Shown in pieces: positions 1 through 64,000 of a DNA stretch of 64,000 nucleotides. The notes beneath the pieces are model-generated. The model made no database searches. It was not told where the DNA came from and was given only the letters and a program-made list of their open reading frames with translations. The number at the start of each line of letters is the position of its first letter. Position 1 is the first letter of the stretch. Both the position numbers and the translations under genes were made by a program. This stretch comes from an uncultured virus (IMG/VR IMGVR_UViG_3300015608_001493) (Duplodnaviria > Heunggongvirae > Uroviricota > Caudoviricetes), in the IMG/VR virus record IMGVR_UViG_3300015608_001493; one strand, given 5' to 3'.

Positions 1-213
1 TTTAAAAAATCCGAGCGTTTAGATATTGCTGAGAAAATTCTTGAAAGAGATAAACGTTTTAATCAGCAATACCAGGACGCTCTGAAAATACACACCTTAG
101 AAAAAGTCGTTGCGTTTTGTATTATGGTAATTGTTGTTTTTATCATATATTTGCAACTTCCTAAATACAAGGAAACAACTCATTACAAAGAGTATTATGA
201 ACAAAATCGCTGA
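1..213 (+). CDS. partial hypothetical membrane protein (5' end outside window)
   Basis: Open frame 1 ending TGA at 211-213, with a hydrophobic stretch VVAFCIMVIVVFIIYL. Confidence 0.6.
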   Translation, partial: FKKSERLDIAEKILERDKRFNQQYQDALKIHTLEKVVAFCIMVIVVFIIYLQLPKYKETTHYKEYYEQNR

Positions 214-624
214 CTTTTTGTAATTTAATGCTTATGACCAGTTTACAAATTGTTCAAAAAATAATTCAAAGTTGGGAAATGGACGATTATCTCGACTTTC
301 AGATAACTACTCAACCCGTCTATATTGATGAATATTTTAGTGATAATAATGTTCATGTAATGCAAGAATGTTTGGTTATTATTGCCAAACATAAGCAAAT
401 AACTGTTTTGCCCGCCGACTGTCATGCAGACTATACAGTAGAAACATATCAAACAGATTGTGTGAATGCAATTGATTTGTTACCATTTTCAATAGTGGTG
501 TTTGAATCGTTTTTCGGTATTCAAATTTTTGATGGATATAAAAATTCAATTTTTGAATGCTCAACGGATTTACTAAAGATTTTAGAATAACAGTGCTGAA
601 AAGGTAGACCTTTAAAACTTAATA

Positions 625-711
625 CGAGATGTGGCGAAACTGGTAGCACGCAGCAGACTTAAAATCTGCCGAGCAGGAATGCTCATACGGGTTCGAGTCC
701 CGTCATCTCGA
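625..711 (+). tRNA. tRNA-Leu(TAA)
   Basis: Acceptor CGAGATG/CATCTCG, D-loop with TGG, anticodon arm GCAGA-CTTAAAA-TCTGC, long variable arm GAGCA/TGCTC, T-loop GTTCGAGTC. Confidence 0.93.
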
Positions 712-922
712 CTCTATCGTTAATAATTTTAGTAATAATGTCTAAATATTTTTGAGAAGTTTTTGGTGTGATATATGATTGCTGACTTGTATCTATTATA
801 CATAGATCAATTTTCGCATTTTGGGCTTGATTATCAAGGTTGTCAAGACGAAACTGATTTCAACCAGTTTCTTCGAACACATGTTCGTTAAATTAAAATA
901 AAATACTAAATATCATAAAGTA

Positions 923-971
923 GGGAAAGACCTCTGGATAAGGAACTATTCCAGTAGGTCTTCAAAGTTCC
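923..971 (+). ncRNA. putative structured RNA between tRNA genes
   Basis: 12-bp bulged stem AAGACCT-CTGGA/TCCAG-T-AGGTCTT; loop GGAACT is complementary to downstream AGTTCC. Confidence 0.35.
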
Positions 972-1017
972 AATGTGATAAAAAACTTACGGTGATGAAA
1001 TTGGAATAAACCGTATT

Positions 1018-1089
1018 GCCGGATTAACTCAGTGGTAGAGTAACTGTTTTGTACTCAGTAAGTCAGGGGTTCGAATCCCTTATCCGGCT
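1018..1089 (+). tRNA. tRNA-Thr(TGT)
   Basis: Acceptor GCCGGAT/ATCCGGC, D arm CTCAGTGGTAGAG, anticodon loop TT-TGT-AC, T-loop GTTCGAATC. Confidence 0.92.
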
Positions 1090-1178
1090 CTAAACTAAAA
1101 ATTAAAATTCTGAAAAATTATATACTTTAAAATGAATTTTTTATTATTTATATAGTTGTATTAGGAGGCTTATTTATA

Positions 1179-1475
1179 GTGGCTTTTGACATAGCATCTG
1201 CTATGTCAATTAACTATGTCGAAGCAACGATTAAAGATTTAGTTTCTCAGCAAAATATTTCTGGATCAAAAGATAACACGAAAACCAATTTCAGATATAT
1301 TGTTATTACTGATAACGAAACTTTTATTGTTGAAAATAGTATTCTTAATGGTAAATTTGATAATTCGAACTTGTTTTTTCGTCTTGAAAAAGATAAAAAA
1401 TACAAGTTTAAAGTATCAGGATTTGGAAAAGGGTTTTTAACAGATTATCGAAACATTTTGTCTTATTCTCAATAA
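1179..1475 (+). CDS. putative secreted/membrane-anchored phage protein; N-terminus appears disrupted
   Basis: ORF track. In-frame hydrophobic codons extend upstream to an in-frame TAA at 1128. Confidence 0.5.
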   Translation: MAFDIASAMSINYVEATIKDLVSQQNISGSKDNTKTNFRYIVITDNETFIVENSILNGKFDNSNLFFRLEKDKKYKFKVSGFGKGFLTDYRNILSYSQ

Positions 1476-1482
1476 GACAATT

Positions 1483-1569
1483 GGAGAGTTGGGTGAGTGG
1501 TTGAAACCGACGGTCTTGAAAACCGTTGTACCTGCAAAGGTACCGTGGGTTCGAATCCCACATTCTCCG
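1483..1569 (+). tRNA. tRNA-Ser(TGA)
   Basis: Acceptor GGAGAGT/ATTCTCC, anticodon arm ACGGT-CTTGAAA-ACCGT, long variable arm GTACCT/AGGTAC, GTTCGAATC, G discriminator. Confidence 0.95.
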
Positions 1570-1595
1570 CTTCATAAATTTTAAGGATGGTAGGC

Positions 1596-1625
1596 AAGGG
1601 GTAGGTCAAGAGTACCTACCCCTTT
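1596..1625 (+). terminator. GC-rich hairpin terminator after tRNA cluster
   Basis: AAGGGGTAGGT / ACCTACCCCTT inverted repeat with T tail. Confidence 0.65.
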
Positions 1626-1872
1626 AACTTTTGTAAAAATGGATAGAATTAAACTTGCAATTTTATGGTTTTTGAATACTTTTTTTGAAAAGTATTTTTA
1701 TTTGTGTGTAACACTGGTTTTAATGGTACTAAACCTGTTACCTTTTCCGCAAACAGTTGGTGAAGCCTTATTTTTCACAATTGTTGTTTTTATTTTTTAT
1801 GAATTAATCGAATATCTTATCAAGAAGATAAAAATAAGTTTTACAACCATATAAAAACTCAGTTCATTGTAA

Positions 1873-4002
1873 ATGACGTTTAGAGAGTTTAATAGACAGA
1901 TCCAAAATCAATTTGATCAAATGCAACAATACAAGTTGTTTCGATTGAATTGTTCTGGACAGCAAATCTGGGATACGTATTTAGCAGGATTTACTCGTGA
2001 AGAAGACCCTGTGTTTCGTGATCCTCAAAGTTCAACACATACCTGTAATAACGATAAAAATTTTATTCGTCGTTATGGGAATATGGTAGCAATTGACAAT
2101 GACTATAACCTGATGACACTATTTGATGTAGATGTTACAGGGAGTATTTATGAAAACACTATTAAAAATCTAAGGAAATTTCTTCAATCTTATAGTGTGT
2201 CAGAGGTATTCTTTGAAACCTATAACGAGTTAAATAGTTTACCTTATGAAAAAATCACCAGATATCAAAATAAATATCGTCTTGGACATGACAAGTCTCT
2301 AAAACGATATAGTCAAGAGGAAGTAGATAAATTTGGGGTAGTAAACACTACTGATATCTACACTTTTTATCACTTTCATGTTCTTCTTGACGGTAGGTTT
2401 GTGAAACAAACCAATACAAGTATTGAATCTATTATGGCGTCTTATAGAGACGCTAAAAATGTTTTTGAACGAGGTTTGTCTGAAATCTCTTTGGACACAT
2501 TTGAATTGGTGAAAGATTTAGTTCTCCAAGGTAGTTTGCTGAATGCCGATCAATATTTTGATAAATTGGAACGTTTCATTGAGTTTAAAAAACAATATGA
2601 CAATATTCCAAACAACAAACAAAACAATTGGCTTTGGGTAAATTCTTACGAGTTACCTTTTGCTAAGTTTCGTAATGAATTGTTAGGTACTTTATGCGTT
2701 GAACTTACAGAAGGGAAAGACTTAAATCAAGCCTGTTTAGAGTTTAATAAAAGGGCTGATCCTTCAAACTATATGAAGGCTAAGGCTCCTATTACACAGC
2801 GTCAAATTGATGAAACAAATAACTTTGTCCAAGAACACGGATATATTGACTCGTTTAAGCGTAGGTTTGCAACTCTTTCGGATATTAATTTGTCCGAGAT
2901 CAAACATATGAATGTTGACGGGGAGAAAGAAAAACCCGTAGGTTTGTTTGCTGGTGTTCAACCATCTAAACCTACTCAGCATAAACGTTCTGTGTTTGAG
3001 GGTGTTCAAGAAGTTCCAATGGAAGAATTTATGCAAAATATTCTTCCACGTTGTACTTCTGTGAAACTGTTTTTGGAAAATCGTCATCACAACAACTTTG
3101 TATCTTTAATTACTGCAAATGAAAATAGTAAACCTATTTTCAAATGGAGTAATAACTTTTCCTGGACCTATCGCAACAACCTTACAGGTAAAAGTGAAAT
3201 TAAAGAATCTGTAAAAGTTGCAGGGGGTAATGTTGAAGGGGTGTTAAGGTGTTCTCTTGCTTGGAATGAATCAGGTAAAGATCAATCTGATCTTGACTTA
3301 TGGTGTGTTCAGCCAAATAAGGAGAGAATTGGTTTTAACACTGATTTTAGAAAAGACTCTGGAAATCATTTCAGTTCGTGTTCAGGTCAGTTAGACCTTG
3401 ATGAACAACATCCTGGTAAAAAACAGGCTGTTGAAAATATCTATTTTACAGATATTAAAAAACTGAAAAATGGAAAATACTTGTTTTTTGTGAACCAGTT
3501 TGCAAACAGAGGTTCAAAAGGCTTTAAAGCCGAAATTGAGTTTGATGGTCAAATATACTCTTATGAGTATCCAAGAGCCGTGGTAGGGGCTATTAATGTT
3601 GCAACGGTATCTTTTGAAAATGGACAATTTTCAATTGAGCATCATCTTCCTGAGTCAAATCAGTCTAAAAATATTTGGGAGTTAGAGTCAAACAAGTTTC
3701 ATAAGGTAAACCTAGTTTGCTTATCACCTAACTATTGGGGAGACAATAACATAGGAAATAAACATTATTTCTTTATGTTAGAAGGATGTGCTTCTGATGA
3801 ACCTCTTCGCTCGTTTCATAATGAGTATCTCAACGGTGATCTATTGAATTACCGTAAGGTTTTGGAAGTTCTTGCAGATACAACTCGTATTGCCCCTACT
3901 AAACCTCAACTTGCAGGTCTAGGGTTTAATGCAACAGTAAAAGATTCAGTTATTCTGAAACTAAAAGGCTCTTTTGAAAGAGTCATAAAAGTAACAACAT
4001 GA
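1873..4002 (+). CDS. large phage protein (709 aa) with a YfaP/DUF2135-like domain
   Basis: LRCSLAWN..DQSDLDLWC..P..LDLD..AVENIYF motif pattern. Confidence 0.55.
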   Translation: MTFREFNRQIQNQFDQMQQYKLFRLNCSGQQIWDTYLAGFTREEDPVFRDPQSSTHTCNNDKNFIRRYGNMVAIDNDYNLMTLFDVDVTGSIYENTIKNLRKFLQSYSVSEVFFETYNELNSLPYEKITRYQNKYRLGHDKSLKRYSQEEVDKFGVVNTTDIYTFYHFHVLLDGRFVKQTNTSIESIMASYRDAKNVFERGLSEISLDTFELVKDLVLQGSLLNADQYFDKLERFIEFKKQYDNIPNNKQNNWLWVNSYELPFAKFRNELLGTLCVELTEGKDLNQACLEFNKRADPSNYMKAKAPITQRQIDETNNFVQEHGYIDSFKRRFATLSDINLSEIKHMNVDGEKEKPVGLFAGVQPSKPTQHKRSVFEGVQEVPMEEFMQNILPRCTSVKLFLENRHHNNFVSLITANENSKPIFKWSNNFSWTYRNNLTGKSEIKESVKVAGGNVEGVLRCSLAWNESGKDQSDLDLWCVQPNKERIGFNTDFRKDSGNHFSSCSGQLDLDEQHPGKKQAVENIYFTDIKKLKNGKYLFFVNQFANRGSKGFKAEIEFDGQIYSYEYPRAVVGAINVATVSFENGQFSIEHHLPESNQSKNIWELESNKFHKVNLVCLSPNYWGDNNIGNKHYFFMLEGCASDEPLRSFHNEYLNGDLLNYRKVLEVLADTTRIAPTKPQLAGLGFNATVKDSVILKLKGSFERVIKVTT

Positions 4003-4370
4003 GTATATTTGAAAAAGCATCACGCGAAAAACTAAGGTTCCCTTTTAATGGCACCGCTTCTGTGGAGCAACTTTGGGACGCAGATGTTAATCAGTTAACT
4101 GATTATGAATCTGAACTTATTGAAATTATTGAAAAATACGGCAAGAAAAACCGTAGAAACAAACGGAGAGTAACCAGAGAGGAAGAACGTAACATTCTGC
4201 GTTTGGAAATTGTAACTCATATTTTGAACACACTAGAAAGAGAAGCCGAGGAAGAGAATGTTCGTAAAGAACAAAGGCGTCAAGAACAAAAAATTCTTGA
4301 GGTTATTTCTCGCAAAGAAGATGCGGAACTTGAAAACATGAGCATCGAAGAACTCAAAAAACTTCTGTAA
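3999..4370 (+). CDS. conserved phage coiled-coil protein, translationally coupled to the 709 aa gene
   Basis: ATGA overlap; MSIFEKASREKLRFP N-terminus; charged C-terminal helix. Confidence 0.6.
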   Translation: MSIFEKASREKLRFPFNGTASVEQLWDADVNQLTDYESELIEIIEKYGKKNRRNKRRVTREEERNILRLEIVTHILNTLEREAEEENVRKEQRRQEQKILEVISRKEDAELENMSIEELKKLL

Positions 4371-4375
4371 TAACT

Positions 4376-4399
4376 TTGGGGGTAGGAAACTACCCCCAA
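4376..4399 (+). terminator. GC hairpin (terminator or processing signal) directly before the tRNA-like gene
   Basis: TTGGGGGTAG-GAAA-CTACCCCCAA; no U tract. Confidence 0.5.
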
Positions 4400-4401
4400 C
4401 T

Positions 4402-4489
4402 GGTCCCGTAACACATCATCGTTCTAAGGTGACGCTCTAAAAAGTGTAATTGGAAACAGCGTTTGGGAGTTCGAGCCTCTCCGGGATCA
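4402..4489 (+). tRNA. non-canonical tRNA-Arg(TCT)-like gene with rearranged D arm
   Basis: Acceptor GGTCCCG/CGGGATC, T arm GGGAG-TTCGAGC-CTCTC and anticodon arm TCATC-GTTCTAA-GGTGA. The D-loop-like GTGT-AATTGGAA lies 3' of the anticodon arm. Confidence 0.7.
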
Positions 4490-4522
4490 CACAGATTGGT
4501 AAAATTGAATTTTGATTTAAGT

Positions 4523-4891
4523 ATGAAACTATTAATAGCACTTGTGCTCCTAAACATAGGAATTGTGGCTTGGGAAAAATATAAACCTATTCCAAATCCT
4601 GAACAAGAACAGTTTGAAACGTATGTTTCAAAAGCCACATACTACTCTAAGGTAACAGGAGTTCCGGTTGAAATTTTGATTTTTTTAAAAATCGATACCT
4701 TAGAGAAGTTAAAAACATTAATAAAACATTATCCCCATCTTCGAGGAACAACATTAAACACATGGATTGATGGTATATCACCTCGTTTAGGATGGAGAGA
4801 AAGATTAACGATTAAAAAGTATGAACAGTGGAATAAAAATCGTAGAAAACAGACCAACCAGAAATCCAAGATCACCAAAAATAGGAATTAG
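4523..4891 (+). CDS. membrane-anchored protein, possible degenerate GH73 paralog
   Basis: N-terminal TM segment; pattern resembles GH73 outer helices without the catalytic LES segment. Confidence 0.35.
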   Translation: MKLLIALVLLNIGIVAWEKYKPIPNPEQEQFETYVSKATYYSKVTGVPVEILIFLKIDTLEKLKTLIKHYPHLRGTTLNTWIDGISPRLGWRERLTIKKYEQWNKNRRKQTNQKSKITKNRN

Positions 4892-5639
4892 TGTAATTTT
4901 GCTTATTCTGTCATTGCTTGTCAGTTGTAGTGCAGTATTTGTGAAACTGAAAACACCTGAGATGCAAGTTCAAGAAGTGGTTATTGTAGATACAGTAGTA
5001 ATTAAAGAACGAGAGGTGTCTTTTGAAGAAGTAAAACATCATAATCCAAGATACGATAGTAAAAAAGTTGTTGCTATTACCGATATTGTTAAAAACCCAA
5101 ATGTTCTGGATTTTTTATGTCATGATCAAAGGGTACAAAGAGCATATAAAGTGCAAAAAGAAACAGGTCTTTTTGCAACAGTAATTCTTGCTCAAAAAGG
5201 TTTAGAGTCGGCTTGGGGTAAAAGTACACTTACCAAAAAGACTAAAAATCAAGGAAATATTAAATGTCTTTGCAATCGAAACTCAAAACTTCGCAAAGAA
5301 CATAAAAAACTTGCAACCCAAGGACACCCTGTTTGCCACAGAGCGTATGATAAGATTGAAAAATCAAACGATTATTACGTCAGTTTAAAAACAAACTGGG
5401 AAGGGTGGAATCTTTATCGTAATTTGATTACAAAAAGGTTTTCAAAAGTTGCTGAAATGGATACTTTTCAGCAACAAGTAGAGTTTTTAAAAAAAAGAGG
5501 TTACGCAACAGCAAAAAACTATGTACCGTTAATTATAGAAATTATTCAGGTTAATAATTTTGATAAACTACAAAACTATATTGACCAAGGTTACACGATT
5601 ACTACGAGTAACGGCAAATATGTAATTTTTGAACCGTAA
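4821..5639 (+). CDS. GH73 glucosaminidase/muramidase (peptidoglycan hydrolase) with N-terminal membrane anchor
   Basis: ILAQKGLESAWGKS (catalytic Glu), N.GNIK and GYAT..Y motifs. Confidence 0.85.
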   Translation: MNSGIKIVENRPTRNPRSPKIGISVILLILSLLVSCSAVFVKLKTPEMQVQEVVIVDTVVIKEREVSFEEVKHHNPRYDSKKVVAITDIVKNPNVLDFLCHDQRVQRAYKVQKETGLFATVILAQKGLESAWGKSTLTKKTKNQGNIKCLCNRNSKLRKEHKKLATQGHPVCHRAYDKIEKSNDYYVSLKTNWEGWNLYRNLITKRFSKVAEMDTFQQQVEFLKKRGYATAKNYVPLIIEIIQVNNFDKLQNYIDQGYTITTSNGKYVIFEP

Positions 5640-7286
5640 AGCAAAATGACAATTGAAACGTATTTAAAATCAGATTTCAAGATTGGGTTTATGACTTCTT
5701 TTCCTGTTAAAGAAGTCGTAAACTCTTATACTTGTGAGATTCCTTGTCGAAATATACCTGTAAAATTTCAGGTTCATGTTTGTTTGTTTTCTTTTGGAGA
5801 GCAAAATGAATATGACTGTCCTGGTATTATTACAGATAGAGTAGACATTTCACACAAACTTTTTTTGCATGGGTTTGGACAAGGTGTAGATCATGAGATT
5901 TTAGCGATGCGAGAAGGTATTGTTAAAATTGCAGAACAAGAGGGTTTTATCATTTGCGATGTTATTAATGATTGGCCATATGCCAAAGTAACTGTTACAA
6001 ATTTAAACAAACAGTTTTAACATAGAAAAATTAGAAAAATACAATAGAATTAAATATTTCTTATTGTTTCTTTGGGTTCTACTTGGGTTAATTTCTTTGA
6101 TGCTTTACAGTTCTTTTGAAACAAAAGAAATTTATATAGTTAAACCTCAGTATACTCCGTTAGGATTGTTTGTAAAAAAGTTGTAGGATGGATGTTTTTT
6201 ATTGTATATTTTGTAAACCAAGTCGTAATAGGTTTTTTAACTGATAAAAATGAATAAATTTTTTAGTATCGCTTTTTTTATTTTGGTGTGGTTGACTTGT
6301 ACCGCACAACCTACTTTTACTGTTTATGCAATCAACGCAGACAGTATTAATGTGGGACATATCACGTTTAAACCCGAAATTAAAGATGGGTTTGTATTTT
6401 ATCACTTGGAATATCTTGGAAAAAAACCTTTCCAAGATTGTACTTTTATTGTAGATGAACCGTATCAAGGTTTTTTGAATGCTTACAACCAACTGTTGTG
6501 TAAAGCAGACTTTAATTTGGTTCTTATGGATAACAACTTAGAGTGGGGTGAAGAGTATACCAGTTGGTTTTTCCCCACTTTAATTAAAACAGCATGTGAT
6601 TGTGAATTACCAACCGAGATCCGTCTGGATCAAAATTAATAAGCCATTGATCAATGTGTGTTTAGGAGTAATAATCCTCACATTGATTCGATGGATGTTT
6701 ACTGACTGGGACTTCGAACAGACTTTGTATCGTATTCTCGAGTCTTTAGTCCTAGTGTTTGCAGGCTATTTAATCAACGCGCATAAGATGCAAGAATATG
6801 TTTAATTTCCTCCAAAAGGTTGAAACTGGTGATTTTATTATAACTAATACAGGACTTGTGTTTCGAGTCGAGAATGTACTTAAAAGTCAAGTTATCTGCT
6901 CAAAAGGTTATTTTGAAATTATTAACTTCAACCCAACTTGGGTTCCAAAACCCGATCCTATTGTTTTGAAAAAAAGGATTGTAAAAAAGATTACGCTGGA
7001 AGAAGCGTATGATAAACTAAAACAAAATGTCAGAAAATAAATATGATCTTCGGATCATTGATGACTTTACTGGTCTTCCGGTAAACACTCCCATTTTTAT
7101 CAATTTTGGGAATGGTAGAGGTTTAGTTAGTCGTTTTAAGGGATATAATGAAATCCTGGATATAGTATTTCACTTGCCTGATGACTATAGAACTTTGCAA
7201 ACCGATTTGGCAAGCAAGGTGTATGAATTAATTGAGACGACATAATGTATTTAAAGTGTTTCAGTTAACGTTAAAAAACATTAAAC

Positions 7287-7661
7287 ATGTTTATCGTAAA
7301 TGTAGGTTTGTTTCGTGGTGGTTCTAAGGGAACCGCAACCTCTGATGTAAACGGTAAAATGCCGGTAATTCTTTCACCGCTCAATGATGCGCATTTGTTT
7401 CCGACAAACCGTGTTTTGTCCGGAACAGTAGCAGAAAATGCGGGGTTAATTGTAGGGGGCGTGTATTTGGTTAAAGTAACTCATACGGGTAACAACTCGT
7501 ATGGTGCCCAGTATCAATTCGAGCGTATTGGCTCAGAACTTGATCCTCTGGACGCCGTAACAAGAATAAATGCGATTAAAGGTCAAATTTTTGTAGCCAC
7601 CGGAGTAAAATCTGTGGTTAAAGAAGATGTTCCGGTGACCGATGACAATGTACCGTTTTAA
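7287..7661 (+). CDS. hypothetical protein with acidic-PF tail (SSB-like tail)
   Basis: Ends DDNVPF; followed by a strong hairpin at 7667-7691. Confidence 0.45.
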   Translation: MFIVNVGLFRGGSKGTATSDVNGKMPVILSPLNDAHLFPTNRVLSGTVAENAGLIVGGVYLVKVTHTGNNSYGAQYQFERIGSELDPLDAVTRINAIKGQIFVATGVKSVVKEDVPVTDDNVPF

Positions 7662-7666
7662 TTTTA

Positions 7667-7691
7667 AGGGGTGGGAATAACTCCCACCCCT
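7667..7691 (+). terminator. GC hairpin
   Basis: AGGGGTGGGA / TCCCACCCCT. Confidence 0.5.
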
Positions 7692-8259
7692 ATATCCAAT
7701 TTAAATATGCTATCTAATTTTCAAGTTTCAGTTCTAAATTTGCTCCAAGAAGCAAAATTGAAAAGCGAATCAAATCGTGGATTTGCTACTACTGCTCGCA
7801 GTGTAGTTAACACGCTTAAAACTGATTTGAATCCTTACATTCAAAATCAGTTTTCTTTCTTAGAGCAATCGAGTTATATTAAAAATGGTCAAATTACCGA
7901 AAAAGGTAGTTCGATCATTATTCACAACCCTCGGTGTCTATCCAACATCGAACTTCAAAAACGAATGAATTTTCATCTTTTTGAAGCAATTTCCAGAGAG
8001 AAACTGGAAAACGCAATGTCTTTTTGGAGTGATGAAACACTTACCGAAGTAACCAATTGTATTCTTGTTGAAATCTGCAATCGTATGGATAAAGGTTATC
8101 AACCTTCATCTTTGTTTGCTTCGTTTGTACAAGACTATAACACTCATCAGGAACCACCTGTCATCGAACTTCCTCGGGAAGTTATCCTGGATGAACTGGT
8201 AATACCTGTGGTTGAGGTGAAACAGAAACAAACAAGAAAGAAAAAGGAAATAGTTTTTG

Positions 8260-8290
8260 AGGGGGAGTAATCCCCCTTATTTTTTATTTT
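8260..8290 (+). terminator. intrinsic terminator
   Basis: AGGGGGA-GTAA-TCCCCCT followed by a T-rich tract. Confidence 0.7.
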
Positions 8291-8626
8291 ATGTTATCCA
8301 ATAGGTTTAAATCAGGCAAGTATATAGGGCGTACATACTTAGATGTGTGGAAAGAAAACCCCTCTTATATGTATTGGATGCAGGAAAACTTTGAGTACTT
8401 TCGAAAGGTTGTTAAGGCTCTTGAAGAAAGAGATAGGCAAATTGCAGCCAATAAACCTAGGGTAAAACATAAGTTTCCATCTGTGGAAGAGGTTCGAGAG
8501 TTTCTCAAAAAAAATCCTATTTTAGGATTTGATTTAACAGACCACGTTACATCAATATATGAGAGTTGTCCTGATTCAGAGAAATTTGAATACTGGCAGT
8601 CATTAAAAGAAAGAAACAAATTATGA
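8291..8626 (+). CDS. DUF3820/ExoX C-terminal-like small domain protein
   Basis: FKSGKYIGRTYLDV...PSYMYW fits the (F)GKYxG...Y..W pattern. Confidence 0.5.
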   Translation: MLSNRFKSGKYIGRTYLDVWKENPSYMYWMQENFEYFRKVVKALEERDRQIAANKPRVKHKFPSVEEVREFLKKNPILGFDLTDHVTSIYESCPDSEKFEYWQSLKERNKL

Positions 8627-9263
8627 TTAAAATTTTAGACGAGTTAATTGCTAACTTTATAAGATATCGAGGTAAAACACCTAGTAAAATTGTTTTAGAT
8701 ATGCACTCTTATGGATTATTAGAAAGTGAATGTAAAAAGATTTCTAATATACAAACGAGTTTGAGTATAACTCATTATCAGGAGATTGCTATTGAAATTT
8801 GTTTTGACCATAAAACGGTAATAGAAATACAATGAAACCAACACCGCAACAAGTCGAAATTATTAAATGCCTAAAAATAGAGATGACTCATTGGCAAAAC
8901 ACCAATGATATTAGAAGTCCTACCCATGATTCTGATCTCACTGCTGAACTCAGTAAGTTTGAATATGATTTTGGAATGTCCGAGGAAGATTGGAAAGACA
9001 TCCATGAGCATCTTTGGCAAATTTTTTTAATTATTCGAAAATATCCTTGATATGAACGAGACCATATTTTATGCAACATTTGAAGCAAACTATAACGGAC
9101 AAAAAACTGAATCTTCTACGGTGCACTATACAAATGAAGAAAAAACTCTTTTTGATTTTGTTGAATGGATAGGAGAGTGTCAAGAACAAATTAAAACATC
9201 CATTGGTGATCCAAATGTTAATGTGCTAGTCACGTCTATAAATTTTATTAAAAATACTCACTG

Positions 9264-9560
9264 ATGCAACTGATAAAAAATAAACTTCAAGTTCGGCATT
9301 ATCCTCAAGTGCCATGTCGTCCTTTTTGTGTAGATGTAAAAGATGAGTTTGAAGCCAAAAAGATTTTAGATACTTTGGCAAACCAGCATCTTTGGTTGTA
9401 TGAAAACAAAATTATTCCAGACTATTGTAACGTGATTGAGGTAGTTATGTTGGAAGATGAAGATGGAAATTCAGATTGGATAAGTTATTGGAACGAAAAA
9501 GAACAAATGGACTGGAACGAGTTTGAAGAAACATATCTGACTAAAAATGAGACAGTATAA
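9264..9560 (+). CDS. P22 gp17-like superinfection-exclusion-related protein
   Basis: LQVRHYPQVPCRPF.V.V....PDYCN resembles P22 gp17. Confidence 0.65.
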   Translation: MQLIKNKLQVRHYPQVPCRPFCVDVKDEFEAKKILDTLANQHLWLYENKIIPDYCNVIEVVMLEDEDGNSDWISYWNEKEQMDWNEFEETYLTKNETV

Positions 9561-10023
9561 ACTAAAAGATGTTCGTAGTGTGGCTATTCAGGTAGCCACA
9601 CTACCCGATTCAAAAAGAAGAACATTTCTTAAATCAAAAAGTGAAACTGGAATGTTGCATCGTGGCTCATCACGATTGGCTGTTTCAATGGGACGCTATG
9701 TTCTAAAAGTGGCTTTTAATGAAAAAGGTCGCCAACAAAACAAGGTAGAGTATGATGTTTATCGTCATACCATGAGTTCAACTAAAAGATATTTAGCCCG
9801 AATTTATGACTATGATCAACACCATGAATGGTTAATTGTAGAAAAGTTAGATAAGGCAAGAAAGAGACAAAATTGTTTACGTTTACCAGATAGTGTCGTG
9901 CGTGAGTTAACAGAGATGCTTTATTATACTGACGAGAGTTTAATACAATATGGTATATCTAAATCAGGTCGTAAAAAAATTTATGATTATGGTTTTAATA
10001 AAACCGTATGTCAATATTATTGA
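9547..10023 (+). CDS. minimal protein-kinase-like fold protein
   Basis: RGSSR Gly-loop, VLKVA lysine, NKVE helix-C glutamate and IYDYG metal motif. Confidence 0.55.
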   Translation: MRQYKLKDVRSVAIQVATLPDSKRRTFLKSKSETGMLHRGSSRLAVSMGRYVLKVAFNEKGRQQNKVEYDVYRHTMSSTKRYLARIYDYDQHHEWLIVEKLDKARKRQNCLRLPDSVVRELTEMLYYTDESLIQYGISKSGRKKIYDYGFNKTVCQYY

Positions 10024-10027
10024 TTTT

Positions 10028-11938
10028 ATGAAAGTAGTTTTGGATATAGAGGTATATCCTAACTTTTTCATGTTAGGATTAAAAGATTATGTTACAGGTG
10101 ACACTTCTTATTTTGAAGTGTCAGATCACAAAGACGATCGAAGAGAGTTATATCAATGGCTTTGTACATATAGAGGTTATGTAATTTCGTTTAACGGGTT
10201 ACAGTATGATAATATGGTTTTGGCTTTTATCAAAAAAGAATGGAGCACCCTTTGTAATCATCCAAACTTCTGTTTAGAAGTTAAAAACTTCTCAGATAAG
10301 GTGATTGATAGTGAATCATATTTTGAATACCTAAAACCTTACAGATATACCTTTCAAAAACAATGGGTGGACGTAGACCTTTATTTATATTGGTCAAAAA
10401 ACCTTCGTTTAAGCAAAAAGATTTCTCTTAAAGGGTTAGGGATTCAAATGGGATACCCTGTGGTTCAAGAGTTACCTTATCCTCCTCACCAGCATCTAAC
10501 CAAAGAACAAATTGAAGAAGTTAAAAACTATAATCTTCAACATGACTTGGGAATTACCAGACTTTTAGCCAAACAATTCACAGGTCAAGGTCATATATCA
10601 ATTGGAAACTTGGGTACTATTCAACTAAGACAGTTTATTACCAAAACTTATGGAATAAACGCTATGTCTATGGATGGACCCAAGATAGCATCCGAGATTC
10701 TTTTACAGAATTATTGTAGGTTTACTGGCAAGAATCCACAAGAGGTTAGAGATTTAAGGTTTCCTTCGGAAACAATCTATTTTGGAGAGATTCTAAAGGA
10801 TATCCCTGTCAATTTTAAAAACCCAACTCTACAAAAGGTTCATCAAGAATGGTTAAACGCAGTAGGGTCATTCTCAAAAGAGTTTGTTTTATTAGGTAGT
10901 CATCCTATTAAAATTTCAGTTGGACAGGGTGGTATTCATTCTATAAACAAGAATGAAATTTATGTTGCAGATGATGACCATCTAATCATTACTGATGACA
11001 TTGGGGCAATGTATCCAACCAACATTGAAAACTGGAAGGCTTTTAGGTTTCCAGAAATTCAACAAAGTTATGTTGAATTTAAAGAAAAGAGGATCAAGGA
11101 GACAAAACCAGGGATGAAACAACATCCAAAAGGAAGTCCTGAATGGAATGAGTTTTATCAAAAAGATTCATTCTATAAGTTGATTTTGAATGGTGTGAGT
11201 GGACTTCTTGATATGGCTTATTCTTGGATGTACAACCCTTCTAAAATTATGAAGGTACGTTGTGGAGGACAACTGATTCTTTTATCTCTAATAGATAGAT
11301 GTTTGGAACACGATATAAAAGTGATTAGTGTTAATACTGATGGTCTTGAAGTAATTTGTTCCAAAAATCAATATGAGACCTATTTAAAACTTGTAGAAGA
11401 AACAGAAAAGCAGTTTAATGTAACGTTTGAAAGGGATTTTTATCAAAGAATTATCTATCAAAACGTTAACTCTTACATTGCGGAGACTACCTCTGGAAAA
11501 CTAAAAAAGAAAGGTATGTTTGTTACCGATCCTGATTTAGGAAACTCTGTTGATTTTTTAGTTATTCCCAAATGTCTTGAACTGTATTTTATAAAAGGTA
11601 TAAAACCTGAGATAGTTCTGAGTGATCCTGAGAAATACAATTTACATATATATGACTTTTGCTGTTCTGCAAAAGTAGACCGAAGTTATACAGTAGAGTG
11701 GTATCAAAAACCTCAACAAAGATTAAATCGTTTCTATGTCTCCACAAACGGAGCCTATATTTATAAATGTCGAAACGGAAAAAAAACTCATATGTTAAAA
11801 GGATGGGGAGTCACCCTTTATAATAATCATGTTGAGCAACCTTTTAAAAACTATAAAATTAATAAATCATTCTATCTTAACGAAATAAACACTCTTATTA
11901 AAGAGATAGAAAACTACAATCAATATCAATTATTATGA
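10028..11938 (+). CDS. polB: DNA polymerase family B
   Basis: Exonuclease DIE and FNG..YD; motif A DDIGAMYP, motif B KLILNGVSG, motif C NTDG. Start placed at the ATG at 10028. Confidence 0.92.
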   Translation: MKVVLDIEVYPNFFMLGLKDYVTGDTSYFEVSDHKDDRRELYQWLCTYRGYVISFNGLQYDNMVLAFIKKEWSTLCNHPNFCLEVKNFSDKVIDSESYFEYLKPYRYTFQKQWVDVDLYLYWSKNLRLSKKISLKGLGIQMGYPVVQELPYPPHQHLTKEQIEEVKNYNLQHDLGITRLLAKQFTGQGHISIGNLGTIQLRQFITKTYGINAMSMDGPKIASEILLQNYCRFTGKNPQEVRDLRFPSETIYFGEILKDIPVNFKNPTLQKVHQEWLNAVGSFSKEFVLLGSHPIKISVGQGGIHSINKNEIYVADDDHLIITDDIGAMYPTNIENWKAFRFPEIQQSYVEFKEKRIKETKPGMKQHPKGSPEWNEFYQKDSFYKLILNGVSGLLDMAYSWMYNPSKIMKVRCGGQLILLSLIDRCLEHDIKVISVNTDGLEVICSKNQYETYLKLVEETEKQFNVTFERDFYQRIIYQNVNSYIAETTSGKLKKKGMFVTDPDLGNSVDFLVIPKCLELYFIKGIKPEIVLSDPEKYNLHIYDFCCSAKVDRSYTVEWYQKPQQRLNRFYVSTNGAYIYKCRNGKKTHMLKGWGVTLYNNHVEQPFKNYKINKSFYLNEINTLIKEIENYNQYQLL

Positions 11939-12879
11939 TAACTATTATAGATTACGGATTAGAAAACATATATGGGGTTATAAACCTCTATTATTCAGAT
12001 ACTAAATTTAGAATTGATGGGGTAGAAGTAACTATTCCCAAATTCGAAAGTAGTATTACATGTTTACCAAAAACCATTGAGAAACAAGTAAAGAATCCAC
12101 AATATTTAAGCCATTATGTCTCCGACGATGGTATAATGACCGTTGAAGAGTTTAACATTCGAAAGAAAGAACTGGGTCCAAAAGTCTGGGATGAAGATAA
12201 TGAAGTATATATTTATGCGACAGTTGAAGAACGAGATAATTTTAACGACTTTGTAACCAAATGGAAAGCAGTTTATACTGAACCTTCGGAGAGTTGGGAA
12301 GAGATCACGTTTGATACTATTTATAAAGAATATGTTGAACCTAAATACCGAGATTATATTAGTAGTCAGGTTATTCTTCCTGTTATGAAAAACTACAATG
12401 AGAGTGTACCCGGTAAAGCAATTTGTACATACGTACCAAATGATCATAAACTATTTCGGCAACTTGCTCTACAAAAAGGGTTTGAAGAAGTGCCTGATAG
12501 AATTGGAGTAGATCATACAAAAGGAAAAAAGTTTTGTATCGCTTCTACGTTTAAATATTCAGGTTGCAACGGTAAATATTTGACAACCCTTTATGATAAC
12601 CTTCCTGTAAAAAACCAGGTTAAAGGAAGTTATAAAGATTGTGTTGATGCACATTTGAAAAACGTGTGGTTCATGGAATCATATTTAGATATGGTACTAG
12701 AAGAAATAGATGGTGTTCAGATTACCAAGTTTACTCGAAGTAAACTTGTTGAAGAACTTCATACTATGTTTAATGTGCTGATAAATGTCAAGCCTACTAA
12801 ACAGAGTTATTCGGAATATAGGTCAGTTTTGTCTAACCTTAAACGTCTTGCCAATGAAATATGCGAGAACAAAGTTTAA
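11935..12879 (+). CDS. hypothetical phage protein
   Basis: 314 aa ORF coupled to polB. Confidence 0.7.
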   Translation: MITIIDYGLENIYGVINLYYSDTKFRIDGVEVTIPKFESSITCLPKTIEKQVKNPQYLSHYVSDDGIMTVEEFNIRKKELGPKVWDEDNEVYIYATVEERDNFNDFVTKWKAVYTEPSESWEEITFDTIYKEYVEPKYRDYISSQVILPVMKNYNESVPGKAICTYVPNDHKLFRQLALQKGFEEVPDRIGVDHTKGKKFCIASTFKYSGCNGKYLTTLYDNLPVKNQVKGSYKDCVDAHLKNVWFMESYLDMVLEEIDGVQITKFTRSKLVEELHTMFNVLINVKPTKQSYSEYRSVLSNLKRLANEICENKV

Positions 12880-13116
12880 ATTTCTAAACATACCTGCTGG
12901 TACTGTTTTTACTACCGAGTTTTCTCATAACAAAGATATTTTTAAATCAATACGATTGTATTTAAATAAAAGTCATCTCGGAAGCCCTGAAACTTTGTAA
13001 TCTATGTCAAGTTTGAAGATATGACAAACGATGATATGGAGTTTTATGACTTCTCTGATGGAAAACGGAAAAATAAAGAAGATGTTCAACTATGGGAAAT
13101 ACCATTACCTGTATAG
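12854..13116 (+). pseudogene. small ORF split by a single-base frameshift near 12990
   Basis: Adding one A to CCTGAAACTTT joins two coding-like frames. Confidence 0.4.
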
Positions 13117-13377
13117 ACGATATGTTTACAGAGACCCAACACGAAGTGTTTAACAAATATGGAATTACTCTTCCTAAAAGAGGTGAAAAGTATACCATTA
13201 GAGACACATTAAATACTCAAAACGGTCCTGCTTACTTGTTAGTTGAGATTGTAAACCCCAAGATACCAAATGGTATTCCAGACCCAGAGGGTACGGATTT
13301 CTTTTTTGAACCGTGTTGGGCAACATGGAGGTTTATAAACTCAACAGATTATATGGAAAATGTTTTAGAACTCAAAT

Positions 13378-13824
13378 ATGAAACAAATTATTGACTCTAA
13401 TTTAACTGATCTATATGGTGGATACCCCGTGGGTGACAATATTCATCAATGGCAAACTATTGCAAAAGAATATGCTCGTATTATTCAAGAAAATAACACT
13501 CTGAATAAACCTGTAGTTTTATTTTGTACTGGCTCATCTGGGGCAATTATTGCAAGTTTGATAAGTGTTGAAATCAACGTTTTAAGTATTCAACATATTA
13601 AAAAAGACGGCGAGCAAAGTCACCATAATGTGAATAAATATAATTTAAACCCATATGAATACAATGTTATTGTAGATGATTTTATTGTAACAGGAACATC
13701 TATAAAACGCATTTTAAGTAAATCAGATTTAAAATTTGATTTGTGTGTTGTTTGGAGAAGTGATCCTACACAATTTCAGAAATTAAAACTGTTAGTAAAA
13801 GGTAAATATGCTTACGAAGATTAA
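13378..13824 (+). CDS. type I phosphoribosyltransferase
   Basis: PRPP-binding motif VIVDDFIVTGTS. Confidence 0.8.
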   Translation: MKQIIDSNLTDLYGGYPVGDNIHQWQTIAKEYARIIQENNTLNKPVVLFCTGSSGAIIASLISVEINVLSIQHIKKDGEQSHHNVNKYNLNPYEYNVIVDDFIVTGTSIKRILSKSDLKFDLCVVWRSDPTQFQKLKLLVKGKYAYED

Positions 13825-14284
13825 GAACTATTATGACACGGCTACCCCAAAACAAGTTGTAGAAGAACTTGAAAAGTTAGGTGTAGAATTTATTGATATA
13901 CCTCATTACTCTTACATTCCACTAAAATCAACAGACTATAACACTTTTAAAAAAGTAATAGACTTTTGTATTAATTTTTGTATTGAAAGGGGTCAGCCTT
14001 TGTGGATTGTAAGATTTGCGTATTTTCATTTAGGTAAAAAATGTTACTCAGGATTAAGACTTTCTGGTTCTGAGTTACAAACTGCATTTTTTTCAGATAT
14101 TCCTGATTACCAACACGCCAATATTATTGACCTTACAAACTGTAACTTCTCTGTTGATTCACATAGAAGCATCAGTCCACAAGGAAATAGTTGATTTGGA
14201 CTATGAGAAAACTTTTGACTTTAAATTACCAGAACATAAGTAGAGAAATTAAATTTAAAGCCTGGTACTCAAAACTATTAAACA

Positions 14285-14614
14285 ATGCGAAAAATAATTC
14301 TTTTTAACGAAGACGAAGAGTTCTATCAGTTTCCATCCTTAAAGGAAGCGGCGCAATTCTTAGGTTGTGAGCCTCAAGTTCTACTGAATGTGGGTGAAGG
14401 GACTATAAACGATTATTATGTAGAGTTTGAAGAAGATCGTATTGTACAGTACAACATGCGTACTCCAATCCGAATTTGGGATAATTTTGATGTTCTTTGT
14501 GATACTCTTTTAATGCACCCTACTCTTGTATCAAAAAGTTTGACTTCAAGTTGTATTGCGCAAATTCACTTCAAATGGTTTTCTGAAACAAAAGGAAAAT
14601 ATTATAATGGTTGA
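14285..14614 (+). CDS. NUMOD1-like DNA-binding protein
   Basis: FPSLKEAAQFLG motif plus a second degenerate copy. Confidence 0.5.
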   Translation: MRKIILFNEDEEFYQFPSLKEAAQFLGCEPQVLLNVGEGTINDYYVEFEEDRIVQYNMRTPIRIWDNFDVLCDTLLMHPTLVSKSLTSSCIAQIHFKWFSETKGKYYNG

Positions 14615-14825
14615 TATGTATTTTTTATATTGCTCTATATTGTTTCTGCTGGTTTGGGCTTAACACTGGCTTACACAATAGATTTTATAAAACTGTTAAA
14701 CTTAACCTCTGATAAAAAATATGATTCAGAAACAGGACAGTTGATAAAATATATAGTGATTCTGAACTCATTTATTCCAATCTTTAACACATTGTTTTTA
14801 TTTATATTTTTAACCTCATTTCACA

Positions 14826-16088
14826 ATGTTATACGAGAAACTGTTCGAAAGGGAAAAGGTGAGTAGGTTTGAACTTGCTGATGCGGTTGCAGAAAAGTCT
14901 GAATTGCATCAGCATTTTTTGTTAGAATGTGCGCCCCGAGTAGGAAAAAGTATATTAGCCATTGAATTGGTTAAAAAATGGAATCTATTTCCATTTCTCA
15001 TTTTAAGTAACGCAAACTCAACGAATAAGCAGTGGATAACTAACATTAAACAATACAACCCTCAGTTAGAAGGCTTGTATGATGTTTATTGTTATCAATC
15101 GTTACACAACATTGACCGAGAAAAATACAAGGTTGTTCTTTTAGATGAGTTAGACCTTTGTACAGATAATAGATACGAACATCTTTTTGAGTTTAAACCT
15201 GAACACTGGATAGGGATGTCTGGAACAATTGACATGGAAGATATTTATCGGTTTAAAAGACTATTAAAGTCTATCTTTCATGTTAAAGTAGATTTACTCC
15301 AGGCTGTAAAATGGGGTATTCTCCCACAACCTAAGATTTTTAGTGTTGCTTTATCTCTGGACAATACTAAACGCTATCTTCCTTTTTATAAAGGTAAGGA
15401 TAAAAGAAAAAAGAATAACATTGTACCGTTCAATGAGCGTTGGGCTGCGTATAAAGACAAAACTAAAAACGCAATTATACAATGTACGGAGACTGAATAT
15501 TTACAACTGTTAGAAGAAGAGTTTCAAAAATGGAAAACTTGGGAAGAAGAGTTTACTCTTCCTATGGAAGAAAGGAGTAATTTTCTTCGCACTCTTATTC
15601 AAAAAGGGTTTAATCAAACTACTTGTCGTGATAAGAAAATGAGACTGGGAAATGAAAGAAAAAAGTTTTTTGCTGATATTAAAAATAGACATTTCAAAAA
15701 ACTAATTTCCCAATTACCTGAAAAGTCTCGCATTCTTGTGTTTTGTAATGATACTAGGCAAGCGGATTTACTTAATGAGGAGTTTGCAGTGCATTCTAAT
15801 AGACCTGGGTCTGAGGGGTTAATTGACGCATTTAACAATAAAGAAATTAATCTTTTATTCAGTTGTAAGTTGTTAGAACGAGGGGTAGATTTCATAGATG
15901 TAGATTACCTTATTATTGTTCAAAGTAGTGGAAGTCAAAACTCTCAAATTCAGAAAGCGTTTCGAATTATGCTTTCGGATATTCCAAAAATTATTGTGAT
16001 GTATTACCCTCAAACCCAAGATGAACAATACGTAAACCGATTTTTAGACCAATTTAAAAAAGAATGGATAATCAAAAAAACTTTGTAG
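14826..16088 (+). CDS. superfamily 2 helicase
   Basis: APRVGKS (I), LLDELD (II), MSGT (III), ILVFC (IV), LERGVD (V), QKAFR (VI). Confidence 0.88.
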   Translation: MLYEKLFEREKVSRFELADAVAEKSELHQHFLLECAPRVGKSILAIELVKKWNLFPFLILSNANSTNKQWITNIKQYNPQLEGLYDVYCYQSLHNIDREKYKVVLLDELDLCTDNRYEHLFEFKPEHWIGMSGTIDMEDIYRFKRLLKSIFHVKVDLLQAVKWGILPQPKIFSVALSLDNTKRYLPFYKGKDKRKKNNIVPFNERWAAYKDKTKNAIIQCTETEYLQLLEEEFQKWKTWEEEFTLPMEERSNFLRTLIQKGFNQTTCRDKKMRLGNERKKFFADIKNRHFKKLISQLPEKSRILVFCNDTRQADLLNEEFAVHSNRPGSEGLIDAFNNKEINLLFSCKLLERGVDFIDVDYLIIVQSSGSQNSQIQKAFRIMLSDIPKIIVMYYPQTQDEQYVNRFLDQFKKEWIIKKTL

Positions 16089-17169
16089 GTTGGGACTATC
16101 GAATTTGCACCTATACTATTAGTGGTGAACGCTTTTTTGGCATTCGAGAAGTATTTTATAATTCTAATGGGGTTCCTAACTCATATTCTCCTCGAACTGA
16201 TCATTTAGATGTTTCTCACGAAGATGAAGTGAGTACAATTCAATGGAAACTTGAAAAAATGCAAGAGGCTTGCGCAAAACATATTATTGACCTTGATAAC
16301 TTTCCTGAAACATGGCAACAGTAACAGAAAAACAAAAAGCCTTTCTTGTGGACACCATTCAATACTATATTGTTGATCCTAAAACAAGAAGGAGTAAAAA
16401 CCCGAAAACCGGTAAGTGTCAATACTCAGGAACAGATGAAAGTGAAGGTTGTGCTATTGGTAGACATTTATCCAAAAACACATGTCTGTTTTTAGATAAA
16501 CACTCTTTTCCGTTTGAATATGAGTTTGAATTGTTTCCAAATAGTCTTCAACACTTAGGTCGAAAATTTTTACTAGAAGTACAATTATTTTACGATAGAG
16601 ACTATATTTGGAAGGATCAACAAAAGTTTGATAAAGCGCTACAAGAGTTTAAAAACGAGTTTAATATAGATTTAGATGAATATCAATTCAAATTACCTAC
16701 AACTACTTAGAGACAATGAGATTGAGGAAGCCAAAGGGTTATTTTTTGGTTTTCTCATTACTCACAGAAAGGATTTTCACAGTTTACAATCGTATATCTT
16801 AGATGACCATGTTCTTCCTTATGAAGAGTTTATGGTTCTTCAAATTAACTTATGTAAAGTAAACGAGAAGGGAGAACGAGAACTTAAAGTACCATTTTAC
16901 TCACATCAGAGTTATGGCGAGTTTGATTTATTCAAATCAAAACTTGCAGAAAAGTATATTGGAGGAAAAGGACACTTGAATAATCAACTCGAGTTTATTA
17001 TCTTTGGTCCTGATGATGAAAAATCTTACGATTTTGTAAAATCAAAAATTGAAAACTTTGATATTGATAAACTTGTAGAAGTTGTGTCTCAATATTATGA
17101 AACAACTCGCTTTGCAAGTAAGTTATCAAAATATCTCAAAGAGTCCGCGACACAAGATTATAACCTTTT

Positions 17170-19355
17170 ATGAATTTAGTTACCAAGATACAGCAGGCCC
17201 ATGAGAACTTCACTCAAAATAAATGGGATTATCTTCCTATGCCTCCTGAACTTGGAAGAATTGCGTTATGGATGCCAGGGTTTGTTCGAGGTGATATTTC
17301 CTGTTTGACAGGCACTCCTAGTAGTGGAAAAACTTCATTAGCCAAGTTTATTTTTCTTCATCACGGAGTAAAATGGGCAGTTCAAAACAAGAAAAACTTT
17401 AAGATTAAATATTTTGGTCTTGAAGAAACAGAAGAAGAGTTTGACTGGTCTTTGTTAAGTCACCAACTTTACAAACGTAAAGGATTAAGATATAATATCC
17501 GAGACTTTACAGGAATTGGTAATAGTGTACCACCAAAACACTGGCCTTTAGTTGAAGACGTTGAACCTAAGGTTGAAACCATTAAAAAATATGTAGACTA
17601 TCATGATAACATTTTTAATTCTTATGGTATTTACAAAGAAGTAAGAGAGTTAGCAAGGAGTCGTGGTAAATTCTATTTAGGAAATGTAAAACTAACTGAT
17701 ACACAGTTAATCAATGGAGACAAATGGGATAGATATGTTCCAGATGACCCTAACGAGTTTGTTTTAATTGTGGTGGACCATTAAAATAGGTGGTCGTTAA
17801 ATTGGGTAAAATCGGTAAACACTAAAATTATGAAAGTTTATTTCTTTTAATTGTGAGAATTGTAGTATTTTTAGTGATCAAAATCATTAAATATGAAACG
17901 AACACAAGAAGAAGTTTTAAACTGGTATAAAGACTATCAATCTGGTAAAAGTAAAGATTATATAGATCGTCTATATAATACAAATTGTGAATATCATTTT
18001 AGAAAATATAATTTAAAATCCAAGAGTCGTAGTGAAATTGCATTACGAAGAACAGGACGTGTTAAGATTATAAACTATATTAAAAATATCTTAACAGAAC
18101 AAGATGCTTATATTTTAGGTCTTTGGTTAGCAGATGGTAATGTATCTAAAAAGAAAATTTCAATTTCTTTAATAAAATCTGATATTGATATATTAATCAA
18201 AATAAAAAATTATATTGGTCCAGATTTTAAAATTAAAATAGTTAAAAATAATGCTGTTTTAGAAATAGTATCCAAAGAGATTGTAAATAATTTTATTAGT
18301 AATGGTATTATACCAAACAAAACAAATACATCTCACCCTGTTCCTATAATTCCTGAACCTTTAATGAGGCATTTTCTTAGAGGATATTTTGACGGAGATG
18401 GTACAATTTATTACGATAGAAAATTTTTAAGAATTAGCATCTGTAGTATAAATCCAGAAATATTATACTGGTTTCAAAGTTATCTTTTATCTATTGATAT
18501 TAATTCCTCTATCAATAAAGAAATTAGACAGGGAAAAACTTTATCTGTTCCAGGAGGAACTTGTTCTAATTTAAAAGATATGTACCGAATATTTATAAGA
18601 AGAAAAGAAGATATTCACAAACTTTATAATTTATTTTATAAAGATTCTACAATTTACTTAGATAGAAAATATACCAAATTTCATAATCATGTCAATACCG
18701 AGGTAAACAATCAAATTACGAAAGGTTGATTGTCACCGTAGAGCATAGGAGATGAACAAATATAATTCTCCCACGAGTACCCAATACCCTATTGTAGGGT
18801 AATGATATATGCCGAACTTATAGGAAACTATAAGAAGTATAGGATAAAAAGCCTATACGATAACAAATGCTATTAGATCTTATAACGCAAAAGGACGAAA
18901 AAGACATATCTGATGCAATGACTAACGTAGTTAAGCATCTTAAAAACTATGCTGCTAAACTATTTGGCTATTGTATAGTCTTTATTCAACATCAAGACAA
19001 CTCTGTTGACAACTTTGAAAGAAGGCAGGCACAAGATATTCTCTGTACTATTCCTAACTTAGCAAGAAATAAAGAGTTGGCGCGTCAATACAAAAACCTT
19101 ATTGGAGTGACAAACATTAATGTGACAAACTCCACAAACAACAACGCGGGTATTCAAACATGGGGAGGATACAGAGTTCCTCAGTTGGGAAATTTCTCAA
19201 GGGTACTCAATATTATTAAAAATCGTTTTGGCACCAAGGATGTGAATGACATTCTATTGTTTGATGGTAAGGTAGGTGAGTTTAACAAACTACCTAAACC
19301 AGATTCAGAAGAATTTAAGACACTCGTTGAGAATATTAAAACATATGATCCATAA
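17170..19355 (+). CDS. dnaB: DnaB-like replicative helicase; spliced, exons 17170-17781 and 18870-19355 (~365 aa)
   Basis: GTPSSGKTS Walker A, FGLEE, VVDH|LL Walker B across the junction, FIQH, KNRFG. Confidence 0.88.
17782..18869 (+). mobile_element. group I intron in dnaB, LAGLIDADG ORF in L5
   Basis: P1 GACCAT/GTGGTC with U-G at the splice site; P10 AATAG/CTATT; P3 GGGTA/TACCC; P7 GCATA/TATGC; terminal G restores the frame. Confidence 0.9.
17893..18729 (+). CDS. intron-encoded LAGLIDADG homing endonuclease
   Basis: YILGLWLADG and FLRGYFDGDG motifs. Confidence 0.92.
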   Translation: MKRTQEEVLNWYKDYQSGKSKDYIDRLYNTNCEYHFRKYNLKSKSRSEIALRRTGRVKIINYIKNILTEQDAYILGLWLADGNVSKKKISISLIKSDIDILIKIKNYIGPDFKIKIVKNNAVLEIVSKEIVNNFISNGIIPNKTNTSHPVPIIPEPLMRHFLRGYFDGDGTIYYDRKFLRISICSINPEILYWFQSYLLSIDINSSINKEIRQGKTLSVPGGTCSNLKDMYRIFIRRKEDIHKLYNLFYKDSTIYLDRKYTKFHNHVNTEVNNQITKG

Positions 19356-19950
19356 AAATAAATATTTTGATCAAAGGTTGATTGCAAGTAAATACATTCA
19401 AAGATTCTTGGGATTGAACAGTGCTACCGACATGTTAAACTTGAAACTTTTTCCAAACGTGAAGGAAATTGGAGAAAGTATGGCAATGTTTTATGCGGTT
19501 ACTGAAAAAATCAAGGTTTGGGATAAAAGAATTAAACAGGATAGTAATAATGTAAATATTGTTGTGGTGGGAGATGGGGTTTCCCCAAGAACTGCCTGTT
19601 TGTTTAATTTTTTAACTAAATGGAACACATGGTCTATTGATCCTAATATGCGTTTGGTATCTTATGACAATGTTAAAAGACTTACAGTAATTCCGGATAA
19701 AATTGAAAACGTTAAATTACAATTTGACGATGATCAAATTGTAATTATTATATTGCCACATAGCCACGCTCCAATTTTTCAATGTTGGGATAACATTCAG
19801 GCTAATCAAAAATGGTTAATTAAAATGCCTTGTTGCACACATGACAACTTAAACTTTCCAGGTTATTATTATCGTGATCCATTTGCGATTACTGCAAAAA
19901 ATGAAATATATATCTGGTCAAATTATAAAACACTTGTAAATGCAAATTGA
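19345..19950 (+). CDS. putative SAM-dependent methyltransferase (Rossmann-like)
   Basis: IVVVGDGVSPRTA..WSIDP and MPCC motifs. Confidence 0.5.
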   Translation: MIHKNKYFDQRLIASKYIQRFLGLNSATDMLNLKLFPNVKEIGESMAMFYAVTEKIKVWDKRIKQDSNNVNIVVVGDGVSPRTACLFNFLTKWNTWSIDPNMRLVSYDNVKRLTVIPDKIENVKLQFDDDQIVIIILPHSHAPIFQCWDNIQANQKWLIKMPCCTHDNLNFPGYYYRDPFAITAKNEIYIWSNYKTLVNAN

Positions 19951-20791
19951 ATTTAAACAACCCGTTAAAGGGTATCCTAATCTAATGATTCTTTCAGGTC
20001 AACCTGGTGTAGGTAAGAGTAGTCTTATTGTAGGGTTGAACAAAGGAAAATACAAATCCTTACATATTGACCTTCAAGGAGGTGCAGCACATGTTGGAGG
20101 TTATATTGTAGACGTTAAAGGTGAGGCTGATAAAAATGGTTGGTCCTTAGCAAGAGCATGGAAAGAGACAATCAAAAGTATTCGTAAACTGAATGCTGAA
20201 AATGGCTCTCCTGTGTATGATTTTGTTACAGTAGATCCTCTTTCTTCTTTTAAGGAAATTATTATTGCTCTCTCAGCCAAGATTTACAACGAAAGTGTTG
20301 TGGGTCGTGCAGCAATGAGAAAAGCCGCAGAAGAAAAATATGGTCCAGGTCAAAAATTTACTCCTGAGATACTTAACCAGTTTGCAAGTAAAGACCCTGT
20401 TTCAGATATTGGTCAAAATGGTTGGAACTTTTACAACCAGGCTTGGAAAGAAATTATCTCTGATATTTCTAACATTGCAAGTAAATGTGTAATTATTATT
20501 GCTCACACCAAGTATAACACATTGAAAAAGACAGAAATTACAGAGGTTTCTGTTAAAGAGATTGATTTTTGGCCCTCTTATCTTCTCGAACTTATTGGTA
20601 CAGCAAGCGATTCTGGTTCACTTTATCGCAAAGATAACCAAGTAATTGCGTCTTTTGTTTTAAAAGACTCTCATCAACATTTTAAAAGTCGTAACTTTGA
20701 CGGGCAAGAGTTTGTTCTCTCTGTTAAAGAAGGAGATGAGATTAAAACAATGTGGGAGCAAATATTTCCATTCCTAAATAAAGAAAAATGA
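19940..20791 (+). CDS. AAA ATPase (Sak4-like recombination ATPase)
   Basis: GQPGVGKS Walker A, VTVD Walker B, IIIAH. Confidence 0.75.
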   Translation: MQIEFKQPVKGYPNLMILSGQPGVGKSSLIVGLNKGKYKSLHIDLQGGAAHVGGYIVDVKGEADKNGWSLARAWKETIKSIRKLNAENGSPVYDFVTVDPLSSFKEIIIALSAKIYNESVVGRAAMRKAAEEKYGPGQKFTPEILNQFASKDPVSDIGQNGWNFYNQAWKEIISDISNIASKCVIIIAHTKYNTLKKTEITEVSVKEIDFWPSYLLELIGTASDSGSLYRKDNQVIASFVLKDSHQHFKSRNFDGQEFVLSVKEGDEIKTMWEQIFPFLNKEK

Positions 20792-21678
20792 AGCGAAGTG
20801 AGTTCAACAAACTAAGGCGTCTTTTTCCAGACCATATTATTCAAATAATGTCTGATGAGAACCTATATGACGTATTGAATATAAACGAAGAACTTTTTGA
20901 AGTTCATATAGGTAAAAACGCAGCACGTCAGATTTCCTATAAAGAAATTGATCCCTCTATTGTTTTTGTTTTCAAACCCGTAGATTGGAATGGAATTTCA
21001 ACTGAACATCAAAGTGACTCCGGTATTGGTAAGCCGGGACCAACTAATATCTGAGGTGACACCTCGTAAATTAGATGAGTTTATTGGTCCAGTAAATGTT
21101 GATCTTGCTAAAAGGTTAGCGTTTGCGTTACCAGAATTAAGAACTAAAATTGAAAAGATCAACGTTGAATTAGAAGTTGTTGAAAGTGAGTTATATACGG
21201 TTGTGACTTACTCTTCAAATACAACTCTTTCAGATAACGACCAACAATTGTTTATGTCGTTTATTAATGAAGAGTTAATTTATGGTGAAAACGCAGTTTT
21301 CACATTTCCTATTAAAACAACCGAAGAATACGAATATCATATAACAGTTTAACATGGCAGTAATCAGATTTAATGCTCAGCAGAAGCAGCGTCTCATTGA
21401 GATGTACAATGATGTGTCTCTCGCATCAAAAGATTTCCCTAAAATCATTGAGCAGGAAATGAATATTGTATTTCCTTACACAGAAGTACAAAACATCTAC
21501 AACAACCTTTTAAACCTTCCTCTTCGTAATCGTCCTCGTAAAAAAGAGACATATATAATTGAATTTGAAGATGAAGTAGTTCAAACAGAGAACTCAGAAG
21601 TAGAAGCAGAAATTGAACAAGAACAAGAAAAAGAAGATTGGTAATTAAAATAATTAAAATAATTAAAATAAGTTAAAT

Positions 21679-22275
21679 ATGAAATTGAACGAGATTCCTG
21701 AAAGCAGTACAAACAGCCTTGTGTTTGGATTAAATGAAATGACCTTTCGCTCTTTTGAGTTTGAAGACGGTCAGTATGGTAAACAATTGAAATGTGTCTT
21801 TGAGAAAGAAGGAGAAACCACCTTGAAAGGTGAACCTCTTACTCAAATCTGTTGGGTGGCATGTTCCAAAGCGTTTGAGGAAAAAGATGCTTGGAAGTTT
21901 TTGAAGAAACTTCGTCAGTTTGTTGATGTACTCAAAGTTGCTGATGAAAACGCTGAGGAAGTGTTTAATCAAATTAAGGCAAACGCTCCTTCGTTTAACA
22001 ATGAGGATGTTGAATCTGTACAAACCTTTGAAAGTCAGGTTATTACTAAATTACTCACTCCTGTATTGAATAAACCAATGAATGTAATCCTTCACTACAA
22101 AGGTAAATACCTTAACATTCCGTCGTACAAGGAGAACGGTTTTGAAATTCAGTTTGGTGCTAATCCAAAACTTGGTCCAAACTTGGTTCGAGAAAAAGTG
22201 CAAACTACTGAGTTTGCAACGGTTGATCCCACATCTATTGAGTCCGTGGAAAATACGGAAGACACTAATTGGTAA
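21679..22275 (+). CDS. putative single-stranded DNA-binding protein
   Basis: Located after the AAA ATPase; acidic C-tail ending in W; own terminator. Confidence 0.4.
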   Translation: MKLNEIPESSTNSLVFGLNEMTFRSFEFEDGQYGKQLKCVFEKEGETTLKGEPLTQICWVACSKAFEEKDAWKFLKKLRQFVDVLKVADENAEEVFNQIKANAPSFNNEDVESVQTFESQVITKLLTPVLNKPMNVILHYKGKYLNIPSYKENGFEIQFGANPKLGPNLVREKVQTTEFATVDPTSIESVENTEDTNW

Positions 22276-22281
22276 ACTATT

Positions 22282-22312
22282 TGGGGACTGGGTAATACCA
22301 GTCCCCACTTTT
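22282..22312 (+). terminator. intrinsic terminator
   Basis: TGGGGACTGG-GTAATA-CCAGTCCCCA followed by CTTTT. Confidence 0.7.
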
Positions 22313-23144
22313 ATATTATGGGGTTCACGTTTTATAGAATCTGCTTAAAACATAGTGATCGTTTTTGCAACGGTAAGCGAAAACCCAAATTTTCAACCCA
22401 AACTTCTAAGGTTTGGTTAACACTTTCTAAATTGATTAAGTTTTTAAGTCAATTTGTACACCACTATAAATACATAGGTAGTGAATACACACAAGGATAT
22501 TGGAATGAAATTCCAGAAAACTGGGAGGTTGTAATTTATTCGGATAAAGGAATACAAAGAATGACAGCACTTAATTATTTTGAATATTATAGAAACCGCG
22601 ACAATGGAAGAAATAATTAAAGAATTACTTCAAAAAGGTATTGAGATAACCAGAGTTTATTTGAGAAATGGAGAGTTAGCCGTTGTACTTTCTGGTTTTT
22701 ATAAAAGTGGTACTGCAACACTGTTTCGTCAAGATAATAAAGTAGTTGCGGCAACAAGATATAATGAGGTTACTGAAATTTCAGACTTTGAAGATTTAGT
22801 TCAACTAAATTATCGCTGGTGGCAATATTCCAAGGATAAGTATGAAGGATGGTCCGCTCCTGATTCCGCATGGTTACCACATCTTATAGAACTAGGTTTG
22901 GTAAAAGAAAAGACTCAAATATATTATGAATAATTAACGAAATACAAATGGTTTATATTGTTTTAAACATTAACGGAGATATCATCGGGGTTGCTAACTC
23001 TGAAATCAAAGCCGTATTTATTTATGAAGAACGATACAGCGAAATTGAGTACCCAGAAAATACTGAAAGTGATTTTGACAAGTTTGAATATTTAAAATCA
23101 ATAGATCGTATTCGTGCTTTTCCTTTAAACAGATTTGTTTATCA

Positions 23145-24110
23145 ATGAAGTTAGATTGGGTAGAATATCATAATCATCGTCAACTACTAAATAAGTTGGA
23201 CCAAATGAAGGTTTGGTCCAACTTAATTGGATACACCCCAAAGATAGGGGAGCATATTCTAAACCCTTTAAGACCAGATAAACACAAGGGTTCTTGTTAT
23301 CTTGAAAACAGAGACGGAAGAATTATAATCGTAGATTGGGCAGATCGTAAACATAGTGGACATGATTGTATTTCTGCCTATTTAATGAAATACCCTCAAC
23401 CTTGGAATCAAGCCTGTATAGAACTACTTAAAATAGGAAGTGGTATATCCGTTAACACCTCTTCATATATGGCTATTCCAGGATATAAAAAGAAAACTCG
23501 TGAGATTATTCCGATTTATCGCAACTGGAATGACAAAGATAAAAAATACTGGTCTGCAAGAGGAGTTTCAAGAAGTCAGTTAGACCGTAAAGAAACTTTA
23601 ACCAAACCAATAAAAGGTTATATTCTTATCAAAGAAGATACTCAGCAGTTTGATTTGAATGAACTGGCTTACTGTTTTGAATCAAACGGTAGGTTTAAAC
23701 TATATTTTCCAGAAAGACAGGAGTTTCGATTCATTAGTTCTACTAAAAGAACAGATGTTTGGCATTTAGATCGAGGCTCAGATACCCTTCTTGTAACTAA
23801 AAGTCAAAAAGAACTTTTAGTTTGGGAAAACCTAATAGATTGGGATTTAACTCATGTTCAAAACGAAAGTTATTCTGAACATGATGCTGAACTAATCTAT
23901 AAGTGGGAAGTAGGGTATGAAAAAGTTTACTTCAACTTTGATAACGATATCACTGGAATAACAGCCATGCAAAACTTTACTTCAAAGTTCTTATTTAAAG
24001 AAGCAGAGTTTTTCTACATCGATCCTAAGTTTAATATCAAAGACATTGATCAAATGCGAGTAGAGTGGGGATATAACGATACACTTGAATATATAAACAC
24101 ACTAATATGA
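23145..24110 (+). CDS. DNA primase (TOPRIM)
   Basis: NPLRPDKH.SC N-terminal region, VTKSQKE, FNFDNDITG, KDID. Confidence 0.8.
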   Translation: MKLDWVEYHNHRQLLNKLDQMKVWSNLIGYTPKIGEHILNPLRPDKHKGSCYLENRDGRIIIVDWADRKHSGHDCISAYLMKYPQPWNQACIELLKIGSGISVNTSSYMAIPGYKKKTREIIPIYRNWNDKDKKYWSARGVSRSQLDRKETLTKPIKGYILIKEDTQQFDLNELAYCFESNGRFKLYFPERQEFRFISSTKRTDVWHLDRGSDTLLVTKSQKELLVWENLIDWDLTHVQNESYSEHDAELIYKWEVGYEKVYFNFDNDITGITAMQNFTSKFLFKEAEFFYIDPKFNIKDIDQMRVEWGYNDTLEYINTLI

Positions 24111-25382
24111 ACAGAGAACATAAAATAAAAATAAATCAAAAAGTCTATGCTCGTGGACGTAACGGTTTAATGAGAGTTGCTAAACTCATAGTAAGTGAAG
24201 GTCAGCGTCTTAGTGAAAATAATGTTTCCATAGACGTTGTTTACCTCGAAGTGGAAAACACAAAAGGTTACACCAGAAGTTGTTTCATTGAAGTTCCAAA
24301 AGCCCAAATTCCTGATCTAATAACAGTATTAGAATGTTTAAAATAAAATCGGTAGATGTTAAAGTTGTCTTTATAGTTAATCCAAAACAAAAAGACAACT
24401 TTTTAGAGTGGATTTATACATTGGGATTTACTTGGTTCAGATGGGATTGGGAAAAGTTTGTACAAAGAATGGAATCCATAGACTGTATAGCGATTCTTAC
24501 GGATGATCCAAGGTTACACAAACTAATTGATAGACTAAACGACCCTGAGAACTATGGAAAGTTTTACTGGTTTGTAAGTTGTGACGAGTTAATGAAAAGT
24601 GTAAACTTTTTTGCTCACTATCTTTATAACCGTAAAGATGAATGGTCCATATTCTTAAACCAATATCAAAAGAAAACAAATGAGCGATTTAATGAAAAAA
24701 TGGCTTCTACTAACACATGATAGCGTGTTCATATTTGTTATCATTATGACTATTGCCAATTTTTTAGTTTCTGTTTCGTTCGTTAGTTCATTAGTCGTAG
24801 GGATTATCGGAATATTATATATAATGTTGGTAATGACAATCACAACAGCATATCTTTATTTGCACAGAAAGTTGGATATAAAGTTAGTTTTCCTTTTTGT
24901 AATTATGCTGCTGGTTAGCATTTTTCTGTTTTTTATCTAACTTCAATTACTCCTTTTTTATGTACGTATTAGTTGAGTTTAGAAACAACCCTCCTCAACT
25001 TTGGGAGTTTGAAAGTTGGTGGACTTGGGAAGATGTTAAATATTATTTTATTGAAAAGTTCAACTTTGATGAAGAACGAGATAGTCTAACATTAATAAAC
25101 GAAATTTTAAAACCTAATGAGAATCGAAAGTAACGCAATTGAACCATTTGTCATAGAAATTGACGAAGATCAGTTTGTATTGATCGAAAAAAAGGTAATC
25201 CAAGAAGGACAAAACTCAGGAAACATTCACGAATCAACCATTGGTTATTATAAATCTATCTCTGCGTTGATCAAACGTGTTGTTCAAATTAGACTTGCTC
25301 GCCAACAAACAGTAGTTAACCTTAAAACATTTATTTCTAAATGGCGAGAAATGCAAGAAGAAATTGAATCTGAAATTCAACT

Positions 25383-26441
25383 ATGAACTATTACAGTAAT
25401 CTTCAAGAGTTAAAGGATTATAGAGATAACCCTGCAATCTCTCAGTCGTATTTAAAACAACTATTTACCAACAATTCAAAACCATATCGAGAAACACTTG
25501 CCATGTTGTCAGGTAGTCTTCTTGATTGTATGTTAACCTCTCCGGATTTAACCTCCGAACTCTACCACACAGGTCTCACAAAAAGACCCTCTGAAACAGT
25601 TCGTTCTATTCTTACAAAGACACTCGATTTTGTTATCGGGTCAGATAGTGTATTAGACGAAGACATTGAAATGTTTAAAACTCTAATTTTAGAGTTTGCT
25701 GTCGAAGTTAATTATCAACCAAGATGGTCAGAAGATGCAAAATGGAACGCAATTCTCAAAGACGGTCTTGAATACTGGATTGAGTTGGTACGAAGTAAAG
25801 AAAAGATTGTTGTAACTCAACAAGAGTGGGATACATGTGAAATGTATAGTGATCTAACCCGATCCTCTCATATTACAGGAAAGTATTTTATCAATCAACC
25901 TGATGTAGATAAATACTTTCAAAAGCCCTTGTATTGGACTTATCACGAAATACAACTTAAAGGGTTAGTTGACTTACTTATATTTGAATGGGAAACAAAG
26001 AAAATCTATCTGATAGACATTAAATCCTCAGGGGTGTCAGATATTAAACAATGGTTTGATGTTTGTAGAAACAAAAACTATCCTTTTCAAATGAGTTTCT
26101 ATTTAGAAGGAGTAAAACACAACTATAATCACTTGTTGTCAGATGGTTGGACTATTGAATGTAGATGGATTGTAATTCCTTTGGATAAGTTTAAACCTTG
26201 GGTAGTTTCTGTGTCTAAGGAAATGCTTGACGCAGGAAGATATGGAGTGAAAGAATACTCTTCTAAGTTTGTAGTGAACGAAAAAGAAATCACTAATCCA
26301 TACAATAGATATGGGTGGGAACACGCTATCCTTTTACATAAATATAAGTTGGAAAACAATCTTCTGGAAGTTGATTTATTATACGAAGAAACGGGAGGGA
26401 AACTACCAGAACAGTTAACGAATCAATATTATTTTATATGA
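25383..26441 (+). CDS. PD-(D/E)XK exonuclease (RecE/DUF3799-like)
   Basis: ISQSYLK, GSLLD, KGLVDLL, LIDIKS, YPFQMSFY. Confidence 0.82.
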   Translation: MNYYSNLQELKDYRDNPAISQSYLKQLFTNNSKPYRETLAMLSGSLLDCMLTSPDLTSELYHTGLTKRPSETVRSILTKTLDFVIGSDSVLDEDIEMFKTLILEFAVEVNYQPRWSEDAKWNAILKDGLEYWIELVRSKEKIVVTQQEWDTCEMYSDLTRSSHITGKYFINQPDVDKYFQKPLYWTYHEIQLKGLVDLLIFEWETKKIYLIDIKSSGVSDIKQWFDVCRNKNYPFQMSFYLEGVKHNYNHLLSDGWTIECRWIVIPLDKFKPWVVSVSKEMLDAGRYGVKEYSSKFVVNEKEITNPYNRYGWEHAILLHKYKLENNLLEVDLLYEETGGKLPEQLTNQYYFI

Positions 26442-27160
26442 TTCAAAACAGAATCAAAAATAACCGAACAGTAAAATATTTAGGTCCATTACATGTTTTA
26501 TACGGAAAAACTTTCTTAAGAGAGATTGATAACCTTACAAACTATGTTCCTGCTAAAAGCGGGTCTTCTATTATTGATTTTACAATAATGGATTTACTCT
26601 ATTATCGAGCAAAGAGGTTTAAAAAGTTTCAACCTTTTCTATTTATAACTTTTGACAGTAAAGGTGCCTACGATGAAAGAAAGGGAAACTACGCAGATTG
26701 GAAAACAGGAAGAATACGTTTTTTGAATTTTCTTTCTTATGTAAGAAAGAATGCTCACTATGTTGATGACTATTGGGACATTAATAACCAACATGTTGTA
26801 GTGATGAAATGCCCTATTGAAAAGCCATTTTACGAGTTTGTTAAAAGCGCTTATTCAAAGATGTATTCTACACCTGAACTTAAGGAGTTAGGGTTTACTC
26901 CAACTCTTAAAGTTGGAGGAAAAAACTATCCTTCTGCATCTTGGGTAGTTCTTACTAAAAATCAAGAATATGGACCTCAGGTATTAAAATCAAACATTGA
27001 AGAAGCGTTTGGTGTAACTGCTTTTCCAGAAGAACCTGATGAGTTTGATATTTATTGGACCAATGAACAAGAAATTAGAAATTATCAATTTATCAACCCG
27101 GAAGAGTATGAAAATTTAGTGCTCGCTAAAAAGGGACAAAACTATGTACTACAAAATTGA
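26438..27160 (+). CDS. hypothetical phage protein
   Basis: 240 aa ORF with an ATGA overlap. Confidence 0.65.
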   Translation: MIQNRIKNNRTVKYLGPLHVLYGKTFLREIDNLTNYVPAKSGSSIIDFTIMDLLYYRAKRFKKFQPFLFITFDSKGAYDERKGNYADWKTGRIRFLNFLSYVRKNAHYVDDYWDINNQHVVVMKCPIEKPFYEFVKSAYSKMYSTPELKELGFTPTLKVGGKNYPSASWVVLTKNQEYGPQVLKSNIEEAFGVTAFPEEPDEFDIYWTNEQEIRNYQFINPEEYENLVLAKKGQNYVLQN

Positions 27161-27337
27161 ATATACAACTAAAGGTGTTTCCTTTGACTGTATTGTTAAA
27201 GCACTTGACACACACTGGATATGTGTTCATTATTATAATGCAAATCGTTGGTTTATTCGTAAAGAACCATTAAGCGAAGAAACCCTTAAACGAGGTATTC
27301 AATGTACAAAAGAAGAGTTTAACGAAATAGTTCAAAG

Positions 27338-28045
27338 ATGTTATCAACAGACAAATTAAATTTTAATACTGTCGAACTAATTGGGTGGTACGGTTCAGAT
27401 GAAATTGTGGCTTGCTCTGCATGGACATCAACAGATAGAGAACTTACACCTGAGAAGAGAGGTAGGATTCCACAGTTAATTAAAAAACTTTGGGAAGATG
27501 GACATGAAACACCGTTTGAAAAGATTCAATTTCATTTTCTTGTGAACACTGACATTGCTACGCATATTCATCTTCTTAAACACAGAATTAGTAGCATTAA
27601 CGCTGAAAGTGCTAGGTATAAAGAGTTGAAAGAAGATAAGTATTATCTTCCAGAGGATTGGAAGGGAATACCCGGATTTATTCTGAATGATGGTGAAAAT
27701 TATGGAAACGCTGGATCATATTTTCATGGATGTAATGAGTGGATTAAAATTTTGAGTTCATACACTCAATTAGGAAACCAGTTATACCATCAATGTCTTG
27801 CGGATTTAACTCCTATTCTGGGGAGAAAAAGAGCAAAAGAATCTGCTCGATATTTTAAGACCTACAACTCTCAGGTTGCTGCTGATGTACTGTTTAATGG
27901 TCGTAGTTTTATGAACTTTCAAAAACTACGAAACTCTGAGCATGCTCAGAAAGAAATTCGAGAACTAAGTCAAAAAATGTTAGAGTTGATCAAAAATATT
28001 CCAGATAACCCTTTTCAGTACACGTTACAAGCCTGGGGAAAATGA
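27338..28045 (+). CDS. thyX: FAD-dependent thymidylate synthase
   Basis: GHETPFE, KHRISSINAESARY (RHRx7SxR-like), HAQKEIR. Confidence 0.93.
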   Translation: MLSTDKLNFNTVELIGWYGSDEIVACSAWTSTDRELTPEKRGRIPQLIKKLWEDGHETPFEKIQFHFLVNTDIATHIHLLKHRISSINAESARYKELKEDKYYLPEDWKGIPGFILNDGENYGNAGSYFHGCNEWIKILSSYTQLGNQLYHQCLADLTPILGRKRAKESARYFKTYNSQVAADVLFNGRSFMNFQKLRNSEHAQKEIRELSQKMLELIKNIPDNPFQYTLQAWGK

Positions 28046-28530
28046 TTAAATATATCAAAGGAGACATTATTAAAGATTTCCAAAACGGTAAAATTGACCT
28101 TCTTGCGCATCAATGTAATTGCACAGTAGGTCATGGAGCAGGGTTTGCTAAATCCTTAGCAAAAGTATATCCACAAATTAACGTACCTGTTAAAGAAAGT
28201 CTTTTAGGAAGTAATCTATTTGTTTGGCTTCTATATACTAAACAATACATCTGTAACATGTACGCACAAGTTTATCCGGGAAGTCCAGACCCAGAAAGAA
28301 CAAACTTTGAGTCATTTACAACAAGACTTTTAGCATTACGTAAATGTTTACGAGAGGTAGAATTATTTTCTGATGTATTCAGAATTGGAATGCCTCTTGT
28401 TGGAGCAGGGTTAGGTGCAGACGTTAGATTAAAAGGTTATTACAACGATCTTGCTTATTTTGAAAAATATATTGCACCAGTAGTTGATGAAGTTTTTACT
28501 AAATCACTCATAAACATTTATTACATATGA
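28042..28530 (+). CDS. macrodomain (ADP-ribose hydrolase family)
   Basis: IKGDI, AHQCNC..G.GAG, MPLVGAGLG. Confidence 0.85.
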   Translation: MIKYIKGDIIKDFQNGKIDLLAHQCNCTVGHGAGFAKSLAKVYPQINVPVKESLLGSNLFVWLLYTKQYICNMYAQVYPGSPDPERTNFESFTTRLLALRKCLREVELFSDVFRIGMPLVGAGLGADVRLKGYYNDLAYFEKYIAPVVDEVFTKSLINIYYI

Positions 28531-28615
28531 CACTTATCTCTTACACAGGTGACGATGCCTGGGACTTTATTATTGATATTTGGAATCAAGAAATTATTTA
28601 CCGTTTTAGTAGATT

Positions 28616-29263
28616 ATGAGAGAAAAGAAACAACATCCTTCCTATGGAATGATTTCGGCGTCAAATGTTTTTGGTGCTTCAACCCTTTTTGGTACTGATA
28701 TTAAACCACACGGTTATATTTCAATTCGAATTTGTAAGGCTGTTGAAGAACTTGATTTAGGTAAAAGTTGGTATTACCCAACCGAGGAGGTAATTGAAAT
28801 CAACCTAAGTTATACTCAGTTTGCGGAACTCATTACTACCATGAACTCTACGGGAGTTCCTTGTACTTTACACAGAGTTAACGGACAGTATATTCCAAAA
28901 GATGATTCAAAGGAATATAAAGCGGTTTTTCATCGTAAAAAAATGAAAGAAGCAGCAAACAATCTTATCTCTTCGGTTAAAGGGTTAAAAGCAAGAGTTT
29001 CAGAACTGACTCAAAAACTGTCTAAAAAAGATCAAGTAGAAATAAATAAAACGTTTGATCTTTTAAATCAAGAGTTATCTAGTAATTTTCCATTCTATAT
29101 GGAACAGTTCTATGAAGAAATGGATAAGGTCGCTGCGGATATTAAACTAAATATGGAGCAAGAACTTCATGCTCGAATGCGCGCCTTAGGTATGCAGACG
29201 TTTAAAGACAAGGCTATATCACCTGACATGTTATTAGGACCAAATAATTCTCTTGACTTGTGA
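28616..29263 (+). CDS. conserved phage hypothetical protein
   Basis: HPSYGMI...LFGTDI...GVPCTL pattern with a helical C-terminus. Confidence 0.6.
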   Translation: MREKKQHPSYGMISASNVFGASTLFGTDIKPHGYISIRICKAVEELDLGKSWYYPTEEVIEINLSYTQFAELITTMNSTGVPCTLHRVNGQYIPKDDSKEYKAVFHRKKMKEAANNLISSVKGLKARVSELTQKLSKKDQVEINKTFDLLNQELSSNFPFYMEQFYEEMDKVAADIKLNMEQELHARMRALGMQTFKDKAISPDMLLGPNNSLDL

Positions 29264-29309
29264 AAATTGAATTTAGCAAACAAAATTATTTTTTTACAAA
29301 TTCTACAAA

Positions 29310-30062
29310 ATGATTAAACCTAAAATATTAACTCGAGCAGAAATAAATAATGTTGTAGTACCACCTCGTACCGAGAGTTATACTCCCATATCTTGCAAAC
29401 TTATCTTTGATACAGTTGACAGGTTAGCAGATGAGTTTAAAATTGTTCTCGCGGGTGAACAACACCTTCTTAGTAGTAAAGGTAAAGTGCAACGATTGCG
29501 ATTTTTCTTTTCCAAAAATGGAGACTTTACAAAAGAGTTAGTGGTTCTCAATTCTTATGATAAAAGTCTTGCGCTTCGGGCTGCAAGTGGTACTAATGTC
29601 TACATTTGCTCTAACGGAGTGATTGTAGGGGATATTAAAATTTATCGCAAGCATACATCAGACGTTGACCTTGAAATAGAAGGTTTCATTCGGGACTGTA
29701 TGCAAGACATGATCAACCAAGAGGTCTTAGCCCATGATTACAAGGAGAAGTTTTCTAACTTAATTGTGGACGAAGAGTTTATTGGAACTACCTTGGGACG
29801 ATTTTTCTTTGAGTTTGATTGTCTTAGTTCAACTCAACTTAATATAATTAAGGCTGAGTTTAAAAAACCTTCGTTTGATTATGGAGTTGATCCTATGTCT
29901 CTTTGGGCTTTTTATCAACACGTGACTTACGCTCTTACGTTTGAAACAGCCCATGACTATTTGGATAATCGGACTACAATTCAGAAATATTTTGCTGACT
30001 ATTATTGGAAGGCAACACAATCCTTCTCAGATTTTAAAATAATTGAAGTAGATGAAGATTGA
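29310..30062 (+). CDS. DUF932-family protein
   Basis: LNSYDKS...VYICSNG...KHT and SLWAFYQHVT motifs. Confidence 0.75.
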   Translation: MIKPKILTRAEINNVVVPPRTESYTPISCKLIFDTVDRLADEFKIVLAGEQHLLSSKGKVQRLRFFFSKNGDFTKELVVLNSYDKSLALRAASGTNVYICSNGVIVGDIKIYRKHTSDVDLEIEGFIRDCMQDMINQEVLAHDYKEKFSNLIVDEEFIGTTLGRFFFEFDCLSSTQLNIIKAEFKKPSFDYGVDPMSLWAFYQHVTYALTFETAHDYLDNRTTIQKYFADYYWKATQSFSDFKIIEVDED

Positions 30063-33000
30063 TTATAATCAAACAACCTCTATATCGAAAGGATTGGATA
30101 TAGAACATATGACTCTTGATGTAGAAAGTCAAGATAAAATGTTTTACATCCTTTCCCAGGGTCTTTATAAAAACCCAATACGGGCTATTATTCAAGAACT
30201 CGTTAAAAAAATATTTCACTAAATACTTGTATTTCCATAAAACATTTATTATCTTATAGTATCATTACTATTACTAATAAAAATATTTATGGAAAGTTAT
30301 CTAACAATAAAAGAAATTGCTAAAAAATTTAATCGTTCTGAAAGTTCTGTAAGAAATACAATCTATAATAGACAACTTGTTTCTTACCAAAAGATTGGTC
30401 ACACGGTATTAATTAAAGAGTCTGATTTTACAGACTATATAGAAAAACATGGAGTAGAACCAATAACGGAACAAGAAGTTGAAAACTGGTATAAAGATTT
30501 CCAAGATGGAATGTCAATCTCAGATATATTAAAAAAATATAAAAGAGATGGGCGGACTATATCTAAAACTTTGAAACAGAAATACAAAGTAAACACACAA
30601 GATTATCATAGAAAACGTTCTCCTGAAGAAAAAGAAATACTTTCAAAGATGCGCAATACTTATCTTGAGGACGAAAACATTTCTATTTCAAAAGTTCTAA
30701 AAATGTATAATTATACAAATACTGAGGCATTTGTTAATTATCTCAAAAGAACTGGTGAAAAAATAAAATCTACTGGAGAAGTGCTGTCTTTTGTGTCACA
30801 ACCATTTTTCTTTTCAAATATAGATTCCGAAATCAAAGCATATCTTTTAGGATTTTTTGCAGCAGATGGTCATATTGAAGAAGAAGGAGCATTAAAAATA
30901 AGTGTTCAACTTGATGATGCTCATATCGTCATATTATTTAATAAACATCTTTGCGGCGGAAAATCCAAAATAAGATGCAAAGATAATATGGTTTACTTTT
31001 CGTGCAGACATCAGCAAATTCGTAAAGATATTTACGCTTTGGGTTTTAATCATAAAAAAACCTATGATTGGAAAAATTTACCTTCTATACCAGAAAATAT
31101 GTATCCTCATTTTATCAGAGGATATTTTGATGGTGATGGTTCTATTATGGTAAATAGAAGAAGAACTGGTAACACTCTTGCGGGATATAATAAAAAATTT
31201 GCTTTATCTTGTTATAATAAAACGATATTAGAACAAGTTATGAAAAAAATAGGAGTAGCAAAATATAAAATAAGAGAAACAATAAAAGAAAATTTTAAAA
31301 TCAGGGACAGCAAAATAAAAAAAGCATCTGGAAATCTTTTAGAAGTTTTTGATACTGTTGATCTAAAAATTATTCACTCTTATTTATACTCTAATGCTAC
31401 CTATTTTTTTAAGAGAAAAAAAGACAAATTTGATTTAGCAATTTTAAGTACAAGTGAAATAGATGACGCTTTACAAGGAAACTTGTAAATGAAAATAGGG
31501 TGAACTCGGTGAAACCTGTGATGGCAATACCGAACTAAGCATAAGGTTAACATCTTATGAAAGTGTAACGCATAGACACTGAAACTCAAAAGAGAATATA
31601 ATGTGTCCACGAGCGCCCTACACCTGTAAAATGGTGATGAGATATGCTGGACTTATAGGAAACGAACTATAAGAACTGAAAGATAAAAAACTTTCAGGAT
31701 AACAAACGAGCAACATGATTGATGCCTACTCAGAAATTGAAAAGGATATTTTAGATGATCCAGCGTATGTTATTTTAAACGACACGAAGATTGTCTTTCA
31801 GGATTATGGAGTTGGTATTTCTAAATACCGGATGGACAATGTTATGTCCAAGTTCCTTGCGTCAACAAAAGAGAAAGATCCGAATGCTATTGGACATTTT
31901 GGTTTAGGTAGCAAGGCTCCATTTGCATATACTAATCAATATACTATTGAATCTGTATATAACGGAGTAAAACGAACATGGTTGTTTTTGAAGGATCAGA
32001 CCAAGTTTGATTATAGTCTTCTTTTAGAAGAAGACACATTAGATCGCAATCAAACCAGAGTAATTATTCCGATAACTGATGTTATTCCTTGGCTTACAGA
32101 AATAAAAACCACATTATCTTGTTTTCGAGGAGTAATCTTCCAGCATGATCTTAGAGGTTATTATTATCAAAATTTAGCCCAAAATATAGAAAACTTTTTA
32201 AACCAACCGTTAGTTGAAACAGATTCTTTCTTTTACAAGAAAGACATAAATAATTGTATTGCGTTAGATCAAGTTTTATATCCGCTTCCAAGTGAGATCG
32301 TGTCCACAACGTTTCCTTTTATTTTAAAGTTTGGACTTGACGAAGGGTTAACTCCTGTTCCCAGTAGAGAGAGTATTATTATAAACGAGACTTCAATCGC
32401 AGTTATTAAGAAAAGACTTAGCGAATGCCTTGAAGAACTCAAAAAGTACACTGTACCTTTTGAAACTCTTCATTCTTGTATAATAAGAGATAAAGTGGAA
32501 TTTAAATTTACAGATGAAATATCTGTATATTTAAGTAAGGCACATGTCACTCTCTTGTATAACAGTGTAGGGATAAAACTTAACTATATTCCCGAAGTGT
32601 TTCTTCCTATTCAGAATATTCAACCATATGAATATTACCGTTTGGCAGGGTTTGAGGGCTACTCTATTGATAGTCAAGTTACAAGGAATTATGTTGGAAT
32701 AGATTCTTTATTTTTTTACGTTGACTATTCTTTAAATTCTTCAATTAAAAAGTTTTTACGTTCTGAATATCAAGGTTGCAACCTAATTGTTAAACGTAAA
32801 ATTGATAAAAAACAACTGCTTAGTACACTTCAAGGAAAGATTGTAAACTTTTCAACGTCTGAACTTGAAAGTTGTACAGACGCATTTGTTGAAGAAGTTG
32901 AAGGGTTTTTCAGTAGCGATAGATATATTCCAAAAAGTGAATATTTAGAGTGGAACAAGAGACAAGTAAAAGTAACAAACGTAGATATCTTTTATAGGAT

Positions 33001-33541
33001 TTATAGAGTTCGTAGTTCTGGTTGGCGGTACAAAAACACTAAGTCTAAACTAGATATCATTCTTCCACACCAAACTTATGTGTACTTTACTGATATAGAC
33101 TCGTCTTATATTGAGCAGTTATTTTCTTGGAATTTAGATTGGGTTGTCCCAATCTGGGTGTCGGAAAAAAATGTTAATAAAATTACTCAAAAGAACATAA
33201 TGTCTTTTGAAAATTTCTTGTTATCAGATGCTTTTCAAAAATTTGAATTTCGTCGTAGACAAAACTCAATACTAAATTCAACATATTATACTATTCGAAA
33301 CAGTTATTGCAATCATTCAAAGTGGTATCAGCAAGTTATACAATCGTTAAATGTGCCGAGTTCTCGGACAGGTTATGTGGAATTAAACGAAAAGTATACT
33401 AACCTACTCAGCATTACTCAAAAATATTGTGATGATTTACTTAGTCGAACGACTCATCTTAGACCTGAAACAAATATAAAGCACACAATTTTAGTTAATA
33501 ATAGATTAAAAAAATATCAAAAACATGAAACTGGCGTATAG
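30052..33541 (+). CDS. rIIA: rIIA-like GHKL ATPase; spliced, exons 30052-30204 and 31709-33541 (~661 aa)
   Basis: Exon 1 (absent from the ORF track) ends LYKNPIRAIIQELV. Splicing yields ELV|SNMIDA, followed by DYGVG and GHFGLGSKAP. Confidence 0.85.
30205..31708 (+). mobile_element. group I intron in rIIA, LAGLIDADG ORF in L1
   Basis: P1 CGTT/GACG plus TATTTCACT (30212)/AGTGAAATA (31453) encloses the ORF; core 31470-31708 has P3 TAGGGTG/CGCCCTA and P7 GCATA/TATGC; terminal G. Confidence 0.87.
30289..31488 (+). CDS. intron-encoded LAGLIDADG endonuclease with an N-terminal excisionase-like HTH
   Basis: YLTIKEIAKKF HTH; YLLGFFAADG and FIRGYFDGDG. Confidence 0.9.
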   Translation: MESYLTIKEIAKKFNRSESSVRNTIYNRQLVSYQKIGHTVLIKESDFTDYIEKHGVEPITEQEVENWYKDFQDGMSISDILKKYKRDGRTISKTLKQKYKVNTQDYHRKRSPEEKEILSKMRNTYLEDENISISKVLKMYNYTNTEAFVNYLKRTGEKIKSTGEVLSFVSQPFFFSNIDSEIKAYLLGFFAADGHIEEEGALKISVQLDDAHIVILFNKHLCGGKSKIRCKDNMVYFSCRHQQIRKDIYALGFNHKKTYDWKNLPSIPENMYPHFIRGYFDGDGSIMVNRRRTGNTLAGYNKKFALSCYNKTILEQVMKKIGVAKYKIRETIKENFKIRDSKIKKASGNLLEVFDTVDLKIIHSYLYSNATYFFKRKKDKFDLAILSTSEIDDALQGNL

Positions 33542-34688
33542 TCCTCCAACTCTTACTCTAATATTTGAGGATAAAATCCTTCAACAAGAAGTTAACACTG
33601 AAACAGTAAAACTTTTTATTGAAAACGAGTTTACTTATGAAGAAGCACTTGCGATTCTGTTTCCAGAGTTGGCTAAGGAAAAAGAAAAAGAAAAAGAACT
33701 TCTAAAAATAGAAACTGATGACAGGTTTTATTTTAAGGATTACGCTCTTTATCGTAAAGGAATTGATTTGAGTATTCCAAAATATCTTGCCGAAGATATT
33801 GCTATCTGTATTGATAGTAAAGAAACAGCAAGAAAGAATCTCGATGATGTTAACTATGCTTATTGGGACAACGTTCTCAATAAGTTGGATAACTTTTGGA
33901 AATGGACTTCTCTTATTCGCTCCGCATCCTCACGAGAATCATTTTATGCGTATGCTGTGGCAAACAAAATGATTATCACGAACGAAGGAATGTGTATTGC
34001 TTTTAGACGCGCTCAGTCACTAGTAGACCCCAGTCTGCGAGAGTTTGCTATTGCTACGTATACTAAACGGGCAAAAAATAAAAAATTTACCAATGTTAAT
34101 GTATATCAAGACACAGACGGAGATTATTCAATACAAAAATCTAACAGCCCTAATGATATTGAGTTTCGCTTTGTAGGAAACCTTCGTGATTTGTATCAAA
34201 AGAGTAACACCTTCCAAAGTAGAACATCTGGTTCAAATGGACATCTTTTTTACACAATTGGTGAGGAAACCCGAGAAGATATAAACAATGTAGATTGGAG
34301 TGATGCTGAATGTTCACGTGGAATACATATCTCAAACGGAGGTTATAATTTTAAAGGTTATGGTGACACACCTCTTGCTGTACTTTTCAACCCTATGGAT
34401 GTAGTTTACTGTCCATATTCTGACCACAGTAAGATGCGAGTAATGGCAATTACTCCAATTGCCGTTCTTGAAGATGATTGTCAGTTTACTTTTACAGACA
34501 AATATCAAAAGTATGTCTCAGAACTAGTATCGGATTCAGTTAACTACTTAAACACTTTGTTAAATAACGCTAATTTTGAAGATATTACTATTAACAAGGT
34601 ATTGAGTAATGATCAGGCGGTTAACATTTTGAATGTCATTGTAGACGATAACAAAGATTTAATCAAAAAACGGAATGTCCGACTTTAA
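33525..34688 (+). CDS. rIIB: rIIB-like protein
   Basis: Follows rIIA; ITNEG.CIAFR, ECSRGIH, NPMDVV..P...SKMRV motifs. Confidence 0.8.
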   Translation: MKLAYSPPTLTLIFEDKILQQEVNTETVKLFIENEFTYEEALAILFPELAKEKEKEKELLKIETDDRFYFKDYALYRKGIDLSIPKYLAEDIAICIDSKETARKNLDDVNYAYWDNVLNKLDNFWKWTSLIRSASSRESFYAYAVANKMIITNEGMCIAFRRAQSLVDPSLREFAIATYTKRAKNKKFTNVNVYQDTDGDYSIQKSNSPNDIEFRFVGNLRDLYQKSNTFQSRTSGSNGHLFYTIGEETREDINNVDWSDAECSRGIHISNGGYNFKGYGDTPLAVLFNPMDVVYCPYSDHSKMRVMAITPIAVLEDDCQFTFTDKYQKYVSELVSDSVNYLNTLLNNANFEDITINKVLSNDQAVNILNVIVDDNKDLIKKRNVRL

Positions 34689-35247
34689 TAAAATCGTAAA
34701 CAACATTGAGCGTGGAGTAGAACAACTCCACGCTCACCATTTTCAGCAAGGTGCTCGTTGGTATCCATCAGCCCAAGAGTTTTGTCAGCAACTTGCAACA
34801 GATTATAACAAAAACCTACGTCAAGTCGTAGGTATATGTTCTGCTTTATCTCCTATGAAAGAATGGGAACTAAATAAAAGAATGACAGAACAGTTTTTAA
34901 TTGAACAAAAATGTGGTACTTTCCCAAATCAAATAGATAAAAGTTTAAAACTTTTAGACTTGGTAATCAATGATCTTACACCAGATAAATCTGATAAGTA
35001 TATTATGACTATTTTAAATGGTCGTAAGACGCAAAGTTTTTACCACAATATTATGTATCCTGATACCTCGCAATATGTTACAGTAGATAGACATATGATG
35101 AAACTTTTTCCTGATCACTGGTCTTGGGTTATTAGTGATCGTAAATATCGAATTACAGAAGAAGCCTTTCAATATGTAGCATCTAACTTAAAGATGATCC
35201 CTTGTGCGTTACAAGCAACATTGTGGGTAAAATTTAGAGAAAAATGA
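34675..35247 (+). CDS. putative DNA glycosylase-like helical protein (DUF7178-like)
   Basis: WY, SALSP..W..N, G.KT.SF, VTVDRH, LQATLW. Confidence 0.55.
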   Translation: MSDFNKIVNNIERGVEQLHAHHFQQGARWYPSAQEFCQQLATDYNKNLRQVVGICSALSPMKEWELNKRMTEQFLIEQKCGTFPNQIDKSLKLLDLVINDLTPDKSDKYIMTILNGRKTQSFYHNIMYPDTSQYVTVDRHMMKLFPDHWSWVISDRKYRITEEAFQYVASNLKMIPCALQATLWVKFREK

Positions 35248-35512
35248 TAAAACAAGAAGTTTATTTTATTGAAGATTTTGAGTTGGAAGAGTTGTTTGAT
35301 AACATATTAACCTGCACGGAAAGACTTACGATCTTGCCGCAGATTTTGAAGCATCTAATGATTCGCTTCACCGAGTTAATATAGATGCCGAGGATATAGA
35401 AGGTCATTTTATTGATTTTGTTGGCGGGTTTACCACAAAAGATTTAATGATTGAACTTGCAATGAAAGGAGTGATTCCTTTTGGGACTTATATAATTGAA
35501 TTTTGTTGGTAA
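35244..35512 (+). pseudogene. ~89 aa ORF split by a missing A near 35301
   Basis: GAT AA- CAT ATT: one added base gives a continuous ORF that fills the gap. Confidence 0.5.
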
Positions 35513-35590
35513 TAGACATTTGACTAAAAATGAAAATAAGTTATAATGAAATTCATATCAAGTGTCTATACCTGAAACAAAAACAGAATC

Positions 35591-35983
35591 ATGCAAGACT
35601 TAGTTATTAAGGGAACAAAACAAACCCGAGACGGAAAACCCACAATCAGTTTCTCAAAAACTGATTATTTAGAATGGTTAGAAGAGTTTGAAGATGGACA
35701 TGAAATAGTAATTACTTTGTCCGATAAAAGATCAAAAAATCAAAACGCTTTGTTTCATAAATGGGTTACTATTCTGAGTAGTGAAATAGGGTACGATTTT
35801 GACTCTATGAAGGCTTGGCTTGTGTGTAAATTTTTTGGATGTAAAGAGGAAGAAATAGACGGAAAAGTTTATACTATTCCAATTAGTACCTCAAAACTAA
35901 ATAAGAAACAGTTTGCAGAAGGTATGACAAACTTGTATCTTTGGGCTTCTGAACAAGGTTTTATTTTACCAAACACTGATTAA
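35591..35983 (+). CDS. NinB/Orf-like recombination protein
   Basis: RSKNQNALFHKW, STSKLNKKQF, G.ILP. Confidence 0.75.
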   Translation: MQDLVIKGTKQTRDGKPTISFSKTDYLEWLEEFEDGHEIVITLSDKRSKNQNALFHKWVTILSSEIGYDFDSMKAWLVCKFFGCKEEEIDGKVYTIPISTSKLNKKQFAEGMTNLYLWASEQGFILPNTD

Positions 35984-36349
35984 AAATGCAATTTATTAAA
36001 TTTAAGAAAGAGAACGAACGATCTTATCTAACCTATTGGGTTCCAGTCGCACAATACAATTACAATATGATATGTCATATTGTACGTAAACCTGAAGAAA
36101 CATCTGATAAAGAAAACGATGAGCAAAAAGAGGAAAAAACAAAAGAGCGCAACGAGGCTCTTATTTTTGAAACAGGTGTTCTTGTAACTATTTCGCATCA
36201 AGTGTTAAAAGAACGAAAGATTCAACAAGGAGGTAAGATTCTCAAAGAGGTATATGATCAGACTACCTCTCAGGAACCCTATCAGGTGGTTGTGAATGAA
36301 CCAGAAGATATTGCTCGTTTGGTTCAATGGTTGAACGAAAGTACAATCA

Positions 36350-36952
36350 GTGAATAAGAAGCCTGTAAAGTTAAAAATCTGCACAGAGTGTAAAAAGGGT
36401 TTTCCATCTCTATGGAAAACCCGCACTCTTAATGGAAAAAAACAGTCCTTCTGTCAGACTTGTTGGGCTAAGATAGACCGTAAACTCACCAAAGAAAAAA
36501 AAGAGAAGGTAAAAGAACGTAACCGAATTAAAAAGGAGCGTAAAAGAAAAAGTTTACCTTATCTGACAAAACAATTGGATACTATTTTTTCTCAGTATAT
36601 TCGATTAAGAGATAGTGACGATAGAGGTTTTGCTCTTTGTATTGACGGTTGTGGTCAAAAACATTTCTGGAAATCTATGGACTGTGGACACTTTGCAAGT
36701 CGTAGATGTATGTCTACTCGCTGGCATGAGCAAAATTGTGCGGCACAGACTAAGGCTTGTAATGGTCCAATTGGTTTAGGAAGACAATATGAGTTTGGTA
36801 AAGGACTTGATCTAAGGTTTGGAGAAGGTACAGCAGACGAGATGATTGCTCTTTCAAAGATAGACAAAAAATGGTTTCCTGATGAATTGGAAAAACTTAT
36901 TGAATACTATACTGAAAAGGTACATGAACTATTTAAATTAAAATCGTTATGA
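36350..36952 (+). CDS. NinG/Rap-like endonuclease
   Basis: FSQYIRLRD, CIDGC, MDCGHF.SR, RWHEQNC.AQ. Confidence 0.85.
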   Translation: MNKKPVKLKICTECKKGFPSLWKTRTLNGKKQSFCQTCWAKIDRKLTKEKKEKVKERNRIKKERKRKSLPYLTKQLDTIFSQYIRLRDSDDRGFALCIDGCGQKHFWKSMDCGHFASRRCMSTRWHEQNCAAQTKACNGPIGLGRQYEFGKGLDLRFGEGTADEMIALSKIDKKWFPDELEKLIEYYTEKVHELFKLKSL

Positions 36953-37497
36953 CGTTAAATCAATATCAACTATTAGCAAAAAGAACTTGTCCGAGTCTTT
37001 TTGCTACATCACCATTGGGCGCATATTTAGATTCTGCTCACATGCTTTATGGGATGATGAGTGAAATTCCAGAGTTACTTGCCGCCTTGGATAAAGATGA
37101 TAAGGTAAACATTCAAGAAGAACTCTCAGATATAGTATGGTATTTGGCTAATTACTGCACATTTAATAATATCAGTTTGAATGACCTCTCCACAGTTGAA
37201 TACGCCAATATTCCTAGGGGTACTCATGTGGAAAAAATCACATACTGGATTGGCGAACTTGCAGATTTAGAGAAAAAACAGATGGCTTATGGTAAATCAT
37301 TTTCTGTGGAAAAACAAACAGATGTTCTACAAAACCTTTTCTTTTGGGTTACAGGAATGTTTGTCCTCTCAGGATTAAACATGTTCGAAGGATTGGAAAA
37401 AAACATTAATAAACTTAAGGTTCGTTTTCCAGAAAAGTTTGATGCTGAAAAGGCTATTAATCGAGATTTAGAAAACGAACGTAAACAACTTGAATAA
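36949..37497 (+). CDS. MazG-like nucleotide pyrophosphohydrolase (internally duplicated)
   Basis: SEIPEL..EELSDIVWY; NINKLKVRFPEKF. Confidence 0.85.
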   Translation: MTLNQYQLLAKRTCPSLFATSPLGAYLDSAHMLYGMMSEIPELLAALDKDDKVNIQEELSDIVWYLANYCTFNNISLNDLSTVEYANIPRGTHVEKITYWIGELADLEKKQMAYGKSFSVEKQTDVLQNLFFWVTGMFVLSGLNMFEGLEKNINKLKVRFPEKFDAEKAINRDLENERKQLE

Positions 37498-37785
37498 TGT
37501 ATATATCTCTTTTTTGTGGTAGAACTGATCCTAATCAACGTATGGATGACTGGGGAACCTATGGACCTATAATAGGTCCAGTAAGGTTTGCTATGACGTA
37601 TAACACTCGTAAGGTTTTAAGTGAAGATGGAGATTTAGAGTTCTTTCAAATGTATGACGATCTCATCTATTTTGATGGAGTATTCTATGGGGACATGGAG
37701 TTAATTGACGATCATGATACAATCCTTCGAGCAGTTATTAACCGCGAAAGACTGATAGATTTTGAACTATTTAAAAAAATTAACA

Positions 37786-38154
37786 ATGAGAGACTACTTC
37801 GAGATACCCTCATCAATATCTCCACAGGTATTTCAAGCGGGGATTGAAAAAAGACTTTATGAGATAACAGAACTTTTATCTACCAAAGGGAAAGAATATC
37901 AACGTGATAATAACCCTTTTCATAACTTTGAACAAGGGGCGGTGCGTAATGGAGTTCATCCTATTGATGTTTTACGAGGTTTTATGTTAAAACATGAAGT
38001 TTCTGTCGTAGATATCTGTAACGATCTCATAGAGGAAGGTAAAGTTGCTAAACCTGAGCATGTTGCAGAAAAGATTCAAGATATTTTAATCTACTATTTG
38101 ATTCTTGAACAAATGATCAATCACTATTCTCTTCAACAAAAAACAGAAGAATGA
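37786..38154 (+). CDS. nucleotide-modification-associated (Nmad1/DUF1599-like) protein
   Basis: KGKEY...FHNFE...KH...DILIYY. Confidence 0.55.
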   Translation: MRDYFEIPSSISPQVFQAGIEKRLYEITELLSTKGKEYQRDNNPFHNFEQGAVRNGVHPIDVLRGFMLKHEVSVVDICNDLIEEGKVAKPEHVAEKIQDILIYYLILEQMINHYSLQQKTEE

Positions 38155-38864
38155 AAATTGGTGATAAGGTTGTTTTATGTCACACTAACTTTTTTTGGAA
38201 GATTGAAACTACGGCTGGTACCATAGGAGTTATTAAAAATATTATTCCTTCACGTGAGTTTACATTTACTATGTATATTGTTGATTTTCCCGGTGAAGAG
38301 AGTGTGGTTTTAAACGAAGAAGCACTAATGCTTTTAACTGACACTTTAACCGAAGAGGAAAAAGCCCGTCTGCATGATATTGTAACTACATCTCTTACTC
38401 AGATTAATGTAGAAACAAAGGATAAAATTGCAAACAATCTGCTTAAAGAAATTGAAATCTCATATACTAACTTATTAAATTATATCAATGAAAGTCGCAA
38501 TAGACAATAAAACCTTTTGGGTAAAATGGCAGTATGATGATGCCGTAAAAATTAGACTCAAAGATGAATACCCAGTTAAGGTAACAACATGTATAATTGA
38601 AAAAGAAGGTTTTAAAGTTATAAGTGTAGGACATACGCACACAAGTAAAAACGAACGTTTTATAAAAGATACAGGACGTAAAATTTCTCTTGCCAGAGCA
38701 CTTCAAGTTCTTTGGCCAAGTAAAGAAACCTTTATAAAAAACTTGAAAGCCGAAGGAGATCAAAACAATCCTCCTGTTTATCTTATACGTCCTGATAACT
38801 TGGAAGAAACTTGTAAACAAAATAAAGAGATTCGTAAGCAATTCTGGCAAAAATATTTTAACAA

Positions 38865-39059
38865 ATGAATAAGGGGCAAAAAGCAATTGTGTCGTTATTA
38901 AAAAACGACGCTGATCATGGTTACACGGTTCAGCAAATTGCTGAGGCAACTAACTATTCACCTAAAACAGTTAATAGTTATGCTAACCAGTTGGTACAAA
39001 TGAATATATTGATAAAAGCCCGAGTAAAAAAGAATTACTTCTTAATTAATTTAACATGA
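38865..39059 (+). CDS. winged-helix DNA-binding protein
   Basis: TVQQIAEATNYSPKTVNSYANQL. Confidence 0.7.
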   Translation: MNKGQKAIVSLLKNDADHGYTVQQIAEATNYSPKTVNSYANQLVQMNILIKARVKKNYFLINLT

Positions 39060-39370
39060 TTCGTACACTAGTATTTTTATTTCTCCTGATCACAACTGCA
39101 AGTTTTGCACAAACTGACTCAGCCCAGGTACAACTGGATTCCATTGTTCCAATGGGTGAAAAGTTTGACACCATTACTTTTCAAGGTGTGTTGCTTGAAA
39201 ACCCGCTTGTTGTTAAACAGTATCGTCAAATTGTAAAAACACGATACGCAATTGTTAACGGACAAGTTCAACAGCAATACCTCGACTCGTGGTTTGAAAT
39301 GATCACACGGCGCAAATGGGTTCGCATTAAAGCCCAAGCAGATGATTTTATGTTTTCAAAACGCATCTAA
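39056..39370 (+). CDS. secreted protein with signal peptide
   Basis: MIRTLVFLFLLITTASFA|Q, a Bacteroidota-type signal peptide. Confidence 0.55.
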   Translation: MIRTLVFLFLLITTASFAQTDSAQVQLDSIVPMGEKFDTITFQGVLLENPLVVKQYRQIVKTRYAIVNGQVQQQYLDSWFEMITRRKWVRIKAQADDFMFSKRI

Positions 39371-39372
39371 TC

Positions 39373-39402
39373 TGAGGGAGGAGAAATCCTCCCTCATTTT
39401 TT
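39373..39402 (+). terminator. intrinsic terminator
   Basis: TGAGGGAGGA-GAAA-TCCTCCCTCA followed by a T tract. Confidence 0.75.
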
Positions 39403-40137
39403 ATTTATGAAAATCATACATGTTTTTATTTTATCTTGTCTTCAAGGCTCAGTTATACATAGGTACTTCAATTGGAACAAGTAATCAAGTTTTTCAAAGG
39501 GTGCATCTTGAATACAATACCACTAACGTTAGAACGGAAGTGGCTTATTTAACAAACTTTGAAGAACACTATCTTCAATTAAAACTGGGCGGAGGGTTTA
39601 GAAAAGGTGCTTGGGGTTTTTATTGGTATCTTCCATATATGAACTACAAACTTGGCGTAGGTTATAACACTCCTTTTTCTACGGAAGTCTTTTATTCAAA
39701 CTGGTGTTCGTTTAATGTAGATGTGTATAAAGACACTGTAATTCCTTCGATAAGACTTAAACTGTTGGTTGTAAAATGAAATATAAACTTATTAAAGAAT
39801 ATCCTAATTCTCCAAAATTAGGAACGGTTATCTATGAAGCCCATAATACATTATGGGAATATGAACGTCCAAATCACGAGTTTCGACAACTATCTTTACT
39901 AACTGTTCAGAATAGTCCAGAATACTGGAGTCCTGAAACAGAATGGATTTCACAACTTTCAAACTCCCCAAAAGGAAGTTTACACTGGTTAAATACTCTT
40001 TTAGGTAGAGTTGCTCGTATCGGAGAGCATTTAACAAAACAACCTCAAACAACATATCTTACAGAATATGGTAAATGTATCGAGGAAGATGTCAGAGAAG
40101 TAATGGACTATTTTCAAGACAAACTAAAATGAATCTT

Positions 40138-40252
40138 ACACGGAGCACCCGTGTCGGTTCCGACGTTTTTATATAATTGCCAATAACTGTGGCGTTGCCA
40201 TTCGGCAACGCTTAGTCGGCTGTGAAAGGGGGTGCAGGGTTAGCCGCTCACT
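40138..40252. ncRNA. GC-rich structured intergenic element of unknown class
   Basis: Pairings ACACGG/CCGTGT, GCGTTGCC/GGCAACGC, CGGCT/AGCCG and GCACCC/GGGTGC in an AT-rich genome. Confidence 0.4.
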
Positions 40253-40320
40253 ATACAAATAAAATAAAAAATAAAAGGTAAAAAATAGAAATAAATTACC
40301 TCATATATTAAATATAGAAT

Positions 40321-41247
40321 GTGAAACAAGTTGAATTTATTTACGTTGACGGTTTAAACTCAAATTCAAACAAATTCTATCGTATGATTGATACAGAAGA
40401 TGGAAATTTTCGAGTTGAATACGGAAGAATTGGTTTAACTTTAATTACAGAAACCTATCCAATTGGAAAATGGGACTCTAAATACAAAGAGAAGGTTCGA
40501 AAAGGATACAAGGATGTAACTGATCTTAAAATAGAATCCTCGGGTGGTAGTTTTCAATTCAGTTCTACTGATGTAGAACATTTTTATGGAGTCTTTTCTC
40601 GTTACACAACAAACAACGTAAAACAAAACTATACTATTGCGGTAGGCTCTGTGACCAAAGCCATGATTGACGAGGCTCAGCAAATCTTAAATAGTCTAAC
40701 CCAATATCCAAAATTAGACGTGTTTAATAAACATTTGTTGGAACTCTATACTGTTTTACCGCGTAAGATGAAAAACGTAAAAGATTTTCTCCCATCCGTA
40801 GAAGATCAAGGTCAACTTCAAAAACTTATTGCAAAGTTAGTTCCTACTTATGAAGTAAAAACTCTTGAAGAAATTGAGGTATATCACGAACAATTCTTAT
40901 CTTTGGGGTATGAAGGTACTATGATTAGACTTGATCTTGGAGGCTATGAAAACAAGAGAAGTAAGCAACTCTTAAAATACAAATCTTTTCAAGATGATGA
41001 GTTTACTATCTTAGATGTAATTGAAGGAGAAGGAAACAGAAGTGGTATGGCAGGTAAATTAATTTGCGCTCTTCCCAACGGCGGTACTGTTGGAGTTAGT
41101 ATGACTGGTACACAAGAGTTTATGACCAAAGTGCTCAAAGATAAGTCTAAAATTATTGGACTTCAGGCCACAGTAAAATACTTTGGTAAAACAAATGACG
41201 GTAGTTTGCGCTTTCCGGTGTTAAAGAATATAATAAATTATTTTTAG
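40321..41247 (+). CDS. chimera: WGR + partial PARP regulatory domain fused to the C-terminal half of an ATP-dependent DNA ligase
   Basis: NSNKFY..EYGRIG..K.RKGY (WGR); ELYTVLPRKM; GYEGTMIR, LLKYK and LRFP (ligase IV, V, VI). No KxDG motif. Confidence 0.75.
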   Translation: MKQVEFIYVDGLNSNSNKFYRMIDTEDGNFRVEYGRIGLTLITETYPIGKWDSKYKEKVRKGYKDVTDLKIESSGGSFQFSSTDVEHFYGVFSRYTTNNVKQNYTIAVGSVTKAMIDEAQQILNSLTQYPKLDVFNKHLLELYTVLPRKMKNVKDFLPSVEDQGQLQKLIAKLVPTYEVKTLEEIEVYHEQFLSLGYEGTMIRLDLGGYENKRSKQLLKYKSFQDDEFTILDVIEGEGNRSGMAGKLICALPNGGTVGVSMTGTQEFMTKVLKDKSKIIGLQATVKYFGKTNDGSLRFPVLKNIINYF

Positions 41248-41263
41248 TCTTGTAAATAATTCT

Positions 41264-41271
41264 TACCTTTG
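41264..41271 (+). promoter_or_regulatory. Bacteroidota-type -7 promoter element upstream of the GIY-YIG gene
   Basis: TACCTTTG matches TAnnTTTG; -33 element unclear. Confidence 0.35.
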
Positions 41272-41292
41272 TAATAATTAAATTATTTGACG

Positions 41293-42165
41293 ATGAGTAA
41301 GAAAATTTGGACTAAAGAAAAATGTTTAGAAGAAGCATTAAAATATTCTTCTCGAAAGGAACTTCTTAATAACTGTTTAATGGCTTATCATGCTGCGCAA
41401 CGACAAGGATTTTTAGATGAAATTTGTTCACACATGCCTCGTTTAAAACGAAAACTTAATACTTGGACATTTGAAAATTGTAGAAACGAAGCGTTGAAAT
41501 ATAATCATAAACGTGATTTTATAAAAGGTTCTCCGAGTGTATATCAAATTGCAAGAGTTAAGGGGTGGCTAAAAGAAATTTGTACGCACATGAAGCCATT
41601 AAACAGTCTTTATCAAAGAGACGTATATTGTATTCGATCTACTATAAGTGAAGATATATACATAGGATTATCAGTAAATGCTGAATATAGATATTCCGAT
41701 CATCTACGAAAACCCGCCAAAAAGGTGGCAGCATTATTAAAGATACCTCACATATTAGAAGTCTTAGACAAAAAGTTGTTACCAGATGAAGCAGCCGAAA
41801 AAGAAAAATATTACATTCAAATGTATAAAGATTTAGGTTATACAGTTTTAAATACCACAAAAGGAGGAGAACTTGGAAAACATGATTCCAAGTGGAATTA
41901 CGAAACCATTAAAAATGCTGTGAATACCATTAAAACTCGAACAGAGTTTCATAAAACGTATCCGGGAGCAGCAAACGTTGCATCTAAAAAAGGTTGGTTA
42001 GAAGAATTATTAAAACCTCTTCCTAATAAAAACGAACCTGAAATAAACTTCTTTGGGCATTTATATACGATATCTGAAATTTCTAAACAACTAAATATCT
42101 CACGTAAAAAATTATATCAAAGGTATAAAAGTGGTAAGCGAAATTTTGATTTAATAAAACCTTAA
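41293..42165 (+). CDS. free-standing GIY-YIG homing endonuclease with helical repeats
   Basis: DVYCI...IYIGLS, EKYYI, LNTTKGG; repeated WTKEKC/WTFENC/WNYETI modules. Confidence 0.85.
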   Translation: MSKKIWTKEKCLEEALKYSSRKELLNNCLMAYHAAQRQGFLDEICSHMPRLKRKLNTWTFENCRNEALKYNHKRDFIKGSPSVYQIARVKGWLKEICTHMKPLNSLYQRDVYCIRSTISEDIYIGLSVNAEYRYSDHLRKPAKKVAALLKIPHILEVLDKKLLPDEAAEKEKYYIQMYKDLGYTVLNTTKGGELGKHDSKWNYETIKNAVNTIKTRTEFHKTYPGAANVASKKGWLEELLKPLPNKNEPEINFFGHLYTISEISKQLNISRKKLYQRYKSGKRNFDLIKP

Positions 42166-42167
42166 TT

Positions 42168-42230
42168 ATGGTAACAAAATCAAAAGATTCTTTACGTTTT
42201 CCAACATTAAAAACAATTATAAACTATTAA
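42168..42230 (+). pseudogene. displaced duplicate of the ligase C-terminus (MVTKSKDSLRFPTLKTIINY)
   Basis: Matches GSLRFPVLKNIINYF at the end of 40321-41247. Confidence 0.8.
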
Positions 42231-43223
42231 TTATGCTACAACAAGCAGATGTAAAAATTGCCGAACTTGAATTGGCAAAATGGTTCACTACTAAAATGTC
42301 AGTGACAACACTTGATTTTAAAAACCATCTTCGAGATAAACATCCTGGTTTTTATTGGAGTCAAGTTTGGGTTTCTCGCTTTTTATATGAGCAAGGTTTA
42401 CCCTTCTCAGATAACGGGGTATTTCGCACTTACTACTCTCCAAACAATGGTTTTCAAACTTTAAAGTTTGAAGAAAAGTTTGAAGAAGTTGTTAGTGACC
42501 TGGAAGCAAACAATTTACCTATCACTAAAAAGGCTATTAAAAAAAGACTTGTTACCTTAGGGTTTACTTATGGTGAAAACTATGACAAGTCTCAGTTCAA
42601 TATAACTTTTGAAAATAGCAACCTTGTTCCAACAGGAACGTTTACAACAGAGAACCATAAAATTTATGTTCGAGTAAACAACGGTCAACATTACTCAAAT
42701 AGTAAAGGAAGCGTTGTTCTAATTCGAGATATGCACCCAAAGCATATTGAAAACTCAATTCGAAAAAAATATCCACGAATTGACCCTGATGTTTTGTTTG
42801 ATCAGAATAGTGAACTCTTTTACTTACTTCAAAACTATTTTCTTGCTCCTGTTCGGCAAACATTAAGTTCAATATGAAAACAATTCTAACAGTTTTATTC
42901 TTAGGGTTTGGGCGGTCTGTATTTTCACAGACCACCATCCCTGTTTCTTCTTGGGAATCTACCAAAAGACATGAGGCTTACAAGTGTACTGCTAAACTTG
43001 ATGAGTGGGCGCGATGGAGAGAGACTGAAACATTGATTGAAGTTTCTAACGATAAGATTGTGGTTAAAGAAATTGATGGTGTAGAACTACATCTGAAATA
43101 TGATAAGGCTATAACTAATCAAAATGGAGTACAGTTTTTTATGTACGATGAAGCAACTCGAATGACTGTTTCCTTACCAATTATTACAGTTTTTGAAAAT
43201 CACTATAAGTGTGAACTACAACT

Positions 43224-44345
43224 ATGAACAACATTTTTATTCCCAAAACAATTAGAGTGGGTTATCAAGAGAGATCAGATACTTACACTAAAAAGTTAGC
43301 CTATGTAATCTATTTTGACGAAAAAGGTAAACTTCGCAAAGAAGCCAGTTGGAAAAATTGGTGTCATCTTGAAGATCGTTATATAGACGATTACGTTCGA
43401 GATGGTTCTGGTGTAGCACAAATGGATTCAGAAGGAAAATTTCTTATTGAAAAAAGATTACTACATAGGAATCTTGGAAGTAATGATTATCCCAATGAGC
43501 CATTAGAAGGTTTTGTGCTAAACAAGGGTGTAGGTGGAGTACGAGAAAGTTACGGATGGAATGCAAGAAACGAGTATATTCGAGTTTGGGACCCAAGAGG
43601 TTTTGAGTTTGAAATTAGTGTAGCAAACCTTTTGTATATTCTTCAAAATGCCAGTAGCATTAAAGGTAAAGGTCTTGAAGGAAAGTTTCTATATGGTTGG
43701 CAAGGTACTGATCTTGTTCTTATCCCTGAAAACGCACCTGAGTTTCAAGAGATGCAAAAGTTTACTGAAATTCAATCAGGAAAAGTTGGAAGAAAAGATT
43801 TAACACCTGGATGGAAATATCTTACTAAGAAAAACAAGATTGTAACATATGTAGGAGAATTTCCAGTTTACGAAAATAATTATACATTAACACCATATAT
43901 AAACCTTCTTCGATCTAACTCTTACTGGTTTTATCACGAAGGTGTTTTTATTCATTCAGTCTCTTTAAACTTTTTGTCTTCAAAACAGGATGCTGATCCT
44001 GACTATCCTTATATCATAGACAAACTGAGATTAGACTTTGAGTTTAATCCAATTATAGATATGGATTTTGAAGAGGTAACATTTGACTGGATTTTAAAAA
44101 ATGATCCTATAACAGTGTTTGTTGAAACAGACACAGTTTTTGTAAAATCTGAAAAAATACGTCCTGCGTTTTCACTAGAAACTTTTTTTAAGAATAGATT
44201 TTTCACTATAAAATCAAATAGTAAGGATGATTGGAAAGCGGACAAGACTAGTTATGTATATGGTCGTACACCAATATCTTTTGATGATCCATCTCTAAAG
44301 TTTTATATACCTAAACCGATTTTATTATATGACAAACGTGACTGA
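43224..44345 (+). CDS. conserved phage hypothetical protein
   Basis: IFIPKTIRVGYQER.DTYT.KLAYVIY and DPRGFEFEISVANL motifs. Confidence 0.65.
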   Translation: MNNIFIPKTIRVGYQERSDTYTKKLAYVIYFDEKGKLRKEASWKNWCHLEDRYIDDYVRDGSGVAQMDSEGKFLIEKRLLHRNLGSNDYPNEPLEGFVLNKGVGGVRESYGWNARNEYIRVWDPRGFEFEISVANLLYILQNASSIKGKGLEGKFLYGWQGTDLVLIPENAPEFQEMQKFTEIQSGKVGRKDLTPGWKYLTKKNKIVTYVGEFPVYENNYTLTPYINLLRSNSYWFYHEGVFIHSVSLNFLSSKQDADPDYPYIIDKLRLDFEFNPIIDMDFEEVTFDWILKNDPITVFVETDTVFVKSEKIRPAFSLETFFKNRFFTIKSNSKDDWKADKTSYVYGRTPISFDDPSLKFYIPKPILLYDKRD

Positions 44346-45333
44346 TGAGACAGTTCAAGATACAATTGCTATTGTGGACAATAAACTTAAAACTCTCGAC
44401 ACATTATATCAAAAGGCTAAGATCGCACCTAAGACAAACATGGGTTTGGAACTCTTTGGTAAAAGATATAATTTACACACAGTTGATATAGACGAGTTGA
44501 AATTTCTGATGACATTTTTACAAGTAATGAGTCAACAAAATGATAACTTAGTTCTTTCAAACTTTAAAGTTAGTGACTGGTTTAATGATATTACACAACG
44601 CTTTCACTATCTTCAAATCACTACTGAAATAGAACAACTCAAATCAACGCGTAAGAAACTGCAAACAATGCTAAGCACTGAGTTTCAAAATCAAGTTTTG
44701 TTTGATCAAATTTTAGAATCGTTAAAATGATTAAATATAGACATAAAGAAACAGGTTTGTTTCTTACTCGAAAAAAAGATTGTATATACATCAGTGTACA
44801 GTTTAACGAAAAAAGGCACAGTTTGGCTTAAAGACTGTTTAAAATCTCTATCGTTGAAAAAAGATACAGGTGGACCAACCTCTTATTTTAAAGTTCAAGA
44901 GTTTGAACTTGTTGAGTTTTCAATTCATCCAATAGATCAAACTACACTCTTTTTAACAGATCGTGAGGTTTTTCTTCTACGAAAAATGTTAGAGTTTGAT
45001 ATTACTCGGTATTTACTTGTAAATATGACGGGGAGATATGATGGTTGGGAAAGAGCAGAACGACATAAAAAGATTTGTGAAACAATCTGTAAGTTTTTAT
45101 TGTGTCGTTCAGAGCAATTACCTGTTTATAAAGTTCACGAATATAGTACAAAACTCACATCATTTATGGATGAAAAAATCGAACTCCCAATAGATCGAGT
45201 TTTTGACAGTATTGAATGTGAGGTTCTTGCAGAACGATTTTTTAATGAGGTTATAAAAATGCTTCCTGAAATATACAATTTGATAAAAAATGATTCAACA
45301 ATCAGCAATAGTTAAATATAAATTAGAAAAAGA

Positions 45334-47607
45334 ATGATTCAACAATCAGCAATAGGATTAAATAGCAGGTCAGAAGGAAACCCGTTTAACCAAGACGGGT
45401 TTCTTCCTCTTATTACTGCTCCTATGTATTCAGTAGTAGACGAACATAATTATCAAGTTTTTCTTGATAATAAAATCCAAGTATGTTTACCTAGAAGTAA
45501 TAAATTTAAAAAAAGAAATGTGGGATGTTTTGAAGCATTATCATTAGATGAATTTAAACAGTATTATTGTGATAAACACATTACTATAAATGAGGTGCAT
45601 AGAGTTTGTTGTGATACTGCTAATGGAAATATTCCTGCTCTTCATGATGCTATTAGACAGGCAAAAGAAATTCATGGAGATAAATTAGTTATTATGGCTG
45701 GTAATGTAGCAAGTGTAGAGGCTTTTGTTGATCTTGCTAAAACAGGCTGTGATTATATCAGAGTAGGTATTGGTGGAGGGTGTTTAGCAGCAAATACTCG
45801 AATTTTAATGGCAAATGGTACATATAAAAATATCATAGATATTCAAGTTGGAGATTATGTAATTAACAAAGATGGTAAGCCTGTAAAAGTTATTAATACG
45901 TTGTATAGTGGAAAAAAGAAAGTAAGTAAAATAAAACATAATGCTTTTTATAACCCACTTATTATTACTAATGACCATCAAGTAAGAGTTTCTGATTTAT
46001 CTCCGTATAAAAGAGATTCTATATCTTCAAAAGGGTATAAAGCATTTTTTAAAAAAGATGTGTGGAAACCAATATCCGAGTCTATTAAAGATAATTTATT
46101 ATGTCCAACTAAGATAAGTTATGATTTACCTATTGACTTTAATATTAGTTTAAATCAATTTGATTCTGATAAATCAAAAAATGTAATTGGAAATATTAAA
46201 CCTTCTTATGAATTAGGTTATATTTTTGGTACGTTTTTAGGAGACGGTAATATAAATATTCGAGAAGATTTTTATGTTAAACGAAATTCTATCAACAAAA
46301 CAGGGTCGGTTCATTGGGCATTTGGAAAAAATGAAGATTCAATAGCATTAAGCCTTATTGAATATATTGAAAGTGTATTCAGAAAAGAGTCTGGTTTCAA
46401 GAAAGAAGAAAATAGAATTAGAGTTTCTCTTTATTGTAAATGGATTGCTAATCTGTTTTCTGAATTTTATAAAGAAGACGGTACTAAATATTTACCTGTT
46501 AAATGGTATTGTTTAAATGATGATTATTTAAAAGGTTTATATGATGGATTAATTGATAGCGATGGGCATAAAGAAACTACAAGAGATTGTTTTGAAAACA
46601 CTTCACCGTATTTAATTGAATTAATCTATTTTATTAAATCTATTTTACAAGGATACTTTCCAAATACAGAACAGCGTAAAAAAACGTGTGGTAAATTAGA
46701 AAATTGTAATGAGAATAATTTGAAACAATCTTACTCATTAAGAACTTTGTCCAACTACTTAGCAAGACAAACTGAAAAATTCAATCTTCTTAAAGTAACA
46801 TTATTTGAAAAGAATGTTGATGAGATAGATACTTATGATATTGAAGTAGATTGCCCAACCCACTCTTTTATTGCAAATAATTGTATTGTCCATAATAGTG
46901 GATGTAACACCACGTCTAATACAGGAGTTGGACAAACAAATCTACTTGAACTTGTTAAGAGATGTGATGAATACAGATATAGAGAAAAACAAGTTCAAAA
47001 AGGTTGTAATGAGGAAGGATTGAGTAAATATCTTACGAGACACGGAGTTCATTCTTATAACATCTCTAATGTTAAAATAGTAGCAGATGGTATTTCATCT
47101 TGGATTAATTACTGTCAAAAAGAATATGGCTATAATGATAATGGATACGCTGCTATTAATGAACTTTTGTTTGCTCAAGCAGATTTAGTGATGGTAGGTA
47201 AGTTATTTGCTCAATGTATAGAAAGTGCTGGTGATAAAAGATTAAATGACTCAAAACATATTTATAATTGGACTGGCGAAGATTATCAAGAAAATCTTGA
47301 AGTTAAGTATTCAGGAATGAGTACACAAGAAGAGCAGAAGAAATATAAACAACCTATTCGAGAATCTCAATTTGGGTTTTTGGATTTAGGAAAAAATCCT
47401 CCAGAATATGAACCTGTTGGTGAACCATATAAATATTGGGGAAATAAAATTAAACCGTCCGAAGGCTCTATTCAATGGATACCTGTAAGATGGAGTTTGG
47501 ATGAATGGCTCAGTGGCTCTACTAATCAAGATGAATATCCATACTTAATGGGTTGGATTAACTCTATCAAAAGTGCAATGTCTTATGCAGGAAAAACTAA
47601 ACTGTAA
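45334..47607 (+). CDS. IMP dehydrogenase/GMP reductase family enzyme with intein (~385 aa mature)
   Basis: ITAPM, DTANG, MAGNVA, RVGIGGG|SGCNT catalytic loop, IVADG, YSGMST, SAMSY. Confidence 0.88.
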   Translation: MIQQSAIGLNSRSEGNPFNQDGFLPLITAPMYSVVDEHNYQVFLDNKIQVCLPRSNKFKKRNVGCFEALSLDEFKQYYCDKHITINEVHRVCCDTANGNIPALHDAIRQAKEIHGDKLVIMAGNVASVEAFVDLAKTGCDYIRVGIGGGCLAANTRILMANGTYKNIIDIQVGDYVINKDGKPVKVINTLYSGKKKVSKIKHNAFYNPLIITNDHQVRVSDLSPYKRDSISSKGYKAFFKKDVWKPISESIKDNLLCPTKISYDLPIDFNISLNQFDSDKSKNVIGNIKPSYELGYIFGTFLGDGNINIREDFYVKRNSINKTGSVHWAFGKNEDSIALSLIEYIESVFRKESGFKKEENRIRVSLYCKWIANLFSEFYKEDGTKYLPVKWYCLNDDYLKGLYDGLIDSDGHKETTRDCFENTSPYLIELIYFIKSILQGYFPNTEQRKKTCGKLENCNENNLKQSYSLRTLSNYLARQTEKFNLLKVTLFEKNVDEIDTYDIEVDCPTHSFIANNCIVHNSGCNTTSNTGVGQTNLLELVKRCDEYRYREKQVQKGCNEEGLSKYLTRHGVHSYNISNVKIVADGISSWINYCQKEYGYNDNGYAAINELLFAQADLVMVGKLFAQCIESAGDKRLNDSKHIYNWTGEDYQENLEVKYSGMSTQEEQKKYKQPIRESQFGFLDLGKNPPEYEPVGEPYKYWGNKIKPSEGSIQWIPVRWSLDEWLSGSTNQDEYPYLMGWINSIKSAMSYAGKTKL
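45781..46896 (+). mobile_element. intein (372 aa) with LAGLIDADG endonuclease domain
   Basis: Starts CLAANTRILMA, ends HSFIANNCIVHN before Ser; contains GTFLGDG and GLIDSDG. Confidence 0.95.
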
Positions 47608-47925
47608 GCCTTATGGTTGGATAATTGAACAACGCTGGTCCTATAAAGTGGGAAACGGAAATGGTATTTATGAAGAAAGAATGATAAATTGGCAATGTAT
47701 GAATAAGAAAATCTACCTTACAAATGAATCAGTAGAAGAGGCATATAAAGCATTATCTGAATCAAAAATCCATAATAATAATTCAATTAAATCAGAATTT
47801 AGAATTATACCACTCTATAAATAAATTTTATGAAATGAGTGATGATTTCACAAAATATATGGTTGGAGGAAGTATTTATGGTATTCCTCTGTGGATTGAT
47901 CCAAAAGAATTAAAATAATATATCT

Positions 47926-49990
47926 ATGCTAATTAAACCACGAATAGTTTATCGTCCATTTGAATATCCTCAATGTTTTGAGTTTGCTCGAAGGCAACAA
48001 ATGGTACACTGGCTTGAAACAGAAATACCTATGGCTTCTGATATTCAAGATTGGAAATACTCTCTCACTGAGAGTGAAAAGTTAGTTATTGGTAAAATCC
48101 TTAAAGGGTTTACTCAGGCTGAGGTACTTGTAGGAGATTATTGGAGACAGGTAGCAAACTGGTTTCCTAAACCAGAGGTTGCTCAGATGGCTTCTGTGTT
48201 TTCTTATTTTGAGACGATCCACCAAACGGCTTATGCTCTGCTCAATGACACATTAGGGCTTGATGATTGGGAAGCATTTATTACTGATGAAGAAACTGCT
48301 GCTAAGTTAGACAATCTTATTAATGTACAGGTTGAATCTTTGGATACTCTTGATGTTCAATACTTTATTACAGATGGACACGAATATTATCCAAATGATA
48401 TTGTTACCGAAAAGTTACAAGATATAGCAACTTCACTTGCTATATTTTCAGCATTTACAGAGGGTGTTCAAATCTTTTCATCTTTTGCAGTTCTTCTCTC
48501 GTTTCAAAAAAAGAACCTGATGAAAGGGGTAGGACAAATTGTGAGTTTTAGTGTCCGGGATGGAGTTCGTCCCCTTGCTTAGTAATAAGTAATGACAAAC
48601 CTTCTTAAATCGGTGAAACTCCTTTGGAGAAAGGACAATACCGAGTTTAAGTAAAAATATTTGTAAAAAATTTGGACTTAAGTTAAATTGTGTTATATTT
48701 TATACTATTCATTAATAGATAGAAATTAAACACAATGGAAATTAAACTTCATCCTATTTACAAATTACCTGTAACTCCAGAAGGAGTTGTTATTGGAAGA
48801 AAAGGAAAACCTTTAAAACCTACAATTGGAAATGGTTATCATGTTCTAAGTATTTACTTTAATGGTAAACATATTCAAAAAAGAGTTCATAGACTTGTTG
48901 TTGAAACTTATATTGGAGAAATCCCGGAAGGTTATTGTGTAAATCATAAAGATGGAGACAAGTTAAATAATCATCTTAATAATTTAGAAATAGTAACTTT
49001 TAAAGAAAACACACAACATGCTTTTAGAACTGGTCTTGCTGTGGGTCAAAAAGGTTCAGAAAATGCTGGTTCTAAATTACTGTTAGAACAAGTTTTAGAG
49101 ATTTATGATATGATTAAGGATGGAAAATCTAATGATGAAATTGGAAAACAATTTAATCTTCATAGTCGTTATATATCTCTAATGAGACACGGTAAAAGAT
49201 GGAAACATATTTATGACTTATACTTTTCTAATAACGCTCCTCTTAGTACAGGTTCTTTAAAGTTGCCTGTGGATTTTTGTTTAAAAGTTCTAAATACTTG
49301 TATGGATAAATCAAAGACAAATACTCAAATTGGACTTGAATTTGGAATTGATCAATCTACTATTTCAAGGATTAGAAACAAAAAAACATGGCAATCTATT
49401 TGGGCACTTTATAACTTAAATGTAACGACTATCGAAACCACAGACAATCTGGAAGGGAGTAGAGTACACTGCAAGCCAATGGTAGTGGAAAAAGAGGGTA
49501 TCCTGAAAAGGATGATGATATAGTCTGATCTATATAGTAATATATAGAAGTTCATTAAAGAACTGTATAGTAGTTGCGATACTATATGAACACAATGGAA
49601 ACCATTCATTCGCAAGGAGGTATATATTTGTTTAATACTCTATGTGATGAATTTCCTTTCTTACGACAAAAGTGTCAGGAGAAAGTGTTTAACGCTGCTG
49701 AGTTGACATACACTTTGGAAAAAAACTTTATTGATAGTTGTTTTCAGTTGGGAGATGTTAGAACAATCTCCAAAGAACAGTTGGTTGAGTTTATTAAACA
49801 TCGAATTAATATTCAACTTCGTAACTTAGGTTATACCGACTTATTTGAAGTAAATACTAACCTGATTGAAGAAATGAACTGGTTCTATGACCTTAGTGTA
49901 GGTAAAGAGTTTGGTGATTTTTTGGCTACCAGAGGTACAGTAACAGAATATTCCAAGGTAGAAAAGTTCGACGCAGATAACATGTGGTAA
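47926..49990 (+). CDS. nrdB: ribonucleotide reductase class Ia beta subunit; exons 47926-48561 and 49598-49990 (~342 aa)
   Basis: ETIH, TEGVQIFSSF and the spliced RD|ETIH iron-ligand motif. Confidence 0.93.
48562..49597 (+). mobile_element. group I intron in nrdB, HNH ORF in L6
   Basis: P1 GGGAT/GTCCC; AAATCGGTGAA and AATACCGAG core; TTTAAGT/ACTTAAA flanks the ORF; GTAACGACT/TATAGTC P7; terminal G. Confidence 0.92.
48735..49523 (+). CDS. intron-encoded HNH homing endonuclease
   Basis: VHRLV..VNHKDGDKLNN..NLE..EN..H; two C-terminal HTH repeats. Confidence 0.92.
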   Translation: MEIKLHPIYKLPVTPEGVVIGRKGKPLKPTIGNGYHVLSIYFNGKHIQKRVHRLVVETYIGEIPEGYCVNHKDGDKLNNHLNNLEIVTFKENTQHAFRTGLAVGQKGSENAGSKLLLEQVLEIYDMIKDGKSNDEIGKQFNLHSRYISLMRHGKRWKHIYDLYFSNNAPLSTGSLKLPVDFCLKVLNTCMDKSKTNTQIGLEFGIDQSTISRIRNKKTWQSIWALYNLNVTTIETTDNLEGSRVHCKPMVVEKEGILKRMMI

Positions 49991-50008
49991 ATTAAAAACA
50001 AAATTGAA

Positions 50009-52691
50009 ATGATAAAAGGTATTGATTATCCTGAATGGTATTCGCAAGAAAGTCTTGACACTGTATTGCGAGGCTATGTATTTGAAAATGAAACCCCGAA
50101 ACAAATGTATCAGCGCTTGGCAAAAACATTAAGTTTGCGCTATGCTGATATGTTATCAAAAACTTCTACAACAGTTACAAACCAATGGGACCCATTACAA
50201 ATGGAGTCAGTCTGGTTTGATTACATGTGGAAAGGATGGCTTAGTCCTGCAAGTCCTCTTTTAAGCAACCTAGGTACAACCCGAGGGTTTCCAATAAGTT
50301 GTTTTGGGTTGCGTATTGCGGACAACACTTATGATATTTTTACCAAAGTTCGAGAAATGTCCATACTCACAAAATATGGTGGTGGTAAATAACGATGCCT
50401 CCACTTTAAAAACACATACTAAATTGCTGGAAAATCACTATAAATTTATACACTACAATAGAATAGAAATGTTTTATGAATGTGTTAAAAAGTATAAATT
50501 TGTGACAATCAGCAGCCAAGCACCTAAGTTGATAAAATAGGGTGAAGGTTCAACGACTACAAACCAAAACATATGAGTTTAGATAAAACAAAATTAAGAG
50601 GAGCGCTAATTGGAACATTATTAGGTGATTCTTGGATAATACATTCTAAACAGGATAATAGTTATAAATTTGGATGTGAACAAATCAATAAAAGTCTCAT
50701 TGAGTATAAATATAAACTGATTGAGTATTATTGTACAAAACGTAAAAAACCAATTGGAAAAATTCGTGTAAGAAACCGAGAACCAAGAATTATTTCTAAT
50801 AATAAGGTATCGGTATTCAAGCCTACTTATTCATTTTTAGTTGGACATCCTTATTTTAAATTTCTCTATAAGATATTTTATAGTAATGGTAGCAAGCAGG
50901 TTACTATTAATACGTTAAAGTATTTAACAATTGAGGGATTAGCATTATGGTATATGGATGACGGATATATTTATTATACTGCGTCAAATGGTACAAGATA
51001 TTTAGATTTTGCAACAGACGGATTTGATTTATATTCTTGCAAGAATATAAGGAGATATTTTAAAGAATATCATAATCTTGATTGTAAAATTATTGAACAT
51101 AAAAAGAATAAAAATTCTAATATAAAATATAGGATTAGATTTAATTCTCAAAATGCTCAAAAATTAATATGTACAATATATCCATATATTTTAGATGATT
51201 TTAAGTATAAATTAAACTTAAAATACAAACATAATCCTAAGTATCTAAAAAATATCTTACCAGAATATTTAATTATTATGCAAAAAGAATTTGGTTTAAA
51301 AACAGTATGCACTATTATAAATAGTGAAGATATAGTCTAAAAAGATCGGAATTGACTTTGGAAAGATTAGAGGTAGAGGAGAACCTATAAGTAAAGGAGG
51401 TTTTACAGAAGGAATTGTGCCATTTCTTAAAGTGTATGATAGTGCAATCCTTGCCACAAGTCAAGCAGGAGTAAGACGTGGAGCAATGGCTGCGTATCTT
51501 CCTATTAGGCACAAAGACATAGAAGAGTTCTTACACATCCGAGAACCTAAGGGAGATATAAACCGTCAATGTTTAAACCTCAATCACGCTGTCAGTATTG
51601 ATGATGTGTTCATGGAAAAACTTGAAGAAGGTGATTCCTACTATCGTGAGTTATGGGCTAAAATTCTTAAACTACGAATGGAAACCGGGCAACCTTATAT
51701 CATGTATTATGATACTGTGAATAAGGGGAACCCAGAATGTTATAAACAGAAGGGTTTAAAAGTAAACACTTCTCAACTTTGTAGTGAAATTGTATTATAC
51801 AACGATCCTACACATACTTTTGTATGTTGTCTTTCGTCATTAAACCTTGCAAAATATCGAGAATGGGAGAATAATCCTGATTTTATCAAACACTGTATCC
51901 TGTTTTTGGATTGTGTTATGGAAGAGTTTATCGAAGGTGCTAAGGGGACAAAAGGGTTTGAGAATGCAGTACGATTTGCACAAAAAAGCAGAGCGTTAGG
52001 TTTAGGTGTTTTAGGCTGGCACACTCTTCTTCAAAAAGAGAACTTACCTTTTATTTCTTTTGCTGCTCGGGGTTTAATCAATCGAATTGGTAAAAAACTT
52101 CAATCAGAAGTATGGGAGGCAAGTAGGGAGTTAACTAAAACGTTTGATATTCCAGAATGGTGTATTGATAATAGACATACTCATTGTACAGCCATTGCTC
52201 CAACTACCACAAACAGCCTTATTCAGGGAGGGGTGAGTCAAGGAATCGAACCAATAGTTTCTAACTATTTTGTACAGAAAAGTGCCAAAGGAACTTTCAT
52301 TCGTAAGAATCCTCAGTTTCAAAAACTAATTGAGACAAAGTACCCTCAACACAACACTCAGGAAATGTGGACAACTGTACGAGACGCAAAGGGTTCTGTT
52401 CAACATCTTCAATTTCTTACTGATGCTGAAAAAGAAGTGTTTCTTACTGCGTATGAAATTAATCAGTTAGAGTTGGTAAAAAATGTAGGTGTTTGGCAAA
52501 AATATATTGACCAAGCAATTTCAACAAACCTTTTCTTTCCAGCAGATGTACCATCTAAATGGGTAAACCAAGTACATCTTGAAGCGTGGAAACAAAAACT
52601 CAAAACACTGTACTACATAAGAACTGAAAGTATTGCTTCCAGAACTATGAAGAGTGACACGTTCAGTGATTGTGTTTATTGTGAAGGGTAA
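50009..52691 (+). CDS. nrdA: ribonucleotide reductase class Ia alpha subunit, no ATP cone; exons 50009-50386 and 51345-52691 (~574 aa)
   Basis: PISCF, KYGGG|IGIDFGKIR, QLCSEI, IAPT, TLYY, terminal CVYCEG. Confidence 0.93.
50387..51344 (+). mobile_element. group I intron in nrdA, LAGLIDADG ORF in the P7.1 region, no P9
   Basis: P1 GGTGGT/GCCTCC, P10 CGAT/ATCG, AATTGCTGGAA and AATCAGCAG core, TTCAACGACT/ATATAGTC P7, then TAAAAAG before exon 2. Confidence 0.9.
50573..51340 (+). CDS. intron-encoded LAGLIDADG (I-SceI-like) endonuclease
   Basis: LIGTLLGDS and LALWYMDDG motifs. Confidence 0.9.
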   Translation: MSLDKTKLRGALIGTLLGDSWIIHSKQDNSYKFGCEQINKSLIEYKYKLIEYYCTKRKKPIGKIRVRNREPRIISNNKVSVFKPTYSFLVGHPYFKFLYKIFYSNGSKQVTINTLKYLTIEGLALWYMDDGYIYYTASNGTRYLDFATDGFDLYSCKNIRRYFKEYHNLDCKIIEHKKNKNSNIKYRIRFNSQNAQKLICTIYPYILDDFKYKLNLKYKHNPKYLKNILPEYLIIMQKEFGLKTVCTIINSEDIV

Positions 52692-52716
52692 ACTAACAAT
52701 AAAACATTACTCAAAA

Positions 52717-52749
52717 TGGATAAGAGGAGGTTTGTCCTCCTCTTATCCA
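52717..52749 (+). terminator. 14-bp hairpin after nrdA
   Basis: TGGATAAGAGGAGG / CCTCCTCTTATCCA. Confidence 0.6.
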
Positions 52750-52772
52750 AAACTTACAAGTATTCCTTTAAA

Positions 52773-53390
52773 ATGATAAAAAGTATCTCATATAATCAAG
52801 AAGAGATAATTAAATGGATTCTTCAATTACATTGTTTAACAGATATAGAGTTGGATGCTACTTATAGCAAAGGAAACTTTTATAAGGGCGTAAAGAAACC
52901 CAAGTATAAATTTGATATATGTCCTCAAACTTCCGATACTATAAAAGGGGATTGTAGAAATCTACCTATAGAATCTGAATCTTTAAATACTATAATGTTT
53001 GATCCGCCATTTCTTGCTACTACTGGACCTTCCTTAAAAAAGGAGTCAGGAAATATTATTAATAAAAGATTTGGAGTTTACAACTCTGAAAAAGAACTAC
53101 ATCAATTTTATATTAGTTCATTAAAAGAATTTTATCGACTTCTTAAAGAAAAAGGGGTTCTTATCTTTAAATGTCAGGATAAAGTAAGTTCTGGTATTCA
53201 ATATATAAGTCATAATTTTATTATTAACGAAGCCGAAAAAATAGGATTTTACTGTAAGGACTTATTTATTTTACTTGCTAAAAATAGAATTGTTGCAGAT
53301 TGGCAAATTAAAAATCAAAAAAATGCAAGAAAGTTTCATTCATATTTTATTGTTTTTCAAAAAACAAATAGAAAAGTAAACTACATATGA
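52773..53390 (+). CDS. amino (m6A/m4C) DNA methyltransferase
   Basis: LDATYSKG SAM-binding motif and IMFDPPF catalytic motif. Start moved to 52773, past the hairpin. Confidence 0.82.
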   Translation: MIKSISYNQEEIIKWILQLHCLTDIELDATYSKGNFYKGVKKPKYKFDICPQTSDTIKGDCRNLPIESESLNTIMFDPPFLATTGPSLKKESGNIINKRFGVYNSEKELHQFYISSLKEFYRLLKEKGVLIFKCQDKVSSGIQYISHNFIINEAEKIGFYCKDLFILLAKNRIVADWQIKNQKNARKFHSYFIVFQKTNRKVNYI

Positions 53391-53663
53391 ACCGAAAGTA
53401 TTGCTTTTATAACTATGAAGAATAACACATTTAGCGATTATGTCTATTGTGAAGGATAAAATGAAAAAATACGAATATCGCCTTACTGTAATAAAAGAAA
53501 ATATATTCTGGAGAATTAAAATAGATAATACAGCAATCGAAAAACTTGTTAAACAATCTTACGGATTAAAAACCGGAGATGTTGTAAGTAATCTTGGTGC
53601 ATTTTTAAACTATTTAGATACTCTAAGATAGTATGTAAAGTTACTAACAAATTTTCACTATAA

Positions 53664-53691
53664 ATTGATGGGGGATTGATCCCCCATCAAT
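53664..53691. terminator. perfect hairpin
   Basis: ATTGATGGGGGA / TCCCCCATCAAT. Confidence 0.55.
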
Positions 53692-54912
53692 ACAATTAAA
53701 ATGAACAAAGAATTAAAATGAATAAAGAACTAAAAGAACACATTGAAGCATGTCTTCAAAGTTTTAAAAATAACATAAAGGTGGAACAAGAACTCTATCA
53801 GTTAGGTGTAAACCTTTTAAACTGTAAAATCAATGATTACAACCCTTCAATTGACTTAATTAAGTTTTTACTTTCAGATACGTCTGAATATTCTATGGTT
53901 GACTGGTGGTTGTATGATAAAGATTTGTATTTGTATAACAGTGACAAAACTGTATTTAAGGATTTATCTGATGTGTGTTCATTTGTTGAATACATGACCT
54001 CCAAAGAAAGAAACTTAGACTTAAATTTCAATATATGATTCCTGAACTAATTACGTTAAAGGCTCCAAACACAATATTTCTATTTAACTTCACTGATAAA
54101 GATGGGCTTACACTCAACTATGAGGTATGGTTTGATGATCAAATGAAGATGGGTACAAATAGTATTGATTATGCTCATGGGTTTTTTGATGCTTGCAGGT
54201 TGTTTTTTCCCAACGCTGAAGCAAAACGAATTATAAAACTAAGAAAAAATGAAATACCTAATTGAGTTATCAGAATCGGAATTACATCTAATTAATAAAA
54301 GTCTTGATCTTTACAGCAGGTTAAGTATTTTACAGTTCCGATATCTTAAAGACATTCCCTCTATTGCAACCCGAAAAATTGACCATGATCTTTTTGAAGA
54401 AAGACTTAATTTATTATCCAATGTATTCGGATATTCATCAAACAGTGGACCCGGAATCTTCAATCGTAAAGAAGTAACTGACGATGCTATTGTTGCTTAT
54501 GATATACATCAAACAATTCGCCACTTTCTTTATTTGGAACGTGGAGAAACAAATGTAGGTACAGTAGATGCCTACCCAAACAATGCTTGTTCAATAGCCA
54601 AGATTCCCACTCCTGAGTTTAAAATCAAAAAGAATGAGGTATAAATATAAAATTCTCCAAGAGGGAGAAAGGTTTTTCATTAAGAGAAGACCTCGAGGTC
54701 TTCTCGGGTTATTCTATACCTATGAGCCAATAGTAGAATTAAAATGGAGTCGTTTTGCGCAAGGAACTCCCATATGGACTCAGACACTATACTTTAATAC
54801 CCTTGATGCAGCAATAGAATATTGCTATCAAAATTTTAATGACGAACGCAATCCTGTCAAAAAAGTTAAACCTAAACCTGTATTAATTAAAAAAGTTATT
54901 CCGGAGTAAACT

Positions 54913-55422
54913 ATGAATAAAGAACGAACAATTAATATAGATGCAGATGGAACTTGTTTTACTCATTCTTTTCCAGAAGTAGGAAAAGAAATTGGTGCCG
55001 TACCAGTATTGAGAACCTTGGTGGAGAATGGTCATAAACTTATTCTTTTTACCATGCGCTGTGATCACGATTTTGAACCAAGTTCAGATCATCCTGAAAT
55101 AATTGCTGAAAAAGGTGATTATCTTACCGATGCTGTAAACTGGTTTGAAAGACATACCATACCTCTTTATGGTATTCAATGTAACCCTACTCAGTACAGT
55201 TGGACGAAATCTCCTAAAAGTTATGCTGAGTTTATGATTGATGATTCTGCAATTGGTGCACCACTTGTTTACAACCTAAGTATAAGTGATAGACCTTTTG
55301 TAAATTGGCATAAAATGAGTTATTTATTATGGCAAAAAGGTCTTATTACAGATGAACAACTAAATAATCTTCAACTTGAAATTGAAGCATTCTTTGAAGA
55401 AGAATATGAAGTTAGAATTTGA
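54913..55422 (+). CDS. HAD-superfamily hydrolase
   Basis: IDADGT (motif I), ILFTMR (II), SPK.YA..MIDD (III/IV). Confidence 0.8.
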   Translation: MNKERTINIDADGTCFTHSFPEVGKEIGAVPVLRTLVENGHKLILFTMRCDHDFEPSSDHPEIIAEKGDYLTDAVNWFERHTIPLYGIQCNPTQYSWTKSPKSYAEFMIDDSAIGAPLVYNLSISDRPFVNWHKMSYLLWQKGLITDEQLNNLQLEIEAFFEEEYEVRI

Positions 55423-55511
55423 TTAACATAAATAAGACTTAAAAGATTGTATTAAAAGAATCTTAATTGAACAATTTCAGCAATCACAAGAAATTCTAAG
55501 TAGAATAATTG

Positions 55512-55541
55512 AAAAAGGGGATCGTTGCTGATCCCCTTTTT
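55512..55541. terminator. bidirectional terminator between converging genome arms
   Basis: AAAAAGGGGATC-GTTGCT-GATCCCCTTTTT. Confidence 0.85.
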
Positions 55542-55546
55542 TATTT

Positions 55547-56503
55547 TCATTTCAGTTTCAACTCCTGTTGTAGGAGGTTTAATAAAGTTGTTTTACTTGT
55601 GTTCAATGGTTTTAAACCCATTAAAGTTGCTACCTTAAACAAAAGTGTTTTTGATAAGGATTTAAGTTCAGAAACAGAAGTAAACAACTTAAACGGATCA
55701 AGACACCCAGTAGGAGTTGGTTCTGGTACTGGCTCAGGAATTGGTTCTGGTATTGGAATTTCTTTTAAAGATTCGAGTGTCCAGAAATCATCACACCTGT
55801 TTGTAACAATATAGGAATAAGGCATCCAAAAATAACCTTTCATTTTCCAGTCAGAACCCCAAGAGTTTTTAATAAGGAAACATTTTTTATCATCGTCATA
55901 CCCAACGGCTATTGTCGCATGACCCCCAAGACTTTTTTCGTTTTGCTTTGGTGTAGGCATTGTATCTATCCAGTTACCATTCATAAAACTGGTAAACACC
56001 TCAAACCCAAATACAAATGGTCGACCATTTGCCAGACAGTTTTTCATTTCAAGAATAGATTGACCTATTCTATAATACTTTGTAGAAACGGTGTCCAACC
56101 CTTCCTTATAACTTTTTTCCGAAGGTTTTGTAACCACCTCTTTCTCTATATAGGGCCAAGTGTCATTCTTACAAACTCCTTCCTTATTTAAAGTTTTAAA
56201 ACAATCTCGAATATAACATCCAGAATCTTCTTTCTGCCAACCCTGGATTACCCGAGCATTATAGTAAAGAAAAAGTCGAGAAGGATTAATTTCTCGGTTT
56301 TGTTTTCTACTCTGATAAAGAACTGCCATGCCTGTGCTATGACCAGCACATGAACCTAACTGACCCTGATCCCATATTTCTGGAATCAAAGACCTAAGAT
56401 CAACCACCTTAGGTAGTTCCTCCTCAGAGAGGAGAGAGAAGTTAAGTGCAAACTTAAAATCTCTCTCATCCTTAGGGCTTGGTTTCCAGTTTAGAACTCT
56501 CAT
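55547..56503 (-). CDS. papain-family (C1A) cysteine peptidase with Pro-rich linker and C-terminal helical domain
   Basis: DQGQLGSC, GGHA and IKNSWG..W catalytic motifs; PIPEPIPEPVPEPTP linker. Confidence 0.92.
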   Translation of the reverse strand: MRVLNWKPSPKDERDFKFALNFSLLSEEELPKVVDLRSLIPEIWDQGQLGSCAGHSTGMAVLYQSRKQNREINPSRLFLYYNARVIQGWQKEDSGCYIRDCFKTLNKEGVCKNDTWPYIEKEVVTKPSEKSYKEGLDTVSTKYYRIGQSILEMKNCLANGRPFVFGFEVFTSFMNGNWIDTMPTPKQNEKSLGGHATIAVGYDDDKKCFLIKNSWGSDWKMKGYFWMPYSYIVTNRCDDFWTLESLKEIPIPEPIPEPVPEPTPTGCLDPFKLFTSVSELKSLSKTLLFKVATLMGLKPLNTSKTTLLNLLQQELKLK

Positions 56504-56799
56504 ACTTTGTTTTTCAAGAAGGAAGTACGAGGGCCAACAAGAGCCATGAGTGCCAAGAGTAAGGTGATAACAACTGAATCAAGATCAACAATACCCACAG
56601 CGTCTAAATGAAGAAACTTGAAAACGTCCACAATAAACGGTGGGGTAGGAATGTTGAGTGTGTTGTCTACAAACAGTTTTGTAATAAAACCTAACACAGA
56701 AACAACACCAAGAAAAGCAAGAGGGCTTTTCACTTTGAGTTTGTCTAATTGTACAGCAAGCCAAACGGCCAATTTAGTTAAAAGATCGTTTAAAAACAT
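56500..56799 (-). CDS. small membrane protein, holin-like
   Basis: Two to three hydrophobic segments and a basic C-terminus. Confidence 0.45.
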   Translation of the reverse strand: MFLNDLLTKLAVWLAVQLDKLKVKSPLAFLGVVSVLGFITKLFVDNTLNIPTPPFIVDVFKFLHLDAVGIVDLDSVVITLLLALMALVGPRTSFLKNKV

Positions 56800-56829
56800 G
56801 ATTTAATTTTTTAATGAATAATATACAAG

Positions 56830-57165
56830 TTAATCTTTTTTCTCGTCAATATCAAGTGTTTGGTTTATTTTTTTTGTTAATAATTCCTTGTAGTTAATAG
56901 ACACCAAAGACTCTGTAATATTCATACCTAATAAACCAGTAATAAAAACTACAAAATTATAGTTTAAATTTGGAAACCATGTGTAGATCTGAGGTGCCAT
57001 ATACATTGCACAAATTGTTCCAATCAAAAATGCAGCAAGTCCCTTCCATATATTTTTTTTATGAAATACTTGACCATAAAGAAAATAAACAAATGATCCT
57101 GATGCTACATCTTTTAACTCGTTAAATCGCATAAACAATGAGTTTATTACATCTTGAATATTCAT
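56830..57165 (-). CDS. putative holin
   Basis: Three TM-like segments and a charged C-tail. Confidence 0.55.
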   Translation of the reverse strand: MNIQDVINSLFMRFNELKDVASGSFVYFLYGQVFHKKNIWKGLAAFLIGTICAMYMAPQIYTWFPNLNYNFVVFITGLLGMNITESLVSINYKELLTKKINQTLDIDEKKD

Positions 57166-57210
57166 GAACCTGTCCCGAAAATAATTAAAATAGATAATGT
57201 TTACATAATA

Positions 57211-57765
57211 CTATTGGTTTCTATGGAGTTCTGGTTTAACTTTTGAAATACATTTGGCAATATCAATTTTCCATTTTTTTCCTAGGAGTTTTTTAAACTC
57301 CTTCTGTGGATTACTGATTATATCTTCGTAATTAAGTACAATAAGATCAATGTCTTTTCTCTTCTTCACTTCTTTAAAAAAAGCGTTGAAAAACTTATCG
57401 TAAAAAAACGTTAATGTCATATTTGGACCCCAGTCTTCATAAGGGGTCCATTCTAACATAGATTTACGAATGTTTGTAGGTTTTCGTTTTAAAAAAACTA
57501 TCTTATAGTTACCAACAGGAAGTTTTAAGATATCTCTAAAGTTAATCTTAATTAGATTACCTGCAAACTGATTATAAAAATCCTTGTCAACTTGTCCTGT
57601 AAATTGATAAAACCCTTCCGGGTTTGGTTTATAATCACGAATTACATTGTTCAAAGATTCAGCGCTTATGTCGTAAATAGGGTTTAAACCACCTTCTTTT
57701 AGACATTGCATCATCATTGAACTACCCGAGCGATGGCAACTTGTTACTAGATATAAAGGGTTCAT
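57211..57765 (-). CDS. sulfotransferase-family protein
   Basis: VTSCHRSGSSMMM 5'-PSB loop, FLKR.P...S 3'-PB, LNYEDII. Confidence 0.8.
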   Translation of the reverse strand: MNPLYLVTSCHRSGSSMMMQCLKEGGLNPIYDISAESLNNVIRDYKPNPEGFYQFTGQVDKDFYNQFAGNLIKINFRDILKLPVGNYKIVFLKRKPTNIRKSMLEWTPYEDWGPNMTLTFFYDKFFNAFFKEVKKRKDIDLIVLNYEDIISNPQKEFKKLLGKKWKIDIAKCISKVKPELHRNQ

Positions 57766-58202
57766 TAGAATAAATCAATATATTCAGGTTTGAAGTTAGT
57801 AGTTAACCATTTTACAAGAGATGCAAAATCTTTGTTACTCTCATCAATGAAACCATTTATATATACTTGTTTCCACTGATTAAATTGTTTTAGTTTTTGA
57901 GCATAGATTTCTTTTGGATCATTCGAGTTTACAATCTTTGAACTCTGTTTGACAGATTGTGTGGGTGCAGCAGAGATTGAAAACTCGGAGTTTATAGATA
58001 TTTTATCCATAAACGACTCTAAACTTTCTAATGATGAAAGTTTATGAACAATAGATGTTTCTAACCAGTCTTCATCTTGGGTGGATGATGAAACAATCTT
58101 ATCGTTGAAGATGTCTTTGCCATCCTCGGAACGGTACTCAACCTCGATAGTAAGTAACCCGTTAAAAATATTTTTTGAAATTATACGTGCAGAATATTTC
58201 AT
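57765..58202 (-). CDS. hypothetical protein (possible tail fibre accessory)
   Basis: ORF in the tail operon. Confidence 0.55.
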   Translation of the reverse strand: MKYSARIISKNIFNGLLTIEVEYRSEDGKDIFNDKIVSSSTQDEDWLETSIVHKLSSLESLESFMDKISINSEFSISAAPTQSVKQSSKIVNSNDPKEIYAQKLKQFNQWKQVYINGFIDESNKDFASLVKWLTTNFKPEYIDLF

Positions 58203-58226
58203 TGTAGTTTGAATTTAGTTTAAATA

Positions 58227-58784
58227 TTAATCACCTCCAAAGAGAATTGCGTTTGTTTGTGATCCACCTCCACCACCAGTAGTATAATCAACGGTTAGTG
58301 TTATTAAATCTATGTTGCCTGTTGCTGGAAATTTTGCTCCAAAACAAGATATTGCAACTGCGATACCAAAGTTTGCATCATTAACATCAGTATGAGTAAG
58401 AGTTAACCCCCAGAGGTCAGAACTACCACCATAAGTAGCAACTGTCTCTGTTGTAGGCCAGTTTAATCCTGATTTTTTATCTGTTCCACTTACTACACCT
58501 CCTTTTATTAATTTTATCAGACTGTCTTTTATGCTGGAACCTGCGTTACCTGTTTTTTTTCGTTCTATGGATGCAGTAATTCCATTTATAGTAGCACCAG
58601 AAGGGATAGAAAACCCAAAACCTGTTAGTAACATTTGATAACTTGCACCCCCCGGGCCTACCGCAGAATATCCATAGTTATCATCAGAACTAGATATGTT
58701 ATTAATATTAGTCCATGTATAGGTGCCACCATTACTATTATTAGACGTATATGTGGAGAACGAATTTGGACCCTGTGATGCCAT
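58227..58784 (-). CDS. virion/tail-associated beta-sandwich protein
   Basis: FGFSIPSGATINGI and YGGSSDLWG motifs; G/S/T-rich. Confidence 0.6.
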   Translation of the reverse strand: MASQGPNSFSTYTSNNSNGGTYTWTNINNISSSDDNYGYSAVGPGGASYQMLLTGFGFSIPSGATINGITASIERKKTGNAGSSIKDSLIKLIKGGVVSGTDKKSGLNWPTTETVATYGGSSDLWGLTLTHTDVNDANFGIAVAISCFGAKFPATGNIDLITLTVDYTTGGGGGSQTNAILFGGD

Positions 58785-58786
58785 AA

Positions 58787-59305
58787 TTAAAAGTTTTGAG
58801 ATATTGTTCCGTAATAGTTTAATGCTTTTCTACCAAAAGTAGGAGTAAGTCTATAACATGTTTCACATAAAGTTCTACCGTTGTTTACATCTAACCTTAA
58901 CTCAGGAAATAAACAAAAAGGTTTTATGTGATCAGCATTTAATTTACCCCCTTTAATATTACAAACTTGACATGTATAATTATCTCTTTCAAATACTTTT
59001 GTTCTCCACAGTTTATATTCTATGGACTTTCTGAACAACATTGCTTTAGTAGACTTTCCTTGATTCTTAAATGTTGTGGGTCTATTATAATCTAAACGAG
59101 AATCCGTTAATTTAGACAACCCCTTAGACCAAGAAGGTTTTCCTATCTTTTTTAAGGCCATATTTTTACGACCTTCATCTGTATGTCTTCTACAAGATAA
59201 AGAGCAGAATTTTTGTTTTTCTTCTCCACTCCTAACTATTTGCCAAGGTGCCCTATAAAATTCCTTATTACAAGTCTGACAATTAAAATATTTACCTGTT
59301 TTCAT
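58787..59305 (-). CDS. free-standing HNH homing endonuclease (Zn ribbon, NUMOD3-like segment)
   Basis: CQTC..KFCSLSC; WRTKVFERDNYTCQVC..ADHIKPF..NGRTLC. Confidence 0.88.
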   Translation of the reverse strand: MKTGKYFNCQTCNKEFYRAPWQIVRSGEEKQKFCSLSCRRHTDEGRKNMALKKIGKPSWSKGLSKLTDSRLDYNRPTTFKNQGKSTKAMLFRKSIEYKLWRTKVFERDNYTCQVCNIKGGKLNADHIKPFCLFPELRLDVNNGRTLCETCYRLTPTFGRKALNYYGTISQNF

Positions 59306-59307
59306 AT

Positions 59308-61200
59308 TTAGAAATTAGTAGATATTGTTCCAAAATATGAAGTCCCATCATAAATAAATGTTACGATATCATATTTATTTGCAGTCGTAGTTAAAGTGGG
59401 GGTTGTACCCCCGGCCCATTTAATTGTAGGCCATGTTACAGTTCTTGAACCTGTGGCGTCTTGTTTAATAATGATAGAATATCTTGCTCCGCTCTTTGGG
59501 TTTGCAAATGTAAAAGTTCTGTTTCCACCAAGTGTTACAGTTTGTACGTTCCCGTTATTCCAATCAAGAGCAATTGTGGCTGCATCAGTAAGAGTATATA
59601 ACGCAGACCAATACTGTCCCGTAGTTTTTGAGTTTCCGGTGATTTCCATCACCTCTGTTGCTGCTGTGGTTGAACCAAACGCGTTCTTACCAGCAAAAAT
59701 ATTTTTAGTTGATGTTCCAGATTGATAGACACCAAACGAAGAAGAGTTATTGTTTGAAATATCAATTGCTCTAAAAGTAGAACTATTAGCCAAAGACGTG
59801 ATTGTTGGATTTATGTAAATCCCTCTTTGAACACCTGTTACAGTTGAAGTTAAGTTAAAAGTAGGAGCAATTTCAAACGCTATATAAGAACCACTACCAG
59901 ATGCAGCAGTGTACGAATCCGTAACTTTAAGGTTTGTTTTACTTAGAGATGTACTTGTATAGGCTGTGTTTCCCAAGTTAATTGTTCCTGAGTTGTCCGA
60001 AGCACTAATAGATATTGCTGTTGTAGATACGGCTGAGGAACTTATGTTAATTGATCCTGAACCGCCACCTACGGTTATTATGTTAGTATTACCACCTATT
60101 GTAAACGTCACACCAGGAGTAATACCTGAGTTACCAAAAGTTGTAGTACCAGCCGTACCCATAGCAGATGCTATGGATAACGTAGGAGTAGTTGCACCAG
60201 TAAACCTTGCTACTTCACTAAGTGATCCTGCGTTGTTTACTGCATAAACAACACCCGCACTTGTTCTTGAAGCATCGGTGGCATTCGAGTTAGTCCAAAT
60301 ACCTCCAAATGCAGCCTGCTCCCTATCTGCAACAGTCGCAGTTTCAGCAAGAAACTTAATACGACTACCAAACCCTAAGGTTGCAGTACCACTTGTGTTA
60401 GCACTGGTTGATATATTATCAACCGGGGTATTTGTTGATGCGGTATTGGTGTTATGATTAATAACACCTACGTTTCCTAATGTAAAATAAGTTACAGTAT
60501 TTCTTTCAAACGCAAGGTCGTTATTATCGTTAGTCCCTATAATAACAGTTGCTCCTGTCGTATTACCCCCATTAGAAATATCTCCGCTTGCGGCAGAAGG
60601 AGTAAAATATTCTAAACTTGTGCCACCAGCATTAACTCTCAATTGTTGAAGAGAAGAGCCAAGCGCAGATAAACCAGTACCACCGTTTGCAACAGCAAGT
60701 GTTCCTGCAAGAGTGACTGCCCCGGTTGTACCTGTTGAAGGAGTTAACCCTGTTGTACCAGCACTAAATGATGTTACACCGGCGTTTGTAAGAGTTATTG
60801 TTCCAACACCATTAGTTACAGTCATTCCTGTACCTTGTGTAATAGTTGCCAAAGTATAACCTGAACCATTACCTATTAACAATTGCCCGTTTGTAGGTGT
60901 CCCTGTAAGTCCTGTACCACCTTTACCAATAGCAATAGTTGTAGCATTCCATGTACCACTTGTAATACTACCTAAGGTGACAATATTTGTTGAGCCACTC
61001 CATGTAGAGAGCGCTGTATTTTCTACGTTGTTTAAACCTAAAAAGGTTTTAGTTGTAGAGGCATCTAAAATACTTACTGGACCTGAGCCAGAGGAACGCC
61101 CTAAGATTCCAGAGGATGTTGTTAACTGATCAGGTGTAATATTCTGACCGATTACAAAACTTCCAAATAGAACAAAAGTGAATAAAAGAAGTATCCTCAT
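59308..61200 (-). CDS. tail fibre protein
   Basis: G/T/S-rich; GGTG repeats; C-terminal QDATGSRTVTWP..WAGGTTP domain. Confidence 0.8.
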   Translation of the reverse strand: MRILLLFTFVLFGSFVIGQNITPDQLTTSSGILGRSSGSGPVSILDASTTKTFLGLNNVENTALSTWSGSTNIVTLGSITSGTWNATTIAIGKGGTGLTGTPTNGQLLIGNGSGYTLATITQGTGMTVTNGVGTITLTNAGVTSFSAGTTGLTPSTGTTGAVTLAGTLAVANGGTGLSALGSSLQQLRVNAGGTSLEYFTPSAASGDISNGGNTTGATVIIGTNDNNDLAFERNTVTYFTLGNVGVINHNTNTASTNTPVDNISTSANTSGTATLGFGSRIKFLAETATVADREQAAFGGIWTNSNATDASRTSAGVVYAVNNAGSLSEVARFTGATTPTLSIASAMGTAGTTTFGNSGITPGVTFTIGGNTNIITVGGGSGSINISSSAVSTTAISISASDNSGTINLGNTAYTSTSLSKTNLKVTDSYTAASGSGSYIAFEIAPTFNLTSTVTGVQRGIYINPTITSLANSSTFRAIDISNNNSSSFGVYQSGTSTKNIFAGKNAFGSTTAATEVMEITGNSKTTGQYWSALYTLTDAATIALDWNNGNVQTVTLGGNRTFTFANPKSGARYSIIIKQDATGSRTVTWPTIKWAGGTTPTLTTTANKYDIVTFIYDGTSYFGTISTNF

Positions 61201-61201
61201 T

Positions 61202-64000
61202 TTATTGTCTAATTTTTATTGTAAATATATCAGTAGTTTTTGCTGTTACAGTAAGTGTAATTATGTCAGTACCCGCGTTATAAGACCAGTCTCGTGTTGT
61301 AGTACCATCTGTATATGCTAAATAAACACCGTTTTTATAAAGTTCCACCTTCATTACATCAGTTGGAAGATCAAGGTTTGTTGTTGTACCTGTTCCTTTT
61401 GTTGCAGCAAGCGATCCTGTTGATAAGTTAATAGTGGTGGTGGAAATCCCTGTAACATAATACTCGTTAATACTTGTAAAAGTTGGGTTAGAATTGACCC
61501 AGTTTGTACCATTATAAGTAATAGTTTGGTTTGTTGCAGGAGAAGTAATTACAACGTCACTAAGATTGTCTAATGTAACAGTACCTAAATCAATACTGGG
61601 GTTTCCAGAAACCCCATCGCCATTACTAACAGTAATTTTTGAAGATGCTGCGGTAACAGAACGAGTTGTCCATGTGTCAGTTGCAGTTCTAACAGGAATC
61701 CCGTTAGAAGATAACCCTTCAATACCTGCAAGATCATTAGCAAGTGCAAACGTAGGGTTGCCAGATACACCGTTACCATTAGTTATAGTCAGACCAGCAG
61801 CAGGACCAGTAAGGGTTCTAACTGCGGATGTTCCCGTACCTGTTATGGTGTAAATACCTTGTGAAGCCGTTGATGCCAAAGCATTAAGATCAGAATCAAA
61901 TGTTACATCTGTTCTACTACTTCCTGCATTATCAGAAGCCGTTGCAGAAGAACCTATAAAGTTTAATGTAGTTCTTTGAGTAAGGCTCGATCCTTCTTCT
62001 TGCATAGTTGTATAACCCCCAGAAGCAGAAGGTGTTTGCCACGAAGGGGCACCTCCTGTGTTTGCACCTAAAAACTGGCCAGTTGTACCATTTGCAAGTC
62101 TTACTAACTCACCACCTGTACCTCTATAATAAAGATCATAGTTGGCATCAGAACCTATATCAAACCGTACTTTTCCAGATGTTGTAAATAAAGCGTAATG
62201 CGCAGCAGGTGAAGTAATTTCTAACCCTCTATAATCTGCTGCTGCGGTAATTGTAGGATTAATTTGAACTGCACGTACAATACCACTTGAGCCACCAGTC
62301 TGGTTAACTGTCATATTTCCAAAAGCAAGTCCTGTAAACGTTGCTGTACCACTTGTAGGGTTGAACGTGTTATCAAAAGACATTACTAACTTTGAACCAG
62401 AAGTAGGGTTTATATTGCTTGTACCTACTCTAACATAACCATTAGTAGCAGATGCGTTTAGCAATACGGAGCCTGCACTGTTTTGAGTAGATGTAAGTGA
62501 CACTTGAACACTTGCGCCACCAACAGTAAACGCAGTGGCAGGAGTAATTGCGCTGTTTGTAATTGTGGCAGCAGAGGTTGAGCCTACTGTAATAGTTCCA
62601 TCGTCAGCAACTTTGAATACTTCTGTACCAGAAGAGTTGCGAGTTACAAGACCCCAACTTGTATTTCCAGTACCAGTACCGTTGATAGTTACTCTACCGT
62701 TTGAAGCATATGTAGTTGAACCAACAGCCATCTGAGTACCAGACCACAATAATGTAGTAGAACCATCTTGGGATGATGCCCCAGACCAAACACTAATTTG
62801 ATCATCTACACCAGTGCCAGAAATACCTCCTGAACCAGCAGCCCATACTAAATTACCAGTACCATCTGTTTGAAGAAAATAACCAGAAGTACCATAAGAT
62901 GAAGGTAAAGTATAACTAAAATTAGAAGTTAAAGTACCTGTTGCAGCAGTTTTAAACTCTACATAGTTAGTGTTATCAGAATCGTTAAACCTGAGTGCTT
63001 TGCCTCCGCGAGTTTCAAAACCAACAGAAGATACTTGACCAACTTCTACTGCGTTAATACCAAACTTGATTGGAGTTGTATTTCCTAAAACTTGAACAAT
63101 CGCTGTACTTGGTTCACTCCAAGTTAAATCTCCAAGATATACATTAGAATAACCAAGAGTAGTTCCTACGGCACTTGGTCCTTGAAAACGCAAATGCACA
63201 GACTTAAACGTAGTTGAATAATCTGAGCCTTGCGCATCAAAAATTGCTTGATCTTCACCTGTTGTTGATGTACCTCTTGCATCCACATTTGCGCCAGAGG
63301 TACCACCATAAATATAAAGACGTGTGTAAGAATCAATCCCTGTGTTTGTACCAATGGAGACAGTGTTAGTTGTTTCAAACACTTTTGAGTTAGTAAGTGT
63401 TGATGAAGCACTAAACTTAGGAAGATATCCTGTTGTACCTGAGCCACCTATTTTGTTATTAAATGTAGTCCAGTCAGTATTACTCAGTTTACCTGTGTTT
63501 GTTCCAGATGCGACAGGAAGGTTAAACGTGTGTGTACTTGTTGCGCTACTTATACCAAAATCGGTACCTGCTGTACCTGTGGCAAACGTTTGAGTAGATG
63601 CAGTAAGAGTATTCAAAGTAGTAATCCCTCCACCACCTCCGGGTGGAGAGGCCCATGTACCATCAGCCCTTAGAAAGTTAGTTGTACCACCACCAGAAGC
63701 AGGAACTACACCTTGTAATGAAGATGTAAACAGATTCAACTCAGCAGTAAGTTGGGCTTGGGTTAAATCAGATACGTTACCTGTACTTCCTGTATTGTTA
63801 CCTTTAAAAGTATGAGCCGCCATTGTTGCTAACTTAGCATTAGTGACTTTATTGTTACCAATTACGTTAGCGTTTGGTTCACCAGATACATCTCCTGCCA
63901 ATACTGAATTTACTGCTTCACTAACAGGTCCAAAATAACTAAACTTTGCACCATTAGGAGCACCTGTTGCTGATGTACCATCACCATTACCTGATGTGTC
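61202..64000 (-). CDS. tail fibre protein (partial; 5' end beyond window)
   Basis: Open frame to the window edge; G/T/S-rich; NGNGVSGNP/NGDGVSGNP repeats; LSDV motif. Confidence 0.8.
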   Translation of the reverse strand, partial: DTSGNGDGTSATGAPNGAKFSYFGPVSEAVNSVLAGDVSGEPNANVIGNNKVTNAKLATMAAHTFKGNNTGSTGNVSDLTQAQLTAELNLFTSSLQGVVPASGGGTTNFLRADGTWASPPGGGGGITTLNTLTASTQTFATGTAGTDFGISSATSTHTFNLPVASGTNTGKLSNTDWTTFNNKIGGSGTTGYLPKFSASSTLTNSKVFETTNTVSIGTNTGIDSYTRLYIYGGTSGANVDARGTSTTGEDQAIFDAQGSDYSTTFKSVHLRFQGPSAVGTTLGYSNVYLGDLTWSEPSTAIVQVLGNTTPIKFGINAVEVGQVSSVGFETRGGKALRFNDSDNTNYVEFKTAATGTLTSNFSYTLPSSYGTSGYFLQTDGTGNLVWAAGSGGISGTGVDDQISVWSGASSQDGSTTLLWSGTQMAVGSTTYASNGRVTINGTGTGNTSWGLVTRNSSGTEVFKVADDGTITVGSTSAATITNSAITPATAFTVGGASVQVSLTSTQNSAGSVLLNASATNGYVRVGTSNINPTSGSKLVMSFDNTFNPTSGTATFTGLAFGNMTVNQTGGSSGIVRAVQINPTITAAADYRGLEITSPAAHYALFTTSGKVRFDIGSDANYDLYYRGTGGELVRLANGTTGQFLGANTGGAPSWQTPSASGGYTTMQEEGSSLTQRTTLNFIGSSATASDNAGSSRTDVTFDSDLNALASTASQGIYTITGTGTSAVRTLTGPAAGLTITNGNGVSGNPTFALANDLAGIEGLSSNGIPVRTATDTWTTRSVTAASSKITVSNGDGVSGNPSIDLGTVTLDNLSDVVITSPATNQTITYNGTNWVNSNPTFTSINEYYVTGISTTTINLSTGSLAATKGTGTTTNLDLPTDVMKVELYKNGVYLAYTDGTTTRDWSYNAGTDIITLTVTAKTTDIFTIKIRQ

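Follow-up and report, generated by a model that had tools for sequence, protein, structure and literature searches.

A widespread phage gene family for a putative tRNA-Arg with a relocated D-stem strand and D loop

Layout of the element

The window, as we term the whole 64 000-nt stretch of uncultured-virus DNA analyzed here, contains an 88-nt element (positions 4402–4489, on the plus strand like all features below) in which the acceptor stem, the T arm and a UCU anticodon arm of a tRNA gene are present and the D hairpin is absent. The seven-nucleotide 5′ strand of the acceptor stem (4402–4408) pairs at all seven positions, one of them G-U, with the 3′ strand (4482–4488), and the third of these pairs is altered on both strands, from T-A to C-G, in relative L005. 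After the U8-A9 connector (4409–4410), just ACAC (4411–4414) and one A, which takes position 26 (4415), precede the stem of the anticodon arm (4416–4432), which has five base pairs and the 7-nt loop GTTCTAA with UCU at 4423–4425. The missing partner strand of the D stem and the D loop are found downstream, at 4444–4455. Here, GTGT (4444–4447) corresponds to the D-stem 5′ strand (tRNA positions 10–13) and pairs with ACAC, the D-stem 3′ strand (positions 22–25), in a helix designated P1, while the D-loop equivalent AATTGGAA (4448–4455) supplies A14, G18-G19 (4452–4453) and A20 (4454).

A second helix, P2, resembles the stem of a variable arm. Its 5′ strand, CGCT (4433–4436), directly follows the anticodon arm and is joined to the P1 3′ strand by an A-rich linker, CTAAAAA (4437–4443); its 3′ strand, AGCG (4458–4461), follows the D-loop equivalent after a two-base connector, AC, read directly from the sequence (4456–4457), and pairs at four of four positions. 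The strands occur in the order P1 5′, P2 5′, P1 3′, P2 3′, so that P2 crosses P1 in a predicted pseudoknot. The remainder is of ordinary design: a TTT connector (4462–4464) with its last U in the place of position 48, a T arm with a 5-bp stem and the loop TTCGAGC (4465–4481), the acceptor 3′ strand, and a discriminator A (4489). Because the next bases are CAC, the window element does not encode CCA. All segments had been placed at these positions in an earlier note on this DNA, and direct reading of the sequence shows that assignment to be correct to the base.

ARAGORN, run over the window, makes no call at 4402–4489 and reports just the tRNA-Leu, tRNA-Thr and tRNA-Ser genes at 625–1570. The Rfam tRNA model (RF00005) does not match the window element at its gathering score (29 bits) or at E ≤ 10; two short-form relatives exceed that score, PAK_P2 with 38.7 bits and L008 with 29.4 bits.

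Homologs and covariation of the helices

The earlier note had made its reading depend on the existence of homologs with the same arm order. At least 37 distinct ones were collected by blastn against GenBank phages and by scanning viral, metagenome and genome contigs for sequence patterns; their sources are contigs of viral or metagenome origin and cultured phages, the last including KARL-1, PAK_P2, Av-05, AhSzw-1, Arash, Francob and Vibrio phages. Counts given below refer to alignment A7, which holds the 37 distinct members, or, where stated, to alignment A6 with 12 sequences; alignments A4 and A5 were left out because MAFFT had broken up the 3′ strand of the acceptor in inconsistent ways and a mix of subtypes produced 108 messy columns. 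The patterns that found 20 of the 37 members contained GGA and the T-loop motif, and the filter also demanded acceptor closure, so the invariance of GGA, T loop and acceptor is partly built in. A covariance model (R2) trained on 12 relatives of another subtype, with the window left out, has exactly one match in the 64 kb, at 4401–4489 (37.1 bits, E 2.1e-9). From its sequence, the window element is one member of a widespread and so far unannotated phage tRNA-Arg gene family.

Many pattern matches were rejected. Among those listed, most of 67 metagenome stretches were chance matches inside coding sequence, as were 16 of 34 and 10 of 17 matches in further scans. The 41 stretches from prokaryote genome contigs, obtained with a pattern that required an anticodon arm with G32, contained no re-wired element: 40 were chance coding-sequence matches and the remaining one was a normal tRNA-Arg. 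No match to the Av-05 element was found in 20 395 Escherichia coli records. Weak covariance-model hits in the carrier contigs and the window were noise and included no paralogs with other anticodons, the model being biased towards the Arg loop, and two weak tRNA hits in PAK_P2 are apparently ordinary low-scoring tRNAs.

Covariation across the 37 homologs supports the placement of the D-stem 5′ strand and D loop after the anticodon arm, and with it the ACAC-GTGT pairing, both proposed in the earlier note. The inner three pairs of P1 form in all 37 members, through seven different strand combinations and with three or four pair types at each pair. In an alignment built by MAFFT from sequence alone, 96.3% of the cells of P1, the anticodon stem and the T stem are paired, as opposed to 37.1–49.7% when the partners are slid, and the covariation score of the 37 members is 0.764 as compared with 0.211 for shuffled alignments, none of 500 shuffles reaching the observed value. 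RNAalifold recovers P1 unaided from an alignment made in this way.

The crossing CGCT-AGCG helix was also claimed; it is present in the window and covaries in the 21 members that have P2, but is not universal, being absent in 16 of the 37. Under fixed positional rules, 17 of the 21 form four of four P2 pairs and three form three of four, with 13 different strand combinations; 80% of P2 cells are paired versus 20–61% when slid. In L375 the strands are GACT and AGTC, two compensatory double changes relative to the window, while L288 and L268 have only a weak P2. When the full pseudoknotted structure is imposed on the 12 sequences of A6, 97.8% of cells are paired compared with 41.7–54% when slid, and again none of 500 shuffles reaches the covariation score, so that compensatory changes preserve both crossing stems. 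In the members without P2, P1 and the anticodon stem make one long nested hairpin. Since P2 is missing from 16 members and weak in two more, the family can do without the pseudoknot.

All five pairs of the anticodon stem covary (5/5 paired in 35 members, 4/5 in two). The T stem shows complete pairing in all 37 members, with GTTC and A58 invariant, and the acceptor does so in 34. A single base separates P1 from the anticodon stem in every member, and it is A in 30 of them (probably 31, as the base in L277 is A when read by eye). An A-rich stretch occupies the place of the linker in 21 of 21 members with P2. Among the 19 members with a 7-bp acceptor and a 5-bp T stem (7/5 layout), TA follows the acceptor strand in 18, the exception being L416, in which the parse displaces TA by one base, and the base preceding the T stem is T in all 19.

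Folded singly, the window sequence prefers another structure: in both its minimum free energy (MFE) and centroid folds, a local hairpin, ACGCT/AGTGT, replaces P1 and P2, the MFE being unremarkable (z = −1.09). A real RNA with this non-crossing fold would be a D-armless, tRNA-like molecule with two side hairpins. Across the 37 sequences, however, this hairpin is 54.3% paired, a percentage reached by 449 of 500 shuffles, and its covariation score is 0.095 as opposed to 0.118 for shuffles, 406 of 500 of which reach 0.095. As the competing P1 and P2 covary, we regard the local fold as highly improbable.

A functionless product of decay, rearrangement or misassembly might likewise be suspected from a window copy that lacks an encoded CCA, has that unremarkable energy and escapes both ARAGORN and Rfam. 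This reading has next to no probability, since the 37 distinct homologs were recovered from many samples and from unrelated phages, and every helix shows compensatory changes. The same window DNA also recurs in sequencing runs of eight studies, and an RNA-library contig of a relative shows 15 differences over the 124 nt upstream of the element and none over the 84 element nucleotides included in the contig.

Arginine hallmarks and genomic context

The anticodon is UCU in 34 members, ACG in two and CCU in one, arginine in every case, with C35 retained throughout and either U or G at position 36; the window, with TCT, has C35 and U36. G18-G19-A20 is found as GGA in all 37, including the 17 recovered without GGA in the search pattern, and T33 and A37-A38 are likewise present in all. 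The main determinants of bacterial ArgRS are A20 and C35, with A73 or G73 in the arginine identity set, and arginine is the sole identity having its main determinant in the D loop (PMC9976931). The retention of A20 and of arginine identity proposed in the earlier note extends to the whole family, and the position of that determinant offers a clear, testable link between structure and identity. The discriminator is A in 13 members, G in 10 and T in 14; the window, with A, falls within the published A/G73 set, and the 14 members with U fall outside it. CCA directly follows the discriminator in 24 members and is not encoded in 13, among them the window, L005 and Vibrio phage 1.063.O. G32, offered in the earlier note as a caveat, is no cause for alarm, being shared by nine of the 37 members and by the normal phage tRNA-Arg(UCU) genes L002, L009 and L011.

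In the window, the element stands apart from the other tRNA genes and behind a hairpin of its own (4378–4397; 8-bp stem, GAAA loop), as had been described. This setting does not hold for the family: in the six cultured phages with tRNA calls in its vicinity (KARL-1, PAK_P2, Av-05, AhSzw-1 with two tandem copies, Francob and Bitten), the element is found within or next to groups of tRNA genes, and no such hairpin was found 5′ of it in the close relative L005. The hairpin is not terminator-like, lies outside the family and, in the RNA-library contig of the relative mentioned above, is altered by one substitution and two 1-nt deletions; an Rfam hit to IMES-4 that falls on it (E 0.059) is a weak chance hit. 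Two metatranscriptome contigs cover the element, X18 (4398–4498) and X19 (4278–4485), and a third RNA-library contig, X20, spans the upstream ORF alone. Because X18 and X19 are assembled contigs, showing no RNA ends and possibly reflecting DNA carry-over, they prove neither transcription nor ends. AGA is the commonest Arg codon in the 32 window ORFs of at least 200 amino acids (199 of 456 Arg codons), and the other three window tRNAs (Leu, Thr and Ser) likewise read A-ending codons.

A comparison with an ordinary gene comes from the relatives of PAK_P2. In the slot between tRNA-Gln and tRNA-Lys, JG004 and PAK_P4 have a cloverleaf tRNA-Arg(UCU) and PAK_P2 has the re-wired element; a tRNA-Arg is annotated in this slot in 32 of the 60 matches listed. 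The ordinary genes contain the same parts in canonical order, which backs the relocation reading. In JG004, the motif GTGT-AATGGA common to the relocated segment of the window directly follows U8-A9, and the ordinary phage gene L011 has an anticodon arm identical to that of the window at 17 of 17 bases and the identical D loop, AATTGGAA. U8-A9, the T loop and the 12-bp acceptor/T stack are the same in ordinary and re-wired genes. The difference is one of order: the canonical chain runs 8–9, 10–21, 22–45, T arm, whereas the re-wired chain runs 8–9, 22 to about 45, 10–21, T arm, without a D hairpin and, in the window, with P2 added across P1.

These data also bear on whether the RNA takes part in translation at all. 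It might instead be a look-alike of tRNA-Arg: a decoy or inhibitor that engages ArgRS itself, a modification enzyme or a host defense nuclease directed at tRNA, or a sacrificial target for cleavage. Defenses that cut tRNA are common, and retron Eco2 cleaves host tRNA-Arg among several others (PMC12916289). Enzymes that probe the D arm or variable pocket might recognize the unusual core differently, the discriminator U of 14 members would suit such a role, and G004, a complete phage contig, has a normal tRNA-Arg(UCU) beside the element, a redundancy superfluous for a plain decoder. In PAK_P2, however, the element replaces what is the only tRNA-Arg(UCU) gene of its relatives, and seven of the eight carriers examined over their whole record have no other tRNA-Arg(UCU), with PAK_P2 (14 tRNAs), Av-05 (14) and KARL-1 (7) having no other tRNA-Arg of any kind. 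As anticodon changes are confined to arginine (UCU, ACG and CCU) and 24 of 37 members encode CCA, decoding fits better than a decoy for a single nuclease, and we consider such a look-alike fairly unlikely.

A different tRNA-like module is conceivable as well, such as an RNase P processing or punctuation signal, a Y-RNA-like partner of Ro, or a target for integration or homing. RNase P needs just the acceptor and T arms for recognition, a gene for a Ro-like protein lies ~1.3 kb upstream of the element in Francob, and homing-endonuclease-like genes adjoin it in PAK_P2, Bitten and Vibrio phage 1.063.O. None of these roles would call for a conserved anticodon loop of arginine type, for A20 or for CCA in the gene; in most carriers, no Ro gene lies near the element, and an Rfam scan of the window and five carrier loci matched, weak chance hits apart, no family, Y RNA included. 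Such a module thus appears very unlikely.

Connectivity, proposed function and implications

No published description of such a re-wired tRNA was found, in agreement with the statement in the earlier note that no described tRNA class has this layout; the proposed wiring of the chain is unlike that of every described tRNA. In allo-tRNAs, the D hairpin lies at its normal place and the variable arms are long and of serine type, unlike the re-wired family with its relocated D strand and loop and solely arginine anticodons. Allo-tRNAs have 8/4 or 9/3 acceptor/T-stem layouts (NAR 2016, PMC5389517), and 18 of the 37 members resemble them in an 8-bp acceptor and 4-bp T stem (12 bp in sum) with an invariant G8-C pair, but the window copy is 7/5. 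The class II tRNAs (Leu, Ser and Tyr) are similar in length to the 88-nt element and have, like P2, a helix between the anticodon and T arms. Their arm differs from that of P2, the ‘loop’ of which accommodates the 5′ strand of the D stem together with the D loop and makes it part of a pseudoknot, not a free hairpin; arginine, moreover, is normally a class I identity.

Transcripts of permuted and split tRNA genes are processed by circularization or splicing into canonical tRNAs. The short-form re-wired element is already tRNA-sized (75–77 nt) with nothing to remove, so its mature RNA must keep the new order. A non-canonical order of segments in the gene is what it shares with the permuted and split genes of Cyanidioschyzon and archaea (PMC3728597). 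D-armless mitochondrial tRNAs, for example nematode mt-tRNA-Ser, also have no hairpin between the acceptor and anticodon stems, but in these the D arm is lost and the core flexible, whereas the re-wired element keeps the stem, G18-G19 and A20 elsewhere in the chain (PMC7609411). The TYMV-type valine tRNA-like structure (TLS) is a virus-encoded, pseudoknotted tRNA mimic with an L-shape, a shape that the re-wired element is predicted to adopt, and its pseudoknot forms the acceptor stem at the 3′ terminus of the RNA genome (PMC7749636). Unlike the TLS, the re-wired element has an ordinary acceptor stem, a pseudoknot in the core and a free-standing gene among the tRNA genes of DNA phages.

The best explanation of these observations is that the element is probably the gene for a working phage tRNA-Arg(UCU) that reads AGA with altered strand connectivity, a conclusion drawn from sequence comparison. 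The proposed chain would pass from U8-A9 into the D-stem 3′ strand (22–25), position 26 and a normal anticodon arm; the D-stem 5′ half (10–13) and the D loop (14–21, with G18, G19 and A20) would come later, inside what would otherwise be the variable region, followed by the T arm and the acceptor 3′ strand. Because the 5′ half and loop are relocated, P1 forms between two distant segments. It would stack on the anticodon stem as the D stem does in an ordinary tRNA, the relocated D loop should still be able to reach the T loop, and A20 would still be presented to ArgRS. In the window, P2 may clamp the inserted segment by crossing P1. The RNA is expected to adopt the L-shape, to be processed by RNase P and CCA addition, to be charged by the host ArgRS and to decode AGA.

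Why the chain should be re-wired is a separate matter. It may be adaptive, a counter-measure rather than neutral variation, supplying a tRNA-Arg predicted to escape host defense nucleases that target tRNA; we advance this tentatively and think it rather unlikely. The new backbone path would run through the core formed by the D stem and variable pocket while A20, the anticodon and the acceptor/T stack are kept, so that ArgRS, EF-Tu and the ribosome might still accept the tRNA-Arg, and defense nucleases, or activities of the phage itself that degrade host tRNA, might no longer recognize or cut it. A mobile ‘protected tRNA’ cassette, often beside homing-endonuclease-like genes, could then explain its spread through carriers that are unrelated phages of Pseudomonas, Acinetobacter, Vibrio, Aeromonas, Escherichia, Salmonella, Limnohabitans and Streptomyces.

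Standard tRNA finders miss the re-wired elements because the usual parts are joined in a different order. ARAGORN calls none of the 37 members while calling both normal tRNA controls, and none of the GenBank rows listed annotates a re-wired element as a tRNA. Published tRNA repertoires of these phages, and arguments on codon usage that draw on them, are therefore short of an Arg(UCU) gene, and the gap takes in well-known therapeutic candidates such as PAK_P2 and KARL-1. As cultured carriers and near-isogenic relatives with the normal gene exist, function is directly testable. If the proposed tRNA-Arg is real, it would represent the first class of natural tRNAs with identical tertiary parts joined in another order, and the L-shape would be independent of cloverleaf connectivity, with a pseudoknot in the core of some members. 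A re-wired tRNA of this kind would bear on the evolution of tRNA and on the limits within which tRNAs can be re-engineered.

Sequence of the element and its family

Re-reading the window reproduced, base for base, the earlier note's transcription of the re-wired tRNA-Arg(UCU) element (4402-4489, plus strand). Read from the 5' end, a 7-nt acceptor strand and U8-A9 are followed by ACAC, A and an anticodon arm whose loop GTTCTAA contains the anticodon TCT (4423-4425, plus strand); next come CGCT and an A-rich run, then GTGT, AATTGGAA, AC, AGCG and TTT, and last a normal T arm, the acceptor 3' strand and discriminator A. In the window, ARAGORN calls only tRNA-Leu, tRNA-Thr and tRNA-Ser, all within 625-1570, and the Rfam tRNA model gave no match to the element's stretch at the gathering score or at E ≤ 10. 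With a covariance model of the re-wired family built without the window and its subtype (R2), the 4402-4489 locus is the sole match in 64 kb.

A blastn search of GenBank phages returned one weak match, to Vibrio phage 1.063.O, covering the odd middle part; this unannotated locus has the same arm order, while its acceptor stem, T arm and sequence of the relocated D stem (P1) all differ. Pattern scans, whose matches a script retained when they showed a T arm and their acceptor stem closed, and additional blastn searches with two family members as queries yielded at least 37 distinct re-wired elements (alignment A7), so the homologues of identical arm order sought in the earlier note do exist. 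The invariance of the family is partly built in by the patterns used to collect it. Every member recovered by a scan with no anticodon specified (GTG-NN-ATGGA and T-loop motifs only) still had an arginine anticodon. Normal cloverleaf genes for tRNA-Arg(UCU) (L002, L009 and L011) turned up in the scans as well, and they have their anticodon arm in common with the element; L011 is identical to the window at 17/17 anticodon-arm and 8/8 D-loop bases, with its parts in canonical order. The anticodon-arm pattern further matched a tRNA-like sequence whose anticodon loop is followed by a long insertion, in metagenome contigs and a Thorarchaeota MAG (L203, L204 and L231), which may be an intron-bearing archaeal tRNA-Arg.

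Three subtypes can be distinguished: a short form (16 members, 75-80 nt) with a 7-bp acceptor stem and 5-bp T stem and without the crossing helix (P2), an 8/4 form (18 members, 81-86 nt) with an 8-bp acceptor stem, 4-bp T stem and P2, and a long 7/5 form with P2 (the window, its close relative L005, and L375). The eighth acceptor pair of 8/4 members (columns 8 and 78 of alignment A6) is G-C in 12/12, and the T stem has just four pairs. This layout resembles that of allo-tRNAs, and here it occurs in arginine tRNA-like phage genes. ARAGORN called none of the 37 family members and both of two normal tRNA controls.

Comparative support for P1 and P2

In a MAFFT alignment made by sequence alone (n = 37), 96.3% of cells are paired across P1 (4411-4414 with 4444-4447 in the window), the anticodon stem and the T stem, compared with 37.1-49.7% when the 3' partners are slid. 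Twelve of the 13 pairs vary on both sides, and the covariation score was reached by 0 of 500 shuffles. The inner three P1 pairs are formed in 37/37 members through seven strand combinations (CAC/GTG, CGC/GCG, CGT/GCG, CGG/CCG, ACC/GGT, TCT/AGA and CTC/GAG). The 16 short members leave the outer pair, equivalent to tRNA positions 13-22, open; in ordinary tRNAs this pair is often non-Watson-Crick. Run without guidance, RNAalifold predicts P1 around the anticodon arm and adds two pairs, U8-A14 and A9 with the final base of the 3' strand of P1 (A7 columns 10-11 and 50-51; window 4409-4410 and 4447-4448), so that the first P1 base bulges; one of the two is UA in 18, CG in 10 and UG in 4. This extra pairing may be the familiar U8-A14 tertiary contact in Watson-Crick form, or an artefact of mixed subtypes.

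Located by fixed positional rules, P2 (4433-4436 with 4458-4461 in the window) has all four pairs in 17 of 21 members, three in 3 and two in 1, with 13 strand combinations, including CGCT/AGCG versus GACT/AGTC within the window's subtype. When the 12 sequences of 8/4 layout in A6 were re-aligned to a model without P1, the complete pseudoknotted structure was 97.8% paired versus 41.7-54% with partners slid, with both-sided changes in 5/5 P1 and 2/4 P2 pairs. Covariation, which the earlier note had proposed examining in ACAC/GTGT and CGCT/AGCG, is thus seen in both helices. The rival local hairpin (ACGCT/AGTGT) is preferred in the single-sequence fold of the window element, at ordinary stability (z = -1.09); comparative support for it was sought across the 37 sequences and none was found. 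The crossing topology originally proposed holds for the 21 members with P2 and fails for the 16 short ones, where P1 and the anticodon stem join as a single nested hairpin interrupted by an asymmetric internal loop; the pseudoknot is therefore confined to members with P2.

Arginine tRNA hallmarks and a possible route to re-wiring

All 37 members have G18-G19-A20, 17 of them found by patterns lacking GGA, and every anticodon is arginine (TCT 34, ACG 2 and CCT 1), bearing out the proposed A20 and arginine identity. The identity review PMC9976931 gives A20, C35, position 36 and A/G73 as what defines arginine identity, and describes a main determinant in the D loop as unique to arginine. CCA directly follows the discriminator in 24/37 members (chance expectation about 1 in 64 each), while a U discriminator in 14/37 counts against the arginine tRNA reading. 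Anticodon ACG (loop CTACGAA) appears in short-form members from viral contigs, some >150 kb (L345 and L418/L420/L430/L432), so the re-wired layout has changed anticodon but stayed within arginine. Aeromonas phage AhSzw-1 carries two tandem elements 9 nt apart (L433:3907-3991 and L433:4001-4082), both followed by CCA: the first, with P1 CCCTC/GAGGG, is the sole CCU member among the 37 found, and the second is UCU.

Textbook tertiary contacts of a canonical tRNA bring position 9 beside 22-23, 44-45 beside 10, and 21 near 48. If segment 10-21 left its place between 9 and 22 for one between about 45 and 48, three short backbone links would therefore be swapped for three others of similar span, and all base-pairing and tertiary partners could keep their places. 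The re-wired order might arise in few steps if 10-45 were duplicated in tandem and the outer copies then lost. The family keeps intact the 12-bp acceptor/T stack (7/5 or 8/4) that RNase P and EF-Tu need.

The nearest known systems are ordinary phage tRNA-Arg, 8/4 allo-tRNAs, class II variable arms, D-armless mitochondrial tRNAs, permuted tRNA genes and pseudoknotted viral tRNA-like structures, each of which departs from the re-wired element in some defining respect. In agreement with the earlier note's view that no such class is described, we found no account of this layout in Creative Commons PMC papers and bioRxiv preprints, a subscription-journal report being possible; by term search, a 2020 review of non-canonical tRNAs (PMC7609411) contains neither 'pseudoknot' nor 'phage'.

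Genomic setting and relation to ordinary tRNA-Arg(UCU)

The window's phage has 33% GC and a virulent-type gene content (DNA polymerase, helicase, primase, rIIA/B, ribonucleotide reductase and endolysin). Among its arginine codons AGA is the commonest (199/456 in 32 ORFs of ≥200 aa), and each of its three ordinary tRNAs also reads A-ending codons. Upstream of the element lie a 123-aa ORF and then a hairpin (4378-4397, plus strand) with a perfect 8-bp stem and GAAA loop, ending 4 nt before the element. The description of the element as sitting behind its own hairpin is thus right for the window, and the hairpin is absent from relative L005; it has no T tail, is not terminator-like and may serve to process or stabilize the upstream mRNA. 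The DNA occurs in metagenome runs of eight studies (wastewater, activated sludge and marine), and two metatranscriptome contigs cover the element. One of them, a relative's, shows 15 differences in 124 nt upstream and none in the 84 element nucleotides covered, which at the sequence level shows an element under constraint and is not to be taken as proof of transcription.

In six cultured phages, the element lies inside or adjoining tRNA clusters: it starts 14 nt past tRNA-Thr in KARL-1 and 3 nt past tRNA-Arg(gcg) in Francob, is flanked by tRNA-Thr and tRNA-Cys in Av-05 and by tRNA-Gln and tRNA-Lys in PAK_P2, lies about 80 nt 5' of tRNA-Arg(acg) in Bitten, and is present as tandem CCU and UCU copies in AhSzw-1. 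None of the GenBank matches listed in three blastn searches has a tRNA annotated on the element: the annotation is 'none' for 28 and 'hypothetical protein' for 12 of the 40 records listed out of 55 in the first search, 'none' for 12/12 in the second, and 'none' for 13 and 'hypothetical protein' for 2 of 15/15 in the third.

The first tRNA of the cluster in Acinetobacter phage KARL-1 (L413:623-697) has anticodon CTA, labeled Pyl by ARAGORN, and is a possible amber suppressor, and a Ro-like RNA-binding protein gene (L437:1037-2653) lies about 1.3 kb upstream of the element's cluster in Streptomyces phage Francob. PAK_P2 has two more tRNA-like genes (record positions 89559-89632 and 90471-90555; L411:1272-1345 and L414:1472-1556) that score 26.5 and 20.8 bits, under the Rfam cut-off, and are missed by ARAGORN; one resembles Trp(CCA), one has a long variable arm, and both end in CCA. 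Their layout is not re-wired. HNH, restriction-endonuclease-like or T5orf172-type genes directly adjoin the tRNA-Arg slot whether its gene is re-wired or normal (L411:1587-1952 in PAK_P2, L438:3420-3827 in Bitten, L440:708-1118 in PAK_P4 and L001:1660-2199 in Vibrio phage 1.063.O), which suggests exchange of the tRNA-Arg cassette between phages driven by homing endonucleases.

Among eight carriers surveyed over their entire records (contigs G001-G004, Vibrio phage 1.063.O, KARL-1, PAK_P2 and Av-05), only G004 has a normal tRNA-Arg(UCU) besides the element. PAK_P2, Av-05 and KARL-1 encode 14, 14 and 7 ordinary tRNAs, none for arginine. The complete 87-kb contig G004 carries a normal tRNA-Arg(UCU) and tRNA-Met near one terminus and the re-wired element near the opposite one (tRNA-Arg genes at L265:198-275 and L268:104-184, both minus strand); in a circular or permuted genome about 0.3 kb would separate them. 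Position 8 of the normal copy is A instead of U, and that copy is unrelated in sequence to the re-wired element.

The PAK_P2 neighborhood matches 138 Pseudomonas phage records, with a tRNA-Arg annotated there in 32 of the 60 matches listed. Henry et al. 2015 (PMC4309531) include tRNA-Arg among the PAK_P1 tRNAs found with tRNAscan-SE, which fits an ordinary tRNA-Arg gene being the norm in the PAK_P1 group. The JG004 and PAK_P4 flanks are 97-99% identical to those of PAK_P2, and the slot that holds the re-wired element in PAK_P2 holds a cloverleaf tRNA-Arg(UCU) in both (D arms GTGT-AATGGAT-GCAC and GTGT-AACGGAT-GCAC, respectively), called by ARAGORN and not by the re-wired family model R1. This synteny is the sharpest evidence, drawn from sequence comparison, that the re-wired element would fill the role of tRNA-Arg(UCU).
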